Source of the DNA: Myxococcota bacterium
Lineage (GTDB): Bacteria > Myxococcota_A > UBA9160 > UBA6930
Direction: 5' to 3'
DNA: 64,000 nt
NCBI GenBank assembly: GCA_965223705.1
Contig: OZ245015.1
Coordinates: forward strand, 2,816,001-2,880,000
Positions 1-64,000 of this stretch are shown piece by piece; within the stretch, counting starts at the first letter, position 1, and each line of letters opens with the position of its first letter. A model generated the notes under the pieces. That model saw only the letters and a list, made by a program, of their open reading frames with translations. It ran no database searches and was not told where the DNA came from. Made by a program: the position numbers and the translations under genes.

Positions 1-274
1 TCGGCGCCAACCGTTCTGCGAGGACGAGGATGTCGAGCCAGCGATGAATCGGCGGCTCGCTCCCGAAAGCGACAACGGGGCCGCTGTTCTGCCCGGACCA
101 TGCGACGAGTTCCTCATTCTCACCGCCGGGAATCTGAGCGCCGACGGAATAGTCGAGCCCTTTGTGCTCGAAGATCGCCCGCGCCGCCTGGGACCACGGA
201 GAGGGGAAGTCGCGCACGATGACGATGCGAAGACCGGGATCGGAAATGATTTCGGGAATGCTCTTCCACTGCAT
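1..274 (-). CDS. Glutathione S-transferase-like protein, N-terminal part (runs off window start)
   Basis: Manual translation from ATG at 274: MQWKSIPEIISDPGLRIVIVRDFPSPWSQAARAIFEHKGLDY...SGPVVAFGSEPPIHRWLDILVLAERLAP; SPW motif and GST-N-like layout. Not in the ORF track. Confidence 0.6.
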   Translation of the reverse strand, partial: MQWKSIPEIISDPGLRIVIVRDFPSPWSQAARAIFEHKGLDYSVGAQIPGGENEELVAWSGQNSGPVVAFGSEPPIHRWLDILVLAERLAP

Positions 275-324
275 AGTCGCGATGGTAGCGCCTGACGCAG
301 CGCGGGTCGGACGCGGTGACCCGG

Positions 325-1098
325 CTACCGGGTCAGGAGTTCGATCAGGCCGTCCATCGTCGCGCGTTTTCGTTCGGAGACCGCGTGGAGTCGCGCCGCC
401 AACACCGCGGTTGCGGCGTGGGTCGCGAGCACGCGGAACAGCTCGTGGTCGAGCGGGCGGAAGCCGTACTTGCCCTCGATCAACGCCTCGACGACGATCG
501 CCCCCACCGGCCGCTGCTCATCGCGCAACGCCACCACCACGGGGGGTTCGACCGCGTCGCCACCCTCGCGCATCGGGGATACGACTGCCGGCGCACTCAT
601 CGCTCGCCAAATCGGTCCCTCGGGTTCCGCGACCGGAAGGAAATCCGCGCTGACCCCTTCGGCCACCGCGAGGCGCAGCCCCGCCGTCCGTTCATCGTAC
701 AGATACACCGCGAATTGCTGCGCGCCGATGGGCTCGCGGAGGATCTCACCGATCGACTGCACGACGCCTCGGGCTGTGCGCGACCCGTGGAGCTGATGCA
801 TCGCGTTGTACAGGTGGCCAATGCGCCAATGTTCCTCTTCGAGCGTCTGGCAACGTGATTCGAGTTCGCGATTTTCCTCGCGCAGCGCACTCGCGTGATC
901 GGTCGCCGCTTTCGCCTCGGCCTGAAGCTGTGCGTAGATGCGCGGGTCGAAGGGGTGCACTTCGCGACGAACCTGCCGGACCCGTTCTCGAAGCCGCGCG
1001 TTCTGAGCTGCCAGGTGCTGGAGCAGCGCCGCCGCCCGGGCGAGATCGCGCGCGACGTCCGTAGCGCGCTGGCGGTCGTTGCGAGTCGGGCCCTGCAC
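325..1098 (-). CDS. Coiled-coil plus GAF domain protein
   Basis: N-terminal coiled coil, then a GAF-like region (FAVYLYDE...VVVAL...VGAIVV...DHELFRVLATHAATA). Start moved to GTG 1098, which follows a GGAG RBS. Confidence 0.7.
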   Translation of the reverse strand: MQGPTRNDRQRATDVARDLARAAALLQHLAAQNARLRERVRQVRREVHPFDPRIYAQLQAEAKAATDHASALREENRELESRCQTLEEEHWRIGHLYNAMHQLHGSRTARGVVQSIGEILREPIGAQQFAVYLYDERTAGLRLAVAEGVSADFLPVAEPEGPIWRAMSAPAVVSPMREGGDAVEPPVVVALRDEQRPVGAIVVEALIEGKYGFRPLDHELFRVLATHAATAVLAARLHAVSERKRATMDGLIELLTR

Positions 1099-1100
1099 CC

Positions 1101-2765
1101 TTAGCTCTCCTGCTCGAGTACGAGTTCGAGAAGAGCACGCTCGAGCGCAATCGCGGCGGTGTGGAGCCCCACCTCGAGGCTTCGCGTATCGGGCAACGGC
1201 GCGCCGCTCGGGAGGTTGTCGGCGTAGAGCACGGCAGCGAGTGAATCGCCACCTCGGATGGGTGCCCAATACGCTTCGCGCGCAATTTCGGCCCCGACGG
1301 CCGTAGCGAGCTCTTCGGGTGGCTTCATGATCGCGGCGTCCGACTCGAGGAGAATCGGCGCCAGGTCGGGCCGGAGCGAGAGATCGATGTCCACGTTCCG
1401 GAAACCGGCACTGTCGGGCCCCCCGGCCGCTTCGAGCCCGTGCTGCGAGAGCCCGCAGAGTCGCCCGTCGCGGAAGACGAAAAGCGCAACGCGTTCGAAT
1501 ATTTCTGACGCGAAGGCAAGAACCAACTCGAGCACCTGACCGCGGCTCTCGGGCGCGTTCAGGCGCGAGGTGAACGCATGCAGACGCTCGATCTCGTTGG
1601 GGCCCGACAAGCTCTCGGTCGGTTGGGGAGCCGGCGCCACCGATTCGGCGGGCGCGTCGGGTTCCGTCTGCTCGACGGCCGCCGCGGCGGTCGCCGGGTC
1701 GTTGCGGGAACCGAGCGCCGCACGGAGTTCAAGGGCCAGCGCCTTGCGCCGCTCTTTGTGCTGGGCCTCGCCCAGCACGCTGCGATCCGGTCGTGTCGCC
1801 ACGGCGAAAAACGGCGACAGGTCGACATTTGAATCGACCTCGGGGTCACAGAGCAGGAGCATCGGAAGGTTCGCTCCTTGCGCCTGCAAGCGGGTCAGCA
1901 CCCCCTCCCAGGCACTGGTCGATCCATCGTTCGGCTCGGCACACTCGGGGAGGTGTTGGCTCAGGATGACACCGGGCGTCACGCCGCGAACGAAGTAGTA
2001 CCGGAGGCGCTCCACCGCGGGCTCGAGGGACTGGAAGATGTGGACGAAGTGCGCGCAACCGTGGAGTGCATGCTTCAGCCATTCGAGCACGTCGAGGTCT
2101 CGATCGATCGCGATCAACGGTCCGTCGAAGCCGGGAATGGTCTCGTCCGGACGGCCGGGTTCGTCAGGCCCTCCGTCGACCAGCTCTTCTTGAAAGTCCG
2201 GCATGGGAAAGTCGGGCAGCGTCTCCGCCTCGCCCGAAAATGAAATGGCGAAGTCATCGTCCTCCTGACTCTCCTCGTCGAGGAGTCGGACGCCCTCGAG
2301 CGCGAGGAATTGCGCGTTGAGACCGACTTTGAGGCGCATCTCCCGCGCCTCGAGTTCATCGATCGACTGCCCGCTCATGTCGAAGGTCCATTTGCCTTCA
2401 TTCCACGTGAAAAGGGAGAGGACCGAGGCCTCCGCCACTTCCCGCAGCAAGCTGTCGAGGCGCTCTTCATCGAGCTCGGTGTGTTCGCAGAGCAACGCCG
2501 CGAAGCTCACGGAGCGCTCGCGCGCGTCGCGGTGGAGCGACTCGACTCGATCCTTTTCCAGCGCGCCGGCCGCCAGGACCACTTCTGCGAGGGTCTCGAT
2601 CCCGCCCTCGACGAGCACGCCTTCGATGTTGCCTTGGGTGAGATAGACACGAGCCCCGGACCCGGATGTCTGATGGAGATGCAGGACACCGGATTTACCC
2701 GAGATGGTCAGGATCTGAAGGATTTCTCCGAACCCCAGATCTTCGAGTCGACCGACCAGACTCAT
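1101..2765 (-). CDS. DUF4388 (PatA_N-like) domain protein with receiver-like and C-terminal GAF-like domains
   Basis: MSLVGRLEDLGFGEILQIL..SGKSGVL and FTWNEGKWTF are DUF4388 hallmarks; central REC-like segment; C-terminus AAVLYADN is GAF-like. Confidence 0.8.
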   Translation of the reverse strand: MSLVGRLEDLGFGEILQILTISGKSGVLHLHQTSGSGARVYLTQGNIEGVLVEGGIETLAEVVLAAGALEKDRVESLHRDARERSVSFAALLCEHTELDEERLDSLLREVAEASVLSLFTWNEGKWTFDMSGQSIDELEAREMRLKVGLNAQFLALEGVRLLDEESQEDDDFAISFSGEAETLPDFPMPDFQEELVDGGPDEPGRPDETIPGFDGPLIAIDRDLDVLEWLKHALHGCAHFVHIFQSLEPAVERLRYYFVRGVTPGVILSQHLPECAEPNDGSTSAWEGVLTRLQAQGANLPMLLLCDPEVDSNVDLSPFFAVATRPDRSVLGEAQHKERRKALALELRAALGSRNDPATAAAAVEQTEPDAPAESVAPAPQPTESLSGPNEIERLHAFTSRLNAPESRGQVLELVLAFASEIFERVALFVFRDGRLCGLSQHGLEAAGGPDSAGFRNVDIDLSLRPDLAPILLESDAAIMKPPEELATAVGAEIAREAYWAPIRGGDSLAAVLYADNLPSGAPLPDTRSLEVGLHTAAIALERALLELVLEQES

Positions 2766-2992
2766 CCCGTGTCCCGCCCTCCACAGGGCGCGCGCGACGC
2801 GCGCACCTCGTCCGGGTGGTCATCGGCAGAAAGGCGGCCCCCACTTAGAACGGGCGTGACAAGCGATTTCCCCCGCGGGAGCGCTACGTTTCGTGGCTGG
2901 AGGCGGCGTGAATTTCCGGCACAATTCGGCCCGCGAGCAACTGGAGGACGGCGAGACCCACGCGGAGGGCCGTTCGAGCCGCCAGCCTTCCC

Positions 2993-4036
2993 GTGTTTCG
3001 TAGCCGCATCTCGGGTTTGGGGATCGCACTTCCCCAACAGCGAGAAGAGCTCGGCGCAGTTGGGCACCCGGGGCTGCCCGATGTATCTCGGCTCACCGGT
3101 ATCGAACGCGTTCGCGTCTCTGCCGAGGGCGAGGATTCCCGGACCCTCGCGCAGGGCGCCGCCCGGCGGGCCTTGGCGGCAAGCGGCCGATCCCCGGAGA
3201 GCATCGATCTCGTGATCTACGCCGGGATCACGCGCTTCACCCAGGGGCTTCGCCGCTTCCGACTGGAGCCCTCCCTCGCAGAAACTCTCGCGAGCGAGCT
3301 CGGGGCCAGACACGCGCTGTGCCTCGACCTGACGAACGCATGCGCCGGGGCGATGACGGCAATCCACATGGCGGATCTCCTGATCGGCAGCGGAGACGCG
3401 GAGCGCGTCCTCGTCGTGACGGGCGAGTATCTGCGCCACGTCGGTCGCAACGCTGCGCCTCACGTCGACCGCTGGGACCACCCCGAACTGGCGTCCCTCA
3501 CCCTCGGCGACGCCGGCGCCGCCGTGTGTCTCGAGGCGCCAGAGGCCGGCGACGCGGCGGGCGGGGGTTTCATAGCCGGGAGTTTCGAGACGCTTCCCGA
3601 ACACGCCGACCTGTGCGTCGCCGGGCCGGCCCCGCGACGCGCCGGAGGCACGATGCGAACGGACGCCGCGACGATCCATATCGAGGCGATCCGACGCGCT
3701 CCCGTCGTGATGGAAAGATCACTCGACGAGGCGGGATTGCCATACGCCGCGATCGACCTCGTAATTCCGCACCAGACCTCCATCCGCGCGATCCGTGCCG
3801 GGCGACGCCACTTCGCGGAACACTTCGGCGAAGACGCCGCCGCGTGGGGTGTCTCTCTTTCGGAGTACGGGAACACCGCAACCTGTACCCACTTCATCGC
3901 GTTGGCAGAAGCGATCGCTGCGGGAACGTGCCAGCCCAACCGGCACATCATGTTCCTCGTCTTCGCTTCGGGCTTGGTGGTGGGGAGCCTGATCTACCGC
4001 GTGCCGAAGCGCATCCCCTGCACAGGTGCGATATGA
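2993..4036 (+). CDS. 3-oxoacyl-ACP synthase III family protein (FabH/OleA-like)
   Basis: LTGIERVR, EPSLA, DLTNACAG (Cys), LTLGDAGAA, PHQ (His), YGNT (Asn). Confidence 0.85.
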   Translation: MFRSRISGLGIALPQQREELGAVGHPGLPDVSRLTGIERVRVSAEGEDSRTLAQGAARRALAASGRSPESIDLVIYAGITRFTQGLRRFRLEPSLAETLASELGARHALCLDLTNACAGAMTAIHMADLLIGSGDAERVLVVTGEYLRHVGRNAAPHVDRWDHPELASLTLGDAGAAVCLEAPEAGDAAGGGFIAGSFETLPEHADLCVAGPAPRRAGGTMRTDAATIHIEAIRRAPVVMERSLDEAGLPYAAIDLVIPHQTSIRAIRAGRRHFAEHFGEDAAAWGVSLSEYGNTATCTHFIALAEAIAAGTCQPNRHIMFLVFASGLVVGSLIYRVPKRIPCTGAI

Positions 4037-4860
4037 GAGCCGGGATCGCAGCGGTCCGTACGGGACGCGGCCAGGGAGAGGCGCGGGACGTGGCCGCCAA
4101 GCGGGCGGAAACGTGCTTGGCTGCGACACCCGGGCCCTCTCCGACCTTGTGCGTTCACGTCGGGAGCTTTCGCGACGCGGATCGCGTCGAGCCCGCCGAA
4201 GCGCCGCGGATCGTCGCCGCCATGTCCGCGAACGGAGAAGCCCGGCCGCAGCTCGCGTTTGACGTCGATCATCTCGTCGCCGCCTGGCAATTGGCGAGCC
4301 GATGGGTGGCCCAGCGGGGTGAACGCGCCCTCGTCGTCGCAGCCGATCGGCGCGTCCGCGCTGACGTTTCGGGCAGTGGGGTCGCCAACGCCGCGGCCGC
4401 GGTCGTCCTTGCACCGACCGATCGCCCCGGTGGGTTCCAGAGCTTTTATCGATTCCCAGCGATCCAGCGACCTGCGACCAGCGATCTCAACTGGGATGCC
4501 GGCGATGCGCGGCACGCGCTCTCGGTCGCTCCCCCTCCCGACGCGCGAGCGGCGGCGCATGCCGCCGGCGCGGTGACCGACCTCATCGCAAGGCTCGGTT
4601 TGTCTCCCGGCGATCTTCGGGTGTGCGCGACCCAGCGCGGGCCCGAGGTCGTCGGCGCGTTGCGCGCCGCGTTCCCAGATGCCTGCGTGCCGCGTGTAGC
4701 CGACGAGCTCGAACCCCTACACAGTGCCGGTCCGTTGTTCGCCTTCGAATCCGCCGAAGGAGAATCCCGCGGCCATGTGCTCTTCGTGACCGTCACGAAC
4801 GCGGGCTCCACGCACGTCGCCTACTACCGGAATGAAGCCCCGTGTCGGGTCTCGTCTTAG
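4033..4860 (+). CDS. Degenerate, probably non-catalytic ketosynthase III-like protein
   Basis: ATGA overlap with the upstream gene; colinear motifs VEPAEA, LAFDV, RALVVAAD, AAAAVVL; no Cys/His/Asn triad. Confidence 0.6.
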   Translation: MRAGIAAVRTGRGQGEARDVAAKRAETCLAATPGPSPTLCVHVGSFRDADRVEPAEAPRIVAAMSANGEARPQLAFDVDHLVAAWQLASRWVAQRGERALVVAADRRVRADVSGSGVANAAAAVVLAPTDRPGGFQSFYRFPAIQRPATSDLNWDAGDARHALSVAPPPDARAAAHAAGAVTDLIARLGLSPGDLRVCATQRGPEVVGALRAAFPDACVPRVADELEPLHSAGPLFAFESAEGESRGHVLFVTVTNAGSTHVAYYRNEAPCRVSS

Positions 4861-7181
4861 TCCTGTTCGCGCTGATCGCCGGCGCAACCGCCCTGGCCTT
4901 CGGTCGCCCGGCGTCGGTGATCCGTCATGCGCGGGCGGTCCTTGTCTCGATCGGTTTCGGGGCCGCCCTCGCCCTCGTCGGTCTGATCGACGTCGGAACG
5001 GGACACCCCCGCATCCGACTCGACGCCTCGGAAGAGCCGTTGATGGTGGGCGAGGATCCCGAACGCGGGGTCTACGACACCGCGACCCGCCGCTTCGGCC
5101 GGGATGATCAGGTGCTCGTCGTCCTCGCAGCGCCGTCGGTGTGGGAGGAGCAGACCCTCACGACTTTGCGCGAGGCCGCGGACCGGCTGGCGGATCTCCC
5201 GCACGTCCGACGCGTCGAGGGGCTCGTCAATACCCCCGACTACCGCTTCGACACCGAGTGGGGCGGCATCCGATTTCGCGAGCTGATCGAAAACGTCCCG
5301 GATGCGGCCGACGAACGCGAAGCGTTGCGACAACGCGTCCTCGAGGACCCGGTCTATCCGAAGCTCTGGGTCGCGCCCGACGGAAGGATGAGCGCGCTCC
5401 TCATTTCGTTCGCGCCGGTAACGGATCAGGAACTCATCGATTCGGGGTTTCACGAACGGCTCGAGGGCGAGCTCGCCCGCTTGGCGGTCGCTGAAACCCG
5501 CTGGCACGTCACGGGCCGACCGCACATCAAAGCGCGCGCGATCGACGTGATGGTGCGTGACCTGTCGCGCCTCATCCCGCTCGCCGTGGCAATCGCGACA
5601 CTCGTCGTCCTTCTCTTCACGCGATCTGTCGTGGGCGCGGCCCTTCCGCTCGCCAATGCCATCCTCGCCTCGGTCGTGACCTTCGCGGTGATGTCCCGGG
5701 CGCAGGTGCCGATCAACCTCATCACGCTCGTGCTCGGGCCTACCCTGATCTCCTTGGGCGGGCTCTACGGCGTGCACGTCGTGAGTCTCCACACATTGGG
5801 TGAGCGAGCGGATTGCCCGAAAGCCCGAGCCCTCGCGACTCTCTGTCGCGTTCGCCTCCCGATCCTCCTCGCCGGCGTCTCGACCTGCGTGGGGTTCTTC
5901 GCTCTCATGGTGACGGGCGTTCCGGCGACGCGAGAGCTCGGATTCTTCGGGGCATTTGGCATGGCGACGCTGACCCTGCTCTCCTTGACCGGGTTGCCCG
6001 CCGCATTGGCTCTTCTTCCCGATCGCGCGCTCCCCCTCCGCTCCGAAGCGCAGGCCGAGCTTCTCGACCGCGCCTTGGCGACCACAGGCCGCTGGGTCAC
6101 CGCCCACAGCGGCGCCATCATCGCCGCCTTCGGCCTGACAACGGTCGCGGCCGCGGCCATCTTGCCGCGCGTCATCGTGGACACCGACTACTTGAGCTTC
6201 TTCGACCGCAAGGCGACGGTTCGAACGGACTACCGCGCCATTGCGGACGGCCTCATCGGCCCCACCCCGCTGTACCTCGTCTTCGAAGGCGAATCGGAAG
6301 GCGCGTTCCGTTCGCCCACGACCTTGCGCTCGCTGGACGCTCTCGCCCGAGAGCTCGAAGCTCTGCCCGCGATCTCCGCCGTGTTCTCCATGGTCGAACC
6401 CGTGCGGAAGCTCAATCGAGCCCTCGCCCACCCGAAGCCCGATTCCCTGCGCATCCCGGACACCCGCGAAGAAGTCAGCGACGCGCTCTTTCTGATTCCG
6501 AAGCGCGAGCTGCGGCGCTTTGCCACGTCGAACCACCGCGCCGCGAACCTGGTTCTCCACACCGATCGGCTGGGTTCGCGAGAGCTGCGCGCGTTGCGCG
6601 CCGATATCGGGCAGGTACTTGCGCAGTCGGCCCACGCGGCGAACTTGCCGACCGCCCAACTCACCGGAAACGCGCTCGTGCTCAATCGAAGCGCCGACTT
6701 TGTCGCCGGCGATCAAGTGCGCGCGATCGGTGCAGCCGCTTGCGCCATCTTTCTACTGGTCGGTGTCGTCTTCCGTTCCTGGCGAGCCGCTTGCATCGCG
6801 ATGGTTCCGAACCTCGTCCCGGTGATCTTGTTCTTCGGTGTCCTCGCGATGGGCTTCGCGTCGCTGTCGTTTCCCACGGGCCTGATCGGTTGCCTCACAC
6901 TCGGCGTGGCGCTCGACGACACCCTTCACTTCTTGAGCCACTATCGCCGGGAGCGTCGTTCCGGGCTGGCCCCTGCCGCAGCCGCCGAGCGCTCCCTCGC
7001 GCGCGTCGGCCGAGCGATCGTCATCACGACCGTGATGCTCGTGGCCGGGTTCGGATCGATTCTCGTGTCGGGGTTCGCCACGATCCGGGAGTTCGGCGCC
7101 TTGACCGCGACCGTGATGGGCTTGTGCCTGGCGACGGATCTGTTGCTCTTCCCGGCGCTGCTCATCCGCTTCCGGATCTGA
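4842..7181 (+). CDS. MMPL/RND family lipid transporter
   Basis: Two repeats of a periplasmic domain plus TM bundle; GVALDDTLH and GRAIVITT motifs; 779 aa. Confidence 0.85.
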   Translation: MSGLVLVLFALIAGATALAFGRPASVIRHARAVLVSIGFGAALALVGLIDVGTGHPRIRLDASEEPLMVGEDPERGVYDTATRRFGRDDQVLVVLAAPSVWEEQTLTTLREAADRLADLPHVRRVEGLVNTPDYRFDTEWGGIRFRELIENVPDAADEREALRQRVLEDPVYPKLWVAPDGRMSALLISFAPVTDQELIDSGFHERLEGELARLAVAETRWHVTGRPHIKARAIDVMVRDLSRLIPLAVAIATLVVLLFTRSVVGAALPLANAILASVVTFAVMSRAQVPINLITLVLGPTLISLGGLYGVHVVSLHTLGERADCPKARALATLCRVRLPILLAGVSTCVGFFALMVTGVPATRELGFFGAFGMATLTLLSLTGLPAALALLPDRALPLRSEAQAELLDRALATTGRWVTAHSGAIIAAFGLTTVAAAAILPRVIVDTDYLSFFDRKATVRTDYRAIADGLIGPTPLYLVFEGESEGAFRSPTTLRSLDALARELEALPAISAVFSMVEPVRKLNRALAHPKPDSLRIPDTREEVSDALFLIPKRELRRFATSNHRAANLVLHTDRLGSRELRALRADIGQVLAQSAHAANLPTAQLTGNALVLNRSADFVAGDQVRAIGAAACAIFLLVGVVFRSWRAACIAMVPNLVPVILFFGVLAMGFASLSFPTGLIGCLTLGVALDDTLHFLSHYRRERRSGLAPAAAAERSLARVGRAIVITTVMLVAGFGSILVSGFATIREFGALTATVMGLCLATDLLLFPALLIRFRI

Positions 7182-7184
7182 GCT

Positions 7185-7997
7185 CTACGGGCGCTTCCGG
7201 CTCAACCGATTCGCCTCGAAGAGCCGGTCCGCGATGTCCGGATTCGGTTCGAGCTGATCGACGAAGAGAATCGATTGGGTCTTTTCTCGAATGTCGGTCA
7301 TGCGCGCTTCCATCGGCACCCAAGCGCCGCCGTGGACTTCGACGCGATCCCGCGGAATATCGAGCTCGTTGACATGCAGACCGCGAAGACTCCAGTTCTT
7401 CACCAGCAGCGGAACCGGAAATTCCTGATCGATATAGAACACGCTCTTTGAGTATTGGGGCCTGCTTTCGGGGACGTAATCGACTTCGACCACGTACACG
7501 GGAACTTCCTGAACTCGCTCGTCGGGGAGTCGCTTGTAGGTCGCGTCGTCGATCACGCGAACCATCGCGATATCTTCCAGGGTGAAGTCCGTCGCGAAGA
7601 TGGTCTCGCGCGAGGTGTCGACGCGCGCCACGCGCTCGCGGCGCTTCGAGTAGTGATAGCCGTCGTTTTCCTGTCGATGCCGCTCGATGAACAGATAGCC
7701 GCTGTCGCGCTTGTCGTTCGGGTACGTGAACTTCATCATCGTCTTTGAGACGATGCCCGCCGCGTTGGCTCCGCCGTCGACCCGAAAGTCCTTGAACCGA
7801 GACCAGAACCGGAGCTCCTGGGTGTCGCCACCCGGGTCGGTGGAGACGAATCGTTGCTCGGCGTGAGAGGAGCGCAAGCGGTTGTCGATCATTCGCTGGT
7901 AGATGTCGCGGCCCGATAGCTCTTCGGCACCGAGCGACACGGGCGCCGAGACGGCGATCGCGGCGACGAGGGCTAGGACATGAGCGCTGCGGACCAT
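7185..7997 (-). CDS. Outer-membrane lipoprotein-sorting (LolA-like) periplasmic protein
   Basis: Signal peptide; F.YP.D.R.SGYL, IFATDFTLED, YSKSVFYID motifs; AGGAGG RBS before ATG 7997. Confidence 0.75.
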   Translation of the reverse strand: MVRSAHVLALVAAIAVSAPVSLGAEELSGRDIYQRMIDNRLRSSHAEQRFVSTDPGGDTQELRFWSRFKDFRVDGGANAAGIVSKTMMKFTYPNDKRDSGYLFIERHRQENDGYHYSKRRERVARVDTSRETIFATDFTLEDIAMVRVIDDATYKRLPDERVQEVPVYVVEVDYVPESRPQYSKSVFYIDQEFPVPLLVKNWSLRGLHVNELDIPRDRVEVHGGAWVPMEARMTDIREKTQSILFVDQLEPNPDIADRLFEANRLSRKRP

Positions 7998-8034
7998 GGC
8001 TGGCTCCTCCTGACTTCGGCATGCTCCGGGCGCC

Positions 8035-8367
8035 ATGCCCGTGCGCCGCCTAGATGTAGCACTGAACGACTTCACTCCCGAGGAAATGACCTGGTGTCGC
8101 TCCCGAATCACGGCGCTTCGAATCATGCTCCCCGCCCTCGACCCCGTACTGCACTCGCTGATCCGCGCGATGGCCAACGAGCGCCGAGCGGACGGTGCGT
8201 ACCCGGACGAGCTCACACTCCCGCTCGAGAAAGCGAGCGTGGGCGAGCTCGAACTCGCTGCCGATCTGCTGGGCAGGCTCGCGGGAGCCGCGCGCGACGA
8301 GGAGCAACCGGGCCCCGCGAAGCTCCTCGACGCTCTCGTCGGTGAGGTGCGGGACGCCCTCGCTTAG
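8035..8367 (+). CDS. Hypothetical protein
   Basis: 110-aa ORF that fills the gap, has protein-like composition and a stop overlapping the convergent gene. Confidence 0.5.
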   Translation: MPVRRLDVALNDFTPEEMTWCRSRITALRIMLPALDPVLHSLIRAMANERRADGAYPDELTLPLEKASVGELELAADLLGRLAGAARDEEQPGPAKLLDALVGEVRDALA

Positions 8368-9053
8368 TCTGGCCTGTCACCGTCGAAATCGAAGAACGTC
8401 GCGAACTCCTCAACCGGGCGACGCTCCGTGCGCAGCGCGTTGATCGGTGCCGTCTCGTCCTCCCAACCGATCGCCATGCCGCATACGAGGACCTCGTCGT
8501 CCGTAACCGGCAAGTGTTTGCGCACGGCTTTGTGAAACGGTGGCCAGGCGGCCTGGGGGCACGTGTGGAGCCCCTGGCCCCGCGCCGCCGTCATGACGTT
8601 TTGCAGGAACATGCCGTGATCGATCCAACTGCCGAGCTCGAGCGCGCGATCGATGAAGAAGAACAGGCCCACCGGCGCACCGAAGAAGCGAAAATTTTCG
8701 GCGTGCTGGGCGTGCATCTTGTCGTGTTGCCCGCGCTCGATCCCCAGGAGCCCGTACATCGCCCAGCCGACTTTCCGACGGCGCTCCTTGTAGGCCGGCG
8801 GGAACTCGTCGGGGTAGTACGGGTATTCGGGTTCGCGCGTTTCGGGCCCCCCACGGTGGAGCTCCAACGCATCGCGGGTGATCGCGTCCTTCGTGTCGCC
8901 GCGGACAACGAATACGCGCCATGGCTGCATGTTCGTCCCACTCGGCGCTCGGGACGCGATTCGCAGAATATGCGCCAGCGTTTCCCGGGGCACCGGGCGA
9001 TCGAGAAAGGCGCGCACCGAGCGGCGGGTCGCGATGGCGTGATCCGTATCCAC
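8364..9053 (-). CDS. Nitroreductase (NfnB-like)
   Basis: RRSVRAF, RAPSGTNMQPW, FRFFGAP, GLHTCPQAAW. Confidence 0.9.
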   Translation of the reverse strand: MDTDHAIATRRSVRAFLDRPVPRETLAHILRIASRAPSGTNMQPWRVFVVRGDTKDAITRDALELHRGGPETREPEYPYYPDEFPPAYKERRRKVGWAMYGLLGIERGQHDKMHAQHAENFRFFGAPVGLFFFIDRALELGSWIDHGMFLQNVMTAARGQGLHTCPQAAWPPFHKAVRKHLPVTDDEVLVCGMAIGWEDETAPINALRTERRPVEEFATFFDFDGDRPD

Positions 9054-9108
9054 AGGCTTCTCCTCTGCGGCGGGCAGCGTAGCGGAGGCGTCGCGTTATG
9101 GTTCCCGC

Positions 9109-10041
9109 ATGTCTGAGAAGCCACCCGAAGTCTTGCCGCCCATCGAGCCGCCGAACGAACGCGTTCGAGTCGACATGCCCGACGGTGCGTCCATCGAGCT
9201 GCGAAGACACGGCAACCCCGACGGGCCCCGAGTGCTCGTATCCCATGGCAACGGTTTCGCGACCGACGGATACTGGCCCTTCTGGCGGCACTTGACCGCC
9301 GACTACGATCTCGTGATCTACGATCAGCGCAATCACGGCCAAAATCCGCGGCACCGCCTCGAGAACCATCGTGTGGCCCGCATGGCCGAAGACCTCGAGC
9401 TCCTGCTCCAAACCATCGGCGACCGGTTCGGCGAGAGGCCCGTGCGCGGCGTGTTCCACTCGCTCTCGGCGATTGTGAGCGTCGTCCACGCTTCGCGCTT
9501 CCGATGGCCGTGGGAGGCGCTGGTCCTCGTCGACCCGCCGTTTTGTCCGGCTCCTGACGATCCGCTCCGCCCGCGTTCCCTCGCTGAAGAAGGCGAGCTA
9601 TCCGAACGTGCCGCCAAGCGACGGAACGGGTTCGACACGCCCGACGATCTGGCGAAGCGACTCGAGGAAGGGCTCGGACACTGGGTCCCCGGTGCGCCGG
9701 CGTGCATGGCGCGCGCGATACTTCGCCCGAGTGAGGGAGCCGAGGAAGCCTTCGAGCTGTCGTGCCCGGGCGCTTTCGAATCGCGGATCTTCGCCGACAA
9801 CTCGAGCTTGAACCTCACGCCCATTTTGAAAGAGCTCCCCGACTGCATCCTCTACTTGTGCGCTGATCCCGAGGCGCCGCCCAAGGCGATGCCCGGCATC
9901 GTGAACCGCGCCCTTCACGAGCGTTACGGCCTCCGCTACGAGGCTGTCGCGGGCGCGACGCACATGCTCCAGCTCGAACGCCCCGAGCACGCCGCCGACC
10001 GGGTCCGCGCGTTTTTCGGCGCCGTTGGTTTCGAGGTATGA
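9109..10041 (+). CDS. Alpha/beta hydrolase
   Basis: HGNGF, YDQRNHG, FHSLSA nucleophile elbow, THMLQLE. Confidence 0.85.
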   Translation: MSEKPPEVLPPIEPPNERVRVDMPDGASIELRRHGNPDGPRVLVSHGNGFATDGYWPFWRHLTADYDLVIYDQRNHGQNPRHRLENHRVARMAEDLELLLQTIGDRFGERPVRGVFHSLSAIVSVVHASRFRWPWEALVLVDPPFCPAPDDPLRPRSLAEEGELSERAAKRRNGFDTPDDLAKRLEEGLGHWVPGAPACMARAILRPSEGAEEAFELSCPGAFESRIFADNSSLNLTPILKELPDCILYLCADPEAPPKAMPGIVNRALHERYGLRYEAVAGATHMLQLERPEHAADRVRAFFGAVGFEV

Positions 10042-10099
10042 TCGCCACGACGCACCGGCAATCCCCAGGCGGAAGCCTCAACGAACGGGAAGGAACAAC

Positions 10100-10948
10100 A
10101 TGCTCCAGTGGAAAATCGGCGACACGAAGATCACGCAGTTGATCGAGATGACGGCTTCTGGCGGTGAGCTCGAGGTCTTGCCGGATGCGACGCCTTCGGG
10201 TCTATCGGAGATGCCTTGGCTGAAGCCCAACTTCGTCTCTCCGGAAGACAACCTGATCCTCAACATCCAGATGCTGATCATCGAGACACCGTCTCGCAAA
10301 ATGGTCGTCGACACGTGCATCGGCAACGACAAGGCTTTGAACATCGAAGACTGGGCCAACCTCCAGTTGCCCTTCATGGACGACTTGAAGAAGCTCGGCC
10401 ACGATCCGGACTCGATCGACACTGTTATCTGCACGCACCTTCACGTCGACCACGTGGGTTGGAACACCAAGAAAGTCAACGACAAGTGGGTGCCGTCTTT
10501 CCCGAACGCGCGATACCTCATCGTGGAGGAAGAATTCGCTTTCTGGCGCGATCTCGAGGAAGATCCGTTCGGAGACGTCTTCGGCGAATCGGTGAAGCCC
10601 GTCTTCGACGCAGGACTCGTCGACCTCGTGAAGAACGATCACCAAGTCGGAGACGGTGTCTGGTTCGAATCGACGCCGGGACACACCCCGGGCCACGTCA
10701 GCGTGCGCATCAGCTCGGGCGGAGAGGACGCCGTCATCACCGGCGACATGATGCATCACCCGTGTCAGATCGGGCGACCCGACTGGGTGACGCCCTTTGA
10801 CGCGGACAACGACGCGGCGCGGACCACCCGCCGGCAGTTCCTCGAGCGCTACGCCGACAAGCCGGTGCTGGTCTTGGGCACACACTTCGCCGACCCGGTG
10901 GGCGGCAAGATCGTGCGCGACGGAGACACGTATCGTTTCGACGTCTAG
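10100..10948 (+). CDS. Metallo-beta-lactamase fold hydrolase (lactonase-like)
   Basis: THLHVDHVG, TPGHTPGH, ITGDMMH, GTHF. Start at ATG 10100 after AGGA. Confidence 0.9.
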   Translation: MLQWKIGDTKITQLIEMTASGGELEVLPDATPSGLSEMPWLKPNFVSPEDNLILNIQMLIIETPSRKMVVDTCIGNDKALNIEDWANLQLPFMDDLKKLGHDPDSIDTVICTHLHVDHVGWNTKKVNDKWVPSFPNARYLIVEEEFAFWRDLEEDPFGDVFGESVKPVFDAGLVDLVKNDHQVGDGVWFESTPGHTPGHVSVRISSGGEDAVITGDMMHHPCQIGRPDWVTPFDADNDAARTTRRQFLERYADKPVLVLGTHFADPVGGKIVRDGDTYRFDV

Positions 10949-12321
10949 CGGTTCGCCAGAGCCGGATCCGGAGCTTCGGGGAGCCGCTCGAGCTGCTTTT
11001 CGAGCTCCGCGTCCGGCAACGCGACATCGACCATGTCTTCGGAGAGGAAGCGCTCATACGCGCTCAAATCGAAATGGCCGTGGCCTGAAAGATTAAAGAG
11101 CAGGCACGCGTCGCGGCCGGTTTCGCGACACCGAAGCGCTTCATCGATGACGGCCTTGACCGCGTGCGCGGATTCCGGCGCCGGCAGAATGCCCTCCGTG
11201 CGCGTAAAGAGAAGCGCCGCTTCGAAGATCTCGCGCTGATCGTACGCGCGCGCTCCGACCAAACCCGTGTGACACAGGCCCGAAACCAGAGGGCTCATGC
11301 CGTGGTAGCGCAGGCCGCCGGCGTGGATCCCGGCGGGCACGAAGTCGTGGCCGAGAGTGAACATGGCGGAAAGTGGCGTAAGACCGGCGAGATCTCCAAA
11401 GTCGTAGGCGTAGCGCCCGCGTGTGAGGGTCGGACAAGCCGTCGGCTCGACGGTCAAGAAATCGATTTCTTGGCCCGCGAGCCGATCGGCGACGAACGGC
11501 GCCGCGATCCCTGCAAAGTTCGATCCCCCACCGGCGCACGCAATCACCATATCGGCGCGCTCTCCGACGCTTGCGAGTTGCTCGCGCGCCTCGAGACCGA
11601 CGACGCTCTGGTGCAAGCACACGTGATGAAGGACGCTCCCCAGCGCGTAGTGCGTGTCGTCGTTCGTCGCGGCGACTTCCACCGCTTCGCTGATCGCGAT
11701 CCCCAGCGAGCCCGTGGAATCGGGGTCGCGACGGAGGACGTCGCGACCGGCCCGGGTCTCGGCCGACGGCGAGGAAACGACCGACGCCCCCCAGGTTTGC
11801 ATGAGCGTTCGTCGGTAGGGCTTCTGGTCGTAGCTCACGCGCACCATGTAGACCCGGCACTCGAGCCCAAACAGGTTCGAGGCGAACGCGAGGCTCGAGC
11901 CCCACTGCCCCGCTCCGGTTTCCGTCGCCAGCGCCGCGACACCCTCCTTCGCATTGTAGTAAGCCTGCGGTACCGCGGAGTTCGGTTTGTGGGAGCCCGC
12001 CGGACTCACCGACTCGTTCTTGTAGTAGATCCTCGCCGGCGTCCCGAGCGCCTCTTCCAGAAACCTCGCTCGAACGAGCGGCGTCGGCCGCCAGATTGCA
12101 AGCTTCTCCCGGACGGGTTCCGGAATCTCGATCCAGCGCTCATTCGATACTTCCTGCTCGATGAGCGCGTGCGCGAACAGGGGCGCTAGATCTTCGGCGC
12201 GGAGCGGCTCTCCGGTTCCGGGGTGGAGGTAGGGCGGAATGGCTTCCGGGAGGTCGGCGCGCAGGTTGTACCACGCCGTCGGCAGTTTCTCCGCGGGCAG
12301 CGAGATGTGTCGGTCCATCAA
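10945..12321 (-). CDS. trpB2: TrpB2 (tryptophan synthase beta-like PLP enzyme)
   Basis: SPAGSHKPN (PLP Lys), TETGAGQWG, GGGSNFAG, HAGGLRYHG, PAPESAHA, NLSGHG. Confidence 0.93.
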   Translation of the reverse strand: MMDRHISLPAEKLPTAWYNLRADLPEAIPPYLHPGTGEPLRAEDLAPLFAHALIEQEVSNERWIEIPEPVREKLAIWRPTPLVRARFLEEALGTPARIYYKNESVSPAGSHKPNSAVPQAYYNAKEGVAALATETGAGQWGSSLAFASNLFGLECRVYMVRVSYDQKPYRRTLMQTWGASVVSSPSAETRAGRDVLRRDPDSTGSLGIAISEAVEVAATNDDTHYALGSVLHHVCLHQSVVGLEAREQLASVGERADMVIACAGGGSNFAGIAAPFVADRLAGQEIDFLTVEPTACPTLTRGRYAYDFGDLAGLTPLSAMFTLGHDFVPAGIHAGGLRYHGMSPLVSGLCHTGLVGARAYDQREIFEAALLFTRTEGILPAPESAHAVKAVIDEALRCRETGRDACLLFNLSGHGHFDLSAYERFLSEDMVDVALPDAELEKQLERLPEAPDPALANR

Positions 12322-12345
12322 CGAGATCCCTTCGGCGCCCTTCGC

Positions 12346-13155
12346 CTAGCGGTCCGAATTACGCGGACGAAAAAGGCCTTCTTGAGCGACCGTAGCAACG
12401 TGGGAGCCAGACTGGCTAAACACGCGCCCACTCGCCAAGCCGCGTACCCCGTCGAAGTTTCTCCCGATGAGATCGAGCAGGAGCCAGTCCGTCGCACGAG
12501 TCGAACGGTGGAACCAAATCGCGTGGTCGAGGCTCACGGAAACGTGCTCGTCGCTCCATTGACCCGCTTCGGGGGGTGCGGGATGCGCCGCGACCGCCGC
12601 ATCGATCGGGCTCAGATCCGTTAGGTAGGCGACGGCGCAGGCGTCGAGGCGCGGATCGTCTTCGAGCTCCCCCGGAAACTGCACCCAAGTCGCCACCCTC
12701 GGCGGATCGTTCGAAAAGACGGTGTCGCGCCGCTCGATACCGGCGTCCCAGCGCCCCGGCACATCGTCGGGCCCGGGCAGGTCGCCGGGGAAGCTCGCGC
12801 TCGCGCCACGGGGACCGCTCTCGTCGACGTGAAACGAGCATATCAGCGTCAAAATGTCTCCGAAGGACTGCCGCGCGGTCACCTGCCGGGTCGCGAAGGA
12901 ACGACCGTCGCGGACCCTCGCGACGCTGTAGCGGATCGGCTCCTGCAGAGAACAGGCCCGCACGAAATACGCGTGGAGTGAATGCGGCGACAGGGTTTCC
13001 GGCACGGTGTGAGTCGCCGCCCACAGAGCCTGGGCCACGACCAGACCCCCGTAGCCAAAACCCCAGGCGTAAGGCGGACTCTTTCCCTCGAAGACGTCCT
13101 CCTCGCGGAACGCGAGGTTGAATATTTCCGATAGATCGAGCGGGCCTTGGTCCAT
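12346..13155 (-). CDS. tesB: Acyl-CoA thioesterase II (TesB family)
   Basis: YGGLVVAQAL, HSLHAYF, RDGRSFATR, SLDHAIWFH, QEGL. Confidence 0.85.
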   Translation of the reverse strand: MDQGPLDLSEIFNLAFREEDVFEGKSPPYAWGFGYGGLVVAQALWAATHTVPETLSPHSLHAYFVRACSLQEPIRYSVARVRDGRSFATRQVTARQSFGDILTLICSFHVDESGPRGASASFPGDLPGPDDVPGRWDAGIERRDTVFSNDPPRVATWVQFPGELEDDPRLDACAVAYLTDLSPIDAAVAAHPAPPEAGQWSDEHVSVSLDHAIWFHRSTRATDWLLLDLIGRNFDGVRGLASGRVFSQSGSHVATVAQEGLFRPRNSDR

Positions 13156-13262
13156 CAAAGCAGGGTACAGAACCACCGTGAAGAGCCGTCACACCGCTAC
13201 TCAAAATGCGCTACCCGTCGGAGTCCCGGGCGGACGCCCCGCTTCGGCGCAAGGAGATATCG

Positions 13263-13580
13263 ATGGAATTCCTTTTTATCGGCGACATCGTCAAGCCCGA
13301 CGGCATGAGCGACAAAGAGTTCTTCAAGGTTTGGCAAAAAGAGTCCGAGGCGGCGGTCGCCGGCCTCGACTCGGGCGGCATCAAAGCCCTGTGGAAGGCC
13401 GCGGGTCGATACCAAGTGATCGGGGTCTTCGATTTCCCGGACGCCGACACGATGGACGCGGCGTTTCACCAGTTGCCGATCTGGGCGATGGGCCACCACG
13501 AGATGGTGCAGAACACGCAGCTGATCCCACTGCGCGACTATCGGAACTGGGCCAAAGACCTGGTCGGACTCGCGAGCTAG
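13263..13580 (+). CDS. Muconolactone delta-isomerase family protein
   Basis: ~105 aa; LWKAAGRY.VIGVFD and LPIW match the MIase pattern; AAGGAG RBS. Confidence 0.7.
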   Translation: MEFLFIGDIVKPDGMSDKEFFKVWQKESEAAVAGLDSGGIKALWKAAGRYQVIGVFDFPDADTMDAAFHQLPIWAMGHHEMVQNTQLIPLRDYRNWAKDLVGLAS

Positions 13581-13590
13581 TCGCTGGGCC

Positions 13591-13619
13591 GCGTTCGGGA
13601 GGCGGAGCCTCCCGAACGC
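13591..13619. terminator. GC-rich hairpin between convergent genes
   Basis: GCGTTCGGGAGGC-gga-GCCTCCCGAACGC, a perfect 13-bp stem; no U tract. Confidence 0.55.
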
Positions 13620-14318
13620 CTAGGACGCGCCGCGCGGGACGAGATCGCTTGATCGCTCGTAACGCCAGCCACCCTCGAGCATCCACACCCGATGGCGCGG
13701 CCCGGGCTGATCGAGGTCACCCCCCGCAAAAGCGGCGTCTTCGCTGAGAATCGACACCACCCCGCCGGGCACCTTCGCGGTGCGCGGTAGATGACGCGGG
13801 ACTTCGCGCTGGCGGAAAGCTGCGAACGTTTCGTCGACGCCCGCAAACTCGGCGAGCCAGTGACTCGTGACGTAGGTCGGCGCGGGCAACTCCATCTCGC
13901 CCTTCGCCTGTGCCGTGAGCGCATCGGCGGGTCGCAACCAGCGATGATCGTGAATTTCGCCGCCGTCGATCGTGACTTCGCCCGAGCCCGCCGGTGCGAG
14001 GAAAAACCAGGTCCGAAAACGCTTGGGACGCACCGGGGGGGTGGTCCACTCCGCGATCTCCAGCATGGTCTCGGGAGCCGTAGCGACACCCGCTTCCTCG
14101 TGGGCTTCGCGCGCGGCCGCTCGCCTCGCTGCGGCCTCGAGATCATCCGGCTCACTCGAGAAGTCGGCCGGGTCGATTCGACCACCGGGGTACACCCACG
14201 CCCCGCCGTGGAACGCGAGCTTTGCGTTTCGCTGCACGTAGAGAACTTCGAGGCCCTGGGACCCGTCGCGTACCAGGAGCACGGTCGCCGCGAGAAAAAT
14301 CTGCGATTCGTCTGCCAT
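13620..14318 (-). CDS. NUDIX hydrolase (Nudt19-like)
   Basis: AATVLLVRD, YPGGRID, AAREAHEEAG, WTTP..RPKRFRTWFF. Confidence 0.88.
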   Translation of the reverse strand: MADESQIFLAATVLLVRDGSQGLEVLYVQRNAKLAFHGGAWVYPGGRIDPADFSSEPDDLEAAARRAAAREAHEEAGVATAPETMLEIAEWTTPPVRPKRFRTWFFLAPAGSGEVTIDGGEIHDHRWLRPADALTAQAKGEMELPAPTYVTSHWLAEFAGVDETFAAFRQREVPRHLPRTAKVPGGVVSILSEDAAFAGGDLDQPGPRHRVWMLEGGWRYERSSDLVPRGAS

Positions 14319-14388
14319 CTGGTGAGCCTAGCCTTCTAACGGCCCGAAAACAGCTGACACCGGCAGGGACGTCCTCGATACTGGTCAG

Positions 14389-15441
14389 ATGCCTGGAGAA
14401 GAACGGATCGGAAAACCCCTCGAGCGCGTGTTGCGGGGTTTTGAACAAGTTCAAGAGCATCTGCTCTTTCACCAGGCGGGGGCGGCGCAAACCGACCTCC
14501 ACGTCGCGGTGGGGGAGCCCCTGGACGAGCTCGTGCGTTGGCTCGACGAAGCTGGAGATGACCCGCTCTGCCGAGACCTTCGCGAACCGATCGATTCGCT
14601 CGTCGAAGCGAAAGAAGCGTTCCTTCGCCGCGACCGCGATTTCTCGCTGTCGTTTTTCGCGATGCGTCGGAGTTTTTCGCGCGCGCTGCCCCTCCTGTAC
14701 GCAATGCGAGAGCGCATCCCCTCCTTGCGTCCCTACTGGTTCGAAGAGCAAGCGCTCCCTCGAGCAGACACCCTCGAAGCCATCTCCGCAGATCCCGAGA
14801 CGGTGGGACTGCGAGCCTGGGAACGCACGGACGAGCGCGCGGAATACGCGATGTATGTCCCGGAAACCTACACGCCCGATCGCAGCTGGCCCCTTATCGT
14901 ATGTCTCCACGGCGGCTACGGGCGCGAAGACGAATACCTCTGGTCGTGGATGCGAACGGCGAAGAGCCATGCGCAGATCGTGTTGTCAGCGAAGTCGAAG
15001 AGCTCCACTTGGTCGTTCGCGATTCCCGACCAGGATTTCGCTTCCGTTCTCGCGATGCTCGACGAGGTCGAGGAACGGTTCGCCGTAGAACGCGACCGGA
15101 TTCTGCTCACCGGCTTGTCCGACGGCGGGACGTTCACGTACCTCCTCGGCCTTCGGCACGCGAATCGATTTTCGGCTCTAGCGCCGATTGCCGCGGCCGG
15201 CTTCCACCCGATGCTCGATGTCCTCTTGCGCGAAGGAGCCGGCAAGGAGCTCCCGATCCATCTCGTGCACGGTGTCCACGATCCGATTTTTCCCGTCGCT
15301 ACGGCGCGCGCGACGCATCAACTGCTCGAAGCGATCCACTACCGGGCGACGTACACGGAGCTTCCTGACTGGGGGCACGCCATCCCCTACTCGATTCACG
15401 AGCGGATCATCTTTCCCTGGTTCGCTGGGCTCGGTGAATAG
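14389..15441 (+). CDS. Phospholipase/carboxylesterase family serine hydrolase
   Basis: PLIVCLHGG, GLSDGG nucleophile, HGVHD, WGH. Confidence 0.8.
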   Translation: MPGEERIGKPLERVLRGFEQVQEHLLFHQAGAAQTDLHVAVGEPLDELVRWLDEAGDDPLCRDLREPIDSLVEAKEAFLRRDRDFSLSFFAMRRSFSRALPLLYAMRERIPSLRPYWFEEQALPRADTLEAISADPETVGLRAWERTDERAEYAMYVPETYTPDRSWPLIVCLHGGYGREDEYLWSWMRTAKSHAQIVLSAKSKSSTWSFAIPDQDFASVLAMLDEVEERFAVERDRILLTGLSDGGTFTYLLGLRHANRFSALAPIAAAGFHPMLDVLLREGAGKELPIHLVHGVHDPIFPVATARATHQLLEAIHYRATYTELPDWGHAIPYSIHERIIFPWFAGLGE

Positions 15442-15470
15442 CGAACCTCCCCCCTCGTCCAAGGAACGTT

Positions 15471-16145
15471 ATGAAGCACCGAAACGCCGGCGTGGCCGGC
15501 ACGACCGTCGTCCTCCTCCTCCTCGGGGCGGTGCTCGCTACGGCGGGCATCACGTATTGGGTGTTGCGGAGCACGATCTATCCCAAACCGTTTCAGCCGG
15601 TGACGCTCGCCCCAGTCGAACAGCGAGCCCTCGACCAGAAGCTCCGCGCACTCGGTGTTGACTGGACCGTGGCAGACACAACGACAGCCGAGGCGCCCCT
15701 CAGCGAGCGCCCCGCGCCGCTCGAGCCCGAACCCTACGCCGAGGATCCGGAGCGGCGCGAGATCGCGCTGAGCGAGCGCGAGCTCAACGGGATCCTCGCC
15801 CACAACACCGACCTCGCCCATCGGGTCGCAATCGATCTATCGGAGGATCTCGCCAGTGCGAAGGTCCTTCTTCCTATGGACCCGGACCTGCCCTTCGTCG
15901 GCGGCAAGACGCTGAAGCTGAACGCCGGTCTGCACCTCGCCTTTCGCGACGGGCAGCCGATCGTTCAGCTTCGCGGAATCAGCGTCATGGGCGTGCCGTT
16001 GCCGAACGCCTGGCTCGGAAATTTGAAGAACGTGGATCTCATCCGCGAATTCGGCGACGAACCCGGCTTCTGGAAGAGCTTTGCCGACGGGATCGAGCTC
16101 ATGGACGTGCGAGACGGATCCCTGCTCGTCAAGCTCCGCGAATAG
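15471..16145 (+). CDS. Hypothetical membrane-anchored protein
   Basis: N-terminal TM helix; AAGGA RBS; beta-rich C-terminal domain (GVPLPNAWLG). Confidence 0.6.
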   Translation: MKHRNAGVAGTTVVLLLLGAVLATAGITYWVLRSTIYPKPFQPVTLAPVEQRALDQKLRALGVDWTVADTTTAEAPLSERPAPLEPEPYAEDPERREIALSERELNGILAHNTDLAHRVAIDLSEDLASAKVLLPMDPDLPFVGGKTLKLNAGLHLAFRDGQPIVQLRGISVMGVPLPNAWLGNLKNVDLIREFGDEPGFWKSFADGIELMDVRDGSLLVKLRE

Positions 16146-16148
16146 CCG

Positions 16149-17753
16149 CTACGCCGACGAAGCGAAGTGTCGGGCGCTGCTCGACCGCCAGAGATCGTGC
16201 AGCGAGCTCTTCCCCGCGCCTTCCAACAGCTCGCCCGGCTGCACGTCCGGGTACAGCCGTTCCATCGAATGGATCTCCCAAGGGCTGACCCGGAGATAGA
16301 GATGACTCCGTTTGAGCTCGGACGGGTGCGTGAGACCCGCAGCACCCAGAACCTCGGCGAACGCCTTGACTGTGTTGCGATGAAACGCCGCGACGCGGCG
16401 CGCTTTCTCATCGACGACGAGTGCACGGACCAGTGCCGGATCTTGCGTCGCGACGCCGACGGGACAGACGTTGCGATGGCACTGTTGCGCTTGAATACAG
16501 CCGAGCGCGAACATGAAGCCCCGCGCGGAACTCACCGTATCCGCACCCAGGGCAACCGCCGCCGCCATGTCGAAGCTCGTCACGAGTTTCGCACTCGCGA
16601 TGATGCGGACGCGTTCGCGCAGTCCCGCGCCGACCAATGTATTGCGCACGAAGACGATCGCGTCTTTCACCGGCATCCCCATCGAATCCGAGAACTCGAT
16701 GGGTGCAGCGCCGGTTCCACCTTCTCCGCCATCGACTGCGATGAAGTCCGGAGCGATCCCGGTCTCGACCATTGCCCGCGCGAGGGCCATCAAGTCGCGG
16801 GGGTCCCCCACGGAAAACTTCACGCCGACGGGCTTTCCGGAAGCCAGCTCCCGCAAGCGTCCGACGAACTCGAGGAGGCCCACAGGCGTATCGAACTCCG
16901 GGTGAAAAGGCGGTGACACACAATCGCGACCCTTGGAAATTCCGCGCGCCGCGGCGATCTCGTCGTTGATCTTCACGGCGGGGAGGATCCCTCCGTGGCC
17001 GGGCTTTGCACCCTGGGAAAGTTTCAGCTCGATCATCTTCACGTTGTCCCGCGCCGCCGTCTCGCGGAATGCGTCGGCGTCGAAGCGGCCATCCGATCGC
17101 CGACACCCGAAGTAGGCGGTTCCCAGTTGCCAGACCAGGTCGCCTAAAGCCTCTTCGTGGTAGCGACTCACCCCTCCCTCACCGGTATTGTGGAAGAAGC
17201 CCCCTTCGCGGGCGCCGCGATTCAGCGCCGCGATGGCGCGGCTCGACAACGATCCGAAACTCATGGCCGAGATGTTGAAGATCGACCCCGAGTAAGGCTT
17301 GCCGGAAGGTTCGCCAAAGTCCACACGCAGGTTCCGTGCGGGATCGTCGACGGGCTCGGTCGGCGCCATCGAGTGGACGAACCAGCCGTGACCTTCCTCG
17401 TAGACGTCTCGTTCCGTCCCGAACGGTTTCTTGTCGAGGACGCCTTTCGCACGCTGGTACATCAGCGACCGTTGATCGCGATTGAAAGGGCGACCCTCGG
17501 TGTTGTGTTCCACCAAGTACTGCCGGAGCTCCGGACCGACACCCTCGAGGAGAAAGCGCAAATGCCCGATCACCGGGTGAGAGCGCAGGATGCTGTGCCG
17601 TTCCTGTAGCAGGTCGTGAGCAGCGACACCCAGGAGAGCGAGCGCGACAACGAGCGCCCAACGCGCCGTCGGCCAATAAAAGGTTGCGAGAGCAGAGATG
17701 AGGGCGAAGCTGATGAGGCCGGGGAGCACCCAGGCGCGGATCTGATGGATCAT
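16149..17753 (-). CDS. FMN-binding glutamate synthase family protein (stand-alone, membrane-anchored)
   Basis: ISAMSFGSLS, NTGEGG, ELKLSQGAKPGHGG, DGGEGGTGAAP, CxxAxxCHxxxCP. Confidence 0.92.
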   Translation of the reverse strand: MIHQIRAWVLPGLISFALISALATFYWPTARWALVVALALLGVAAHDLLQERHSILRSHPVIGHLRFLLEGVGPELRQYLVEHNTEGRPFNRDQRSLMYQRAKGVLDKKPFGTERDVYEEGHGWFVHSMAPTEPVDDPARNLRVDFGEPSGKPYSGSIFNISAMSFGSLSSRAIAALNRGAREGGFFHNTGEGGVSRYHEEALGDLVWQLGTAYFGCRRSDGRFDADAFRETAARDNVKMIELKLSQGAKPGHGGILPAVKINDEIAAARGISKGRDCVSPPFHPEFDTPVGLLEFVGRLRELASGKPVGVKFSVGDPRDLMALARAMVETGIAPDFIAVDGGEGGTGAAPIEFSDSMGMPVKDAIVFVRNTLVGAGLRERVRIIASAKLVTSFDMAAAVALGADTVSSARGFMFALGCIQAQQCHRNVCPVGVATQDPALVRALVVDEKARRVAAFHRNTVKAFAEVLGAAGLTHPSELKRSHLYLRVSPWEIHSMERLYPDVQPGELLEGAGKSSLHDLWRSSSARHFASSA

Positions 17754-17833
17754 GCGCGGAGGTTAGGGACCCCGACCACCTTCCGGCAAAGGCCATACCG
17801 CCGCGCTATGAAGTCCTCGTGAACGGAGACTCG

Positions 17834-18997
17834 ATGCCCGAACCGACCGATCGAATCGTTACGGTGGACGCCGACGGCCACGTGCTCGAGCCGCGAGACA
17901 CCTGGATCCGCTACCTGGAACCGACTTTTCGCGACCGCGCGATACGGATCGAACGACAGGGAGACGGTGAAGTGCTCGTCGTCGACGACACGCCGATCGA
18001 GGCTCTGCGGAACCGGATGGCACTCCTCGGAGGGATCGATATGGACCCCGCCGAGCTGCTGCGACCCTCGGGCCCGATGGCCTATGAGGAAGGCTGCCCG
18101 CCCGGTAGCTACGACCCGGCGGCCCGTCTGCGCGTCATGGACGAGGAAGGCGTCGACGTGAGCCTCCTGTATCCGACCATCGGTATCTGCTGGGAAGGTG
18201 CCGTACGCGACGGGACACTAGCCGCCGCGTATACACGCGCGTACAACCGCTGGATCGTCGATTTCTGCAGCCACGACCCGACGCGGCTGGTTCCGATTGC
18301 GCACATTTCGCTGCTCGATCCAGAGCTCGCCGTCACCGAGATGGAACGCGCAGCGAGGGACGGTTGCCGCGGCATCTACCTCTCGCCAGACCGCGCGTCC
18401 CGAGGGATGCGTTACTTCGACGCGCCCGAATTCGACCGCGTGTGGGCCGCGGCTGCGGATCTTTCCCTGCCGCTCGGATTCCACGTGGTCGTTCGCGATC
18501 ATCGCTCGCACCGCTATTTCGATCCCACGGACGAGCGGGCCTACCGGTTCGGCCTGTTCGATTTTGCGTTTCTGGCGATCGATGTGATCGCGGCGTTTAC
18601 GGAGTTCCTCTCGCTCGGAATCTTCGAACGCTTCCCGACACTCAAGCTGTCCGTGCTCGAATCCGGGGCGAACTGGATCTCCGCTTGGCTCGACCGCATG
18701 GACCACAAGTTCGAGGTGGTGAAGAGCAGCACGATTCTGAAGATGCGCCCGAGCGAATACTTCTATCGACAATGTGTGGTTTCCGCCGATCCCGACGAAA
18801 CGCTCACGGGTGCCGTGGTCGACCACATGGGCGCCGATCACTTCGTGTGGGCCTCGGACTACCCGCATGTCGATGCGGACTTCGGCGTCGTCGACGAGAT
18901 TCGCAAACACTTGGCCGGCCTCTCCGCGGAAGCTCAGCGGAAAGTGCTCGGAGAGAACGCGCTCCGCTTCTACGAACTCGAGGCTCCGAAGTACTGA
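17834..18997 (+). CDS. Amidohydrolase_2 family protein
   Basis: DADGH, RAYNRW, LESGANW, WASDYPH, GENA; GGAG RBS before ATG 17834. Confidence 0.9.
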   Translation: MPEPTDRIVTVDADGHVLEPRDTWIRYLEPTFRDRAIRIERQGDGEVLVVDDTPIEALRNRMALLGGIDMDPAELLRPSGPMAYEEGCPPGSYDPAARLRVMDEEGVDVSLLYPTIGICWEGAVRDGTLAAAYTRAYNRWIVDFCSHDPTRLVPIAHISLLDPELAVTEMERAARDGCRGIYLSPDRASRGMRYFDAPEFDRVWAAAADLSLPLGFHVVVRDHRSHRYFDPTDERAYRFGLFDFAFLAIDVIAAFTEFLSLGIFERFPTLKLSVLESGANWISAWLDRMDHKFEVVKSSTILKMRPSEYFYRQCVVSADPDETLTGAVVDHMGADHFVWASDYPHVDADFGVVDEIRKHLAGLSAEAQRKVLGENALRFYELEAPKY

Positions 18998-19004
18998 CGG
19001 CGAG

Positions 19005-20093
19005 CTAGGCCGCGACGCTCCGCTTCGCGGCCGCGCGCAGCTCCGGCATGATGTGCTTCGAGAAGAGCTCCTGGGTCCGCATCGCTTTCCAACGATCGAT
19101 ACCGCCGTAGTAGCTCATGATGATGAGTTCCTGAAAACCAAACTCACCGTGCAGGTCGAGCAGCTGCTGGCCCACGTCGTCGGGCGTCCCGACAAAGACG
19201 ATGCCCGCGTCGAGCAATTCCCGGTACGAGAGGTCGCGCAGCGCCGGGAAGTCATCGGCGGCGTAGAAGGCATATCCCGCGTCGATCAATCGTTGTTTTT
19301 CCTCGGGCGTTGTCCTCGCCAAGCTGTCCATCGGCGAGACATTGAAGTCGACGAAGTTCCGCACGGCTGCCTCAGCTTCGACGCGAGCACGGTCGGCATC
19401 TTCGTCGATATAGATCGCCTTGATGTAACCGAGCGTGGGCGACGTGCCCGCTTTCGCGCAAGCCGACTGGTAGTAGTCCGCCGCCTCCTTGAAAACGAAC
19501 GACGGAGCCGGCCCTCCGACGCATACCCCCCAGCCCGACTGCGCGGCTCGCTCGAACCACTTCATACTCGTGCCGACTTGGAAGATCTTCGGGTACGGCT
19601 TTTGGAGCGGCTTGGGCACCACCGAGAGATCGTTCACCTGGTAGTACTTTCCATCGTAGGAAAAGCGCTCTTCGGTCCACGCCTTGAGGAGAATGTCGAG
19701 CGCTTCGACGTAGCGCTCCTGGTTCTCTTCCATCACGATGTTCGCCGGTTCGTTGAGCCAGGCGTGGCCCCGACCCACGCCACACTCGATCCGACCGCCT
19801 GTCAGGATGTCGGCCTGCGCGATCTCTCCCGCGAGGATCATCGGGTTGTGGAGCGGCAATGTGTGACACAACGCCCGAAAGCGGAGGTTCTTCGTGCGCT
19901 GCGCCAGCGTGCAAAACAACGCCAGCGGATTCGGGTTGATCGCGAACTTCTCGAAAAAGGGATGTTCGAGTGTGGTGAAGACGTCAAACCCGCGTTCGTC
20001 CGCATGCTCGGCGAGCCGAATCACATCATCGATGAGTTCGGCGTGATCCCGTCCGGGAGGACACTGAATTTCTGTGTACGTTCCAAACTGCAT
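19005..20093 (-). CDS. LLM-class flavin-dependent monooxygenase
   Basis: EHPF, LHNP..LAGEIA..DIL.GGR...GVGRG, PKPLQKP, VGTPDDV. Confidence 0.9.
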   Translation of the reverse strand: MQFGTYTEIQCPPGRDHAELIDDVIRLAEHADERGFDVFTTLEHPFFEKFAINPNPLALFCTLAQRTKNLRFRALCHTLPLHNPMILAGEIAQADILTGGRIECGVGRGHAWLNEPANIVMEENQERYVEALDILLKAWTEERFSYDGKYYQVNDLSVVPKPLQKPYPKIFQVGTSMKWFERAAQSGWGVCVGGPAPSFVFKEAADYYQSACAKAGTSPTLGYIKAIYIDEDADRARVEAEAAVRNFVDFNVSPMDSLARTTPEEKQRLIDAGYAFYAADDFPALRDLSYRELLDAGIVFVGTPDDVGQQLLDLHGEFGFQELIIMSYYGGIDRWKAMRTQELFSKHIMPELRAAAKRSVAA

Positions 20094-20096
20094 CGA

Positions 20097-21221
20097 CTAG
20101 CCCTCGGTAAAGATATGAAGCGGCAGGAGCGCTGATACGACCATGTTCGGGACGTCGACGAGTTCCGCAATGCGCAAGTCGACCGCAACACTGCAGATCG
20201 CATACGCTTGTTGATCGGTAAAGCCGCGGACGTCCACCAGGTGATCGATCATGTTGAGTAGCGCGTTCCTCGCCGCCAAGGTGACGTCTTCGGACCGCGC
20301 GACTCCCTCGCGGGTGAAGGACTGCCCCGTGGTCGCGAAAAAGCGGCGCGGCGCGGCGTGTTCCGGGTTCGCAAAGTAGTCGTCGCAATAGAATTCGACG
20401 TTTCGGAGCTTTCTGTCACGGGCTTCGCCCTTGCGGAGCTCGAAACTCCCGTAGAACGTCGCCGACATTTCCACGGCCGTTCCGCAACTCTCGTTGTCGC
20501 CCTGGGCGAAGTGCGCGTCCCCCACCGAAAACAGCGCACCGGGGACATACACCGGAATCCGCACCGTCGTTCCCCGGGTGAACTGCTTGATATCGAGGTT
20601 GCCGCCGCACTCGTGGGGCGCGACGGTCCGCATGGCGCGCGCCGCGATTCCCGGATCCGTCGGGACGGCGCACGTGGGGTCGGGCAGAAGAGCGACGCCA
20701 CCGGCCTCGGCGAGCGTCCTCTCGCGGGACTCGATCTCGTCTAGCAGACCCGCCGAGGGGGCGTTTCCGATCACCCCCATGAACGGAGCGCCGGGGATCG
20801 CCACGCCGGGCAGGTCTTCCGAGGTCGCCATGCCGTTCGCGATCTTCCAACGCACGATGAAGGGCTCTGTAAACACGTCGCGAAGAAAGCCAAACCCCGG
20901 TACCTGCACCGTGTACCCAAATGGCTCGGGAGCGACTTCGTGGACTTTCACCTCGAGCATGTCACCCGGTTCAGCACCTTCCACGTACACCGGCCCCGTC
21001 AACGGGTGGACCACACTGAGGTCGCAATTTCCGACCGCTTCCGCTTCGGTATCGGGGCGGATCTGCCCGTCGAAGGCGTCGCGCGTTTCGATGCCGACGA
21101 CTTGACCGGGACGTACCTCGACAACCGGAGGGACGTCGGGGTGCCAGCGATTGTGTCCGAGGTGCGGTTCCTCGGCGAGCGTCTTGGCTCGGTCGATCTC
21201 GATGTAGTGGTCGGCTTTCAT
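20097..21221 (-). CDS. Acetamidase/formamidase family protein
   Basis: HNRWHPD, HPLTGPVYVEGAEPGD, GGNLD, GDAHFAQGD.ESCG, QAYAICS. Confidence 0.9.
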   Translation of the reverse strand: MKADHYIEIDRAKTLAEEPHLGHNRWHPDVPPVVEVRPGQVVGIETRDAFDGQIRPDTEAEAVGNCDLSVVHPLTGPVYVEGAEPGDMLEVKVHEVAPEPFGYTVQVPGFGFLRDVFTEPFIVRWKIANGMATSEDLPGVAIPGAPFMGVIGNAPSAGLLDEIESRERTLAEAGGVALLPDPTCAVPTDPGIAARAMRTVAPHECGGNLDIKQFTRGTTVRIPVYVPGALFSVGDAHFAQGDNESCGTAVEMSATFYGSFELRKGEARDRKLRNVEFYCDDYFANPEHAAPRRFFATTGQSFTREGVARSEDVTLAARNALLNMIDHLVDVRGFTDQQAYAICSVAVDLRIAELVDVPNMVVSALLPLHIFTEG

Positions 21222-21727
21222 CTCGTGTTCTCCGTGCGGGGCGGCGGCGCCACTTCGTTCGGCCCTTCGCCGGAAGCGACGAGTTTCTCGATGCGGAGCG
21301 AGAGGTGCGCGATCTGCCAGCGATCATCGATGCATTGGAAATCGGCGCGGTAGGTCGCTCCGAGCCATTTGTGCACCGGGGTCTCATCCGCGACCTCGTC
21401 CGCTGACATCGTCAGCAGCTCCCACAACCACCAGAACGCCTCTGCGGCTCGGCCGTCCGCCGAAAGCTCGATCATCGGGGACACGGGGAAGTGGAGGGAC
21501 CAGAGGATCCGGTCACGCCCGATCTGCGCGAGCTCTCGGCAGATCGCGTCGCGACCCTCGAATCTCCCGAAGCCTTCGGCTTCCCAAACGGCGTCCGGGG
21601 TGAGGAGCATCGCCATCTGATCGGGATCGTTGTTCGCGTCACCCGCGCGCGCATACGCCGCAATCACGTCCCGGATCTGCTCCCGCGCGACCAGCCAGGC
21701 GACCTGTTGCTCGATTGTCGCGCTCAA
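21218..21727 (-). CDS. SnoaL-like / NTF2 family protein
   Basis: IRDVIAAYA..D, DAVW, GRDAI, H, Y...F...DDRWQI. Confidence 0.8.
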   Translation of the reverse strand: MSATIEQQVAWLVAREQIRDVIAAYARAGDANNDPDQMAMLLTPDAVWEAEGFGRFEGRDAICRELAQIGRDRILWSLHFPVSPMIELSADGRAAEAFWWLWELLTMSADEVADETPVHKWLGATYRADFQCIDDRWQIAHLSLRIEKLVASGEGPNEVAPPPRTENTR

Positions 21728-22068
21728 TCACCGCCCCGCTGGGAACCGTGCGCCGCGATGAAGCGACGCTCTTCAAAACTGAATGGAACGTTCGGATCGC
21801 CCCCGTAGAGCTCGACGTTCGGTGCGATTTCCGCGTGCATCAGAGCGAGGTGAAAAAGCCGTTGCGACGCTTCGGGTAGCGCGCCGAGCGGAAACTGATC
21901 GACATGGTCGAGGATCGCGGGAAGTTCCGGGAGCACCGCGTCGTAGAACGCTCGGAGCTCCTGGGACGTCGCGCCCAACCGCTTGTCCCACCGCTCGTTC
22001 TGGGTTGCCAACGACCACGCCGGCACCCACGCTTCGAGCGACTCAAAACCGTCGGGGAGCGCGCTCAC
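21724..22068 (-). CDS. Small conserved-type protein coupled to the Rieske oxygenase
   Basis: GTG start overlaps the Rieske stop (GTGA); LP.GF..LE.W...W...T..ER...R...ELRAFYDA pattern. Confidence 0.65.
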   Translation of the reverse strand: MSALPDGFESLEAWVPAWSLATQNERWDKRLGATSQELRAFYDAVLPELPAILDHVDQFPLGALPEASQRLFHLALMHAEIAPNVELYGGDPNVPFSFEERRFIAAHGSQRGGD

Positions 22069-23270
22069 GGCCGCGCCCCACGGAGATATTCGTCGAGCAC
22101 GAAATAACCGTGTCGGACCAGGATTTCTTCGTCCTGGAGGTGCATGTGGGTCTTTGCACCGGATTGGAGCGAGAAGAACGTCCCTTCCATGGTTGCGGTG
22201 TCTTCGAGCCACGCGTTCCGCTGTAACACGATGGCGTGTTCGAGGGCCCACTTTTCGCTGTGGGTCCGCGGAGGTCGAACGTAATACTTCCCTTCCCATA
22301 GGCACCGGTCGTGACCGATCGGCCAGAACTGATGCGTGAACCAGATGCCCTCGGCCACGTGAAGCAGCCAATTCGGGAAAATCACACTGAGTTCAAACGA
22401 AAAATCGTCTCGCCGCTCATCGTTGATCGTCGGCGGCAACATCGTGCCCTCGACGTTCTCGACCAGCGAGCCCCGAGCCTTCTGCTGCGCCAAAGCTGCC
22501 ACCGGTGGCGCATCTTTGGGCGGATTGAAGCAGATCGCCGTTGTCCGGTGGTCGTCGTAGAGCTTCACCATCTGAAGCCCGGTCGCGAACGTCCCGGGGA
22601 ACGATCCCGCATGAATCGTGTTGACGTGATACGCCTCCGAGAAGGCGTCGACACCGATCTTCCAGTTGCAGTTGAGCTCCGTGTAGTACGTAAAGTTGTG
22701 GGTCAGCTCGTGATACGGATAACCCGCGAAGTGCTCCCCCATAGCGCCGAGGAACTCGTGCAGCGTCTGGGCGGGCTCATCGGCCAAGTTGATAAAGACA
22801 AACCCCTCCCACACGTCGCAGTGGATCTCCGTCAGCCCGTTCTCTTCGCGGCAGAAGCTGGGCGGAAAGCGCTTCTCCTCTTGAACGCCGGCGAGCTGCC
22901 CCTCGGTTCCGTAGGACCACGCGTGGAAGCGGCACGTGAAGACCTTGGCACGCCCCCACTGATCCCAGTCGCCGTCCGGGATCACGACGTTATTTCCGCG
23001 ATGTGAGCACGTGTTGTGAAACGCGCGGATCTCGCCGTCCTTGCCCCGCACGAGCAAGACACCCGTGCTCGCAAAAGCGAGCGATTTGAGCTTGAACGAA
23101 CCGACTTCCGGAAGCTCTTCGACCCGGCCCATACAGAGCCAGACCTTTCGGAAAACGCGATCGACTTCGCGCTCGTAGACCGCACGGGAGATCACCGGCT
23201 CCGTGGAGACGGGTTCGCTGCCCAACCACGGGTAAGCTTCGGCCCAACGTCGCTCTGTGTGGTCACTCAT
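22065..23270 (-). CDS. Rieske aromatic ring-hydroxylating oxygenase, alpha subunit
   Basis: CSH-x-CRFH Rieske ligands; NWK...DAFSEAYH...IH mononuclear iron site; C-terminal ED. Confidence 0.93.
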   Translation of the reverse strand: MSDHTERRWAEAYPWLGSEPVSTEPVISRAVYEREVDRVFRKVWLCMGRVEELPEVGSFKLKSLAFASTGVLLVRGKDGEIRAFHNTCSHRGNNVVIPDGDWDQWGRAKVFTCRFHAWSYGTEGQLAGVQEEKRFPPSFCREENGLTEIHCDVWEGFVFINLADEPAQTLHEFLGAMGEHFAGYPYHELTHNFTYYTELNCNWKIGVDAFSEAYHVNTIHAGSFPGTFATGLQMVKLYDDHRTTAICFNPPKDAPPVAALAQQKARGSLVENVEGTMLPPTINDERRDDFSFELSVIFPNWLLHVAEGIWFTHQFWPIGHDRCLWEGKYYVRPPRTHSEKWALEHAIVLQRNAWLEDTATMEGTFFSLQSGAKTHMHLQDEEILVRHGYFVLDEYLRGARP

Positions 23271-23925
23271 GGGCGTCTGCGGTCCCGCGTTTCGCGATCC
23301 GGACACTGCAGGGCCGGCCGATCACTTCGCCGAGTTCGTTGTATTCGCCGTACTCCGCGCGAAACAGGTCCATGCCCCACTCGCGCGGTTGGGTATCGAA
23401 CCACAGCTTGGTGTGCGCACAATAGTAGAGGACGTTCTTCTCGCCGAAGCTCCAGTCGTAGGCTCGCTCGGTGACGCCGAACGAGGCGGGATGGCGCGTC
23501 GACGTCGCCGCTTTTCCTTCTTCGAGCATCCGCCCACCGCTCGGACAGTGCGCAAAGCGGAAAGTGAACGCCTCATCGTTTTCTTCGCAGGTGAAGCGAT
23601 AGCCGTGAGATCGGAGAAACATCGCGTAGACGGCGGCGAGCTCGCTGGGATCCTTTTCGCGGTAGGCCTCAAGGACCGGGCGCCACAACCGCTCGCCGAC
23701 GAAGCGCCAAGCCTCCTCCACCGCTTCTTCGCCGAGCTTCTCCCGCACGTAATCGAGGAACACGGCGGACATGTCGCCGTACAGATCGTGGATCGGGCGA
23801 CCTTCCTCCCAGATGGCGTCCACAGCCTCGAGGGCGTCGTCGGTCCTCCCTTCGCGGATCGCCGTCTTTGCGCGATCCCGCGCGGTTTCCATCCAATCTT
23901 GCCGAATCGCGGACTGGCCGGTCAT
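23263..23925 (-). CDS. Hypothetical protein with Cys/His motifs (possible metal-binding V4R/ATC-hydrolase-like fold)
   Basis: IHDLY, HCPSGGRM, YYCAH; GGAGG RBS; overlaps the Rieske start. Confidence 0.55.
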   Translation of the reverse strand: MTGQSAIRQDWMETARDRAKTAIREGRTDDALEAVDAIWEEGRPIHDLYGDMSAVFLDYVREKLGEEAVEEAWRFVGERLWRPVLEAYREKDPSELAAVYAMFLRSHGYRFTCEENDEAFTFRFAHCPSGGRMLEEGKAATSTRHPASFGVTERAYDWSFGEKNVLYYCAHTKLWFDTQPREWGMDLFRAEYGEYNELGEVIGRPCSVRIAKRGTADAHE

Positions 23926-23959
23926 GGTCGCCTCCGGAGCGCCATTGTACACGGCCCGC

Positions 23960-25177
23960 TCACCCGATCAGGTCGTGGTACAGGCGGTGAATCCGCGGGG
24001 CGAGACTGGGCCAGCTGTAGGATTCGAGCGCCGTCTCCCGGGCAGCCGCTCCGATGCGTTCCTGCATCGCTGGGTCGGCTCGTAGCGCGAGCACCGCTTC
24101 GGCGAAATTCGACGGGTCGTCGCGGATCAGGATGTTCTCCCCGTCGCGCGCGTCGAGCCCCTCACAGCCCACCGACGTACTCACCACCGGTTTTCCCATG
24201 GCCCAGGAGGTCAGGATCTTGAGTCGCGTCCCCCCACCGGCCCGGAGGGGTACGACGTGACAGAAGGCGTCGTGGGCGATGGGACGGATGTCGTCGACGT
24301 ATCCCGTCAGCTCCACGCCGTGCTGTTCGCGAAACTCGAGCTGCTGCTCCGGCGAGCACGCTCCCACCCAGCGCGCCCTCAATTCGGGGACGGTTTCGCG
24401 AAGTCGTGGGAGGATGTCGTCGCAAAAAAAGCGAAGCGCGTCGAGATTCGGGAACCAGTTCGTCCCGCCGATGTAGAGCACGCCGTCGCGACGACTCGAG
24501 TCGGGTCGAAACTCGTCGGTGTCGACCGCATTCGCGATGACTTCGACCCGTGCCCCCGGAGCCAGGGCTCGCAGGTTGCTCGCGTCCTCCTCGGAAACGG
24601 CGACGTTGCACGCCACCCGTGGAAGCCAGCGCACCTCGTCGCGCTCGGTCAGTCTCGCCTGATGCGCGAAGTAGCGTCGCATCCATGGCGGACCCTCGAC
24701 CTCAGCGCGTCGTGCGAGAAGTTGGCTTTCGACGTTGTGGTGCACGCAGACCACAGGCACGGAGCCGCAGTCGGGCAAATATCGGACCAGGTCGAGGCTG
24801 TCCATGTGAATGAGATCGATCGCGCCGTCGCGCAAGAGTTCGCGCACTCGCTTCGCATAAGCGGCGGATTCGTACAAGTAGTGGGTGTAGGCACGGCCAG
24901 AGAGCACTGATCGAAGATGGTCCCACACGAAGCGGGCTCGGCTGTGGTTCTGCGCGATCGCAAACACTTCGGTCTCTGCGAACTCGCTCAGCGCGGCCGC
25001 ACTCTTCGCCGGGTCGTAACCACTGGCGTGCTGTGCGATGCCGCTTCGCTCGAAACAGAGGGCCGTGACTTCAAAGGTTTGCGATAGAAGACGCAAGACG
25101 TGAAAGGTGCGGATCCAGACCCCGCCATCGGGCGGATACGGAAGCGTCTGACACAGGAACAGGAGCTTTCGTTTCAT
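23960..25177 (-). CDS. Glycosyltransferase family 4 (EPS/PEP-CTERM locus type)
   Basis: PYPPDGG..IR, HHNVES, NAVD, W.PN.D, GGGTRLKIL, PVVSTSVGCEG. Confidence 0.9.
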   Translation of the reverse strand: MKRKLLFLCQTLPYPPDGGVWIRTFHVLRLLSQTFEVTALCFERSGIAQHASGYDPAKSAAALSEFAETEVFAIAQNHSRARFVWDHLRSVLSGRAYTHYLYESAAYAKRVRELLRDGAIDLIHMDSLDLVRYLPDCGSVPVVCVHHNVESQLLARRAEVEGPPWMRRYFAHQARLTERDEVRWLPRVACNVAVSEEDASNLRALAPGARVEVIANAVDTDEFRPDSSRRDGVLYIGGTNWFPNLDALRFFCDDILPRLRETVPELRARWVGACSPEQQLEFREQHGVELTGYVDDIRPIAHDAFCHVVPLRAGGGTRLKILTSWAMGKPVVSTSVGCEGLDARDGENILIRDDPSNFAEAVLALRADPAMQERIGAAARETALESYSWPSLAPRIHRLYHDLIG

Positions 25178-27069
25178 CGCGCCTCGAAGTACTCCCGGTG
25201 CCAGACGGTAAACGCGATCAGGGCCCAGATCTGGTTGTCGAGGTTCTCCGACCGACTGAAGTGGCGATCGAGGATGTTCCGGACCGCTTCGGGCTGAAAC
25301 ACGTCGGCCCTGGCGAGCTCGGCCGGTGCGAGCACCTCCTCGACATAGGAGCGCAACGCGCCCCGGAACCACACGGCGAGCGGCGCGGAAAACCCCATTT
25401 TGCGGCGGTTGATAAAGCCATCGGGCAAGAGATCTCGCCCCACCTCTTTGAGCACGTGCTTGAGACGCATGCCCCGGACCTTGAAGTGCGCCGGAACCGT
25501 GGCGGCGTATTCGAGCAGCTGGTGGTCGAGGAACGGTACGCGCACCTCGAGCGAATGCGCCATCGACACGCGGTCCATCAACGTGAGGAGATCACCGGGC
25601 AAGTAGAGCTTTAGATCGGCGTAGAGTGCGCGGTGAAGTGCGTCCGCCTCGGCGACTTCGGCGACGTAGCGCTCGTAGATATGCCTCGGTTCTTCTGACG
25701 CGATCGCTTCGCGCGCTCTCGCCGTCAACAAAGCTTCGCGGGAGGCGCGGTTCTGATGGCAGATCAGCTCGAAGTAGCGGGTGTCAAAGGGCAGAGACAG
25801 CGATGCCGTGAAGCGCTTCAGTCGTTGCGCCCACTGCCGCCCGCTCTTTGGATCCGGGAGACAAGCTGCGAGGGGTCGAATCAACCCACGCACCAGGGGC
25901 TCAGGCAGCCACGAGAGACGCTCACCGAGTAGCGCCCCGCGATATCGCTCGTAGCCGCCGGCGACTTCATCGCCGCCCAATCCCGACAAGGCCACGGTCA
26001 CGTGGGCGCGGGTTTCCTCGCACAGAAACCAAGTCGGTACGGCGGTAGAGTTCGCGCAGGGATGATCGAACGCGCGGACCAAACGGGGCACCAGGTCGCG
26101 GATGTCCGGCGACATCTCGAACTCGGTGTGTTCCGTTTCGTAACGCTCCGCGAGTTCGCGCGCGTAGACGCGTTCGTCGAAGCTCTCACCCCCGCTCGAG
26201 TACCCGATCGAGAACGTCTTCACGCGATCGGTGTGCCTGGCCATCAACGCGACCATGGTCGCCGAGTCGATCCCTCCGGAGAGGAAGGCGCCGAGCGGGA
26301 CGTCGGCGACGAGACGAACGCGCACCGCTTCCTCGAGCTCGCGCCTCATCCCGGCGACCGCGTCGGCTTCGGTCATCGACGCGTCGACGCGGTAGCGAAG
26401 CGACCAATAGGGTCGGATTTCCGTCCTGCCCTCCTCCACAACCAGGGTATGGCCGGCCCGCAATTCGCGGATGCCCTCGAAAAGCGTGCTCGGCTCTGGG
26501 ACGTAGAGGTACGCGAGGTATTGGTTTACCGCCGCGAGGTTGAGCGATCGCGCGACGCTCGGGTGCGCGAGCACGGCTTTTACTTCCGAGCCGAAAATCA
26601 ACTGGCCGGCCACTTCGGTGTAGAAGAGTTGCTTGATGCCGACCCGGTCCCGCGCCGCGAACAAGCGCCGCTTCGGGGCGTCCCAGATCGCAAAAGCGAA
26701 CATTCCCCGCAGACGCGAGACGCAAGCGTCGCCCCATTCTTCGTACGCGTGGACAATCACCTCCGTGTCGGCCTCGGTGCGAAACCGATGACCCCGATCG
26801 ACGAGTTCCCGACGCAACTCCCGAAAGTTGTAAATCTCCCCATTGAAGACGATCCAGATCGTCTCGTCTTCATTGGAGATGGGCTGCCGACCCCCGGAGA
26901 GATCGATGATCGACAACCGCCGCATGGCCAGGCCGACGCGGCCCACCTCGTGATGGCTTCCGTCCTCATCGGGGCCGCGGTGGGTGATGCTCGCGTTCAT
27001 CGCGGAGAGTGCGGAGAGATCGATCTCGCGCCCGGTGCCGAGGGAGCAGATGCCAACGATCCCGCACAT
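25174..27069 (-). CDS. asnB: Asparagine synthase (glutamine-hydrolyzing)-like amidotransferase
   Basis: True start MCGIVG (Ntn Cys2); HRGPD, RRLSIID, FNGEIYN, LSGGIDS, DRVSMAHSLEVRVPFLD. Confidence 0.95.
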   Translation of the reverse strand: MCGIVGICSLGTGREIDLSALSAMNASITHRGPDEDGSHHEVGRVGLAMRRLSIIDLSGGRQPISNEDETIWIVFNGEIYNFRELRRELVDRGHRFRTEADTEVIVHAYEEWGDACVSRLRGMFAFAIWDAPKRRLFAARDRVGIKQLFYTEVAGQLIFGSEVKAVLAHPSVARSLNLAAVNQYLAYLYVPEPSTLFEGIRELRAGHTLVVEEGRTEIRPYWSLRYRVDASMTEADAVAGMRRELEEAVRVRLVADVPLGAFLSGGIDSATMVALMARHTDRVKTFSIGYSSGGESFDERVYARELAERYETEHTEFEMSPDIRDLVPRLVRAFDHPCANSTAVPTWFLCEETRAHVTVALSGLGGDEVAGGYERYRGALLGERLSWLPEPLVRGLIRPLAACLPDPKSGRQWAQRLKRFTASLSLPFDTRYFELICHQNRASREALLTARAREAIASEEPRHIYERYVAEVAEADALHRALYADLKLYLPGDLLTLMDRVSMAHSLEVRVPFLDHQLLEYAATVPAHFKVRGMRLKHVLKEVGRDLLPDGFINRRKMGFSAPLAVWFRGALRSYVEEVLAPAELARADVFQPEAVRNILDRHFSRSENLDNQIWALIAFTVWHREYFEAR

Positions 27070-27180
27070 GTCGCGCCCCCTCCCCCGCCCGCGTCCCCCG
27101 AGCGAAAGGACAGAGAGGTAGCGACTGTCGGCTGTCGGGCCAGTCGCGCCCGGAAAAACCCGCGGCGACTCACGGCGGCA

Positions 27181-28554
27181 CTGACGCTTCTTCTCGCCCT
27201 CGGCGTTTGGCCCTGCCGGACGCACGCGGAACTCGGAACCTTGGTCCGCGTGGCCGAGGCATGGCACGAGGGGCTCGGCGCTCTCTCGAGAGCCCGTCTC
27301 GAATTGCGCGCCGAGATCGAGTCGGGAGCACTTCCTGTCGCGGATGTCCGCGTCGCCGACATACAGATCGATGCGGACCTCGCCTTGGGAGCCATCGTGA
27401 CGGGGAGCGTCCGAGGATCCGTTCGCAAGATTCGAGGCGGACCGGACGCGCCCCTGCCTCTCGGCGAGCACGAGGTCGAGGCGAAGATCGCGCTCCGTCG
27501 GCCTGTGATCGACGTCTCTGGAAAGGCCTGGGACTACCGGCGTCGCGCCGAGGTCGCTTTCTCCGGTCGCTACGAGAGAGCCGAAGAGAGCGCGGATCTC
27601 GAGTTCCAAACCGGACCCGTCCGGATGGGCGGGCCGAAGCTCACACCCGCTCACATCGCGCCCGAGCTTGGCGAGGTCTTCCGCGACGCCGAGGGTGAGT
27701 TCGAAGCACGCGGAATCGTGCGATGGCATGCCCGAGAGAAGCTTCGGGGGCACGTCGAACTCGCCATCCGAGACGTCTCGGTCAGCACCGATGCTGCCCG
27801 TATCGAGGGGATCAACGGCGTCATCCGATTCTCGCCGCCCTGGCCGCCTCAAACACCACCCGCCCAGGAAATCTCGATTCGCCGGGTCGATCTCGGACTC
27901 GAGCTGACCGATGGACGCGTGCGCTTCGGTCTCGATCCGGCAGGCGTACTCGACATCGATTCCGCGGTCTGGCAATTCGCCGGTGGATCCATCGAAACCG
28001 ACGGAAGGATCGACTTGCGCGCGGCGGAGCGGAATCTCGAACTGCGCTTTTTCGACCTGTCGCTACGCGACCTCCTGTCCCGGGTCCGGCTCGACGGACT
28101 CGATGGCCAGGGCCGCGTCGGCGGACGATTGCCGGTGTCGATCACCGACGAGAACGTGAGCGTTTCGGGTGGTGCGCTTCGGGCGCAGCCCGGCGGACAG
28201 ATTCGCTACCGACCGAGTGCGTCCGTCGACGGGCTGGCCGAGGGACAAGCGGGTTTCGACGTTCTGCTGCCGGCGCTTCGCGACCTCACCTTTCAGAAGC
28301 TCGAGCTCGGCGTCGACGGCGATCTTCGCGGCGACATGCAGCTTCGCCTCGAGCTCGATGGTGCGAACCCGAACTACCGGAACGGACAACCGATCGAGCT
28401 GAACCTCCACCTCGACGCGCGCCTCGCCGACCTGCTGCGAGCCGGAGAATGGATCGACCGTGTCCCCGAACACATCGAGCGAAAGCTCGAGTTGTTTCGC
28501 AAGCGCTCGAAAGACGGTGGCGTTCGGAATGTCGCTCCCTTAGGTTCGCCATGA
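27181..28554 (+). CDS. ydbH: YdbH-family AsmA-like intermembrane bridge protein (start uncertain)
   Basis: C-terminal YdbH motifs (G.GRVGGRLP, GGQIRY, G.NP....GQPIELNL); upstream of ynbE and ydbL homologs; N-terminal hydrophobic stretch. Confidence 0.75.
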   Translation: MTLLLALGVWPCRTHAELGTLVRVAEAWHEGLGALSRARLELRAEIESGALPVADVRVADIQIDADLALGAIVTGSVRGSVRKIRGGPDAPLPLGEHEVEAKIALRRPVIDVSGKAWDYRRRAEVAFSGRYERAEESADLEFQTGPVRMGGPKLTPAHIAPELGEVFRDAEGEFEARGIVRWHAREKLRGHVELAIRDVSVSTDAARIEGINGVIRFSPPWPPQTPPAQEISIRRVDLGLELTDGRVRFGLDPAGVLDIDSAVWQFAGGSIETDGRIDLRAAERNLELRFFDLSLRDLLSRVRLDGLDGQGRVGGRLPVSITDENVSVSGGALRAQPGGQIRYRPSASVDGLAEGQAGFDVLLPALRDLTFQKLELGVDGDLRGDMQLRLELDGANPNYRNGQPIELNLHLDARLADLLRAGEWIDRVPEHIERKLELFRKRSKDGGVRNVAPLGSP

Positions 28555-28586
28555 ATGCGCGGCAAGGGAGCGACGTCGAAACCCGT

Positions 28587-28787
28587 ATGAAGCACTGGCG
28601 CACCATCGCCTTATGGCTGTCGCTCTTGTCCCTCGGGTCCCTCGCGGGGTGTACGCATCGCGTGGCCGTTGAAGCGCCGCGCGAGCCGATCACCATCAAC
28701 ATGAACGTGAAGATCGAGCACGAGATTCGCGTCAAAGTCGATCGCGAACTCGAGGATCTCTTCGCCGAGAATGAGGAGATCTTTTGA
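28587..28787 (+). CDS. ynbE: YnbE-family lipoprotein
   Basis: Lipobox LAGC; EPITINMNVKIEHEIRVKVD. Confidence 0.92.
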   Translation: MKHWRTIALWLSLLSLGSLAGCTHRVAVEAPREPITINMNVKIEHEIRVKVDRELEDLFAENEEIF

Positions 28788-29131
28788 TGCAACGTTGGCT
28801 CAGGCTCTTGCTGCTCCCGTGTCTCTTTGTGGCGACGGTCGCCACGGGGCAGCCTCTCGACGCCTCGAAAGCGCGCGGCCAGATCGGCGAGCGCCCCGAT
28901 GGCTTCGTCGGTCTCGTCACACCCGCGACGGCGAGCGACGCCGATCGCGAGCTCGTCGCGAGTATCAACCAACAGCGCCGCGCGCATTACGCTCGGATCG
29001 CCGCCGATCAGGGAACGTCGATCGAGGTCGTCGCCGTGCTCGCCGGAAAGAAGCTCGTCGAGCGGACGCCCGTGGGTCAGTTCTATATGAGCGGCGGCCG
29101 CTGGGTGCAACGCGGGCCGTTCTATAGGTGA
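28784..29131 (+). CDS. ydbL: YdbL-family (DUF1318) periplasmic protein
   Basis: K..G.IGE..DG, IN..RR..Y..IA, terminal W. Confidence 0.88.
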   Translation: MMQRWLRLLLLPCLFVATVATGQPLDASKARGQIGERPDGFVGLVTPATASDADRELVASINQQRRAHYARIAADQGTSIEVVAVLAGKKLVERTPVGQFYMSGGRWVQRGPFYR

Positions 29132-29161
29132 GCGGCGGCCGCTGGGTGCAACGCGGGCCGT
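29088..29161. repeat. Tandem duplication, two exact 33-bp copies with a 41-bp period
   Basis: TGAGCGGCGGCCGCTGGGTGCAACGCGGGCCGT at 29088-29120 and 29129-29161. Confidence 0.9.
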
Positions 29162-29191
29162 AGGCCCCCTCGACACAGGGCCGCCCGAGCC

Positions 29192-29207
29192 TTGGCACTT
29201 TACTCGC
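29192..29207 (+). promoter_or_regulatory. Putative sigma54 (-24/-12) promoter of the NHL-repeat gene
   Basis: TTGGCACTTTACTCGC with GG-N10-GC spacing, ~48 nt upstream of ATG 29255. Confidence 0.5.
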
Positions 29208-29254
29208 GCTCCGGTTTGCGGCTACATGACGCCTCCTACGGCAGCGGAGGCAAC

Positions 29255-30376
29255 ATGAACCTCGGAACTCGCTGCGCGGTCGTGGTCGCTTGGCTGTGCG
29301 TCATGACGGGGGCCGTCCACGCTGAAACCAGCGAACCGGCCGGCGACACCCCCGCCGTTCGTGGCGAGGTCTTGCTCCACACCCTCGCCGGCAACGGTGC
29401 ACCCACGTTCGCAGGCGACGGCGGACCGGCGGACCGGGCGAGCCTTCACGGGCCGACCGGAGTGGTCGTCGCCGCGGACAGCGTCTTTATCGCAGACCAC
29501 AAGAACCACCGGGTGCGGCGCGTCGATCGTCGCTCCGGTGTGATCGAAACGGTCGCCGGTAACGGGACGCCGGGGTTCGACTCCGATGGAGGCCCGGCCG
29601 TTTCCGCTGCTTTGTGGAATCCGGCCGATGTGGCGGTCGATCCCGAGGGCAACTTGCTCATCGCCGATCGCAACAACCACCGGGTGCGGCGCGTCAGCGC
29701 AACCAGTGGGGCGATCGAGACCCTCGCCGGAAACGGAGAAGCGGGCTTCGACGGAGATGGCGGCCCGGCGGTCCGAGCGCGGCTTTTCGCACCCCGGGCG
29801 CTCTTGGTCGACGACCGGGGGAACGTCTTCGTGGCGGACCGAGGAAATCACCGGGTCCGGCGGATCGACGCCGAGGGCGGCGTGATCCGAACGGTGGCCG
29901 GCAACGGCCGGCCGGGCTTCGGAGGTGACGGGGGGCCCGCCGACCGTGCGAGCCTCCACTCGCCGAGCGGTCTGGCCTTCGACGCCGCCGGGAATCTCCT
30001 GATCGCCGACCGCGACAACCATAGGATCCGACGCGTCGACGCTTCCGATGGGCGCATTTCGACGTTTGCGGGTACGGGGAAGCCCGGACTAGCGGGTGAC
30101 GGCGGATCGGCGATCGCCGCGTCCTTGCAGGCGCCTTCGGCGCTCGCCGTCCAGGGCGATGGAAGCCTCTACATCGCCGATCTCGCAAACCATTGCGTGC
30201 GTCGGGTCGACCTCGACACGAATCAAATCGAAACCGTCACGGGACTCGGAGATCTGGGCTTTGGACGCGATCGACTGTTGTACCCGAGTGGTCTCGATGT
30301 CGATTCCGCGGGCCGCCTATACATCGCCGATAGCGCGAACCAACGCGTGCGCGTCACGGAAACGCCACGCAAATAG
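29255..30376 (+). CDS. Secreted NHL-repeat beta-propeller protein
   Basis: Signal peptide; about six repeats of AGNG..GF.GDGGPA..A.L..P...IAD..NHRVRRVD; GGAGG RBS. Confidence 0.9.
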   Translation: MNLGTRCAVVVAWLCVMTGAVHAETSEPAGDTPAVRGEVLLHTLAGNGAPTFAGDGGPADRASLHGPTGVVVAADSVFIADHKNHRVRRVDRRSGVIETVAGNGTPGFDSDGGPAVSAALWNPADVAVDPEGNLLIADRNNHRVRRVSATSGAIETLAGNGEAGFDGDGGPAVRARLFAPRALLVDDRGNVFVADRGNHRVRRIDAEGGVIRTVAGNGRPGFGGDGGPADRASLHSPSGLAFDAAGNLLIADRDNHRIRRVDASDGRISTFAGTGKPGLAGDGGSAIAASLQAPSALAVQGDGSLYIADLANHCVRRVDLDTNQIETVTGLGDLGFGRDRLLYPSGLDVDSAGRLYIADSANQRVRVTETPRK

Positions 30377-30405
30377 CAAAACTCTTCCAGCGGACCTTCA
30401 CGTAA

Positions 30406-30438
30406 GAAGCCCCGCTCGAACGCGTCGAGCGGGGCTTC
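30406..30438. terminator. Bidirectional terminator-like hairpin
   Basis: GAAGCCCCGCTCGA-acgcg-TCGAGCGGGGCTTC, a perfect 14-bp stem between convergent genes. Confidence 0.65.
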
Positions 30439-30463
30439 GTGTGTGCGAAATCGGACGGCGCGC

Positions 30464-30982
30464 TCAGCGGCGGAAGCGTCGACCTGCGACCCAGACGCCC
30501 AGTGCAAACAGCGCCGCGGCGGTGGGTTCCGGCATGTGCGGCGGCTCTTCGGGCGGCAGACCTTCGCCACCTTCGTTCTTTTCGCCTTCGTTGTACGGAC
30601 TCGCAGCGTTGCTCGGACCGGAAGCCACCCGCGCGAGCCGGCTACGGCCACGGCTCGAGTCGTCGAGATTGTTGTCGATGGCGCGGCCCAAAGTCAGAGC
30701 AACTCCGGCGCTTTGTCCTTGCGACGTGCGAAGAATGTTTTGGTTTCGCGGGCCGGTTGACCCCGTGGCCGTCGCCATTTCGACGACGCCGTTGCTTCGG
30801 GTCTCCGTGACGATGAACACCTCTTCGTCGTCTTCCTCGACGCCGAGATCCACGGTCGGTGTCGGAGTGGTATCCATGCTGTCGCCCGCCGCCAACACGA
30901 TCCGGATCGGTGTCGCGAACGAAGCACTGGCTCCGAAGCAAAGCGCTACAGCCAGCGCGAGATACAGGGGTAGGCGGGACAT
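30464..30982 (-). CDS. PEP-CTERM sorting domain protein
   Basis: Signal peptide, low-complexity body, C-terminal MPEP-TM-RRFRR. Confidence 0.85.
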   Translation of the reverse strand: MSRLPLYLALAVALCFGASASFATPIRIVLAAGDSMDTTPTPTVDLGVEEDDEEVFIVTETRSNGVVEMATATGSTGPRNQNILRTSQGQSAGVALTLGRAIDNNLDDSSRGRSRLARVASGPSNAASPYNEGEKNEGGEGLPPEEPPHMPEPTAAALFALGVWVAGRRFRR

Positions 30983-31102
30983 CACAAAATCTCCATCACA
31001 GCAACCATGTTGAAAGCACAACAAGTTTAGGTGAAGTCGATCCGCAAATAAAACCGGTTTTCAGGAATACTTGAAAAATCACTCCCCGCGGGGCGCTAGA
31101 AT

Positions 31103-32461
31103 TCAGCGCCCTTCGGTCAGCGTGTCGACCGCATAAATGCGGCGGATCTTTGACGCCTTGGGCTTGGGGTAGATCGATTCGAGCACGTTCGTCACGGTGG
31201 TGTTGCCCGTGAGGTAGTTGATGACCGCGTATCCCTTGTACATGAGCACATGGGCGCCCCGGTTCTCCTCCGGATGATCCAACGTGTCCTCGCTCCAGCT
31301 GTAGACCGGGACACTTCCGCGCATCAGCCGCCCCTCGGGGTCGAAATACATGCCGGCCAGGAACTGGTGGTTCTGGGTGTCGATAAAGAGGAGCCGGCTC
31401 CCGTAGGGGTGACCCTCCAGAGTCGGCTTCCCTTCGAAGACGTGGGTTTCTCGGATCTCCCAGCGATCGATCGGCACACGCGACTGGGGCCCGGTGTGAT
31501 GGGCGAATTGGCGCTTCGAGTTCGCGATGGCGAGGATGCGACGCCGTCCGTGGTACTCCCAGGTGTTGTCGAGAACGTGTCCGTCGAACCCGTAGAAGTC
31601 GTCGAACGTGATCTCGGACCCGAGCCAGGTGTCGGCCTTCTCCTTGGATGAGAGCCGCCGCACTTTGCGTTCATTCGGGAGGTACGCGTTCACGGTGTCG
31701 TCTTCGTTCGGGTCGACCCAGCGCTCCACCAGGAGTTTTTGATCGCGGAACTCGAAGGGGGCGTAGTACTCCGTCAACTCCTTGAAGGTCGCGCCTTTCG
31801 CCGCGCGAAACGGAAAGCGGAAGTCGGTCTCGTGGAGCTGCGGCAAGTGCGAGAGGTAGGTTCGGCGCCAGCCCACCGAAACCGATCGCTCGAGCCCGCC
31901 ACCGCCGGACATCATGCCTTCGGGCAACGAAGAAAAATCGGTCTGCTGCGCGCCGTCGGTTTCCGTCAAGAACACGGTCTCGGCGCGCAACACGTGTTGG
32001 CCGAAGTGCTGCCAGCGGTAGTAGTAGTTCCACGCGGTCATCAAGCCCGCCTTGTCGGCCGGCGCGTTCGACAGCTCTTCTTCCGAAAACGGTTGGCCCG
32101 CCACGTAGCCTTCGAGCGAACCGTCTTCCGCCAGCTTGCACTGCGCCGCGTACTGCAGCGTGGCGTCGCGATAGACCGGATGCGGTGGGTAGTCTCCCGT
32201 CGCCGCAATCTCCATCCGGAACTCGGGGAAGTCGAGCTCGGGCGTGTAGCCGAGCGGCAGGAACGGTTCGACCCGCTCGAGATCGGCGGCGGTCAGCTTG
32301 TCGCCCGGCTTGAAGGTCGGAACGGCGTCGCGATGCTCCGTCAGCCACGACAGCACCTGATCCCGCGTGACGTCGCGGACCCCGGCGGCCGGGTGAGCGA
32401 GGACGCAGGCCAGACCGACCAGCACGGCGAGTTTCCAGGGCCGATTAAGCATTCTCATCAT
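31103..32461 (-). CDS. DUF1329 domain exported protein
   Basis: Signal peptide; GY.AGQPF, AWN..YR, YLP..RKVRRL, D...GF.G, WE.R, HPYG.R. Confidence 0.8.
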   Translation of the reverse strand: MMRMLNRPWKLAVLVGLACVLAHPAAGVRDVTRDQVLSWLTEHRDAVPTFKPGDKLTAADLERVEPFLPLGYTPELDFPEFRMEIAATGDYPPHPVYRDATLQYAAQCKLAEDGSLEGYVAGQPFSEEELSNAPADKAGLMTAWNYYYRWQHFGQHVLRAETVFLTETDGAQQTDFSSLPEGMMSGGGGLERSVSVGWRRTYLSHLPQLHETDFRFPFRAAKGATFKELTEYYAPFEFRDQKLLVERWVDPNEDDTVNAYLPNERKVRRLSSKEKADTWLGSEITFDDFYGFDGHVLDNTWEYHGRRRILAIANSKRQFAHHTGPQSRVPIDRWEIRETHVFEGKPTLEGHPYGSRLLFIDTQNHQFLAGMYFDPEGRLMRGSVPVYSWSEDTLDHPEENRGAHVLMYKGYAVINYLTGNTTVTNVLESIYPKPKASKIRRIYAVDTLTEGR

Positions 32462-33684
32462 GATCCCTCCGCGCGCACGGCTTCGGCGCGATCTCGTTGA
32501 CTTGCGGGTACGAGCAGTAGGTTGCCCAGGAGTGCGATGTCTTCGTCCGAACTCTCCGAGAATCGGTTCTTCAAGGTCAGCAACACCTTACCGGCTCGAG
32601 TCTCACCCCAGAACCAGTCGAGGAGCTCCTCTGCGCTGGCGCGTCGCGTCGCCGGTTGTTCGGCCGCGGCTTCGAAATAGAGCGCCTTGACGTCCTCGGC
32701 GATGGCGCGTGTGATCTCGGCGAACGAACGGTCGTTCGGCGACTCCGACGCGCCGCCGAGACAAGCGGCGAGAAATTTCGCGCAGTCTTCGGGCGCGAGC
32801 CCGCTCGCGCCGACCGTGGTCCCCTGCTTCGCTGCGACGCGCTCGTACCAGGGCAACATCTCCGCCATCTCGGCGAGGAACGCGTCCGCCAGTGGGGTTC
32901 CGGTGGATGTCGGCTGGAGCGCGATAGGGCACGCCCAAGGCTCCCCATCGCCCGCGGCGACTTCGGGCGCTTCTTCCGCGAAATCTTCCAAGACTGGACC
33001 CTCTGGCTGGGACAGCAAGCCGAACGCCGCGAGGAGTACACGGCGTTGAAACGCCGCGTCGCCGGGCGCGCCCAGAGGGCGCCCCAGCGGGAAGGGTACC
33101 CACAGCGCCCTTGGCGGACCTATCGCCGCGGTGTGTTCGCGGACCAAGCTGATCGACACCGTCGCGACCCCCTCATCTTCCAAGTAATGACCCAGCCCGC
33201 TCACGGCGCGCGTGCAGAACGGTCAGACCGGGACGAGCAAGACCACCCGAACATCATCGGCGAGAAGTTGCTTCGCGAGCGATCGGGCGGCTCCCTCACA
33301 CGCGTCCGGCGCAGTCGCTCCCATAAACGAGTAGTGGTAATCGGCGACGCTCCCGATTTCGCCCTCTTCCGCGAGTTCGCGCAATCGGTCGAGGGGAAAC
33401 ACGACGTTGCGATCTTGCTGAAACCCGGTTCGGTCGAAATTGCTCGAGATGTGGGTCATGACGAGATCACCGGCGGCGACATCTCCCGGGATCACGCGGT
33501 AATCCGTCGCGCCCAAGTGAAACGGTCGCTCCCCCCGGAGCCCGAGACCGGCCGTAGAAACGATGGCAACCCGGCAATCCCCGAGCGCCGGCGGCGCGAC
33601 GAACGGAGCTCCCGCGAGGGGCTCGCAGGGCAGTCCGCGAAGCGCTTCCTGCATCGGGGGTTCGAGATCGGCGAGTCTTACCAT
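32458..33684 (-). CDS. GrdB/PrdB-like reductase selenoprotein B family protein, 408 aa, with Sec at codon 154 (UGA at 33223-33225)
   Basis: ORFs 33223..33684 and 32458..33204 are in frame. Read-through gives LLVPV-U-PFC-TRAVSGLGHYLEDEG. Selenoprotein-B motifs lie on both sides (VAIVSTAG, D.NVVFPLDRL.EL..EG.IG, HYSFMG; PPRALWVPFPLGRPLG). Confidence 0.85.
33188..33225 (-). promoter_or_regulatory. Candidate bacterial SECIS hairpin
   Basis: mRNA UGACC-GUUC-UG-CACG-cgcgc-CGUG-AGC-GGGC-UG-GGUCA can form a stem-loop starting at the UGA. Confidence 0.55.
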
Positions 33685-33705
33685 CGAAGCTTCTCCATGG
33701 GATCG

Positions 33706-34383
33706 TTACTCGGCGAGTAGCTCCGCCAGGGTCGCGGGCCGGTGATCGGCTGGGAGCTGCGTGACGAAGCGATCGTAGTCGGCGGGCCGTGCGCGACGGC
33801 CGTGCGCGAACTGTCGCGCCACATTGGCGATGTGGTTACCGTGGAGTTCGGCGGTCTCGATGTCGCTCTTGGGCGGCGCCTCCGCCGCGGGCTCGTCGAT
33901 GTTCGCTTGGGCCATGACGCCCAGATAACCGGCCATGCGGTTGAGATCGTTCTCGCTTCCCGCGCTCGAGTAGTTTCCACCTGTGATGCGGAGCGGGACC
34001 CACAGCATGCCGAGCTGCGCCGCGAACGTGACCAACTGCTGGAGGCACGCCAACTTGTCGCCGCTGCGCCCCGCCGAGACCGTGAAGCCCCCGGCGATCT
34101 TGTTGACCCACATCCGCTCGAGCCAGACTTCGCCCGCGAGCTTCTCGATGAATTCCTTGAACCGGGCCGCCACGCTCCCGATATAGGTCGGCGTTCCGAA
34201 CACAATGGCGTCGGAACGGTGGAGCTCGGCCCAGTGCTCCTCGACGGAGTCGACGGGAATCAGATGGGTTCGCGTTCCTGGAACGGAATCTGCGCCGCGA
34301 GCCACGGCGCGAGCGAGCTGCTCCGTAGCGCCGCGAAATTGACTGAAGTAGACGACACAGATCTCGACAGGTGACTCATCCAT
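33706..34383 (-). CDS. Flavodoxin-like NAD(P)H-dependent oxidoreductase (WrbA family)
   Basis: VYFS..G.T..LA, DAIVFGTPTY.GS, KIAGGFT.S...SGDK, LNR...YLGVMAQ. Confidence 0.88.
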   Translation of the reverse strand: MDESPVEICVVYFSQFRGATEQLARAVARGADSVPGTRTHLIPVDSVEEHWAELHRSDAIVFGTPTYIGSVAARFKEFIEKLAGEVWLERMWVNKIAGGFTVSAGRSGDKLACLQQLVTFAAQLGMLWVPLRITGGNYSSAGSENDLNRMAGYLGVMAQANIDEPAAEAPPKSDIETAELHGNHIANVARQFAHGRRARPADYDRFVTQLPADHRPATLAELLAE

Positions 34384-34427
34384 GGGTCGCGTTACGTTAG
34401 CGTGACTTGCACCGGGAGGATTCTCCG

Positions 34428-34907
34428 TTGGACTACCACCACGTTTGTCTCGTCGTTCGCGACGCGGATCGTACGCTGCGGCTGTTTCGCGACGTGATGG
34501 GCTTTCGCGTGCTCATCGATCGCGAAATCCCCGACGGCGGTGATTATTTCGATCAGCGCACCCTCGACGACATCTTCAAGACAGCGGGCGCCTCCTCCCG
34601 TTTGGTGCTGCTGGCCTCGCCCACCGGCGCTTATCTCGAACTCGAGGAGCCCCGAGTGCCGAGCGTCCAAACGACGCCTTCGGAGGGAAGGCGCTACGGA
34701 TGGACCGGCATCCAGGAGCTCGCATTCCAGGTGGACGACCTCGACCACTGGTGGAACGCGATCCGCGATGCTGGCTACGAGACCCAGACGGACTACATCT
34801 GGGAGGTCGCTCGCGGCTCCCGGTCGTTTCTCTTCTACGACCCCGACGGCAACATGATCCAGCTCGTCGAGGAGCCCGCGGGCCGGGGGCGTCCCGTCGC
34901 CCGCTAG
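34428..34907 (+). CDS. VOC (glyoxalase) family protein
   Basis: HHVCLVVRD, LELEE, ELAFQVDD, YDPDGNMIQL; GGAGGA RBS before TTG 34428. Confidence 0.85.
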   Translation: MDYHHVCLVVRDADRTLRLFRDVMGFRVLIDREIPDGGDYFDQRTLDDIFKTAGASSRLVLLASPTGAYLELEEPRVPSVQTTPSEGRRYGWTGIQELAFQVDDLDHWWNAIRDAGYETQTDYIWEVARGSRSFLFYDPDGNMIQLVEEPAGRGRPVAR

Positions 34908-36178
34908 CCGGTTGGGCCTTCCAGAAGAATCACAGAGCAAGCGGCCTCTTCGAGGCCGATCACACCGCCACCGTTCTCTTGGAGAGCGATGCGCGCGCCC
35001 TCGACTTGGCGCGGACCCGCCTCGCCGCGGAGCTGCGTCGCGAGCTCGTAGATCATCGACAGGCCGGTGGCGCCCACCGGATGGCCCTTCGAGACGAGGC
35101 CGCCCGAGGTATTGATCGGCAGGCGACCGTCCGGACCTGTGGCGCCCGACTCGACGAAACGGCCGCCCTCGCCGAATTCGCAGAAACCCATCATCTCGGA
35201 CTGGTAGACCTCGCAGAACGAACACGCGTCGTGAATTTCAGCGACGTCGACGTCGGCCGGCGTGAGGCCCGAAAATGCGTACGCGCGCTTGGCCGCGTCG
35301 TGCGAGAGGGAAGGCTCGTCCGGCTTGCGGTAATAGCCGCCGGTGAGTGCGCTGGCGCGCACTTTCACGGCGCGGCGACGCACGTCGTCCGAAACGCGGT
35401 CGAGGTAGGAAGGCGAGCACAGCAGGGCCGATGCCGCGCCGTCGCCGATCGGCGCGCACATGGCGCGAGTCAGTGGGAACGATACTTCGCGGTCCTCGAG
35501 CACCTGCTCCACGGTCTGCGTGAACCGGTACTGCGCGAGCGGATTGAGCGCGCCGTAGTTGTGATTCTTCGCCGCGCCGACGGCGATTTGGCGCTGGGTC
35601 GTGCCGTAGCGCTTCATGTGCAGCGCCGCCTGAATCGCATAGGTATCCATGAAGAAACTGCGGTCGGTGCCGGTCTCGAAGGGCACCTCGGCGAGCTCCG
35701 CCGCGCGTTCGTATTCGGCGAAGAGTCGCGGCAGATCGAAGTTGTCGACCCCATTCATGAAGCCCTTCATCATGCGCTTCTTCATTTCGGGGCTCTTCGC
35801 GGCTTTCGGCAGGAAGAGCTTTTCGACACCCATCGCGAGAACCAGATCCGACTGCCCGGAGAGCACGTCCTTCCACGCGCTGTGAAAGGCCATCGAGCCC
35901 GTGGCGCAGGCACCTTCGACGTTGATGATCGGCACGCGCTTGGGGAAGCTGCCGTCGTCGACCAACGGGATCGTGCACACCTGGCCGCGGATCGTTCCCT
36001 GCTTCGCCCCGTGCATGGCGCAGTTTCCGAAGTACGCGAAACCGATGTCGTCGCCGCCCGCGAGCTCCGCGTCCGCGAGGACACCGCGGTACGTCTCGGC
36101 TGCGAGATCCTTGAACGAGGCTTCCGGTTTCTTTCCGAACGTCGTCGAGTGCGTTCCGATGACGTAGACGTCTCCCAT
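34904..36178 (-). CDS. Thiolase family protein (SCP-x type)
   Basis: NVEGACATGS, AEIHDAC, INTSGGLVSKGHPVGATG. Confidence 0.92.
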   Translation of the reverse strand: MGDVYVIGTHSTTFGKKPEASFKDLAAETYRGVLADAELAGGDDIGFAYFGNCAMHGAKQGTIRGQVCTIPLVDDGSFPKRVPIINVEGACATGSMAFHSAWKDVLSGQSDLVLAMGVEKLFLPKAAKSPEMKKRMMKGFMNGVDNFDLPRLFAEYERAAELAEVPFETGTDRSFFMDTYAIQAALHMKRYGTTQRQIAVGAAKNHNYGALNPLAQYRFTQTVEQVLEDREVSFPLTRAMCAPIGDGAASALLCSPSYLDRVSDDVRRRAVKVRASALTGGYYRKPDEPSLSHDAAKRAYAFSGLTPADVDVAEIHDACSFCEVYQSEMMGFCEFGEGGRFVESGATGPDGRLPINTSGGLVSKGHPVGATGLSMIYELATQLRGEAGPRQVEGARIALQENGGGVIGLEEAACSVILLEGPTG

Positions 36179-36339
36179 GCGGTGTCCTTTCCGGTTCGCG
36201 GGCAAAGAAGGTGCAGTATCTGCGCGCGGTTTGCCGCCGCCCTGCCCCTCGCGCGCCAGAGACGTCACCTCGACACCCGGCCCGGCCACTTACGGACGGG
36301 AAAAGAGGAAGGACTCGGGGGGGACCGATCGAGGTGGAT

Positions 36340-36879
36340 ATGTCGCGCTTTGCTTGCTTGCCTGCCTTGCTTTCGACGATCGCGCTCTTCGGTTGCGCAA
36401 CGAACTTGGGCACCGGAGAGGCCGTCATTTCGGAGCTTCATCACACTTATCCGATCACAGTGGGACGTCTGGTCGAGGCGCATCTCGACAAGAGCGATCG
36501 CCTGCGAGTCTATCTACAGGCCTGCGAAGAGCGTGGACCTGGGCAAATGCTGTGTCACGACGACACGTTCCGAATGCTCGCGGTCGTGAGCGCGGAGCGA
36601 AAGTCGCTTCTCGAGCGCATCGACACGCGGTATCTCGAAGCGGGCAAGGACATGCCGATTTACGTCTATGGCCCGCGCTGCGAGGGCAAGGAAGAGATGA
36701 TCGTCATACCGCGTTGCCAAGAAGCGCTCGCCCTCGGCATTTGGGATCCATATCTCAGTGACTACGTTTTCTATTCGACGCGACACGGGTCCGGAAGTTT
36801 CGTCGAGTCGGAAGGCTTCGAATCGTTTCTCAACGTAACGGGTCGCGCCGCCGGAATCGTCAAAAAGGCAGCGCGCTAG
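36340..36879 (+). CDS. Hypothetical lipoprotein
   Basis: Lipobox LFGC; GAGGTG RBS; four additional Cys. Confidence 0.65.
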   Translation: MSRFACLPALLSTIALFGCATNLGTGEAVISELHHTYPITVGRLVEAHLDKSDRLRVYLQACEERGPGQMLCHDDTFRMLAVVSAERKSLLERIDTRYLEAGKDMPIYVYGPRCEGKEEMIVIPRCQEALALGIWDPYLSDYVFYSTRHGSGSFVESEGFESFLNVTGRAAGIVKKAAR

Positions 36880-36936
36880 CGATCCCCGCCTTCCCCGCGT
36901 GGTAGGCTTCGAGCGAAACGCGCTCGGGGGCCTCGC

Positions 36937-37845
36937 ATGCCGCAGAATCAACGCATCCTGATCACCGGAACGAGTTCGGGCTTCGGTCGCGCGGCGACGC
37001 TCGAGCTGCTCGCACGTGGGCATACCGTCATCGCGACCATGCGCGACCTCGCAGGCCGCAACGCGGAAAACGCGAAGCCATTGGTCGACGCCGCCGACGC
37101 CGGGCCGGGCACGTTGACGGTGCTCGATCTCGATGTGAGGGACGACGCTTCCGTTCGCAGCGCTGTCGCTCGTGCGGAAGAGCGCCACGGTGGCATCGAT
37201 GTCGCGTGGAACAACGCCGGTGTCGCACCCATGGGGATCTCCGAGGGTTTCACCGACGAACAGCTGCTTCGGGCTCTCGACACGAATGTCGTGGGCGTGC
37301 AACGCGTGAATCGCGCCGTGCTGCCCGGGATGCGTGCGCGGGGACGGGGCTTGCTGATTCACTCGGGCAGTACGATGGGCCGCATCGTGTGGCCCTTCGC
37401 GGGACTCTACACGGCGACGAAGTTCGCCCTGGAAGGTCTCGTCGAGAGCTTGGCCTACGACCTCGCCGGATCGGGTGTCGAGGTCTCGATCCTTCAACCC
37501 GGCGCTTTCGCGACGGAGCTGCTCGGAAAAATGGAAGGGCCCGGCGAAGCGGAGCGCCTCGACAGCTACGGTGAACTCGCCGCACGACCCGACGCGTACT
37601 GGGGCCCCTTCATGGAGGCGCTCGCAAAGGAGGCACCGCCGGTCTCGCTCGTCGCGAACGCGGTGGTCGAGCTGGTAGAGATGCCCGCCGGCGACCGCCC
37701 CCTGCGACGCGTCGTCGACGTCATGGGCGTCGCGGACGTCGTGGAAGAGCTGAACCACGCCGCGGCCGACGTCCAGCGGCGCCTGTTCCTCCAATCCGAT
37801 GCACTGGATCTCCTCGAACCGGCCCTCCCGCCTAGTAGGGATTGA
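36937..37845 (+). CDS. Short-chain dehydrogenase/reductase
   Basis: ITGTSSGFG, NNAG, YTATK. Confidence 0.9.
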   Translation: MPQNQRILITGTSSGFGRAATLELLARGHTVIATMRDLAGRNAENAKPLVDAADAGPGTLTVLDLDVRDDASVRSAVARAEERHGGIDVAWNNAGVAPMGISEGFTDEQLLRALDTNVVGVQRVNRAVLPGMRARGRGLLIHSGSTMGRIVWPFAGLYTATKFALEGLVESLAYDLAGSGVEVSILQPGAFATELLGKMEGPGEAERLDSYGELAARPDAYWGPFMEALAKEAPPVSLVANAVVELVEMPAGDRPLRRVVDVMGVADVVEELNHAAADVQRRLFLQSDALDLLEPALPPSRD

Positions 37846-38752
37846 AGTTCAGGCGGAGCCCCGGGCGGTGCCACGTCGTGCGCCTCAGCGTGCCGGATCG
37901 CGAACACGTGATATGCGCCGTACGCATGTCGGATCCGCCGAAGCAGATATTCGTCGTCAGCGGGTCGCCGGTCGGGATGTGCAGCGTTGTCCCGTCGTTG
38001 GGGTCGACATCGGTGATGCCCCCATTTCGAATCGTGGCGACCGCGATGTGGCCTTCGGAATCGACGGCGAGGCTGTCGAGTAACTGCTCGCCGGGAAGTC
38101 CCGCGAGGACGTCGCCACGGGTCCGCTTCCCGTAGGGCCCCCGGATCACGCCCGGAGCCTCGAGCTCCCAGCGTCGGACCCGCCCCACGTGGGTTTCCGC
38201 GACGTACACCGTCTTCTCATCCGGTGACAGCCCGACTCCGTTCGGGCCTTCGAGTGGGAACACGACTTCCTGAATCCACGATCCGTCGGGTTTCGCGTAG
38301 TACAGACCGCCGCGATCGACGGTTCGCTCGTAGGTTTTTCCGTGGTCGGTAAACCACATGCCGCCTTGGCGATCAAACACGAGGTCGTTCGGTCCCTTGA
38401 GCGGGTGTCCCCCGACTTCGGTGTACAACGTCTCGACGGTGCCACTCTCGATATCGACGGCTTGGATCGAGCCGCCGACGTAGCTCTCGAGGGTTTCGAG
38501 AATGCGGGTCTGGCCGTCCCGTACCTCGGTATCGAAGCCACCGTTGTTGCAGACGTAAACGCGGCCGTCGGGACCGAACGCCGCCCCGTTCGGCCCCCCG
38601 CCGCAGTCGGCGACGACTTCGATTTCGCCGTCGGGCAAGACCCGCGACAGAGTTCCGCGCGCAATTTCGACGAGAATGACCGATCCGTCGGGCATGGCGA
38701 TCGGTCCTTCAGGAAATTGAAGCCCCGACGCTACGACGTCCATCTCCTTCAT
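37832..38752 (-). CDS. SMP-30/gluconolactonase family protein
   Basis: FPEGP, GGPNG, PNDLVFD, PNGVGLSPD, DSLAVD, TNICFGG. Confidence 0.92.
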   Translation of the reverse strand: MKEMDVVASGLQFPEGPIAMPDGSVILVEIARGTLSRVLPDGEIEVVADCGGGPNGAAFGPDGRVYVCNNGGFDTEVRDGQTRILETLESYVGGSIQAVDIESGTVETLYTEVGGHPLKGPNDLVFDRQGGMWFTDHGKTYERTVDRGGLYYAKPDGSWIQEVVFPLEGPNGVGLSPDEKTVYVAETHVGRVRRWELEAPGVIRGPYGKRTRGDVLAGLPGEQLLDSLAVDSEGHIAVATIRNGGITDVDPNDGTTLHIPTGDPLTTNICFGGSDMRTAHITCSRSGTLRRTTWHRPGLRLNFNPY

Positions 38753-38848
38753 ACAGCCTCCTCGCTTTGAGATCGATGCATGCTACCAAGGAGTTTCGGA
38801 GAGGCGGCGAGGAAAAGAACGCCGCGCGAAAACTGCGAGAGGAGCAGG

Positions 38849-39622
38849 ATGGGACGCGTAGAGGGCAAGGTCGCATTGGTCACCGGTGGAGCCTCGGGCA
38901 TCGGCCGGGGATGTGCGCTCCGGTTGGCGGAAGAAGGAGCGGCTGTCGCCGTTACCGACATTCAGGACGAAGCCGGCGCAGCGGTGGTCGCCGAGATCGA
39001 AGCGGCGGGAGGTCGCGCTTGCTATCTGCGCCAGGACGTCACCGACGAAGCCCGCTGGATCGAAGTCGTCCAGTCGATCGCCGACCGCTTCGGGACCATC
39101 GACGTCTTGGTGAACAATGCGGGCATCGGGTTGCTCGGACCGGTAACGGATCTCACCCTGGAAGATTGGCGCCGGCAGAACGCCATCAACCTCGACGGTG
39201 TCTTTCTCGGAACGAAGCACACGGTTCCCATCATGCGCCAAGGCGGCGGGGGATCGATCATCAACATGTCGTCGGTAGCCGGCTTGCAAGGCGCGCCGAA
39301 CTTCTCGGGTTATTGCGCGAGCAAGGGCGGCGTTCGTTTGTTCACGAAAGCCGTCGCCCTCGAGTGCGCCGGCGATCGCATTCGGGTGAATTCCGTCCAC
39401 CCGGGCGTCATCGACACGCCGATCTGGTCGAGCGCGGCGGGTCCCGCCGGAACGGCGGCCCCTGCAGTCGACCCCAAGGCCATCGCCACGGGCATGGTCC
39501 CGGGTGGCGAAGTCGGCTACCCGCGCGATATCGCGGATGGCGTCTTGTACTTGGCGTCGGACGAGTCGCGCTACATGACCGGCGCCGAACTCGTCATCGA
39601 CGCAGGCATCACCGCCGGCTAA
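38849..39622 (+). CDS. Short-chain dehydrogenase/reductase (classical, NAD-preferring)
   Basis: VTGGASGIG, NNAG, SS, YCASK, VNSVHPG. Confidence 0.92.
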   Translation: MGRVEGKVALVTGGASGIGRGCALRLAEEGAAVAVTDIQDEAGAAVVAEIEAAGGRACYLRQDVTDEARWIEVVQSIADRFGTIDVLVNNAGIGLLGPVTDLTLEDWRRQNAINLDGVFLGTKHTVPIMRQGGGGSIINMSSVAGLQGAPNFSGYCASKGGVRLFTKAVALECAGDRIRVNSVHPGVIDTPIWSSAAGPAGTAAPAVDPKAIATGMVPGGEVGYPRDIADGVLYLASDESRYMTGAELVIDAGITAG

Positions 39623-40713
39623 CCCAGAGGAAGCCCCAGAGCCTCCGCGACAACCCGGTGGGTCACGCGCCCGGCGCGAATGTTCTGGCCTTCCGCGAGT
39701 CCCGGGTCCTCGGCCATAGCGGCATCCCAACCGAGGTCTGCGATCCGCCGAACGTACGGCAGGGTCGCGTTCATCAGCGCTTGGGTCGATGTCTTCGGCA
39801 CCGCGCCGGGAATGTTCGTCACGCAGTAGTGTACGACGCCGTCTTGGACGAAGGTCGGATCCTCGTGTGTGGTCGGACGACTCGTCTCGAAACAACCGCC
39901 CTGATCGATAGAAATGTCGACCATCACCGCGCCGGGACGCATCGTCTTCACCGTTTCGGCCGATACGAGCTTCGGCGCCGCACCGCCCGCCACCAGCACC
40001 GCACCGATGACGAGGTCCGCCTCACGTACCAGACTCTCCACCGTATCGCGGGTGGAGTACGCGGTTTTGATCGTCGAACCGAAGAGCGCTGAGAGCTCGC
40101 GCAAACGAGGGACGGAAAGATCGACCACCGTAACGTCCGCGCGCAGCCCCACCGCCATCTCGATGGCGCCGGTGCCGGCGACACCGCCCCCCAGCACGAC
40201 GACCTTGGCCGGTGCAACACCGGGCACACCGCCGAGTAGCACGCCCGCGCCGCCGTTCGTCCGCTGCAAGTGAACCGCGCCCACCTGCACCGACATGCGA
40301 CCGGCGACCTCGCTCATCGGTGTCAGTAGCGGGAGGCTCCCGTCCTTCGCGCGTACCGTCTCGTAGGCGATCGCGGTGCCGCCCGAATCGAGGAGCGCCT
40401 TCGCTTGCTCGCGATCGGCGGCGAGATGGAGGAAGGTAAAGAGCGCCTGACCTTCCCCGAGCCGCGCGCACTCCTCCGCCTGAGGTTCTTTTACTTTCAC
40501 GATGAGCGAGGCTTCGCGGAACACTTCCTCCGCCGTCGCCAGCACGGTGGCGCCCGCGCCCACATAACTCGCGTCGTCGGCACCGCTTCCCAAACCGGCG
40601 CCGCGCTCGACGAACACGCGATGCCCCGCGGCGACCAGCTCGCGGACACCGGCCGGGGTCATCGCGACCCGGTACTCCTGATCCTTGATCTCGCGCGGGA
40701 TCCCGACGTCCAT
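39619..40713 (-). CDS. ald: Alanine dehydrogenase
   Basis: GIPREIK.QEYRV, KVKEP, LPLLTPMSEVAGR, IDQGGCFETS, HYCVTNIPG. Confidence 0.96.
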   Translation of the reverse strand: MDVGIPREIKDQEYRVAMTPAGVRELVAAGHRVFVERGAGLGSGADDASYVGAGATVLATAEEVFREASLIVKVKEPQAEECARLGEGQALFTFLHLAADREQAKALLDSGGTAIAYETVRAKDGSLPLLTPMSEVAGRMSVQVGAVHLQRTNGGAGVLLGGVPGVAPAKVVVLGGGVAGTGAIEMAVGLRADVTVVDLSVPRLRELSALFGSTIKTAYSTRDTVESLVREADLVIGAVLVAGGAAPKLVSAETVKTMRPGAVMVDISIDQGGCFETSRPTTHEDPTFVQDGVVHYCVTNIPGAVPKTSTQALMNATLPYVRRIADLGWDAAMAEDPGLAEGQNIRAGRVTHRVVAEALGLPLG

Positions 40714-40755
40714 CCTCCACCTCCTATCGAGCAGACTAACGCCTCTTCGGAGACG

Positions 40756-40834
40756 GATTGTTGCGATGATTCGAATAAATCGGACCTAAATCGAAGATTA
40801 TTGCCAAAAGATCGTTTTTAATACTAGATTCTGC
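40756..40834. promoter_or_regulatory. Divergent ald/Lrp control region: sigma70-like promoter and repeated candidate Lrp boxes
   Basis: AT-rich; TTGCCA-N18-TAGATT (40801-40830); GATTGTTGC (40756), GATTATTGC (40796), GATTCTGC (40827). Confidence 0.55.
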
Positions 40835-40837
40835 ACA

Positions 40838-41299
40838 ATGGACGGACATGACCGGGAAATTCTGCGAACCCTTCAAACTGATGGCCGGCTCTCGAACGTC
40901 GAGCTCGCCGGCCGGGTCCATCTCTCGGAATCGGCGTGCTTACGGCGCGTGCGCGCGCTCGAGGCGGACGGCGTCATCCGCGGCTACAGCGCCCGACTCG
41001 ATCCGGGTCCTCTGGGGCTCTCGACCAACGTCTTCGTCCACGTCGCGCTGCAACGCCAAGACCAGGCCGACCTCGAGCGGTTTGAGAACGCGGTCCAAGA
41101 ACTTCCGGAAGTGATGGAGTGCTACTTGATGACCGGGGAGTTCGATTACCTACTGCGCGTGGTCGCAGGGGATAGTGCGGACTTCGAGCGCGTCCACAGT
41201 CGCCTGACGCGCCTTCCGGGCGTGGCGCGGATCCAGTCGAGCTTCGCGCTACGCGCGGTTCGCCAGACCGCCGCGCTTCCGATTCGCGAGCCGGCCTAA
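40838..41299 (+). CDS. Lrp/AsnC family regulator (AldR-like)
   Basis: D..DREIL..LQ.DGR..N.ELA..V.LS...C.RRV; ECYLMTGEFDYLL; divergent from ald. Confidence 0.93.
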   Translation: MDGHDREILRTLQTDGRLSNVELAGRVHLSESACLRRVRALEADGVIRGYSARLDPGPLGLSTNVFVHVALQRQDQADLERFENAVQELPEVMECYLMTGEFDYLLRVVAGDSADFERVHSRLTRLPGVARIQSSFALRAVRQTAALPIREPA

Positions 41300-42432
41300 C
41301 GCAGCTTCCCGAAGTAGTTTCGAAGGTCGGCGACGAACAGCTCCGGCTGCTCGAAAGCCGCGAAATGCCCGCCGCGAGGTTGTTCCACGAAGTGCCGGAT
41401 GTCGCTCCAGTCCTCTTCCATCCAGCGACGCACCGGGGGCACGATTTCTTTGGGATACACCGCGACTCCGGTCGGAATCTCGACCCGCTGGCGTTCGAGC
41501 GAACCGAAGCTCTCCCAGTAAATCCGGGCCGAGGACGCGCCGGTTGCTGTCGCCCAGTAGAGCATCACGTTGTCGAGAAGCTCGTCGCGGGAGAGCACGT
41601 TTTCCGGATGCCCGTCGCAATCGGTCCAGCGCCAAAACTTCTCGAGGATCCAGGCCGCTTGAGCGACGGGTGAGTCCACCAGACCGTACCCGACGGTTTG
41701 CGGACGCGTGCGCTGCTGCGTCGAGTAACCCGAGTCCCAATCTCGGTACGCTTTCAAGCCATCGAGCGCGCGTTGTTCTTCCGGCGTCGGCGCCCCGTCG
41801 ACCTTGGGGCGCGCTCCCATGGCCAAGGTGACGTGGATCCCGAGACAGTGTTCGGGATCTTGCCAGCCGATCGTCGTCGTGACGGCGGAGCCCCAATCGC
41901 CCCCCTGCGCGCCGTACCGGGCGTAGCCGAGCCGAGCCATCAACTGGGCCCACATCCGTGCGATCGCTTCGACTCCCGTCCCGGCGCGCGTGGGCTTCTG
42001 GGAAAACCCGAAGCCCGGGAGCGAAGGGCACACCACGTGAAACGCGTCGGACGCGCTGCCCCCGTGAGCCACCGGATCGACCAAGGGCTCGATGACTTTG
42101 TGGAACTCCACGATCGAGCCGGGCCAACCGTGGGTGATGAGGAGTGGCATGGCCCGCGGGTGAGGCGATCGCTGGTGGATGAAGTGAATCGCAAGGCCGT
42201 CGAGCGTCGTCGTGGCATGATCGAATCGGTTGAGCGCCCTCTCCCGCTCGCGCCAATCGTACGCGTTCGCCCAGTAGTCGCAGACTTCACGCAGCCAGTT
42301 TCGCGGAACCCCCTGACTCCAGTCGGGCACCGTCTCCGCTTCGGGCCAACGCGTCGCCTCGAGACGCCGCTTGAGGTCCGTGAGCACGTCTTCGGGGACG
42401 GCGATTCGAAACGGCTGGATGGTTTCGGTCAT
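41296..42432 (-). CDS. Epoxide hydrolase (microsomal type, EHN N-terminal domain)
   Basis: HGWPGS, PSLPGFGFS, QGGDWG, DSP, GGHFAAFEQP. Confidence 0.93.
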   Translation of the reverse strand: MTETIQPFRIAVPEDVLTDLKRRLEATRWPEAETVPDWSQGVPRNWLREVCDYWANAYDWRERERALNRFDHATTTLDGLAIHFIHQRSPHPRAMPLLITHGWPGSIVEFHKVIEPLVDPVAHGGSASDAFHVVCPSLPGFGFSQKPTRAGTGVEAIARMWAQLMARLGYARYGAQGGDWGSAVTTTIGWQDPEHCLGIHVTLAMGARPKVDGAPTPEEQRALDGLKAYRDWDSGYSTQQRTRPQTVGYGLVDSPVAQAAWILEKFWRWTDCDGHPENVLSRDELLDNVMLYWATATGASSARIYWESFGSLERQRVEIPTGVAVYPKEIVPPVRRWMEEDWSDIRHFVEQPRGGHFAAFEQPELFVADLRNYFGKLR

Positions 42433-42491
42433 CGCGCAAGTTTCGCACAGCCGCCTGTGGATTGGATATCCTACCGCCACGAGGGAGCGCC

Positions 42492-44237
42492 ATGCCGACA
42501 TCACAAGCGCCTTACGATCTTCACATACACGGTGGAACCGTCGTCGACGGAACGCGCGTACCGCGGTATCGCGGGGACGTCTGGATCAAGGACGGTCGCA
42601 TCGCGCAAATCGGCGGGCGGTCGCCCGGCGAAGCCCGTGAAAGCGTCGACGCGACGGGCAAGATCGTCGCTCCGGGTTTCGTCGACCTTCACACGCACTA
42701 CGACGCGCAGATTCGCTGGGACCCGTGGTGCACCATTTCGGGCTGGCACGGTGTCACCTCGGTCGTGTTGGGCAATTGCGGTTTCGGCTTCGCCCCGGTG
42801 AGGCCCGATTTTCGCGAACGCTCCATGCTGACCATGACACGCACCGAAGCGATCCCCTTCGCGTCGATGCAGGCGGGTATGGCGTGGGATTGGGAGACGA
42901 TCCCCGAGTATCTCGACTCCCTCGAGCGTTCCCCGAAAGGCGTGAACTGCATCCAGTACATGCCTACGGCATCGCTCATGACGTACGTGATGGGTCTCGA
43001 CGCAGCGAAAACGCGCGCGGCGACCGCACCCGAGCGCGCGGAAATGCAACGACTCCTCAACGAGGGCATGGATGCCGGCTTGTGTGGCTTCTCGATCCAG
43101 CGCCTCGGACCGGATTCGGTGCAAGCGGATTTCGACGGCTCGCCGATGGTGACCGACACCATGTGCGACGACGACATCCTGTGCCTGGCCGAAGTGTTGC
43201 GCGAGCGTGACGAGGGTTTCATCCAGATCACGCAGGCCGCGGGCCGGATCAAGGAAGATCTCGCTTTTCTGGAGCGCCTCGCCGACACCGCCGGGCGCCC
43301 GATCCTTCACAACGTCGTCGCGCCCTCGCGCCAAAACGCCGAAGTCCATCGGCGACCGCTTCGCTGGATCGAAGAATGTCGAAGCCGAGGACTTCCGATC
43401 TACGCGCAATGCGCGACGGGCCGCGCCGGGTTCGCGTTTACCCTCGAGCACTGGAACTTGTACGACGCGTCTCCGGCGTGGCGCAACGTGACGACCGGCG
43501 ACAAGTCGTCGAAGATCGAGAAGATGCGCGATCCCGAGCTGCGTCGCGCGTTGATCGCAGAAGCGGAGGAAGCGGATCGACGGCTGCAAATCATCCAGGC
43601 GGGCGTCGGTGGGAACCCGAAGCACTTGGTGATCCAGGGGGTCGGCGACTGTCCCGAACTGGAGTCGTACGTCGGCCGTTCCGTCGGCGACATCGCCGCC
43701 GAAGAGGGGAAACACCACATCGAGGTCATGCTCGACCTCTCCCTCGCCGGCGATCTCGAGGTCGAATTTCTCGGCCCGGATCGCGGATCGAACTCCGAGT
43801 TCATGGCCGAGATGATGAACGACTCGCCCTACACCATACCCGGCGTGTCCGACGGAGGAGCGCACACAAAGTTCTTCACCGGTGGCGCGTTCACGACCGA
43901 TTTTCTGACTTGGCTCGTGCGAGACGAAGGGGTCGTCACACTCGAAGAAGCCCACTACCGATTATCGAACTTGCCGGCCCATGCCGCGGGTTTCCGCGAC
44001 CGCGGCGTGCTCCGGGAAGGCGCAGCGGCCGACGTCCTCGTCTACGACATCGAAGAGCTCGCGATCGACCCGCCGTGGATCGGAGAAGTCGAACACGATC
44101 TGCCCGCCGGCGAGTGGCGGCGCGTCCAGCGCGCCAAGGGCTACGACAAGATCATCGTGAACGGCGAAATCACGTTCGACGCCGGCGAATGCACGGGCGC
44201 GACTCCCGGGCGATTGCTCCGCCACGGGCGGGGGTAG
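42492..44237 (+). CDS. N-acyl-D-amino acid deacylase family amidohydrolase
   Basis: PGFVDLHTHYD, GNCG, SDGGAH, RG.LREG..AD, TGATPG. Confidence 0.9.
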   Translation: MPTSQAPYDLHIHGGTVVDGTRVPRYRGDVWIKDGRIAQIGGRSPGEARESVDATGKIVAPGFVDLHTHYDAQIRWDPWCTISGWHGVTSVVLGNCGFGFAPVRPDFRERSMLTMTRTEAIPFASMQAGMAWDWETIPEYLDSLERSPKGVNCIQYMPTASLMTYVMGLDAAKTRAATAPERAEMQRLLNEGMDAGLCGFSIQRLGPDSVQADFDGSPMVTDTMCDDDILCLAEVLRERDEGFIQITQAAGRIKEDLAFLERLADTAGRPILHNVVAPSRQNAEVHRRPLRWIEECRSRGLPIYAQCATGRAGFAFTLEHWNLYDASPAWRNVTTGDKSSKIEKMRDPELRRALIAEAEEADRRLQIIQAGVGGNPKHLVIQGVGDCPELESYVGRSVGDIAAEEGKHHIEVMLDLSLAGDLEVEFLGPDRGSNSEFMAEMMNDSPYTIPGVSDGGAHTKFFTGGAFTTDFLTWLVRDEGVVTLEEAHYRLSNLPAHAAGFRDRGVLREGAAADVLVYDIEELAIDPPWIGEVEHDLPAGEWRRVQRAKGYDKIIVNGEITFDAGECTGATPGRLLRHGRG

Positions 44238-44241
44238 GACG

Positions 44242-45288
44242 ATGTCGGTGCAGTCCCCGAGCTGGACGGAACACACCGCCCGGACCGGCGACCACGTAAC
44301 GGCGTACCTCGCGGCGGGCCCTGAAGACGGCCCGCTGATCATCTTTTGTCACGGTTGGCCGGAACTCGGTCTGAGCTGGAGGCACCAACTTCCCACACTC
44401 GCCGCACTGGGCTTTCGAGCCGTCGCACCCGACATGCGCGGTTACGGCCGTTCGAGCGTCTACGACCGTCACGAGGACTACACCGTCGAGGCCATCGTCG
44501 GCGACATGGTCGGACTGCTCGATCACTTGGGTCGTGAGCGCGCCGTCTGGGTCGGTCACGATTGGGGGAGCCCGATTGTGTGGAGCGTCGCAAGCCACCA
44601 CCCAGAGCGTTGCCATGGCGTGGCCAGTTTGTGCGTTCCGTACCGGACCATCGAGCAAGGCTTTGACGGATTGGTCTCGCTGGTCGACCGTTCGGTCTAC
44701 CCCGAGGACGAGTTCCCGGTCGGCCAATGGGACTACCAGCTCTTCTACCAGGAGAACTTCGCTCGCGCCCAAGAGACGCTCGGTGCGAACCCGTACAACA
44801 CCGTGCGGGCCCTGTTCCGAAAGGGCGACCCCGAAGGCCGCGGCAAGCCGACCTTCACCGCCTTCACCAGACGAAACGGCGGTTGGTTCGGTCCGCTCGA
44901 CGCGGCGCCGGACATGCCGCGCGACGACGACGTCGTGACGGAAGAGGATCTCCGGAGCTACGCCGCCGCGCTCGAGCGCAACGGGTTCTTCGGCCCCGAC
45001 TCCTGGTACATGAACCACGAAGCGAACCAGAAGTTCGGCGAACGCGCGGCGAACGGAGGCCGCCTCTCCATGCCGGCGTTGTTCTTGACGGCGGCTTACG
45101 ACTTCGTCTGCGAATGCGTCGACTCGAAACTCGCCGAACCGATGCGCGCGTATTGTGACAACCTGACCGAATTCACCGTGAACTCCGGCCACTGGATGGC
45201 GCAGGAAAAACCGCGCGACGTCAACGCCGCGTTGGTCCACTGGCTCGCGACACAACTGCCGGCGATCTGGCCGCGACCTCCCCTATAG
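44242..45288 (+). CDS. Epoxide hydrolase (soluble EphA type)
   Basis: HGWPE, PDMRGYG, GHDWG, YQLF, WY.N, GHW..QE.P. Confidence 0.9.
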   Translation: MSVQSPSWTEHTARTGDHVTAYLAAGPEDGPLIIFCHGWPELGLSWRHQLPTLAALGFRAVAPDMRGYGRSSVYDRHEDYTVEAIVGDMVGLLDHLGRERAVWVGHDWGSPIVWSVASHHPERCHGVASLCVPYRTIEQGFDGLVSLVDRSVYPEDEFPVGQWDYQLFYQENFARAQETLGANPYNTVRALFRKGDPEGRGKPTFTAFTRRNGGWFGPLDAAPDMPRDDDVVTEEDLRSYAAALERNGFFGPDSWYMNHEANQKFGERAANGGRLSMPALFLTAAYDFVCECVDSKLAEPMRAYCDNLTEFTVNSGHWMAQEKPRDVNAALVHWLATQLPAIWPRPPL

Positions 45289-45681
45289 ATGAGAGTCACG
45301 CGCTTTACTGCGACGCCCGACGGAGGGTCCGTTTTCGAAGACGTCGAGGTCGGATTCCCCGTACCCCGAGAAGACGAGTTCGGGCACACCATGCACCAGA
45401 CACACCCCCTGGCCCCCACCGGCGCGGTGTTTGTGGAACTCCCGGCGGGCCTCGATCAGGGGTGGCACAACGCGCCGAACCGCCAGCTCGTGACGGTGCT
45501 CACGGGAGAACTCGAGGTGGAGACGACAGACGGAGAGAGGCGACGCTTCGGCGCGGGCGACATCTTCATGGCGGACGATGTCGAAGGTCGAGGGCACCTC
45601 ACGCGAGTCTTCGATGAACCCGCTCGCGTGCTCTTCGTGGTGGTGCCGGACGCGTTTTCACTCGCCGCTCTTGGCAGATAG
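45289..45681 (+). CDS. Cupin domain protein
   Basis: WHNAPNRQ, G.LEV...DG....F.AGD...ADD..GRGH. Confidence 0.8.
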   Translation: MRVTRFTATPDGGSVFEDVEVGFPVPREDEFGHTMHQTHPLAPTGAVFVELPAGLDQGWHNAPNRQLVTVLTGELEVETTDGERRRFGAGDIFMADDVEGRGHLTRVFDEPARVLFVVVPDAFSLAALGR

Positions 45682-45712
45682 GACCGAACAGGCGTTCGGC
45701 GAAGTCGCCCCG

Positions 45713-47104
45713 CTAGACCGATGAAAGCGGAAGCGGTCGCCCGCTCATGGTGGCCGGCTGTTCAACACCGAGTAGCGACAAGACCGTGGGCGCGATCGAC
45801 TTGAGCGACACCTTCCCCGGATGCTCCCGGTGCGTCCGAGACGGGCGCCGGATCCAGAGCAGACCGTCGGGGTGGTGCACGCCGCTCTTGACGCTGGCAG
45901 CGCGATACAGGAGATCGCTAAAAGGAACGCGTCGCCCCGACGTCGGGTTCGTGAGCTCGGCGGCGTCCGGAAGCTTGTCGAAGATGCGGCAGCCCGCGTA
46001 GAGCTCCCTCCCCCGGCAATCGATTCGGAAGGCCGCCTCGCCTTCGACCTGTAGGCCACCGAGCGCCTCGGCGGACGCGAGCGCGGCCGCCTCGGTGTCG
46101 AACTGCAGCCAGAACTCTTCCGACATCACCGGCGTGCATTCGTGGCGCTCCTTGATCCCGGCGAAGTCCGCGAGCGCTCCAAAATCGTGGGGTCGATAGA
46201 AGTACTTCCCGCCGGAATCTTCCCACCGAACATCGGGTTGTTGGCTCAACGCGGTACAGAACACGAGAGTGGCGTTATCGCCCGCGAGTTCGAGGAAACG
46301 CGAAACGATCCGATCGTTTTCCTGATACCCGAAGAGCACCGCGTCTCGAAATTCCTCCTGCTCTTCGGGAGTCGGAGCGATATCGAAGCGCTCGGGCTCG
46401 AAGTTTCGCCAACGCGTGTGCTGCAGGTGCGCCACGCTGTTGAGAAAGAAGCTCGAAAAATCCGGTCGCTGGCGGCGATAGAACCACCGAAACAAGTCGA
46501 ACTGAAGCCGGTCGAGGATGGTGACGCGCTTCCAGCCGAAGCGACCGCCGCGTTCCCGTAGAAGCTGACGCGCGGTCGCCCACACCGTCTCGGACGAGAG
46601 TCCGTGACGCGCGAGAAACGCTCCGAACCGCGCGTAGTCCGACCCCCCGAGCCGAGTATCGCCACCGGTGTGTTCGAGAACGTGGCGCTGAACGACGTCG
46701 AAGAAGGCGGAGAGCTCGGGTGGAGACGGCCGGGCATCCGTGGCCCAGGCGTCGGGCAGGAAAGTCGTCGCGTCCGAGCGCGACCGGACGTTCATGCTGC
46801 CGCACAGCCAGACGCTCCGGCCGGCGTCGGCGAGCACATCGCCCACGAAGGGGACCCTCGATCGCCCGCCCTCGCCCAACAGGAAGGCGCCGTGCTCCGC
46901 GAGGGTGGCGCCCGTGTGGACGGTGACCCACTGGATCCACGGATTCAGGCTCGTGCCGGTCTCGTCCGCGTCCGTCGTAAAGACCTCGGACTCGGAGAAA
47001 AGTCGTGAAAAACCGGGAAGCTTCCCTTGCTCCATAAACTGGAACATGAGCCGTGGCGTCAATTCGTTGAGTTCGAGTTGGATTACCGGGCCCGGAGCGA
47101 TCAT
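45713..47104 (-). CDS. Alkaline phosphatase superfamily-like hypothetical protein
   Basis: LELNEL, PWIQWVTVHTG, AHLQH, SGVHHPDG. Confidence 0.6.
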   Translation of the reverse strand: MIAPGPVIQLELNELTPRLMFQFMEQGKLPGFSRLFSESEVFTTDADETGTSLNPWIQWVTVHTGATLAEHGAFLLGEGGRSRVPFVGDVLADAGRSVWLCGSMNVRSRSDATTFLPDAWATDARPSPPELSAFFDVVQRHVLEHTGGDTRLGGSDYARFGAFLARHGLSSETVWATARQLLRERGGRFGWKRVTILDRLQFDLFRWFYRRQRPDFSSFFLNSVAHLQHTRWRNFEPERFDIAPTPEEQEEFRDAVLFGYQENDRIVSRFLELAGDNATLVFCTALSQQPDVRWEDSGGKYFYRPHDFGALADFAGIKERHECTPVMSEEFWLQFDTEAAALASAEALGGLQVEGEAAFRIDCRGRELYAGCRIFDKLPDAAELTNPTSGRRVPFSDLLYRAASVKSGVHHPDGLLWIRRPSRTHREHPGKVSLKSIAPTVLSLLGVEQPATMSGRPLPLSSV

Positions 47105-47260
47105 CGTGCTTTTCCCCACTCTGTACGCCAGACCCCGGCGGAGTGTCACACCTGGCGAGGGTCGATTCAACCCCCCTGCGGGGCGCCCGAGTGTGATAGA
47201 CAGGACGCATGAAGGTTGCCCCGCTCGCCTGCGTAAGGCCCGAACCCGTCGCAGCTCTCC

Positions 47261-48328
47261 GTGGTTGAGCCCTACAACGCGGTAGGTCTCGTGCCGACGG
47301 TACGGGGAATCCGTCGACGCGAAGACATCATGCGGAACATCGAACACCACCGGCATATGGTGAAGGCCGCGTGTTGGCTCGCTGGGCTCGACCTGCCGGT
47401 CCGTCTGGTCGCCCTACCCGAGGGCGCGTTGCAGGGGTTCAATGACGAAGTGCTCGACGCGGATCACGAGGAGTTTGCCGCGACTTGTGCCATCGACATC
47501 CCGGGGCCAGAGACCGACGCGCTCGGTGAGATCGCTCGGGAGTACGACGTCTACCTCATCGGCCAGGCAAAGGCTCGGCATCCCGAGATCGAAAAGCGAT
47601 TCTTCAATGTCGGGTTCATCCTGAGCCCCGAAGGCGACGTCATCTTGCGCCATTACAAGGTGTCGCCGCTCTTCCCGGTGGAGCACTCGGTGTGCCCTCA
47701 CGACGTCTTCGATTGGTGGATCGAGCGCTACGGGAGCACCCTCGATGCGTTTTGGCCGGTTGCCGACACGGAGATCGGCCGAATCGGCATCATGATGGCG
47801 AACGAGGGTTCGTACCCAGAGCACGCGCGCGGGCTCGCCATGAACGGCGCGGAGATCGTCTACCGTGCCTCGATCCCCCACCCCGCCGCGTCGAACGACT
47901 ACTACGAGGTCCAGAGTCGCGCGCGGGCGCTCGACAACAACATGTACGTCCTGGCACCGAACATGGGCACCTACTACCTCGACGCCGACTCCGATACGCC
48001 GATCGATACGTTCGGCGGACACTCGTACATCATCGACTACCGCGGCCAGGTGGTCGGTCGCCAGGAGTACGGTGGCGTGTCGACGAGCGTGTGTGGACCG
48101 ATTCACATCGAAGCACTTCGCCACCATCGCGCGACGTCGAAGTGGACGAATTGGATGAAGGATCTCCGCACGGAGATGATCCAGCTGATCTATGAGCAGC
48201 CGATCTACCCGAAGAATCTCTATCTCGACCGCGCGCCCTTGAAGCACGACGAATACGCTGAGAAAGTGACCCGACAGCAGATCGCGCTCATGCACGAACG
48301 CGACATCTGGAAGAAGCCCGGCAGCTAG
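47261..48328 (+). CDS. Nitrilase/carbon-nitrogen hydrolase family protein with atypical active site
   Basis: ALPEG (Glu), FFNVGF, HYK (Lys), VADTEIGRIG, SRARALDN; nucleophile motif reads MANEG. Confidence 0.85.
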   Translation: MVEPYNAVGLVPTVRGIRRREDIMRNIEHHRHMVKAACWLAGLDLPVRLVALPEGALQGFNDEVLDADHEEFAATCAIDIPGPETDALGEIAREYDVYLIGQAKARHPEIEKRFFNVGFILSPEGDVILRHYKVSPLFPVEHSVCPHDVFDWWIERYGSTLDAFWPVADTEIGRIGIMMANEGSYPEHARGLAMNGAEIVYRASIPHPAASNDYYEVQSRARALDNNMYVLAPNMGTYYLDADSDTPIDTFGGHSYIIDYRGQVVGRQEYGGVSTSVCGPIHIEALRHHRATSKWTNWMKDLRTEMIQLIYEQPIYPKNLYLDRAPLKHDEYAEKVTRQQIALMHERDIWKKPGS

Positions 48329-48366
48329 GTCGCCCATCGCGACGCCGATGCTCTACCTTGGATGAC

Positions 48367-49416
48367 ATGACCGACAACTCCGCACCCCCCGGCATCGACC
48401 GAGAAGCGGTCGAACGTTGGATCGCCGAACGCTCGGCCGATCTCACCCCGCCGTTTCGTTGGATGCGCCTGGAAGGCGGCCACTCGAACCTGACGTATCG
48501 CGTGGAGGACTCGAAGGGCCGCGAAGCGGTGGTTCGACGACCTCCCGAGGGCAAGCTCCTACCCAAAGCCCACGACATGGGGCGCGAATTCAAGATCATC
48601 GCCGCGCTCGCGCCGACTCCGGTGCCGGTCGCCCCGCCCATCGCGTATTGCGAAGACCCGAGCATTACCGGTGCGCACTTCTACGTGATGGGATGCGTGC
48701 CCGGCCGAGCCCTGTACGAACGTCAAGACGTCCTCGAGGCTCTGCCGCTTGAAAAACGACGCGCGCTCAGCTTTTCGTTCATCGACGTGCTGGCCGACCT
48801 TCACGCACTCGACCCGGAAGCGATCGGCCTCGGCGACCTCGGGCGACCAGACGCCTATGTCGCCCGGCAACTGAAACGCTGGTACGGATCCTGGGAATCG
48901 TCACGGGAGTCCGCGAAGATCGATCTCCCGATCGTCGATGAGCTGCACGACCTTCTCTCGGCACGTGTGCCGGCGCAAGAATCCGGCCGGGTCGTGCATG
49001 GTGACTATGGGCTCCACAACTGCCTCGCCGCAGAAGAAGGTGTCATCGCCGCTGTCCTCGACTGGGAGATCAGTACCTTGGGCGATCCCCTCGCGGATCT
49101 CGGATACGCACTCAACACGTGGTCCGAGCCCGGCGACGCGGTCACCCTCAAAGACGATGCCCCGACGGACGAGCCCGGCTTCGCCACGCGTGCCGAGATG
49201 CTCGAGCGATACGCCCAGCGAAGCGGCCGCGATGTCTCGGGAATCGGCTACTACACCGCTTTCAACTTCTGGAAGACCGCGTGCATTATTCAAGGGGTGT
49301 ATGCCCGGTACGTGCAGGGTCAAAAGAGCACCGAGGGCATCGACCTCGACTATCTCCGCGAGCGGGTTCATCGCGCCGCAACGCTCGCGGAAAACGCCGC
49401 AACCGAACTGGGGTAG
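48367..49416 (+). CDS. Phosphotransferase (APH/ACAD10-11 kinase-like, LvaA-type)
   Basis: GGHSNLTY, RRPP, AHDMGRE, VHGDY...N, AVLDWEISTLGDPLADL. Confidence 0.9.
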   Translation: MTDNSAPPGIDREAVERWIAERSADLTPPFRWMRLEGGHSNLTYRVEDSKGREAVVRRPPEGKLLPKAHDMGREFKIIAALAPTPVPVAPPIAYCEDPSITGAHFYVMGCVPGRALYERQDVLEALPLEKRRALSFSFIDVLADLHALDPEAIGLGDLGRPDAYVARQLKRWYGSWESSRESAKIDLPIVDELHDLLSARVPAQESGRVVHGDYGLHNCLAAEEGVIAAVLDWEISTLGDPLADLGYALNTWSEPGDAVTLKDDAPTDEPGFATRAEMLERYAQRSGRDVSGIGYYTAFNFWKTACIIQGVYARYVQGQKSTEGIDLDYLRERVHRAATLAENAATELG

Positions 49417-49467
49417 GCTGCCGCACGCGCATCCGCGCTAGTGTGAGCTGCCGAGGAGGAGCCATCC

Positions 49468-50556
49468 ATGAAAGCCGCCGTACTGAACGAAATCCCGGGC
49501 CAGCTCGAGATCGAAGACGTCACGATCGACAAGCCGGCGCCCGATGAAATCCTGATCGAGACCAAGAACGCAGGCCTGTGCCATAGCGATCTTCATTTCA
49601 TGGAAGGCCACTGGCAGACGAAGTTGCCGGCGGTGATGGGTCATGAAGCGGCCGGGATCGTCGAAGCCGTCGGCGAGAACGTCCGGTACGTGAAGCCCGG
49701 CGACCGGGTCATCACCTGCCTCTCCCTCTTCTGCGGGACCTGCGATTTCTGTTTGGGCGGTCGCATGAACCTGTGCCAGAACTTTTCCGCGACGGCGCGG
49801 CCGAAAGGCGCGCCAGGGCGCCTCACCAACAAAGCCGGCGTCGAGCTCGCCCAGTTCGCCCGGCTCGCGAGTTTCGCGGAGCAGATGCTGGTCCATCAGA
49901 ACGCGGTGGTCACGGTGCGCGAAGAGATGCCCCTCGATAAAGCCGCGCTCATCGGCTGCGGCGTGACGACCGGCATGGGCGCCGTCTTCCGGACCGCCCG
50001 CATCGAGCCGGGCGCGACCGTGTGCGTCATCGGCGCGGGCGGCGTCGGCCTTTCCGCGGTTCAGGCCGCGCGGATCGCCGGTGCGGGCCGACTCATCGTC
50101 GTCGACATCACCGAGGAGAAACTCGCCAAGGCGAAAGAGCTCGGCGCCACAGACGTCGTGAACGGCGCAGAAGTCGACGCGGTCGAAGCGGTGAAGGAGC
50201 TCACCGGCGGCGGCGTCGAGTATTCGTTTGAAGCGATCGGCTTGAAGAAAACCGTAGAGCAGGCATGGGGCATGCTCGCCGTGGGCGGGACGGCCACGGT
50301 CATCGGCATGATGCCTTTCGGCGAGAAAGTCGAGATCATGGGCTACGAGATCTTCATGCAGGAGAAGACGCTCAAAGGCTCCATGATGGGATCGAACCAG
50401 TTCCGCAAGGACATGCCGCGCTTTGTCGACATGTACCTCGACGGACGACTGAAGCTCGACGAAATGGTGTCGCAACACATCCCCCTCGAGAAGATCAACG
50501 ACGGCTACACGTCGATGCAGCGCGGCGAGCTCGCCCGCACCGTCGTCGACTTCTAG
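49468..50556 (+). CDS. Zn-dependent alcohol dehydrogenase (MDR family)
   Basis: CHSD, GHEAAG, CxxCxxC..C, IGCG, GAGGVG. Confidence 0.93.
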   Translation: MKAAVLNEIPGQLEIEDVTIDKPAPDEILIETKNAGLCHSDLHFMEGHWQTKLPAVMGHEAAGIVEAVGENVRYVKPGDRVITCLSLFCGTCDFCLGGRMNLCQNFSATARPKGAPGRLTNKAGVELAQFARLASFAEQMLVHQNAVVTVREEMPLDKAALIGCGVTTGMGAVFRTARIEPGATVCVIGAGGVGLSAVQAARIAGAGRLIVVDITEEKLAKAKELGATDVVNGAEVDAVEAVKELTGGGVEYSFEAIGLKKTVEQAWGMLAVGGTATVIGMMPFGEKVEIMGYEIFMQEKTLKGSMMGSNQFRKDMPRFVDMYLDGRLKLDEMVSQHIPLEKINDGYTSMQRGELARTVVDF

Positions 50557-50587
50557 CCGCCAGGGCGCGGAGGATCTCCGCAATCCG

Positions 50588-51346
50588 ATGCTCGTGATCT
50601 ACGGCGTTCCGAACTCTCAGCCGGTGCGTGCGGTGGTCTGGCTCTGCTTGATGAAGGGCTTGCCCTTCGACCTTCGGCTGACGAGCCAAAACGACCACGC
50701 AAAACGCCCCGAGTATCTCGATCGCGTGAATCCGCGGGGCACGATTCCGGCGATCGACGACGACGGCGTCGTTCTGTGGGAAAGCCACGCGATCATGATC
50801 TACCTGTGCGAAAAGCACGGGTGGCGGGATCTCTGGCCGGAGGATCTCGTAGCGCGCGCGCAGGTGAACCAGTACCTCCACTTCCACCATCGCAACACCC
50901 GCGAGCTCGTCGAATCGTGGAGTCGCGCCCTCTGGCCCACGGTGTTCGGTAAGAGCGATCCCGATGAGGCGTGGTACCTCCGAAACACGTTCGTCGGCGT
51001 GCGCAACAACGCCGAGGTCGCCCAGCAGGCCCTCCGCACCATCGAGACCTTGCTCGAACGGGCGCCATTCTTGGCGGGCGAATCGCTGACCTTGGCAGAC
51101 CTCTCTGCCTACGAGGAGCTCGGGCAAAACCAGCCCCGGTTTGCGAACTGCACCGACTACCGTCCCTACCCCCACATCCGGCGATGGCTCGCCGAGATGG
51201 CGCGATTGCCCTTTCACGACGAAGCCCATGACGTGTGGGTCCGCATCGGAGATGCGCGGAAGCTCGAGGGTGGGATGCGGGCGATCGCGACCGCGAACAA
51301 AGAGGCGGCGCGCACGATCCGGGAAGCGGTCGAGGGAATGCGTTAG
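50588..51346 (+). CDS. Glutathione S-transferase (theta-like)
   Basis: SQPVRAV, VNPRGTIPAI, ESHAI, LTLADL. Confidence 0.9.
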   Translation: MLVIYGVPNSQPVRAVVWLCLMKGLPFDLRLTSQNDHAKRPEYLDRVNPRGTIPAIDDDGVVLWESHAIMIYLCEKHGWRDLWPEDLVARAQVNQYLHFHHRNTRELVESWSRALWPTVFGKSDPDEAWYLRNTFVGVRNNAEVAQQALRTIETLLERAPFLAGESLTLADLSAYEELGQNQPRFANCTDYRPYPHIRRWLAEMARLPFHDEAHDVWVRIGDARKLEGGMRAIATANKEAARTIREAVEGMR

Positions 51347-51422
51347 TGGTGGGCCGCCAGGGACTCGAACCCTGAACCGGCGGGTTAAAAGCCCGATGCT
51401 CTACCAATTGAGCTAACGGCCC
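51347..51422 (-). tRNA. tRNA-Lys (anticodon TTT), CCA encoded
   Basis: GGGCCGTTAGCTCAATTGGTAGAGCATCGGGCTTTTAACCCGCCGGTTCAGGGTTCGAGTCCCTGGCGGCCCACCA; 76-nt cloverleaf. Confidence 0.96.
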
Positions 51423-51470
51423 ACGCCCCTGAGTTAACACCGCGCCTCGGCGGTGTCGAGCCGCGCCGGC

Positions 51471-52379
51471 TTATGGGACCGCCACGCGAGGAACTCGGGA
51501 CGAGAGCACGAGGCCCAATGCGATGGCCAGCGCCCCGACCCAATGGAAAACTGCCAAGTGCTCGCCCAGGAAGACAATTGCGAGAAACGTCCCGAAAAGC
51601 GGGACCATGTGTTGAAACGAGCCCGCCACGCTCGGGCCGACGATGCCCACCGCGCGGTTGAACAAGATGAACGCAACAGCGGTCGGGAACACGCCGATAT
51701 AGACGACGCCGAGCCACGCCCGGGTGTCGTCCGGGAAGCCCCTCTGGCCGACCTCCCAGAGGAAGAACGGCGCGAGAAAAATCGCCGCCAGTAGGTAGAT
51801 CGCCACCAGGAAGAGATACGGAGAGAGGGCCGGATCTTTCCGGCGCACAGCGACGGTGTAGATCGACCAGCAGAACATTCCCCCGAGCATCAGGAGATCG
51901 CCGGGGACGAACGAGAGCGACGCGAGGAGCCGCGGATCGCCCCGGGTCGCGATGAGCACCACGCCGAGGAACGAAACCCCCATGCCGACCGCTTGTGAAA
52001 CGCGCAACCTCTCACGCAGAGCGAAGAAAGCGATGACGGGAATCACAGCTGGACACAGCGATACCGTGAGCGCAGCGTTGATCGCTGTCGTCGTGTGAAG
52101 CGCGTGGTAGACGAGACCGTTGAAGAGCGCCGTGCCGAAAACACCGGCGATCGCCACGAGCCGAGCGTGGTCGCGCAGCCGCGAGAGATTCTCCGGTGCG
52201 TCCCGCAATGCCAGCGGCAACAGCACCACGGCACCCACCGCGTTTCTGAAGAACGCGAGGGTATAGGGCGGAACGTCTTCGTGGAGTCCGCGACCGAAGA
52301 CCACGTTTGTGCCCCACAAGAAGCCGCAAAAAACGAGACTCGTCCTCGCGAACCGGTCGACGGAGGACGCTTCTCCCAT
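51471..52379 (-). CDS. DMT/EamA family transporter
   Basis: About 10 TM helices in two EamA repeats; WG.N, GD.LML, FLGE. Confidence 0.9.
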   Translation of the reverse strand: MGEASSVDRFARTSLVFCGFLWGTNVVFGRGLHEDVPPYTLAFFRNAVGAVVLLPLALRDAPENLSRLRDHARLVAIAGVFGTALFNGLVYHALHTTTAINAALTVSLCPAVIPVIAFFALRERLRVSQAVGMGVSFLGVVLIATRGDPRLLASLSFVPGDLLMLGGMFCWSIYTVAVRRKDPALSPYLFLVAIYLLAAIFLAPFFLWEVGQRGFPDDTRAWLGVVYIGVFPTAVAFILFNRAVGIVGPSVAGSFQHMVPLFGTFLAIVFLGEHLAVFHWVGALAIALGLVLSSRVPRVAVP

Positions 52380-52468
52380 GGGGCGCCGACCCTAGCAGAG
52401 GCGCCCGCCGGAAGCGCGAACACAAGTCCAGTAGACTGGGAGACGCAACCTCCAAAGCCAAGGACACC

Positions 52469-53653
52469 ATGATCGACTTCAGCCCGCCCGACGAACTCCT
52501 GGCCCTGCGCGACAAAGTCGCGACGTTCGTCCGAAACGAAATCGTCCCCATGGAGAAGGACCCCCGCCAAGGACCTCATGGTCCCGAGGAATCGCTGCGC
52601 CAGGATCTCGTCGGCAAAGCACGGGACGCGGGGCTCCTCTCCCCGCACGCGCCTGCCGAATGGGGCGGCCTGGGTCTCGACAACATCGGCAACGCCCTGG
52701 TTTTCGAGGCCGCCTGTTACTCGCCGCTCGGCTCCTTGGCCCTCAACATCCAGGCCCCCGACGAGGGAAACGTCCACCTCCTCGACAAAGTCGCGACGGA
52801 CGCGCAAAAGGAACGCTGGCTCCGACCGTTGGCCGAGGGCCGCATCCGCACCGTCTTTCACATGACGGAGCCCGACGGCGGCGCGGGCTCGGACCCGTCG
52901 CTGCTCCGAACCGAGGCGCGAGAAGACGCCGACGGGTGGCTCATCAACGGACGGAAGTGGCTGATCTCCGGAATCGGTGCCCCGGGCGTCGGCCTCAATA
53001 TCATCATGGCGAAGACGCTCAGCGCCTCGGGTGAAGACCTCGGAGCATCGATGTTCCTCCTCGACGGCGAAGTTCCCGGGATGGAGATCGTGCGAACGCT
53101 CGACACGATGGACAGCAACACCGTCGGCGCGCATTGCGAAGTCACCTACGACAACGTCCGCGTCCCGAAAGATCAGATCCTCGGAGAGCCCGGGAAGGGC
53201 TTTCGCTACGCCCAGATTCGCCTCGCACCCGCTCGGCTGACCCACTGCATGCGCTGGCTCGGTCAGGCTGTCCGGTGCCACGAGATCGCCGTCGAGTACG
53301 CGCGAACCCGCACGGCGTTCGGCAAGCCGATCGGTGAGCACGAAGGGGTTGGGTTCCAGCTGGCGGACAACGAGACGGACCTGCATCTGGCACGCCTCGC
53401 GACCTGGCACTGCGCTTGGGTCCTCGATCAAGGGCACAAAGGCCGTCGCGAAAGCAGCCTTGCGAAAGTCTTTGTGTCGGAGGCGTTGTGTCGTGTCGTC
53501 GACCGATGTGTCCAGGTACTCGGCGGCTTGGGCATCACCGCCGATACGATCGTCGAGGCGACGTACCGCGACATCCGCGCGTTTCGTATCTACGACGGCC
53601 CTTCCGAAGTCCACCGCTGGGCGCAGGCGCGCGACATTCTTCGAGGGGCCTGA
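52469..53653 (+). CDS. Acyl-CoA dehydrogenase (ACAD10/11, LvaC-like)
   Basis: NIQAPDEGN, MTEP, GSDP, NGRKW, RL.PARLTHCMR, RIYDGPSEVH. Confidence 0.92.
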   Translation: MIDFSPPDELLALRDKVATFVRNEIVPMEKDPRQGPHGPEESLRQDLVGKARDAGLLSPHAPAEWGGLGLDNIGNALVFEAACYSPLGSLALNIQAPDEGNVHLLDKVATDAQKERWLRPLAEGRIRTVFHMTEPDGGAGSDPSLLRTEAREDADGWLINGRKWLISGIGAPGVGLNIIMAKTLSASGEDLGASMFLLDGEVPGMEIVRTLDTMDSNTVGAHCEVTYDNVRVPKDQILGEPGKGFRYAQIRLAPARLTHCMRWLGQAVRCHEIAVEYARTRTAFGKPIGEHEGVGFQLADNETDLHLARLATWHCAWVLDQGHKGRRESSLAKVFVSEALCRVVDRCVQVLGGLGITADTIVEATYRDIRAFRIYDGPSEVHRWAQARDILRGA

Positions 53654-53663
53654 TCGAAGCCGC

Positions 53664-53692
53664 TTGACTTTCGCCTTTCATTCGCCTAGGTT
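53664..53692 (+). promoter_or_regulatory. Sigma70-type promoter
   Basis: TTGACT-N17-TAGGTT, not followed by any credible + strand CDS. Confidence 0.65.
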
Positions 53693-53697
53693 GATCC

Positions 53698-54206
53698 GGT
53701 CTCGAACGAGGGCTTTGGCCATTGGGTCCCCCCCTCTGCTTCAGAGGCCCCGCCGTACGGGTGAAGGTCCTGCTGCAGGCCAGAGCGACCTGGTCGAGAC
53801 GCCACGCTCCGCGGAGGCGGGCGGGCAACAGTCGGTGGGTTCGCACGGGTTAGATGCCCCGGCGAACGCCCGCAGAGGAAGCACGGATACGTGCCCCTCT
53901 GCCGCTAGATCTCGGTATCGGACTTGGGTCGAGATCTGACGGGGTGACACCACTCGCCGAGCTGATCCCGCCCGCTCCGCGGAGATCGGCGCGCGACCCC
54001 TCGCCCACCTTCGAAAACTTTGCGCTAGCGGCTGCTGCCACCGCAGGTGAGCGCCGCGAGACCAGCAGGATGTCCCGAGGCCGTGGCGGGTGGGGGTACC
54101 GCGCGCAGTTCCGCAGCGCCGGCGACCCGTACGAAGGATCTCGTAACCCCGTCGGCGCGAGGATGTTTGAGCACGGTGCCCCCACCCGCCACGGCCCTAC
54201 CTCGGT
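53698..54206 (+). ncRNA. Candidate large structured non-coding RNA (unassigned family)
   Basis: Nested long helices, e.g. 53768-75/54063-70, 53807-25/53967-84 and 54079-101/54174-96; G-U pairs favour the + strand; lies downstream of the promoter. Confidence 0.55.
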
Positions 54207-54224
54207 CTTCCGGGTAGAGCGCCG

Positions 54225-54656
54225 CTAAGTCAGCGCCTGCGCGACGTTATCGAGCGACACGTTGTAGAGCGTGGCGAAGATTTCGCGGATCTCTTCCTCG
54301 GGCTGGCCCACCGGCTCCCAAGTACTGCTCCAGGTCACTCGTGAAGTTTGGTCGCCCTCGGCGACCACCGTCATTGTGGCGACGTAGTCGACAACGGGTA
54401 GCGGACTGTCTCCGATCGCCGCGTAGCGAAAACTCATTCCGTCGTCGTCGAACGCCAAGAGCTCTTCGCTGATCCGACCGGTGAAGCCCGTGGCCGGGTC
54501 GAGATCGGCGCTGCGAACGGAGCCTACGCCCTCGCCCTCCACCTGGACCGGCCCGACGCCGGGGATCCACTTGTGCGTCCCACCCCATTCGGAAACCATC
54601 GCCCACACGCGCTCGGCCGGAGCCGAGATTGTCTTCGTCACACTGACTTTACCCAT
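54225..54656 (-). CDS. SRPBCC (polyketide cyclase/dehydrase-like) protein
   Basis: I.APAERVW......HKW.PG, GVGSVR, E.L...D, F.Y, VTW. Confidence 0.85.
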   Translation of the reverse strand: MGKVSVTKTISAPAERVWAMVSEWGGTHKWIPGVGPVQVEGEGVGSVRSADLDPATGFTGRISEELLAFDDDGMSFRYAAIGDSPLPVVDYVATMTVVAEGDQTSRVTWSSTWEPVGQPEEEIREIFATLYNVSLDNVAQALT

Positions 54657-54666
54657 GGCTCGAAGC

Positions 54667-55971
54667 CTACCCCCGCGGTTTTGGAAACGGCGCTCGCCGG
54701 CAAATGGTCTGATCGCGACCCGGGCCGATCGAAATCAGATCGACCGGTACGCCGGCGAGCACTTCGATGCGCTCGATGTACCGTTGCGCCGCGGCGGGCA
54801 ATCCGTCGAACTCCGTCACCCCGGTGATGTCTTCCGACCACCCCGGCATGACCTCGTAGACCGGTTTCGCCCGCTCCACTTCACCCAACGTCATCGGGAA
54901 GGATTCGCTCCGCTTGCCGTCGATGTCGTAGGCGACGGCAACGGGAACCTCATCGAGCCCGGACAAGATATCGAGCTTGTTGACCGCCAGAGACGTGAAT
55001 CCGTTGACGATTGCCGCCTCTCGCAACACCACGGCGTCGAGCCAACCACAGCGGCGCCTGCGGCCGGTGGTGGCGCCGAATTCGTGCCCTCGCTCGCCGA
55101 GCCACTCGCCCCGGGGGCCGGTGTCCTCGCTGGGGAACGGGCCACCCCCGACTCGCGTCGCGTAGGCCTTCGTAATGCCCAGCACGCTGTCGATCCGCGT
55201 CGGTCCGACTCCGGACCCCGTGCACACGGCACCCGCCACGCAGTTCGACGACGTCACGTAGGGATAGGTCCCGTGGTCGATGTCGAGGAAGGTTCCCTGG
55301 GCACCCTCGAACAGCACGTTCTTTCCGTCGCGGAGGGCGCGATCGAGGATGTGGCCGGTGTGATCGACGTAAGGCGCCAGGCGCTTGCCGAGTTCGAGGC
55401 ACGACTCGATCAGCCCTTCGACATCGATCGGTGAGTCGCCGTGGACATCGCGCAGCTCGCGGTTCTTGTCGGCACCCGCTGCCGACAGGACCTCGCGCAA
55501 GCGCGCCGGCTCGAGCAGATCCGCGACCCGAATTCCCCGACGCGCCACCTTGTCCTCGTAGGTCGGACCGATGCCGCGGCCCGTGGTGCCGATCGCACTC
55601 CCGCCGCGCGCGCGTTCACGCGCCTGGTCGAGCGCCACGTGCCAATCGAGGATGACGTGGGCGCGCCCGGACACGCGTACCCGAGACGGATCGCGGAGCA
55701 CGCCGCGTCGCTTGAGCTCGTCGAGCTCGTGCAGCAGTACTTCCGGGTTCACGACGACGCCGGGGCCGATCAGATTGATTGTCCCGTCCTGCAGTACACC
55801 CGACGGGACCACGTGGAGGACCGTTTGCTCGCCGTCGACCACCAACGTGTGGCCGGCGTTGTTGCCGCCTTGGAAACGCGCGACCAGCTGTGCCCGTAGC
55901 GCGAGCCAATCGACGATCTTGCCCTTCCCCTCGTCTCCCCACTGCGCCCCGACGGCGACGAGAGCGGTCAT
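54667..55971 (-). CDS. purA: Adenylosuccinate synthetase
   Basis: GAQWGDEGKGK, QGGNNAGHT, GTTGRGIGP, EGAQG, GATTGRRRRCGW. Confidence 0.98.
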   Translation of the reverse strand: MTALVAVGAQWGDEGKGKIVDWLALRAQLVARFQGGNNAGHTLVVDGEQTVLHVVPSGVLQDGTINLIGPGVVVNPEVLLHELDELKRRGVLRDPSRVRVSGRAHVILDWHVALDQARERARGGSAIGTTGRGIGPTYEDKVARRGIRVADLLEPARLREVLSAAGADKNRELRDVHGDSPIDVEGLIESCLELGKRLAPYVDHTGHILDRALRDGKNVLFEGAQGTFLDIDHGTYPYVTSSNCVAGAVCTGSGVGPTRIDSVLGITKAYATRVGGGPFPSEDTGPRGEWLGERGHEFGATTGRRRRCGWLDAVVLREAAIVNGFTSLAVNKLDILSGLDEVPVAVAYDIDGKRSESFPMTLGEVERAKPVYEVMPGWSEDITGVTEFDGLPAAAQRYIERIEVLAGVPVDLISIGPGRDQTICRRAPFPKPRG

Positions 55972-57557
55972 CGGCCGAGATCCAGAAGCCGCACGTCGAT
56001 CGTCGCCGGCAGATCCCTCAGACGCCGCATGGCTTCCGCGCTGGGGGCGGGTTCGACGTTGACCAGCATCGCGGCCTCACCCCGTTCCGAGATCAGCGCG
56101 AGCTGCATGCGAGAAATGTTCACGCCTTCGTCGCCAAGGAGGCTTCCGACCACTCCGACAACGCCCGGCTGATCGTGATTGTGCAGCAGAATCGTCGGTC
56201 CCTCGGGAATCGCTTCGAGCATGAAGTCGTCGATGCGAACGATTCGCGGTTGTCCGCTGTGGAAGACCGCACCGGCGATCAAGCGGATGCGGTCGCCGCT
56301 TCGCACGCGCGTGGTGATCACACTGGCGAAATCGTCGCTGCGGCTCGACTTCGACTCGACAATGCGAATCCCGCGCTCCGCGGCGAGAACCGGCGCGTTG
56401 ACCATGTTCACGCCTTCGTTGACCGGCTCGAGGAGTCCCTTCACCACCGCCACGCTGATGGGCTCCACCTGGAACTCCGCGACTTCACCGGCGTATTCGA
56501 TCTCGATTTCGTCGACGGGTCCCCCCGCGAGCTGGCCCTGAAAGCTCCCGAGCTTCTCCGCCAATCGGATGTAGGGGCCGACGCGTTCCATGAGCTCCGG
56601 CGACAGCGACGGGACATTGACCGCGTTCCGCACGACCCCGTCCTTCAAGTAATCCCGCACCTGCTCCGCCACCGCGATCGCGACGTTCAGTTGCGCCTGC
56701 CCTGTCGAGGCGCCCAGATGCGGCGTGCAGATCACCCGGTCGTGCCCGATCAGCGGGTGATCGGCCGGCGGCGGTTCCTGCTCAAAGACGTCGAGCGCGG
56801 CGCCTCCGACCTGCCCCGATTCGAGCGCGTCGAAGAGCGCCGTCTCGTCGACGATGCCACCGCGCGCCGCGTTGACGATCAACACGCCGGGTTTCATCCG
56901 CGCGAAGGCCGCCGCGTCGAGGAGACCCGTCGTATCTTTCGTGCGCGGCACATGAACGGTCAGCGCGTCGGAACGACGGAACACTTCCTCGAGAGAAGCG
57001 ATCTCGATATCGAGTTTGTTCGCGACTTCCGGCGGAATAAACGGGTCGTACGCCAGCACCTGCATCCCGAGGCCCTGAGCGCGACTCGCCACGACGCGGC
57101 CGATGTTGCCGAGGCCCAGTACGCCAAGTGTGCGGTGGTAGAGCTCGAGCCCTTGGAAACGGCTCTTGTCCCATTGACCGGCTTTCATCGACGCCGTCGC
57201 TTGCGGGATATGACGTGCTAGCGATACGAGCAGCGCCAGCGCGTGCTCACCGGTCGTGATGTTGTTGCCTTCCGGGGTGTTCACGACCACGATGCCGCGT
57301 TCGGTCGCCGCGGCGACGTCCACGTTGTCGACGCCGATTCCCGCGCGCCCGATGATGCGAAGCTCGGCCGCGGCCTCGATGACTTCCGCCGTGACTTTCG
57401 TTCCGCTGCGAATCACCAGACCGTGTGCGTCTCGGATCGCCTCGAGGAGATCTCCAGGCGAAAGGCCCGGCGAATTCACCACCTCGAGCTGCTCGGCATC
57501 CTCGAGGATCGACAGGCCTTCCTCGGCCAAGCGGTCGGTCACGAGTACTTTCGGCAA
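55968..57557 (-). CDS. serA: D-3-phosphoglycerate dehydrogenase (with ASB and ACT domains)
   Basis: RAGIGVDNVD, GLGNIG, NAARGG, PHLGAST, C-terminal DQPG...NIS ACT domain; TTG start at 57557. Confidence 0.95.
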   Translation of the reverse strand: MPKVLVTDRLAEEGLSILEDAEQLEVVNSPGLSPGDLLEAIRDAHGLVIRSGTKVTAEVIEAAAELRIIGRAGIGVDNVDVAAATERGIVVVNTPEGNNITTGEHALALLVSLARHIPQATASMKAGQWDKSRFQGLELYHRTLGVLGLGNIGRVVASRAQGLGMQVLAYDPFIPPEVANKLDIEIASLEEVFRRSDALTVHVPRTKDTTGLLDAAAFARMKPGVLIVNAARGGIVDETALFDALESGQVGGAALDVFEQEPPPADHPLIGHDRVICTPHLGASTGQAQLNVAIAVAEQVRDYLKDGVVRNAVNVPSLSPELMERVGPYIRLAEKLGSFQGQLAGGPVDEIEIEYAGEVAEFQVEPISVAVVKGLLEPVNEGVNMVNAPVLAAERGIRIVESKSSRSDDFASVITTRVRSGDRIRLIAGAVFHSGQPRIVRIDDFMLEAIPEGPTILLHNHDQPGVVGVVGSLLGDEGVNISRMQLALISERGEAAMLVNVEPAPSAEAMRRLRDLPATIDVRLLDLGR

Positions 57558-57750
57558 AACGCGCTCCCCATCGTGCGCCGCGTCTGCGCGACCCGTTTCG
57601 GCAGCGGGGGGCCGCTTCGTTTCGGTGGTCCGGGTCGGCGCGACCCGGCCGAGGAGGCTCGCCGACCCCCGCCGGCGTGTCAAACACACGGCCGGGAATC
57701 GACGTCGCTTCACCGTCGGAGAGCCTACCTCCGCTACGCTTTACCGCCTG

Positions 57751-59031
57751 GTGAAGCGGGGAACCTTTCGAGATCCGTATCCGATCGAAACCCGGGGCCC
57801 GCTCTCGGCCGCCGTCCGTCCGCCGGGCTCTCGCAGCGTGACCAACCGCGCCCTGCTGTGTGCGGCGCTGGCGCCGGGTGTCTCGGAAGTGATCGGAGCG
57901 GGCGAAAACGACGATACCGACGCCATGCGTCGAGGGCTGCGCACGCTCGGAGCGAAGATTCAAGAGCTCGGGGACGGCTGGCGGGTCGAGGGATGCGGCG
58001 GCGTCTTTCCGGCTCGCGATGTCCGTCTGGACGTGGGCGCCTCGGGAACGACGGCGCGCTTCTTGACGGCCGCAGCAAGCCTCGCGAGCGGACGCGTGCT
58101 CCTCGACGGCAGCCCGCGGATGCGCGAGCGGCCGATCGCGGACTTGATCGATGCGATGCACGCCCTCGGGGCTGAGGCGCACATCGAAGGCATGGGCGGC
58201 TGTCCGCCGGTGCGAATCGATGGCGGCGGCCTGCCCGGCGGCACGGCACGAATCGACGCCAGCCGATCGAGTCAGTACGTCTCGGGCGTGCTGCTCGCGG
58301 CACCCTGCGCCGGCCGCGACGTGGAGCTGATTTTCAAGGACGGCAAAGTGGTTTCCTGGCCGTTTCTCGAATTGACGGCGCAGGTCATGACGGCCTTCGG
58401 CGCCAACCCGGAGCTCGATAAGCGCGGCGCGCGCGTGGCCGCCCGCGGATACCGGCCGGCCCGATTCGAGGTCGAAGCGGACTCGCAGTCGGCGGTCTAT
58501 CCGTTCTGTGCGGCCGCGATCGCGGGCGGCTCGGTCCTCGTCCGGGGCATCCCCGCGGGCTCCGAGCAGACGGACCTGGCGCTCCTCGCCGTGCTCGAAC
58601 AGATGGGCTGCTCGGTAAGCCGCGAGACCGACGCCGTCCGGGTCAGCGGTCCGAGCGAGGGCCTGCGCGGCGTCGATGTCGACATGAATCACATCCCCGA
58701 CGCCGTGCTCGCCTTGGCGGTCGTCGCGCTGTTTGCGGATGGCCCGACGCAGATTCGAAACATCGCGAACCTCCGGATCAAGGAAACGGACCGACTGAGC
58801 GCGCTCGAAACCGAACTGAATCGCCTCGGTGCCCACGCCCGCGCCGACGACGACAGCCTCCGGATCGAGCCCGGTCCGTATCGCGGGGCGCTGATCGAGA
58901 CTTACGACGACCACCGCATGGCGATGTCCTTTGCGTTGGCCGGGTTGCGGATTCCGGGTATCGAAATCCGAGATCCCGCTTGCGTTTCGAAAACTTGGCC
59001 CGGTTACTTCGAGTTCTTGTCGACTCTTTAG
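57751..59031 (+). CDS. aroA: 3-phosphoshikimate 1-carboxyvinyltransferase (EPSP synthase)
   Basis: PGS.S.TNR, SGTTARF, RMRERP, SSQY, LRIKETDR, DDHRMAM, VSKTWP. Confidence 0.95.
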   Translation: MKRGTFRDPYPIETRGPLSAAVRPPGSRSVTNRALLCAALAPGVSEVIGAGENDDTDAMRRGLRTLGAKIQELGDGWRVEGCGGVFPARDVRLDVGASGTTARFLTAAASLASGRVLLDGSPRMRERPIADLIDAMHALGAEAHIEGMGGCPPVRIDGGGLPGGTARIDASRSSQYVSGVLLAAPCAGRDVELIFKDGKVVSWPFLELTAQVMTAFGANPELDKRGARVAARGYRPARFEVEADSQSAVYPFCAAAIAGGSVLVRGIPAGSEQTDLALLAVLEQMGCSVSRETDAVRVSGPSEGLRGVDVDMNHIPDAVLALAVVALFADGPTQIRNIANLRIKETDRLSALETELNRLGAHARADDDSLRIEPGPYRGALIETYDDHRMAMSFALAGLRIPGIEIRDPACVSKTWPGYFEFLSTL

Positions 59032-59042
59032 ACGGACCACCC

Positions 59043-59759
59043 GTGGAAGCTACGGCGGCACTCAAGACATCGGCGCTGACGCGAACCTTCGGTCGACGCC
59101 GCGCCCTGCGAGACATCGACCTGACGATCGAAGCGGGCGCCTTCTTCGGCATCCTCGGCGCGAATGGAGCGGGAAAGACGACGCTGCTCCATCTCACAGC
59201 CGGCTTGCTCACGCCCTCCTCGGGCGATGTCCGAGTGCTCGGCCTCGACCCCGTCCGGCACCCCGACCGTGTCCGACATCGAATCGGTTACGTGCCCGAA
59301 GAGCCCGCCCTCTACGACGAGCTCTCCATCGAGAGACTCCTCGCATTCGTCGCGGGAGCACGCGGGCTGTCTCGGAAGACGGGTCGTAACGCGGTATCGG
59401 CTCAGATCGAACGCTTCGGTCTCGAAGATCACGCCAAGCGGGCCTGTGGCGTCTTGTCCCGGGGGCTTCGGCAACGAACGGCCCTCGCGGCGGCTTTCGT
59501 CGGCGATCCGCAACTCGTCCTCCTCGACGAACCGACCACCGGGCTCGATCCCGACGCGCGCGCGGCCGTACACGAGGGACTGTTGCGAGAGGCGGGCGAC
59601 CGCACCTTCGTGCTGTGTTCCCACGACCTGCTCGAAGTGTCCGCGTTGGCGACTGAATGCGCGCTGCTTCGGCGGGGCGAAGTCGCTTCGCGCGGGCCGA
59701 CTGCGGCCGTTCTGGCGTCGGCTTCTTGGCCGACCCAAGTCGAAGGCGCTCCGGCGTGA
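59043..59759 (+). CDS. ABC transporter ATP-binding protein (GldA-like)
   Basis: GANGAGKT, LSRGLRQR, LLDEP, SH. Confidence 0.9.
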   Translation: MEATAALKTSALTRTFGRRRALRDIDLTIEAGAFFGILGANGAGKTTLLHLTAGLLTPSSGDVRVLGLDPVRHPDRVRHRIGYVPEEPALYDELSIERLLAFVAGARGLSRKTGRNAVSAQIERFGLEDHAKRACGVLSRGLRQRTALAAAFVGDPQLVLLDEPTTGLDPDARAAVHEGLLREAGDRTFVLCSHDLLEVSALATECALLRRGEVASRGPTAAVLASASWPTQVEGAPA

Positions 59760-60544
59760 GCCCCTGGCTCGCTCTACTGGCGAAGGAATTGCGCGTGACC
59801 TTCGGCGCGCCGCGCTCCTATCTCGTTCTCGCACTCTTCGCACTGACGAGCGCCCTGCTCTCCTTCGATCATCTGAAGGCCTACAACCAGCTGCTCTTTC
59901 TGCACACCTCGAGCACCCTCGGCGGTTTCGACCTGGCGACCCTGCCCGACGCGCTCAATCTCCGACAGCGCGTGTTCCTCCCCTTGCTCGACAGTCTGGC
60001 CATTGCCCTGATCGCCTTGGTGCCGCTGCTCACCATGCGGGTCTTCGCCGAGGAGCGTGCGCGGGGCACCTTCACCCTGCTCGTCATGACCGGTGCCGGT
60101 GCGTGGCGGATTCTGCTCGCGAAGTTCGCGGTGATCTTCGGCTTCGTCGGTCTCGCGGCCGGAATCGCATTCCTGTATCCGGCGGTCGCGTTGATCGCGG
60201 ATGGCGGCCCCGCGCCGGAGCTTCTGGCGAGCTTCTTCGGCCTCTGGCTGTTCGCGACCGCGCTCGCCGGCATCGGACTCGCCGCTTCGGCCAGCACGGG
60301 GAGTCAGCTCGTGGCAGCCGTGCTCACCTGGGCGACATCTTTCGCCCTGTGGGATCTCTCGTGGCTCGTCGGGCTCTTGCCCGCTGCGGGGCCATTTCTC
60401 AAGCGGCTCTCCCTGCAGGAGCACTTCGTCTACTTCGCGGACGGGTGGATTGGGACGGACGACGTCGCGTTCTTCCTCGGACTCTGTGTCGTCGGTCTCT
60501 GCGCAACGCGGCTCGCCCTCGCGACGGCGCGGGTCGCAGGATGA
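59756..60544 (+). CDS. ABC-2 type permease (GldF-like)
   Basis: KELR..F..P..Y and PLLTMRVFAEER..GT; six TM helices. Confidence 0.85.
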   Translation: MSPWLALLAKELRVTFGAPRSYLVLALFALTSALLSFDHLKAYNQLLFLHTSSTLGGFDLATLPDALNLRQRVFLPLLDSLAIALIALVPLLTMRVFAEERARGTFTLLVMTGAGAWRILLAKFAVIFGFVGLAAGIAFLYPAVALIADGGPAPELLASFFGLWLFATALAGIGLAASASTGSQLVAAVLTWATSFALWDLSWLVGLLPAAGPFLKRLSLQEHFVYFADGWIGTDDVAFFLGLCVVGLCATRLALATARVAG

Positions 60545-61977
60545 CCCGCTCGCTTTTAGCCCTAGCGCTCATCGCCTTGGCGTTCGGCCTCGGCGCCTTC
60601 TACATCTCCGGAGGACTGGGCGGCTTCGCACTCGCGCACTTGGGCATCGCCGCTGCCGCCCTCGCCGCGGCACTGATCCTCACGCTTCGGGGAGTCACGC
60701 GACACCCCTTTCGGCCCACCGTCGAGTGGTATCGAAGCTTTGTGATCTTCGCAGGAAGTCTCGCAATCTTCGCCATGATCGTCGCCCGCAGCGGTTCCGG
60801 CACGCCGCTTGTTTCGTGGGTACACGAAGACGCACACTCGCTGTCCCCCATCACCGAGAAGCTCCTCGCGAAGGCGCCTCCGTTGCGGGCCGAGTTGTTC
60901 GCGGCCGCCCGCGACCCGCGTATCCCGGCGACGCGGGCCCTGCTCCGCTCGGTCGCCGAAGCCGCGGAGCTGACGCTCGAAGAAGTCCGCACGGAGGGGG
61001 AGCCACCGAGCAACCAGGTGGTGCTGACCGTTGGCGAGTCCACCGTCGTCCTTTCGAAACCCAGCGAGGGGGCCCTGTACGAAGCGCTCGCCGCCGAGCT
61101 CGAAACCCCGGCGGGCGACGTCCTGGTGGCTACCGGTGCGGGCGAAGGCAACCTCGAGGACCGCGGGGAAAACGGCTACACGGGGCTCGGCGCCGCGATC
61201 CGCAACGCCGGTTTTCGAGCGCGGCCGTGGCAGGCCGCGCTCGGTGCGAAAATTCCCGAAGAAGCGCGGTTCGTCCTCATTCTCCGCCCCCAGAAGCCCT
61301 ATACCGCGCAGGGGATCGCCGCCCTCGATGCGTTTCTCGAGCGCGGGGGTCGGATCGCCGCGTTCCTCGACCCGGGGACTCCCGATCCCCTCCTCCGCTG
61401 GCTCGACGGGCTGGGCATCCGGGCGACCGAGAGTCCCGTGGTTGACCCCGACGCACCGCAGGCGGAAGCGGGCGTTCCGGGCACGGTGCTCTACCACTAC
61501 GGCCGTCATCCGGTAGTGCGACCCCTCGGCCCCTCCGATGCGACTTTCTTCGGTGAGAGCCTGGGATTCAAGCTCCACAAGAAGCATCGCTCCGACGAAC
61601 TCTTCGGCCTGGCCTTCACCGGAATCGGCGGTCGACCGCGCGATGACCGGGATGCTGCGGGTGACTTCGTGCCCTTGGTGGTCGCCGCCGAGCGCGAAGA
61701 CGGTGGACGCGTCGTGGTGTTCGGCGACGCAGAAATCGCGTCGAATCGTCTGTTACGAGCGGTCTACAACCTCGATCTCGTCATGAACGCGCTCGAGTGG
61801 GTCGGTGGGAATCGCGAGCGGATTTCGATCCGGCCCAAGAGCAACCGTGCAGTAGCGGGGCAACGTCCGGTCGTACTGGGCGACACCCTGGTGTCGTTCT
61901 TCGGGGCGGGGCTTCTCGTCCCGGAGCTGTTGCTCCTCGCAGCCGCGCTGCTGTGGGTCCGCAGGGGGCGGTCCTAG
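60541..61977 (+). CDS. GldG-like ABC auxiliary periplasmic component
   Basis: SLS..T..LL, G.GE, GGR....DP, GRVVVFGD, N.DLVMNALEW, ISIRPK, C-terminal TM. Confidence 0.75.
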   Translation: MTRSLLALALIALAFGLGAFYISGGLGGFALAHLGIAAAALAAALILTLRGVTRHPFRPTVEWYRSFVIFAGSLAIFAMIVARSGSGTPLVSWVHEDAHSLSPITEKLLAKAPPLRAELFAAARDPRIPATRALLRSVAEAAELTLEEVRTEGEPPSNQVVLTVGESTVVLSKPSEGALYEALAAELETPAGDVLVATGAGEGNLEDRGENGYTGLGAAIRNAGFRARPWQAALGAKIPEEARFVLILRPQKPYTAQGIAALDAFLERGGRIAAFLDPGTPDPLLRWLDGLGIRATESPVVDPDAPQAEAGVPGTVLYHYGRHPVVRPLGPSDATFFGESLGFKLHKKHRSDELFGLAFTGIGGRPRDDRDAAGDFVPLVVAAEREDGGRVVVFGDAEIASNRLLRAVYNLDLVMNALEWVGGNRERISIRPKSNRAVAGQRPVVLGDTLVSFFGAGLLVPELLLLAAALLWVRRGRS

Positions 61978-61984
61978 CGCCCGA

Positions 61985-62419
61985 CTAGCCGCCTCCGCGT
62001 GGCTTCTTGGTCGCCAGGGCAAAGCCCTGCGCCCCGGCCAGCTGCGCCTGATCCAGAACGAAAACCGCTTTCTCGAGGATGACTTCCTTGTCGCCGCGCA
62101 GGATGACCATCTTGTCTTCCGTCTCGGCCAGCGACTTTTCCAGATGCGCGCGCAGGTTCTCGAGCTTCACGAACTCTTCGTTGACCTGAACCTCTCCGTC
62201 CTTCGTGATCGTAACGCTGACGGCCTTCGGAGGCGTTTGGCTCTGCTCCGACGCTTCGGGCAGATCCACCTTCTTGCCGGTGTTGCTGATGACCGACGAC
62301 GTCACCATGAAGATGATGAGCAGCACGAGGAACACGTCGGTGAGCGGCGTGATGTTGATCTCGGCGACGATCCCGGCGCCGAGATCCTCGTCGTTGTCAG
62401 GCTGGGCTGAGATCGCCAC
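61985..62419 (-). CDS. exbD: ExbD/TolR family biopolymer transport protein
   Basis: EINITPLTDVFLVLLIIFMVT, VDLP, LRGDK. Confidence 0.9.
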   Translation of the reverse strand: MAISAQPDNDEDLGAGIVAEINITPLTDVFLVLLIIFMVTSSVISNTGKKVDLPEASEQSQTPPKAVSVTITKDGEVQVNEEFVKLENLRAHLEKSLAETEDKMVILRGDKEVILEKAVFVLDQAQLAGAQGFALATKKPRGGG

Positions 62420-63089
62420 GAGGCATCTCCCCGGTGTCCTGTCGCTGCTCGGGAGGCGTCCCTGAGCCCGACTCGACGTAAAGGAGCGCTTGTACGAACC
62501 GCTCGGCGGACCGCGAGAACGTCGAGGCGATGGACGTGATGCGCACCTGCAACCAGTTGAAGAGCGCCAATGCAATGATGGCGACGAGGAGACCCACAGC
62601 GGTCGCGATGAGCGCCTCAGCGATACCGGCGGATACGACTTCGAAGCCCGTGTCGCCCGTCACTCCGATTTCTCGAAACGCGCGCATGATGCCGACCACC
62701 GTTCCGAACAAACCGATGTAAGGCGCGAGCGAGCCGACGGTACCGATGAACCACAGACCGCGTCGCAGCTCCGTCACCATCTCGTTGCGGCCGGTCGCGA
62801 GGATCTGATTCAAATCTTCGAGCGCGATGTTTCGCCAGCGCAGCCCCTCGCCAAACACCCGCGCCATCGGCGTCCGCGACTCGTCGCAAAGCGACTGTGC
62901 GGCGGCCACCTCTCCGCGCGAGAGCGCTTCGACGAGTTTTCTCGCCAGGTCGCGGGTCTTTGCCTCGAGCCCGCGGAACCGCCACAGGCGCTCCAAGGCG
63001 ATCGTGAAGATCACCACGGAAAGCACACCCAACGGGTACGTCGTCAGTCTGCCCAGATGAAGCAGTTCGAGAAGCTCACTCGAATCCAC
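62397..63089 (-). CDS. exbB: MotA/TolQ/ExbB proton channel protein
   Basis: APYIGLFGTVVGIM, GIAEALIATAVGL. Confidence 0.9.
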   Translation of the reverse strand: MDSSELLELLHLGRLTTYPLGVLSVVIFTIALERLWRFRGLEAKTRDLARKLVEALSRGEVAAAQSLCDESRTPMARVFGEGLRWRNIALEDLNQILATGRNEMVTELRRGLWFIGTVGSLAPYIGLFGTVVGIMRAFREIGVTGDTGFEVVSAGIAEALIATAVGLLVAIIALALFNWLQVRITSIASTFSRSAERFVQALLYVESGSGTPPEQRQDTGEMPRGDLSPA

Positions 63090-63451
63090 AAGTTCTCCCT
63101 TGGCTGTGTACGCGCTCGCCGATAAGTGCCGGCGAACGGTACCGGTAAGCCTCTACCCCATCAAATACTGCGCGTCCGGCCTGTCGCGATTCGGCCCCAG
63201 CCGCGACCCGCGGGGCACCCGCGCGCAACAACGGGCTAGACCTACAAAAACTCGCCCAGTTGTCCGATATTTCAGCGCGGAAACGAACCCCCGCTCAGTG
63301 TGTGGTCATCAACGCTAAAAGATCTCACCGACCTGCCGAATTGAACCCGCTCTCGGCGGTTGGGTTCGAACGAATACGGCGCGACGTGACCACTAAGGTT
63401 TACAGGCGACGGCTCCATCCGCGGGCCGCGTAGGGAGTCGACAGCAACACG

Positions 63452-64000
63452 ATGGCAACTCCGCTCCACTATCACCGGCGTGCGAAGCGCGTCTCCCCGA
63501 TGCGCGCTCGACGCATCGGGGGTGCGGCGGCCGTCGCTGTGGGTGCGGGAGACTTTCCGGGAATCGAGATTGCCGAGCCGCAGTCCGTCCGGGGCCGTCT
63601 GATCAGTGGCAGTGTTGCGCTCGCACTGCATGGCGCCTTCATCCTGGCGCTCGTCCTCGCCGCTTGGCTGATGCCCGAGCAGGTCGAGGAACGCATCTTC
63701 GAGTTGACGCGGATTCAAGACAACGTGGCCCGGGAGGAGCCGGCCCCGGCGCCTCGCGTGATTGCGGAATCCAGCGGTCGCTTCAACCCGGCGCCGATGG
63801 CCGTTCCCGCGCAAATCCGAAGCCCCGCCGTGATTCAGCGCGCCGCACCGGTCGTCCAGGCGCGCAAGCTCGAAATGGCTTCCGTCGCGACCGTGAAAGC
63901 GCCGCGAGAAGTGCAACGCGCGGCCCGGGTGGTGGAACATGCGCGGGCGTTCCAGTCCGCGGTCCAGGTGACAACGTCTCCCCTCGAGGTCGACGCGAAC
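63452..64000 (+). CDS. TonB-like energy transducer, N-terminal part (runs off window end)
   Basis: Manual translation from ATG 63452: TM with S...ALH motif (SVALALHGAFIL), then a Pro/Ala-rich linker; divergent from exbBD. Confidence 0.6.
   Translation, partial: MATPLHYHRRAKRVSPMRARRIGGAAAVAVGAGDFPGIEIAEPQSVRGRLISGSVALALHGAFILALVLAAWLMPEQVEERIFELTRIQDNVAREEPAPAPRVIAESSGRFNPAPMAVPAQIRSPAVIQRAAPVVQARKLEMASVATVKAPREVQRAARVVEHARAFQSAVQVTTSPLEVDAN

Follow-up and report, generated by a model that had tools for sequence, protein, structure and literature searches.

The largest intergenic gap in the window, i.e. the whole stretch of 64,000 nucleotides analysed here from a Myxococcota bacterium, raises the question of what it contains and whether its contents are one thing or several. 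A preliminary description had put the gap at ~570 bp and had read it as a single stand-alone RNA of ~500 nt, transcribed on the + strand from a sigma70-type promoter and possibly of a new family. By rough gene calls it is indeed the largest gap, with 571 bp (53654-54224). It is flanked upstream by an acyl-CoA dehydrogenase gene on the + strand, which ends at 53653, and downstream by an SRPBCC gene on the - strand (54225-54656, Pfam), which ends at 54225 and is thus convergent, as had been described. The identical gap sequence is present in short-read contigs from four runs of one sample. By the same calls, the next-largest gap of the window measures 410 bp (63090-63499).

No protein appears to be encoded in the gap, in agreement with the earlier claim that it lacks a credible coding sequence. 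With a codon model trained on this genome, all six frames were non-coding, scoring -0.23 to -0.53 as compared to +0.15 to +0.22 for four real genes. An ORF of 124 codons (53854-54228) scored -0.07 and was matched neither by Pfam nor by an HMM of small proteins. When compared to shuffled sequences, as had been proposed, the gap folds far beyond the shuffles on both strands (z -8.05 on +, -6.42 on -). Rfam assigned no family at threshold to the region, tRNA being the sole threshold match in the whole window. RNase P and SRP RNA were rejected as identities, since neither has an Rfam match here and both were located elsewhere in the genome, together with its tmRNA.

However, the gap is composite: next to a probable non-coding RNA of ~350 bases it contains an unrelated dispersed repeat of 155 bases. 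The repeat (54061-54216, + strand) is palindromic, intergenic and REP/MITE-like, and BLAST and profile searches found it in 12 full copies (E 1e-35 or better) and two to three partial copies in this genome. Each of the remaining 11 full copies lies between convergent ORF ends, as judged with frames of at least 100 codons, a permissive test in GC-rich DNA. Copies that align with ours are also present in the relatives G008 and G060, and 12 of 39 consensus pairs are changed on both sides in a compensatory manner. The 23-bp rod at 54079-101/54174-96 (pairing probability 1.0 in the ensemble), previously taken as a piece of the unique RNA, belongs to this repeat; the strongest hairpin in the gap is merely a repeat. 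The stand-alone RNA of the preliminary description is supported for the 5' 350 nt, but not as a unit of ~500 nt. Its suggestion that dispersed copies would reveal a MITE applies likewise to the 3' 155 nt only, whose rod occurs in multiple dispersed palindromic intergenic copies, while the 5' part is single-copy.

The flanks of the repeat are stop-codon CTA/TAG ends with no clear target-site duplication, a Y1 transposase (PF01797) was not found in the genome, and Rfam gave nothing at threshold but tRNA on 10 repeat loci. The repeat resembles REP, ERIC, BRE and MITE-like elements in being multi-copy, palindromic, located between genes and subject to compensatory changes. Its sequence is unlike the BRE copies in the three sequences compared from the supplement of PMC3110155. 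Contig C1 of this genome (G000) has other structured intergenic repeats (at 1500885, 3779690 and 4047550-4047770), which include a further family of rods with a design akin to ours, a tandem repeat next to tRNA-Ser, and a pair of palindromic elements of ~400 nt around one gene (907500-907900 and 908900-909290).

The single-copy part (53698-54050) retains a strong fold without the repeat, with z -5.11 on + and -4.79 on -, and its core (53797-53995) reaches -7.59 and -7.15, respectively. Since these values are strongly negative on both strands, folding energy alone cannot choose the strand. Three parts can be distinguished on the + strand. The 5' domain (53698-53800; z -3.65 on +, -1.80 on -) is a long irregular hairpin with a run of seven Cs at 53728-53734, the first four of which are predicted to be mostly unpaired. 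It is followed by a core rod (53800-53991), which by helix probabilities closes a junction of three hairpins (53841-65, 53872-902 and 53903-41). The 3' tail (53992-54060; z 0.25) is, by predicted accessibility, a loosely paired C-rich and A/U-rich stretch with a hairpin at 54028-57.

Most local helices of the hierarchical fold that had been drawn by eye reappear in the ensemble. The 18-bp helix 53807-25/53967-84 has a probability of 0.93-1.0, the helix 53832-40/53952-60 of 0.68, and the hairpins 53872-902 and 53906-38 of 0.96-1.0; the hairpin 54028-57 is also supported. The stem GGCGGGCGGG (53816-25), which is discussed below as a family feature, pairs with 53967-76 inside the core rod. Two elements of that fold do not survive, as the outer helix (53768-75/54063-70) and the GCCCCG/CGGGGT helix both have probabilities of about 0.00; the 3' arm of the former falls in the edge of the repeat, and 53841-53865 forms its own hairpin in place of the latter. 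When the region is folded without the repeat, 53698-703 pairs with 54058-63 (probability 0.96). One frame at 54013-54033 (+) reads ENFALAA, like a tmRNA tag, with neither a stop codon nor a tRNA-like domain; this is possibly due to chance.

A sigma70-type promoter precedes the folded region at 53664-53692 (+ strand), with -35 TTGACT, a 17-nt spacer and -10 TAGGTT exactly as the preliminary description gave them (PWM score 47.3), and transcription would start near 53698. A consensus promoter scanner called 0 sites in 53000-55000 and thus left this promoter uncalled. In its spacer, between -35 and -10, lies the direct repeat TTCG-N7-TTCG (53670-53684), a probable LexA operator. A match of 33 bases between this promoter and a relative prompted a class-wide pattern search, in which the promoter-plus-box pattern was found in 82 of 225 class genomes (at most 3 mismatches), as compared to 4 matches for a reversed control. 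Invariant are TTGAC, then the two TTCG halves separated by seven T-rich bases, and finally TA.

The box at 53670-53684 is the second-best in this genome (29.3 bits), between an unnamed gene (29.7) and a PA0069-family radical SAM gene (29.2), followed by an imuA-like gene (27.7), dnaE2 (27.2) and one more (25.8). The lexA gene of this genome (C1 4128427-4129026) has a weaker box (17.8 bits), one of several matches of similar score that may be due to chance; the box also precedes lexA in G150, G164 and G176. Class-wide, the promoter-plus-box is found ahead of lexA and dnaE2 as well as radical SAM genes of the PA0069 family and a large number of long proteins with an HNH motif. Since the box precedes lexA, imuA, dnaE2 and PA0069 radical SAM genes and recurs in 82 of the class genomes, and since Caulobacter has a LexA box that is likewise a direct repeat with this period, TTCG-N7-TTCG is very likely the LexA operator of this lineage, to which LexA would bind. 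In Caulobacter crescentus the LexA box is the direct repeat GTTC-N7-GTTC (PMC9578287), with the same 11-bp period and a common TTC core; the present box differs in its TTCG halves and T-rich spacer, and was deduced from genomes alone. As would befit a member of the SOS regulon, the candidate RNA shares its probable operator with DNA-damage genes, and this box overlaps the promoter. Two more strong LexA-type boxes were noted before unnamed genes of ~500 aa on C1 of G000 (2806579 and 726468).

Is this promoter a local peculiarity or part of a conserved locus? The DNA of most pattern matches, a few at contig ends being left out, was studied together with purA of 30 of the 33 family genomes, which gave 128 unique sites. 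A divergent tRNA upstream (35 sites) or a convergent purA downstream (28 sites) was found at 42 of them, 21 having both, and all 35 upstream tRNAs are tRNA-Lys UUU; the count of 42 is a lower bound because the available flanks were limited. In the window, tRNA-Lys(UUU) lies on the - strand at 51350-51422, 2.2 kb from the promoter, with the EamA and acyl-CoA dehydrogenase genes between, and the downstream marker is formed by the convergent SRPBCC gene and purA (54225-54656 and 54667-55971, - strand, Pfam). By their gene order, the 42 sites are one conserved locus, composed of a divergent tRNA-Lys, an SOS promoter and a convergent purA block. Within the bacterium's own family, the promoter is within 1.5 kb of purA in 7 of 30 loci, two further cases being found in additional sequences. 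In L055, the nearest relative examined, the interval between the same genes lacks the element.

What follows the promoter varies. At 14 of the 42 locus sites an SD-led ORF stands directly behind it, and at the 28 others, here called RNA-type, no SD-led ORF directly follows, a few possibly having an ORF after the stem. In RNA-type loci the distance from the promoter to the end of the convergent gene is often 146-345 nt. Depending on the lineage, this SOS promoter appears to drive either a small protein or a structured RNA.

Among the ORFs directly behind the SOS promoter is a family of small proteins of 97-176 aa that start acidic, carry a TNSPGC motif and end in sequences of the VRxDAW...DWALPF type (L426, L427, L372, L373, L438, L439, L371, L374 and L375; e.g. 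L468:1564-1977, + strand). It has no Pfam or NCBIfam match, was not found in G000, and is a candidate SOS-induced small protein. Several ORFs starting 'MTMALW...' at related loci were rejected as genes, as they are antisense shadows of an EEP gene. The long HNH-motif proteins, which may be DUF222-like, are many (620-700 aa, with a C-terminal HNH motif), and have a LexA-box promoter and a common short leader. They occur in several copies per genome in varied surroundings (L493-L512; e.g. L498:109-2073, + strand) and not in G000; yet Pfam gave no match, and NCBIfam a weak match in the HNH region only. In one family (L317, L318) the SOS promoter is followed by RNA of a different form; in L318 the Moco RNA motif of Rfam matches below threshold (30.4 of 36 bits).

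The RNA-type loci share features beyond the promoter. A paired GCGGGCGG stem (motif G[CT]G[GA]G[CT]G[GA]) is present in 18 of 28, ours included, as compared to 0-2 in eight shuffles, 4 of 39 HNH-type sites and 3 of 44 other sites; CCCC near the start was found in 23 of 28, as compared to 8-14 in shuffles. Both motifs were chosen after inspecting the sequences. Among the 27 RNA-type loci other than ours, 15 fold at z < -2 (median -2.33), whereas SOS protein genes do so in 4 of 27 cases (median 0.01). Covariation was seen in an alignment of 13 short-hairpin relatives, outside which our sequence stands: 8 of 13 pairs are changed on both sides, 95% of cells pair, and 0 of 500 shuffles match this. 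The alignment holds 16 G-U versus 3 A-C cells, favouring the promoter strand, and most members have a C-rich loop. A model built from these hairpins matched in 14 of 151 genomes, its seven new matches being two true locus members and five chance matches in coding DNA.

Six loci of a sister genus have a fold of 270-300 nt, in which both partners differ in 19 of 62 pairs, although the covariation term of this rough alignment is unfavourable. By eye their order of parts matches ours, namely a C-run, a hairpin, a rod with the shared stem, and a branched apex with an AGATGC loop. Rfam gave nothing at threshold except tRNA on 20 related loci.

The preliminary description had proposed to collect homologs by BLAST; in 225 class genomes the unique part yielded short matches only, those inspected being chance matches in genes, and no sequence homology of the RNA body was detected. 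A single-sequence model of the body was negative over 41 genomes, neither the sister-genus HMM nor the short-hairpin model matches it, and its pairwise scores with other loci (mean z 0.31) did not exceed those of controls (0.45). Since all direct tests of homology were negative, the family membership of our copy rests on the promoter, the position and a stem of 8-10 nt. Phage and plasmid collections gave no match or E about 0.5, three patterns gave 0 matches in viral contigs, and a metagenome scan with a 15-mer gave none that extended among the at least 119 loci listed. No paper on the RNA, the box or the repeat was found in a literature search, which covered subscription journals sparsely. 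A bioRxiv survey of intergenic clusters (2026; 10.64898/2026.10.21.760802) may list the family in its supplements. Among other candidate identities, a retron msr-msd was rejected, as the sole reverse transcriptase match is far away (C1 3636337); so was an internal deletion of an HNH-type gene, as the region has no likeness to HNH-type proteins, whose 3' ends show no such stem.

Taken together, 53698 to ~54055 may well give rise to a structured small RNA that stands alone, is repressed by LexA, belongs to an undescribed family and is the form taken here by a class-wide SOS locus between tRNA-Lys and the purA block, a reading for and against which the scales are evenly balanced. The computed support consists of the promoter and box, the occurrence of the latter at core SOS genes, the conserved locus, the non-coding character, the folding and the covarying stem in relatives. 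A possible course of events can be described as follows. LexA on the spacer would block RNA polymerase until DNA damage leads to RecA-driven LexA cleavage, upon which the RNA would be made. The product of ~350 nt would be stable, may close on itself (53698-703 with 54058-63) and would end at or in the repeat (54061-54216), which sits where both this RNA and the convergent SRPBCC-purA transcript may end. The stable stems could protect the RNA and present C-rich single strands (the 5' C-run, a C-rich loop or the tail), and these could bind the G-rich ribosome-binding regions of target mRNAs in the manner of 6C RNA, independently of Hfq, so that translation would be damped during repair. This pairing with target mRNAs, suggested by analogy, is held more tentatively than the RNA itself and is somewhat doubtful. 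Hfq was not found in this genome, and in a scan of 4181 rough start regions with the C-rich seeds the best duplexes were no better than those of shuffled seeds.

The nearest parallel is 6C RNA of Actinobacteria, which in Corynebacterium glutamicum is LexA-repressed and linked with the response to DNA damage (PMC5014011), and which in Mycobacterium tuberculosis pairs with mRNAs through its C-rich loops, no RNA chaperone being needed (PMC6486639). Both are LexA-linked small RNAs of GC-rich hosts, as predicted here for ours. However, 6C has ~80 nt and two C-loops, while the present RNA has ~350 nt, one 7-C run and a branched rod, and belongs to another phylum; its box lies inside the spacer, that of 6C upstream of -35. 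Rfam gives no match to 6C, and instead of two stem-loops with at least six loop cytosines each there is one partly paired 7-C run. Long structured RNA leaders behind a LexA-controlled promoter also occur at tisB/istR-1 and dinQ/agrB. At the present locus, by contrast, neither a short hydrophobic ORF nor an antisense partner was seen. A LexA-controlled promoter is likewise reported for these E. coli SOS type I toxin loci, and 6C, agrB and istR-1 are the direct LexA-target small RNAs named there (PMC5014011).

The fold may instead be a former 5' leader or terminator that has lost its job together with the small protein gene of the SOS promoter. The protein gene is still behind the promoter in two genera of another family, SD-led ORFs exist at 14 of 42 sites, some others have a stem before a possible ORF, RNA bodies differ greatly between families, and presence in the own family is patchy, all of which speaks for such a remnant. 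This reading is nevertheless unlikely, since the promoter and box have been retained near-perfectly (PWM 47.3), the sister genus retains a covarying fold of 270-300 nt with purA or another convergent gene directly behind, and an HMM of 14 small proteins found no match in our region. Alternatively, the rod of ~190 nt in the core could bind a protein as a decoy or scaffold, e.g. as a 6S-like bait for sigma70 RNA polymerase or as a CsrA sponge. The model would suit a genome that has CsrA and in which searches with Rfam and class-specific profiles, and at the zapA-ygfA and class-typical anmK sites, found no 6S, as well as a stem that retains its sequence along with its pairing. It would suit less well the many members that are hairpins of ~55 nt and the fact that only two of five GGA triplets are largely unpaired. 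The class 6S model gives no score, conserved 6S motifs are missing, and on inspection 6S is also absent at anmK in all five other family genomes checked, which together make protein binding distinctly improbable. 6S RNA (RF00013) has a rod of similar length; ours differs by the lack of an Rfam or class-model match, a branched apex and an SOS promoter. A relocated 6S was rejected on the same grounds, as class and family 6S profiles give the region no score.

The convergent arrangement at 28 of 42 sites raises a third reading, in which damage-induced transcription would meet the end of the purA block head-on and lower its expression by antisense or collision, the stem being a two-way terminator. 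Short forms with the stem near the convergent stop codon, some with a T-rich tail, could be so understood; yet the gene directly opposite varies (EEP hydrolase, SRPBCC, purA and others), a terminator needs no conserved stem sequence, 5' C-run or 300-nt fold, and here the repeat is already at the junction. An effect in cis thus seems a rather slim prospect. Slimmer by far is the idea that a tmRNA-like degradation tag (ENFALAA, 54013-54033) is encoded or mimicked, or that the whole gap is one mobile element. In contig C1, read in all six frames, the pattern [DE]N[YF]ALAA is indeed found at just two places, the present one and the true tmRNA tag, and the first 20 nt resemble the leaders of SOS-controlled HNH-motif genes. 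However, no stop follows the tag, the likeness to the genome's tmRNA (score 57) is close to that of shuffles (48.8 +/- 7.5), ARAGORN at a lowered threshold missed the tag, and other loci are on inspection without tag-like codons. As for a mobile element, the 5' part is single-copy and unlike HNH-type proteins, the 3' ends of which have no such stem.

If the LexA-repressed RNA is accepted, it would add a candidate family from an uncultivated Myxococcota-like class to the few small RNAs known as direct LexA targets. The probable SOS box of the class is defined along with a partial regulon (lexA, imuA, dnaE2, PA0069 radical SAM genes, long HNH-motif proteins and a small unnamed protein family), and one locus is singled out at which a single kind of promoter is followed now by an RNA gene, now by a protein gene. 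A bolder and improbable scheme suggests that at this class-wide SOS locus a non-coding RNA takes the place of a small protein in some lineages and vice versa in others, the RNA itself doing the job, and that ours is the largest form, a DNA-damage RNA of 350 nt and of a new family. If true, its job may be e.g. to pause division or replication, or to bait RNA polymerase or another protein via the GCGGGCGG stem.

A separate observation concerns 6S RNA, which in the class is divergent from anmK (L259-L268, L129-L139). The gene is gone from the anmK site in G000 and five other genomes checked, where the promoter remains. Own-family 6S forms of 219-244 nt, missed by Rfam, were found by the class model.
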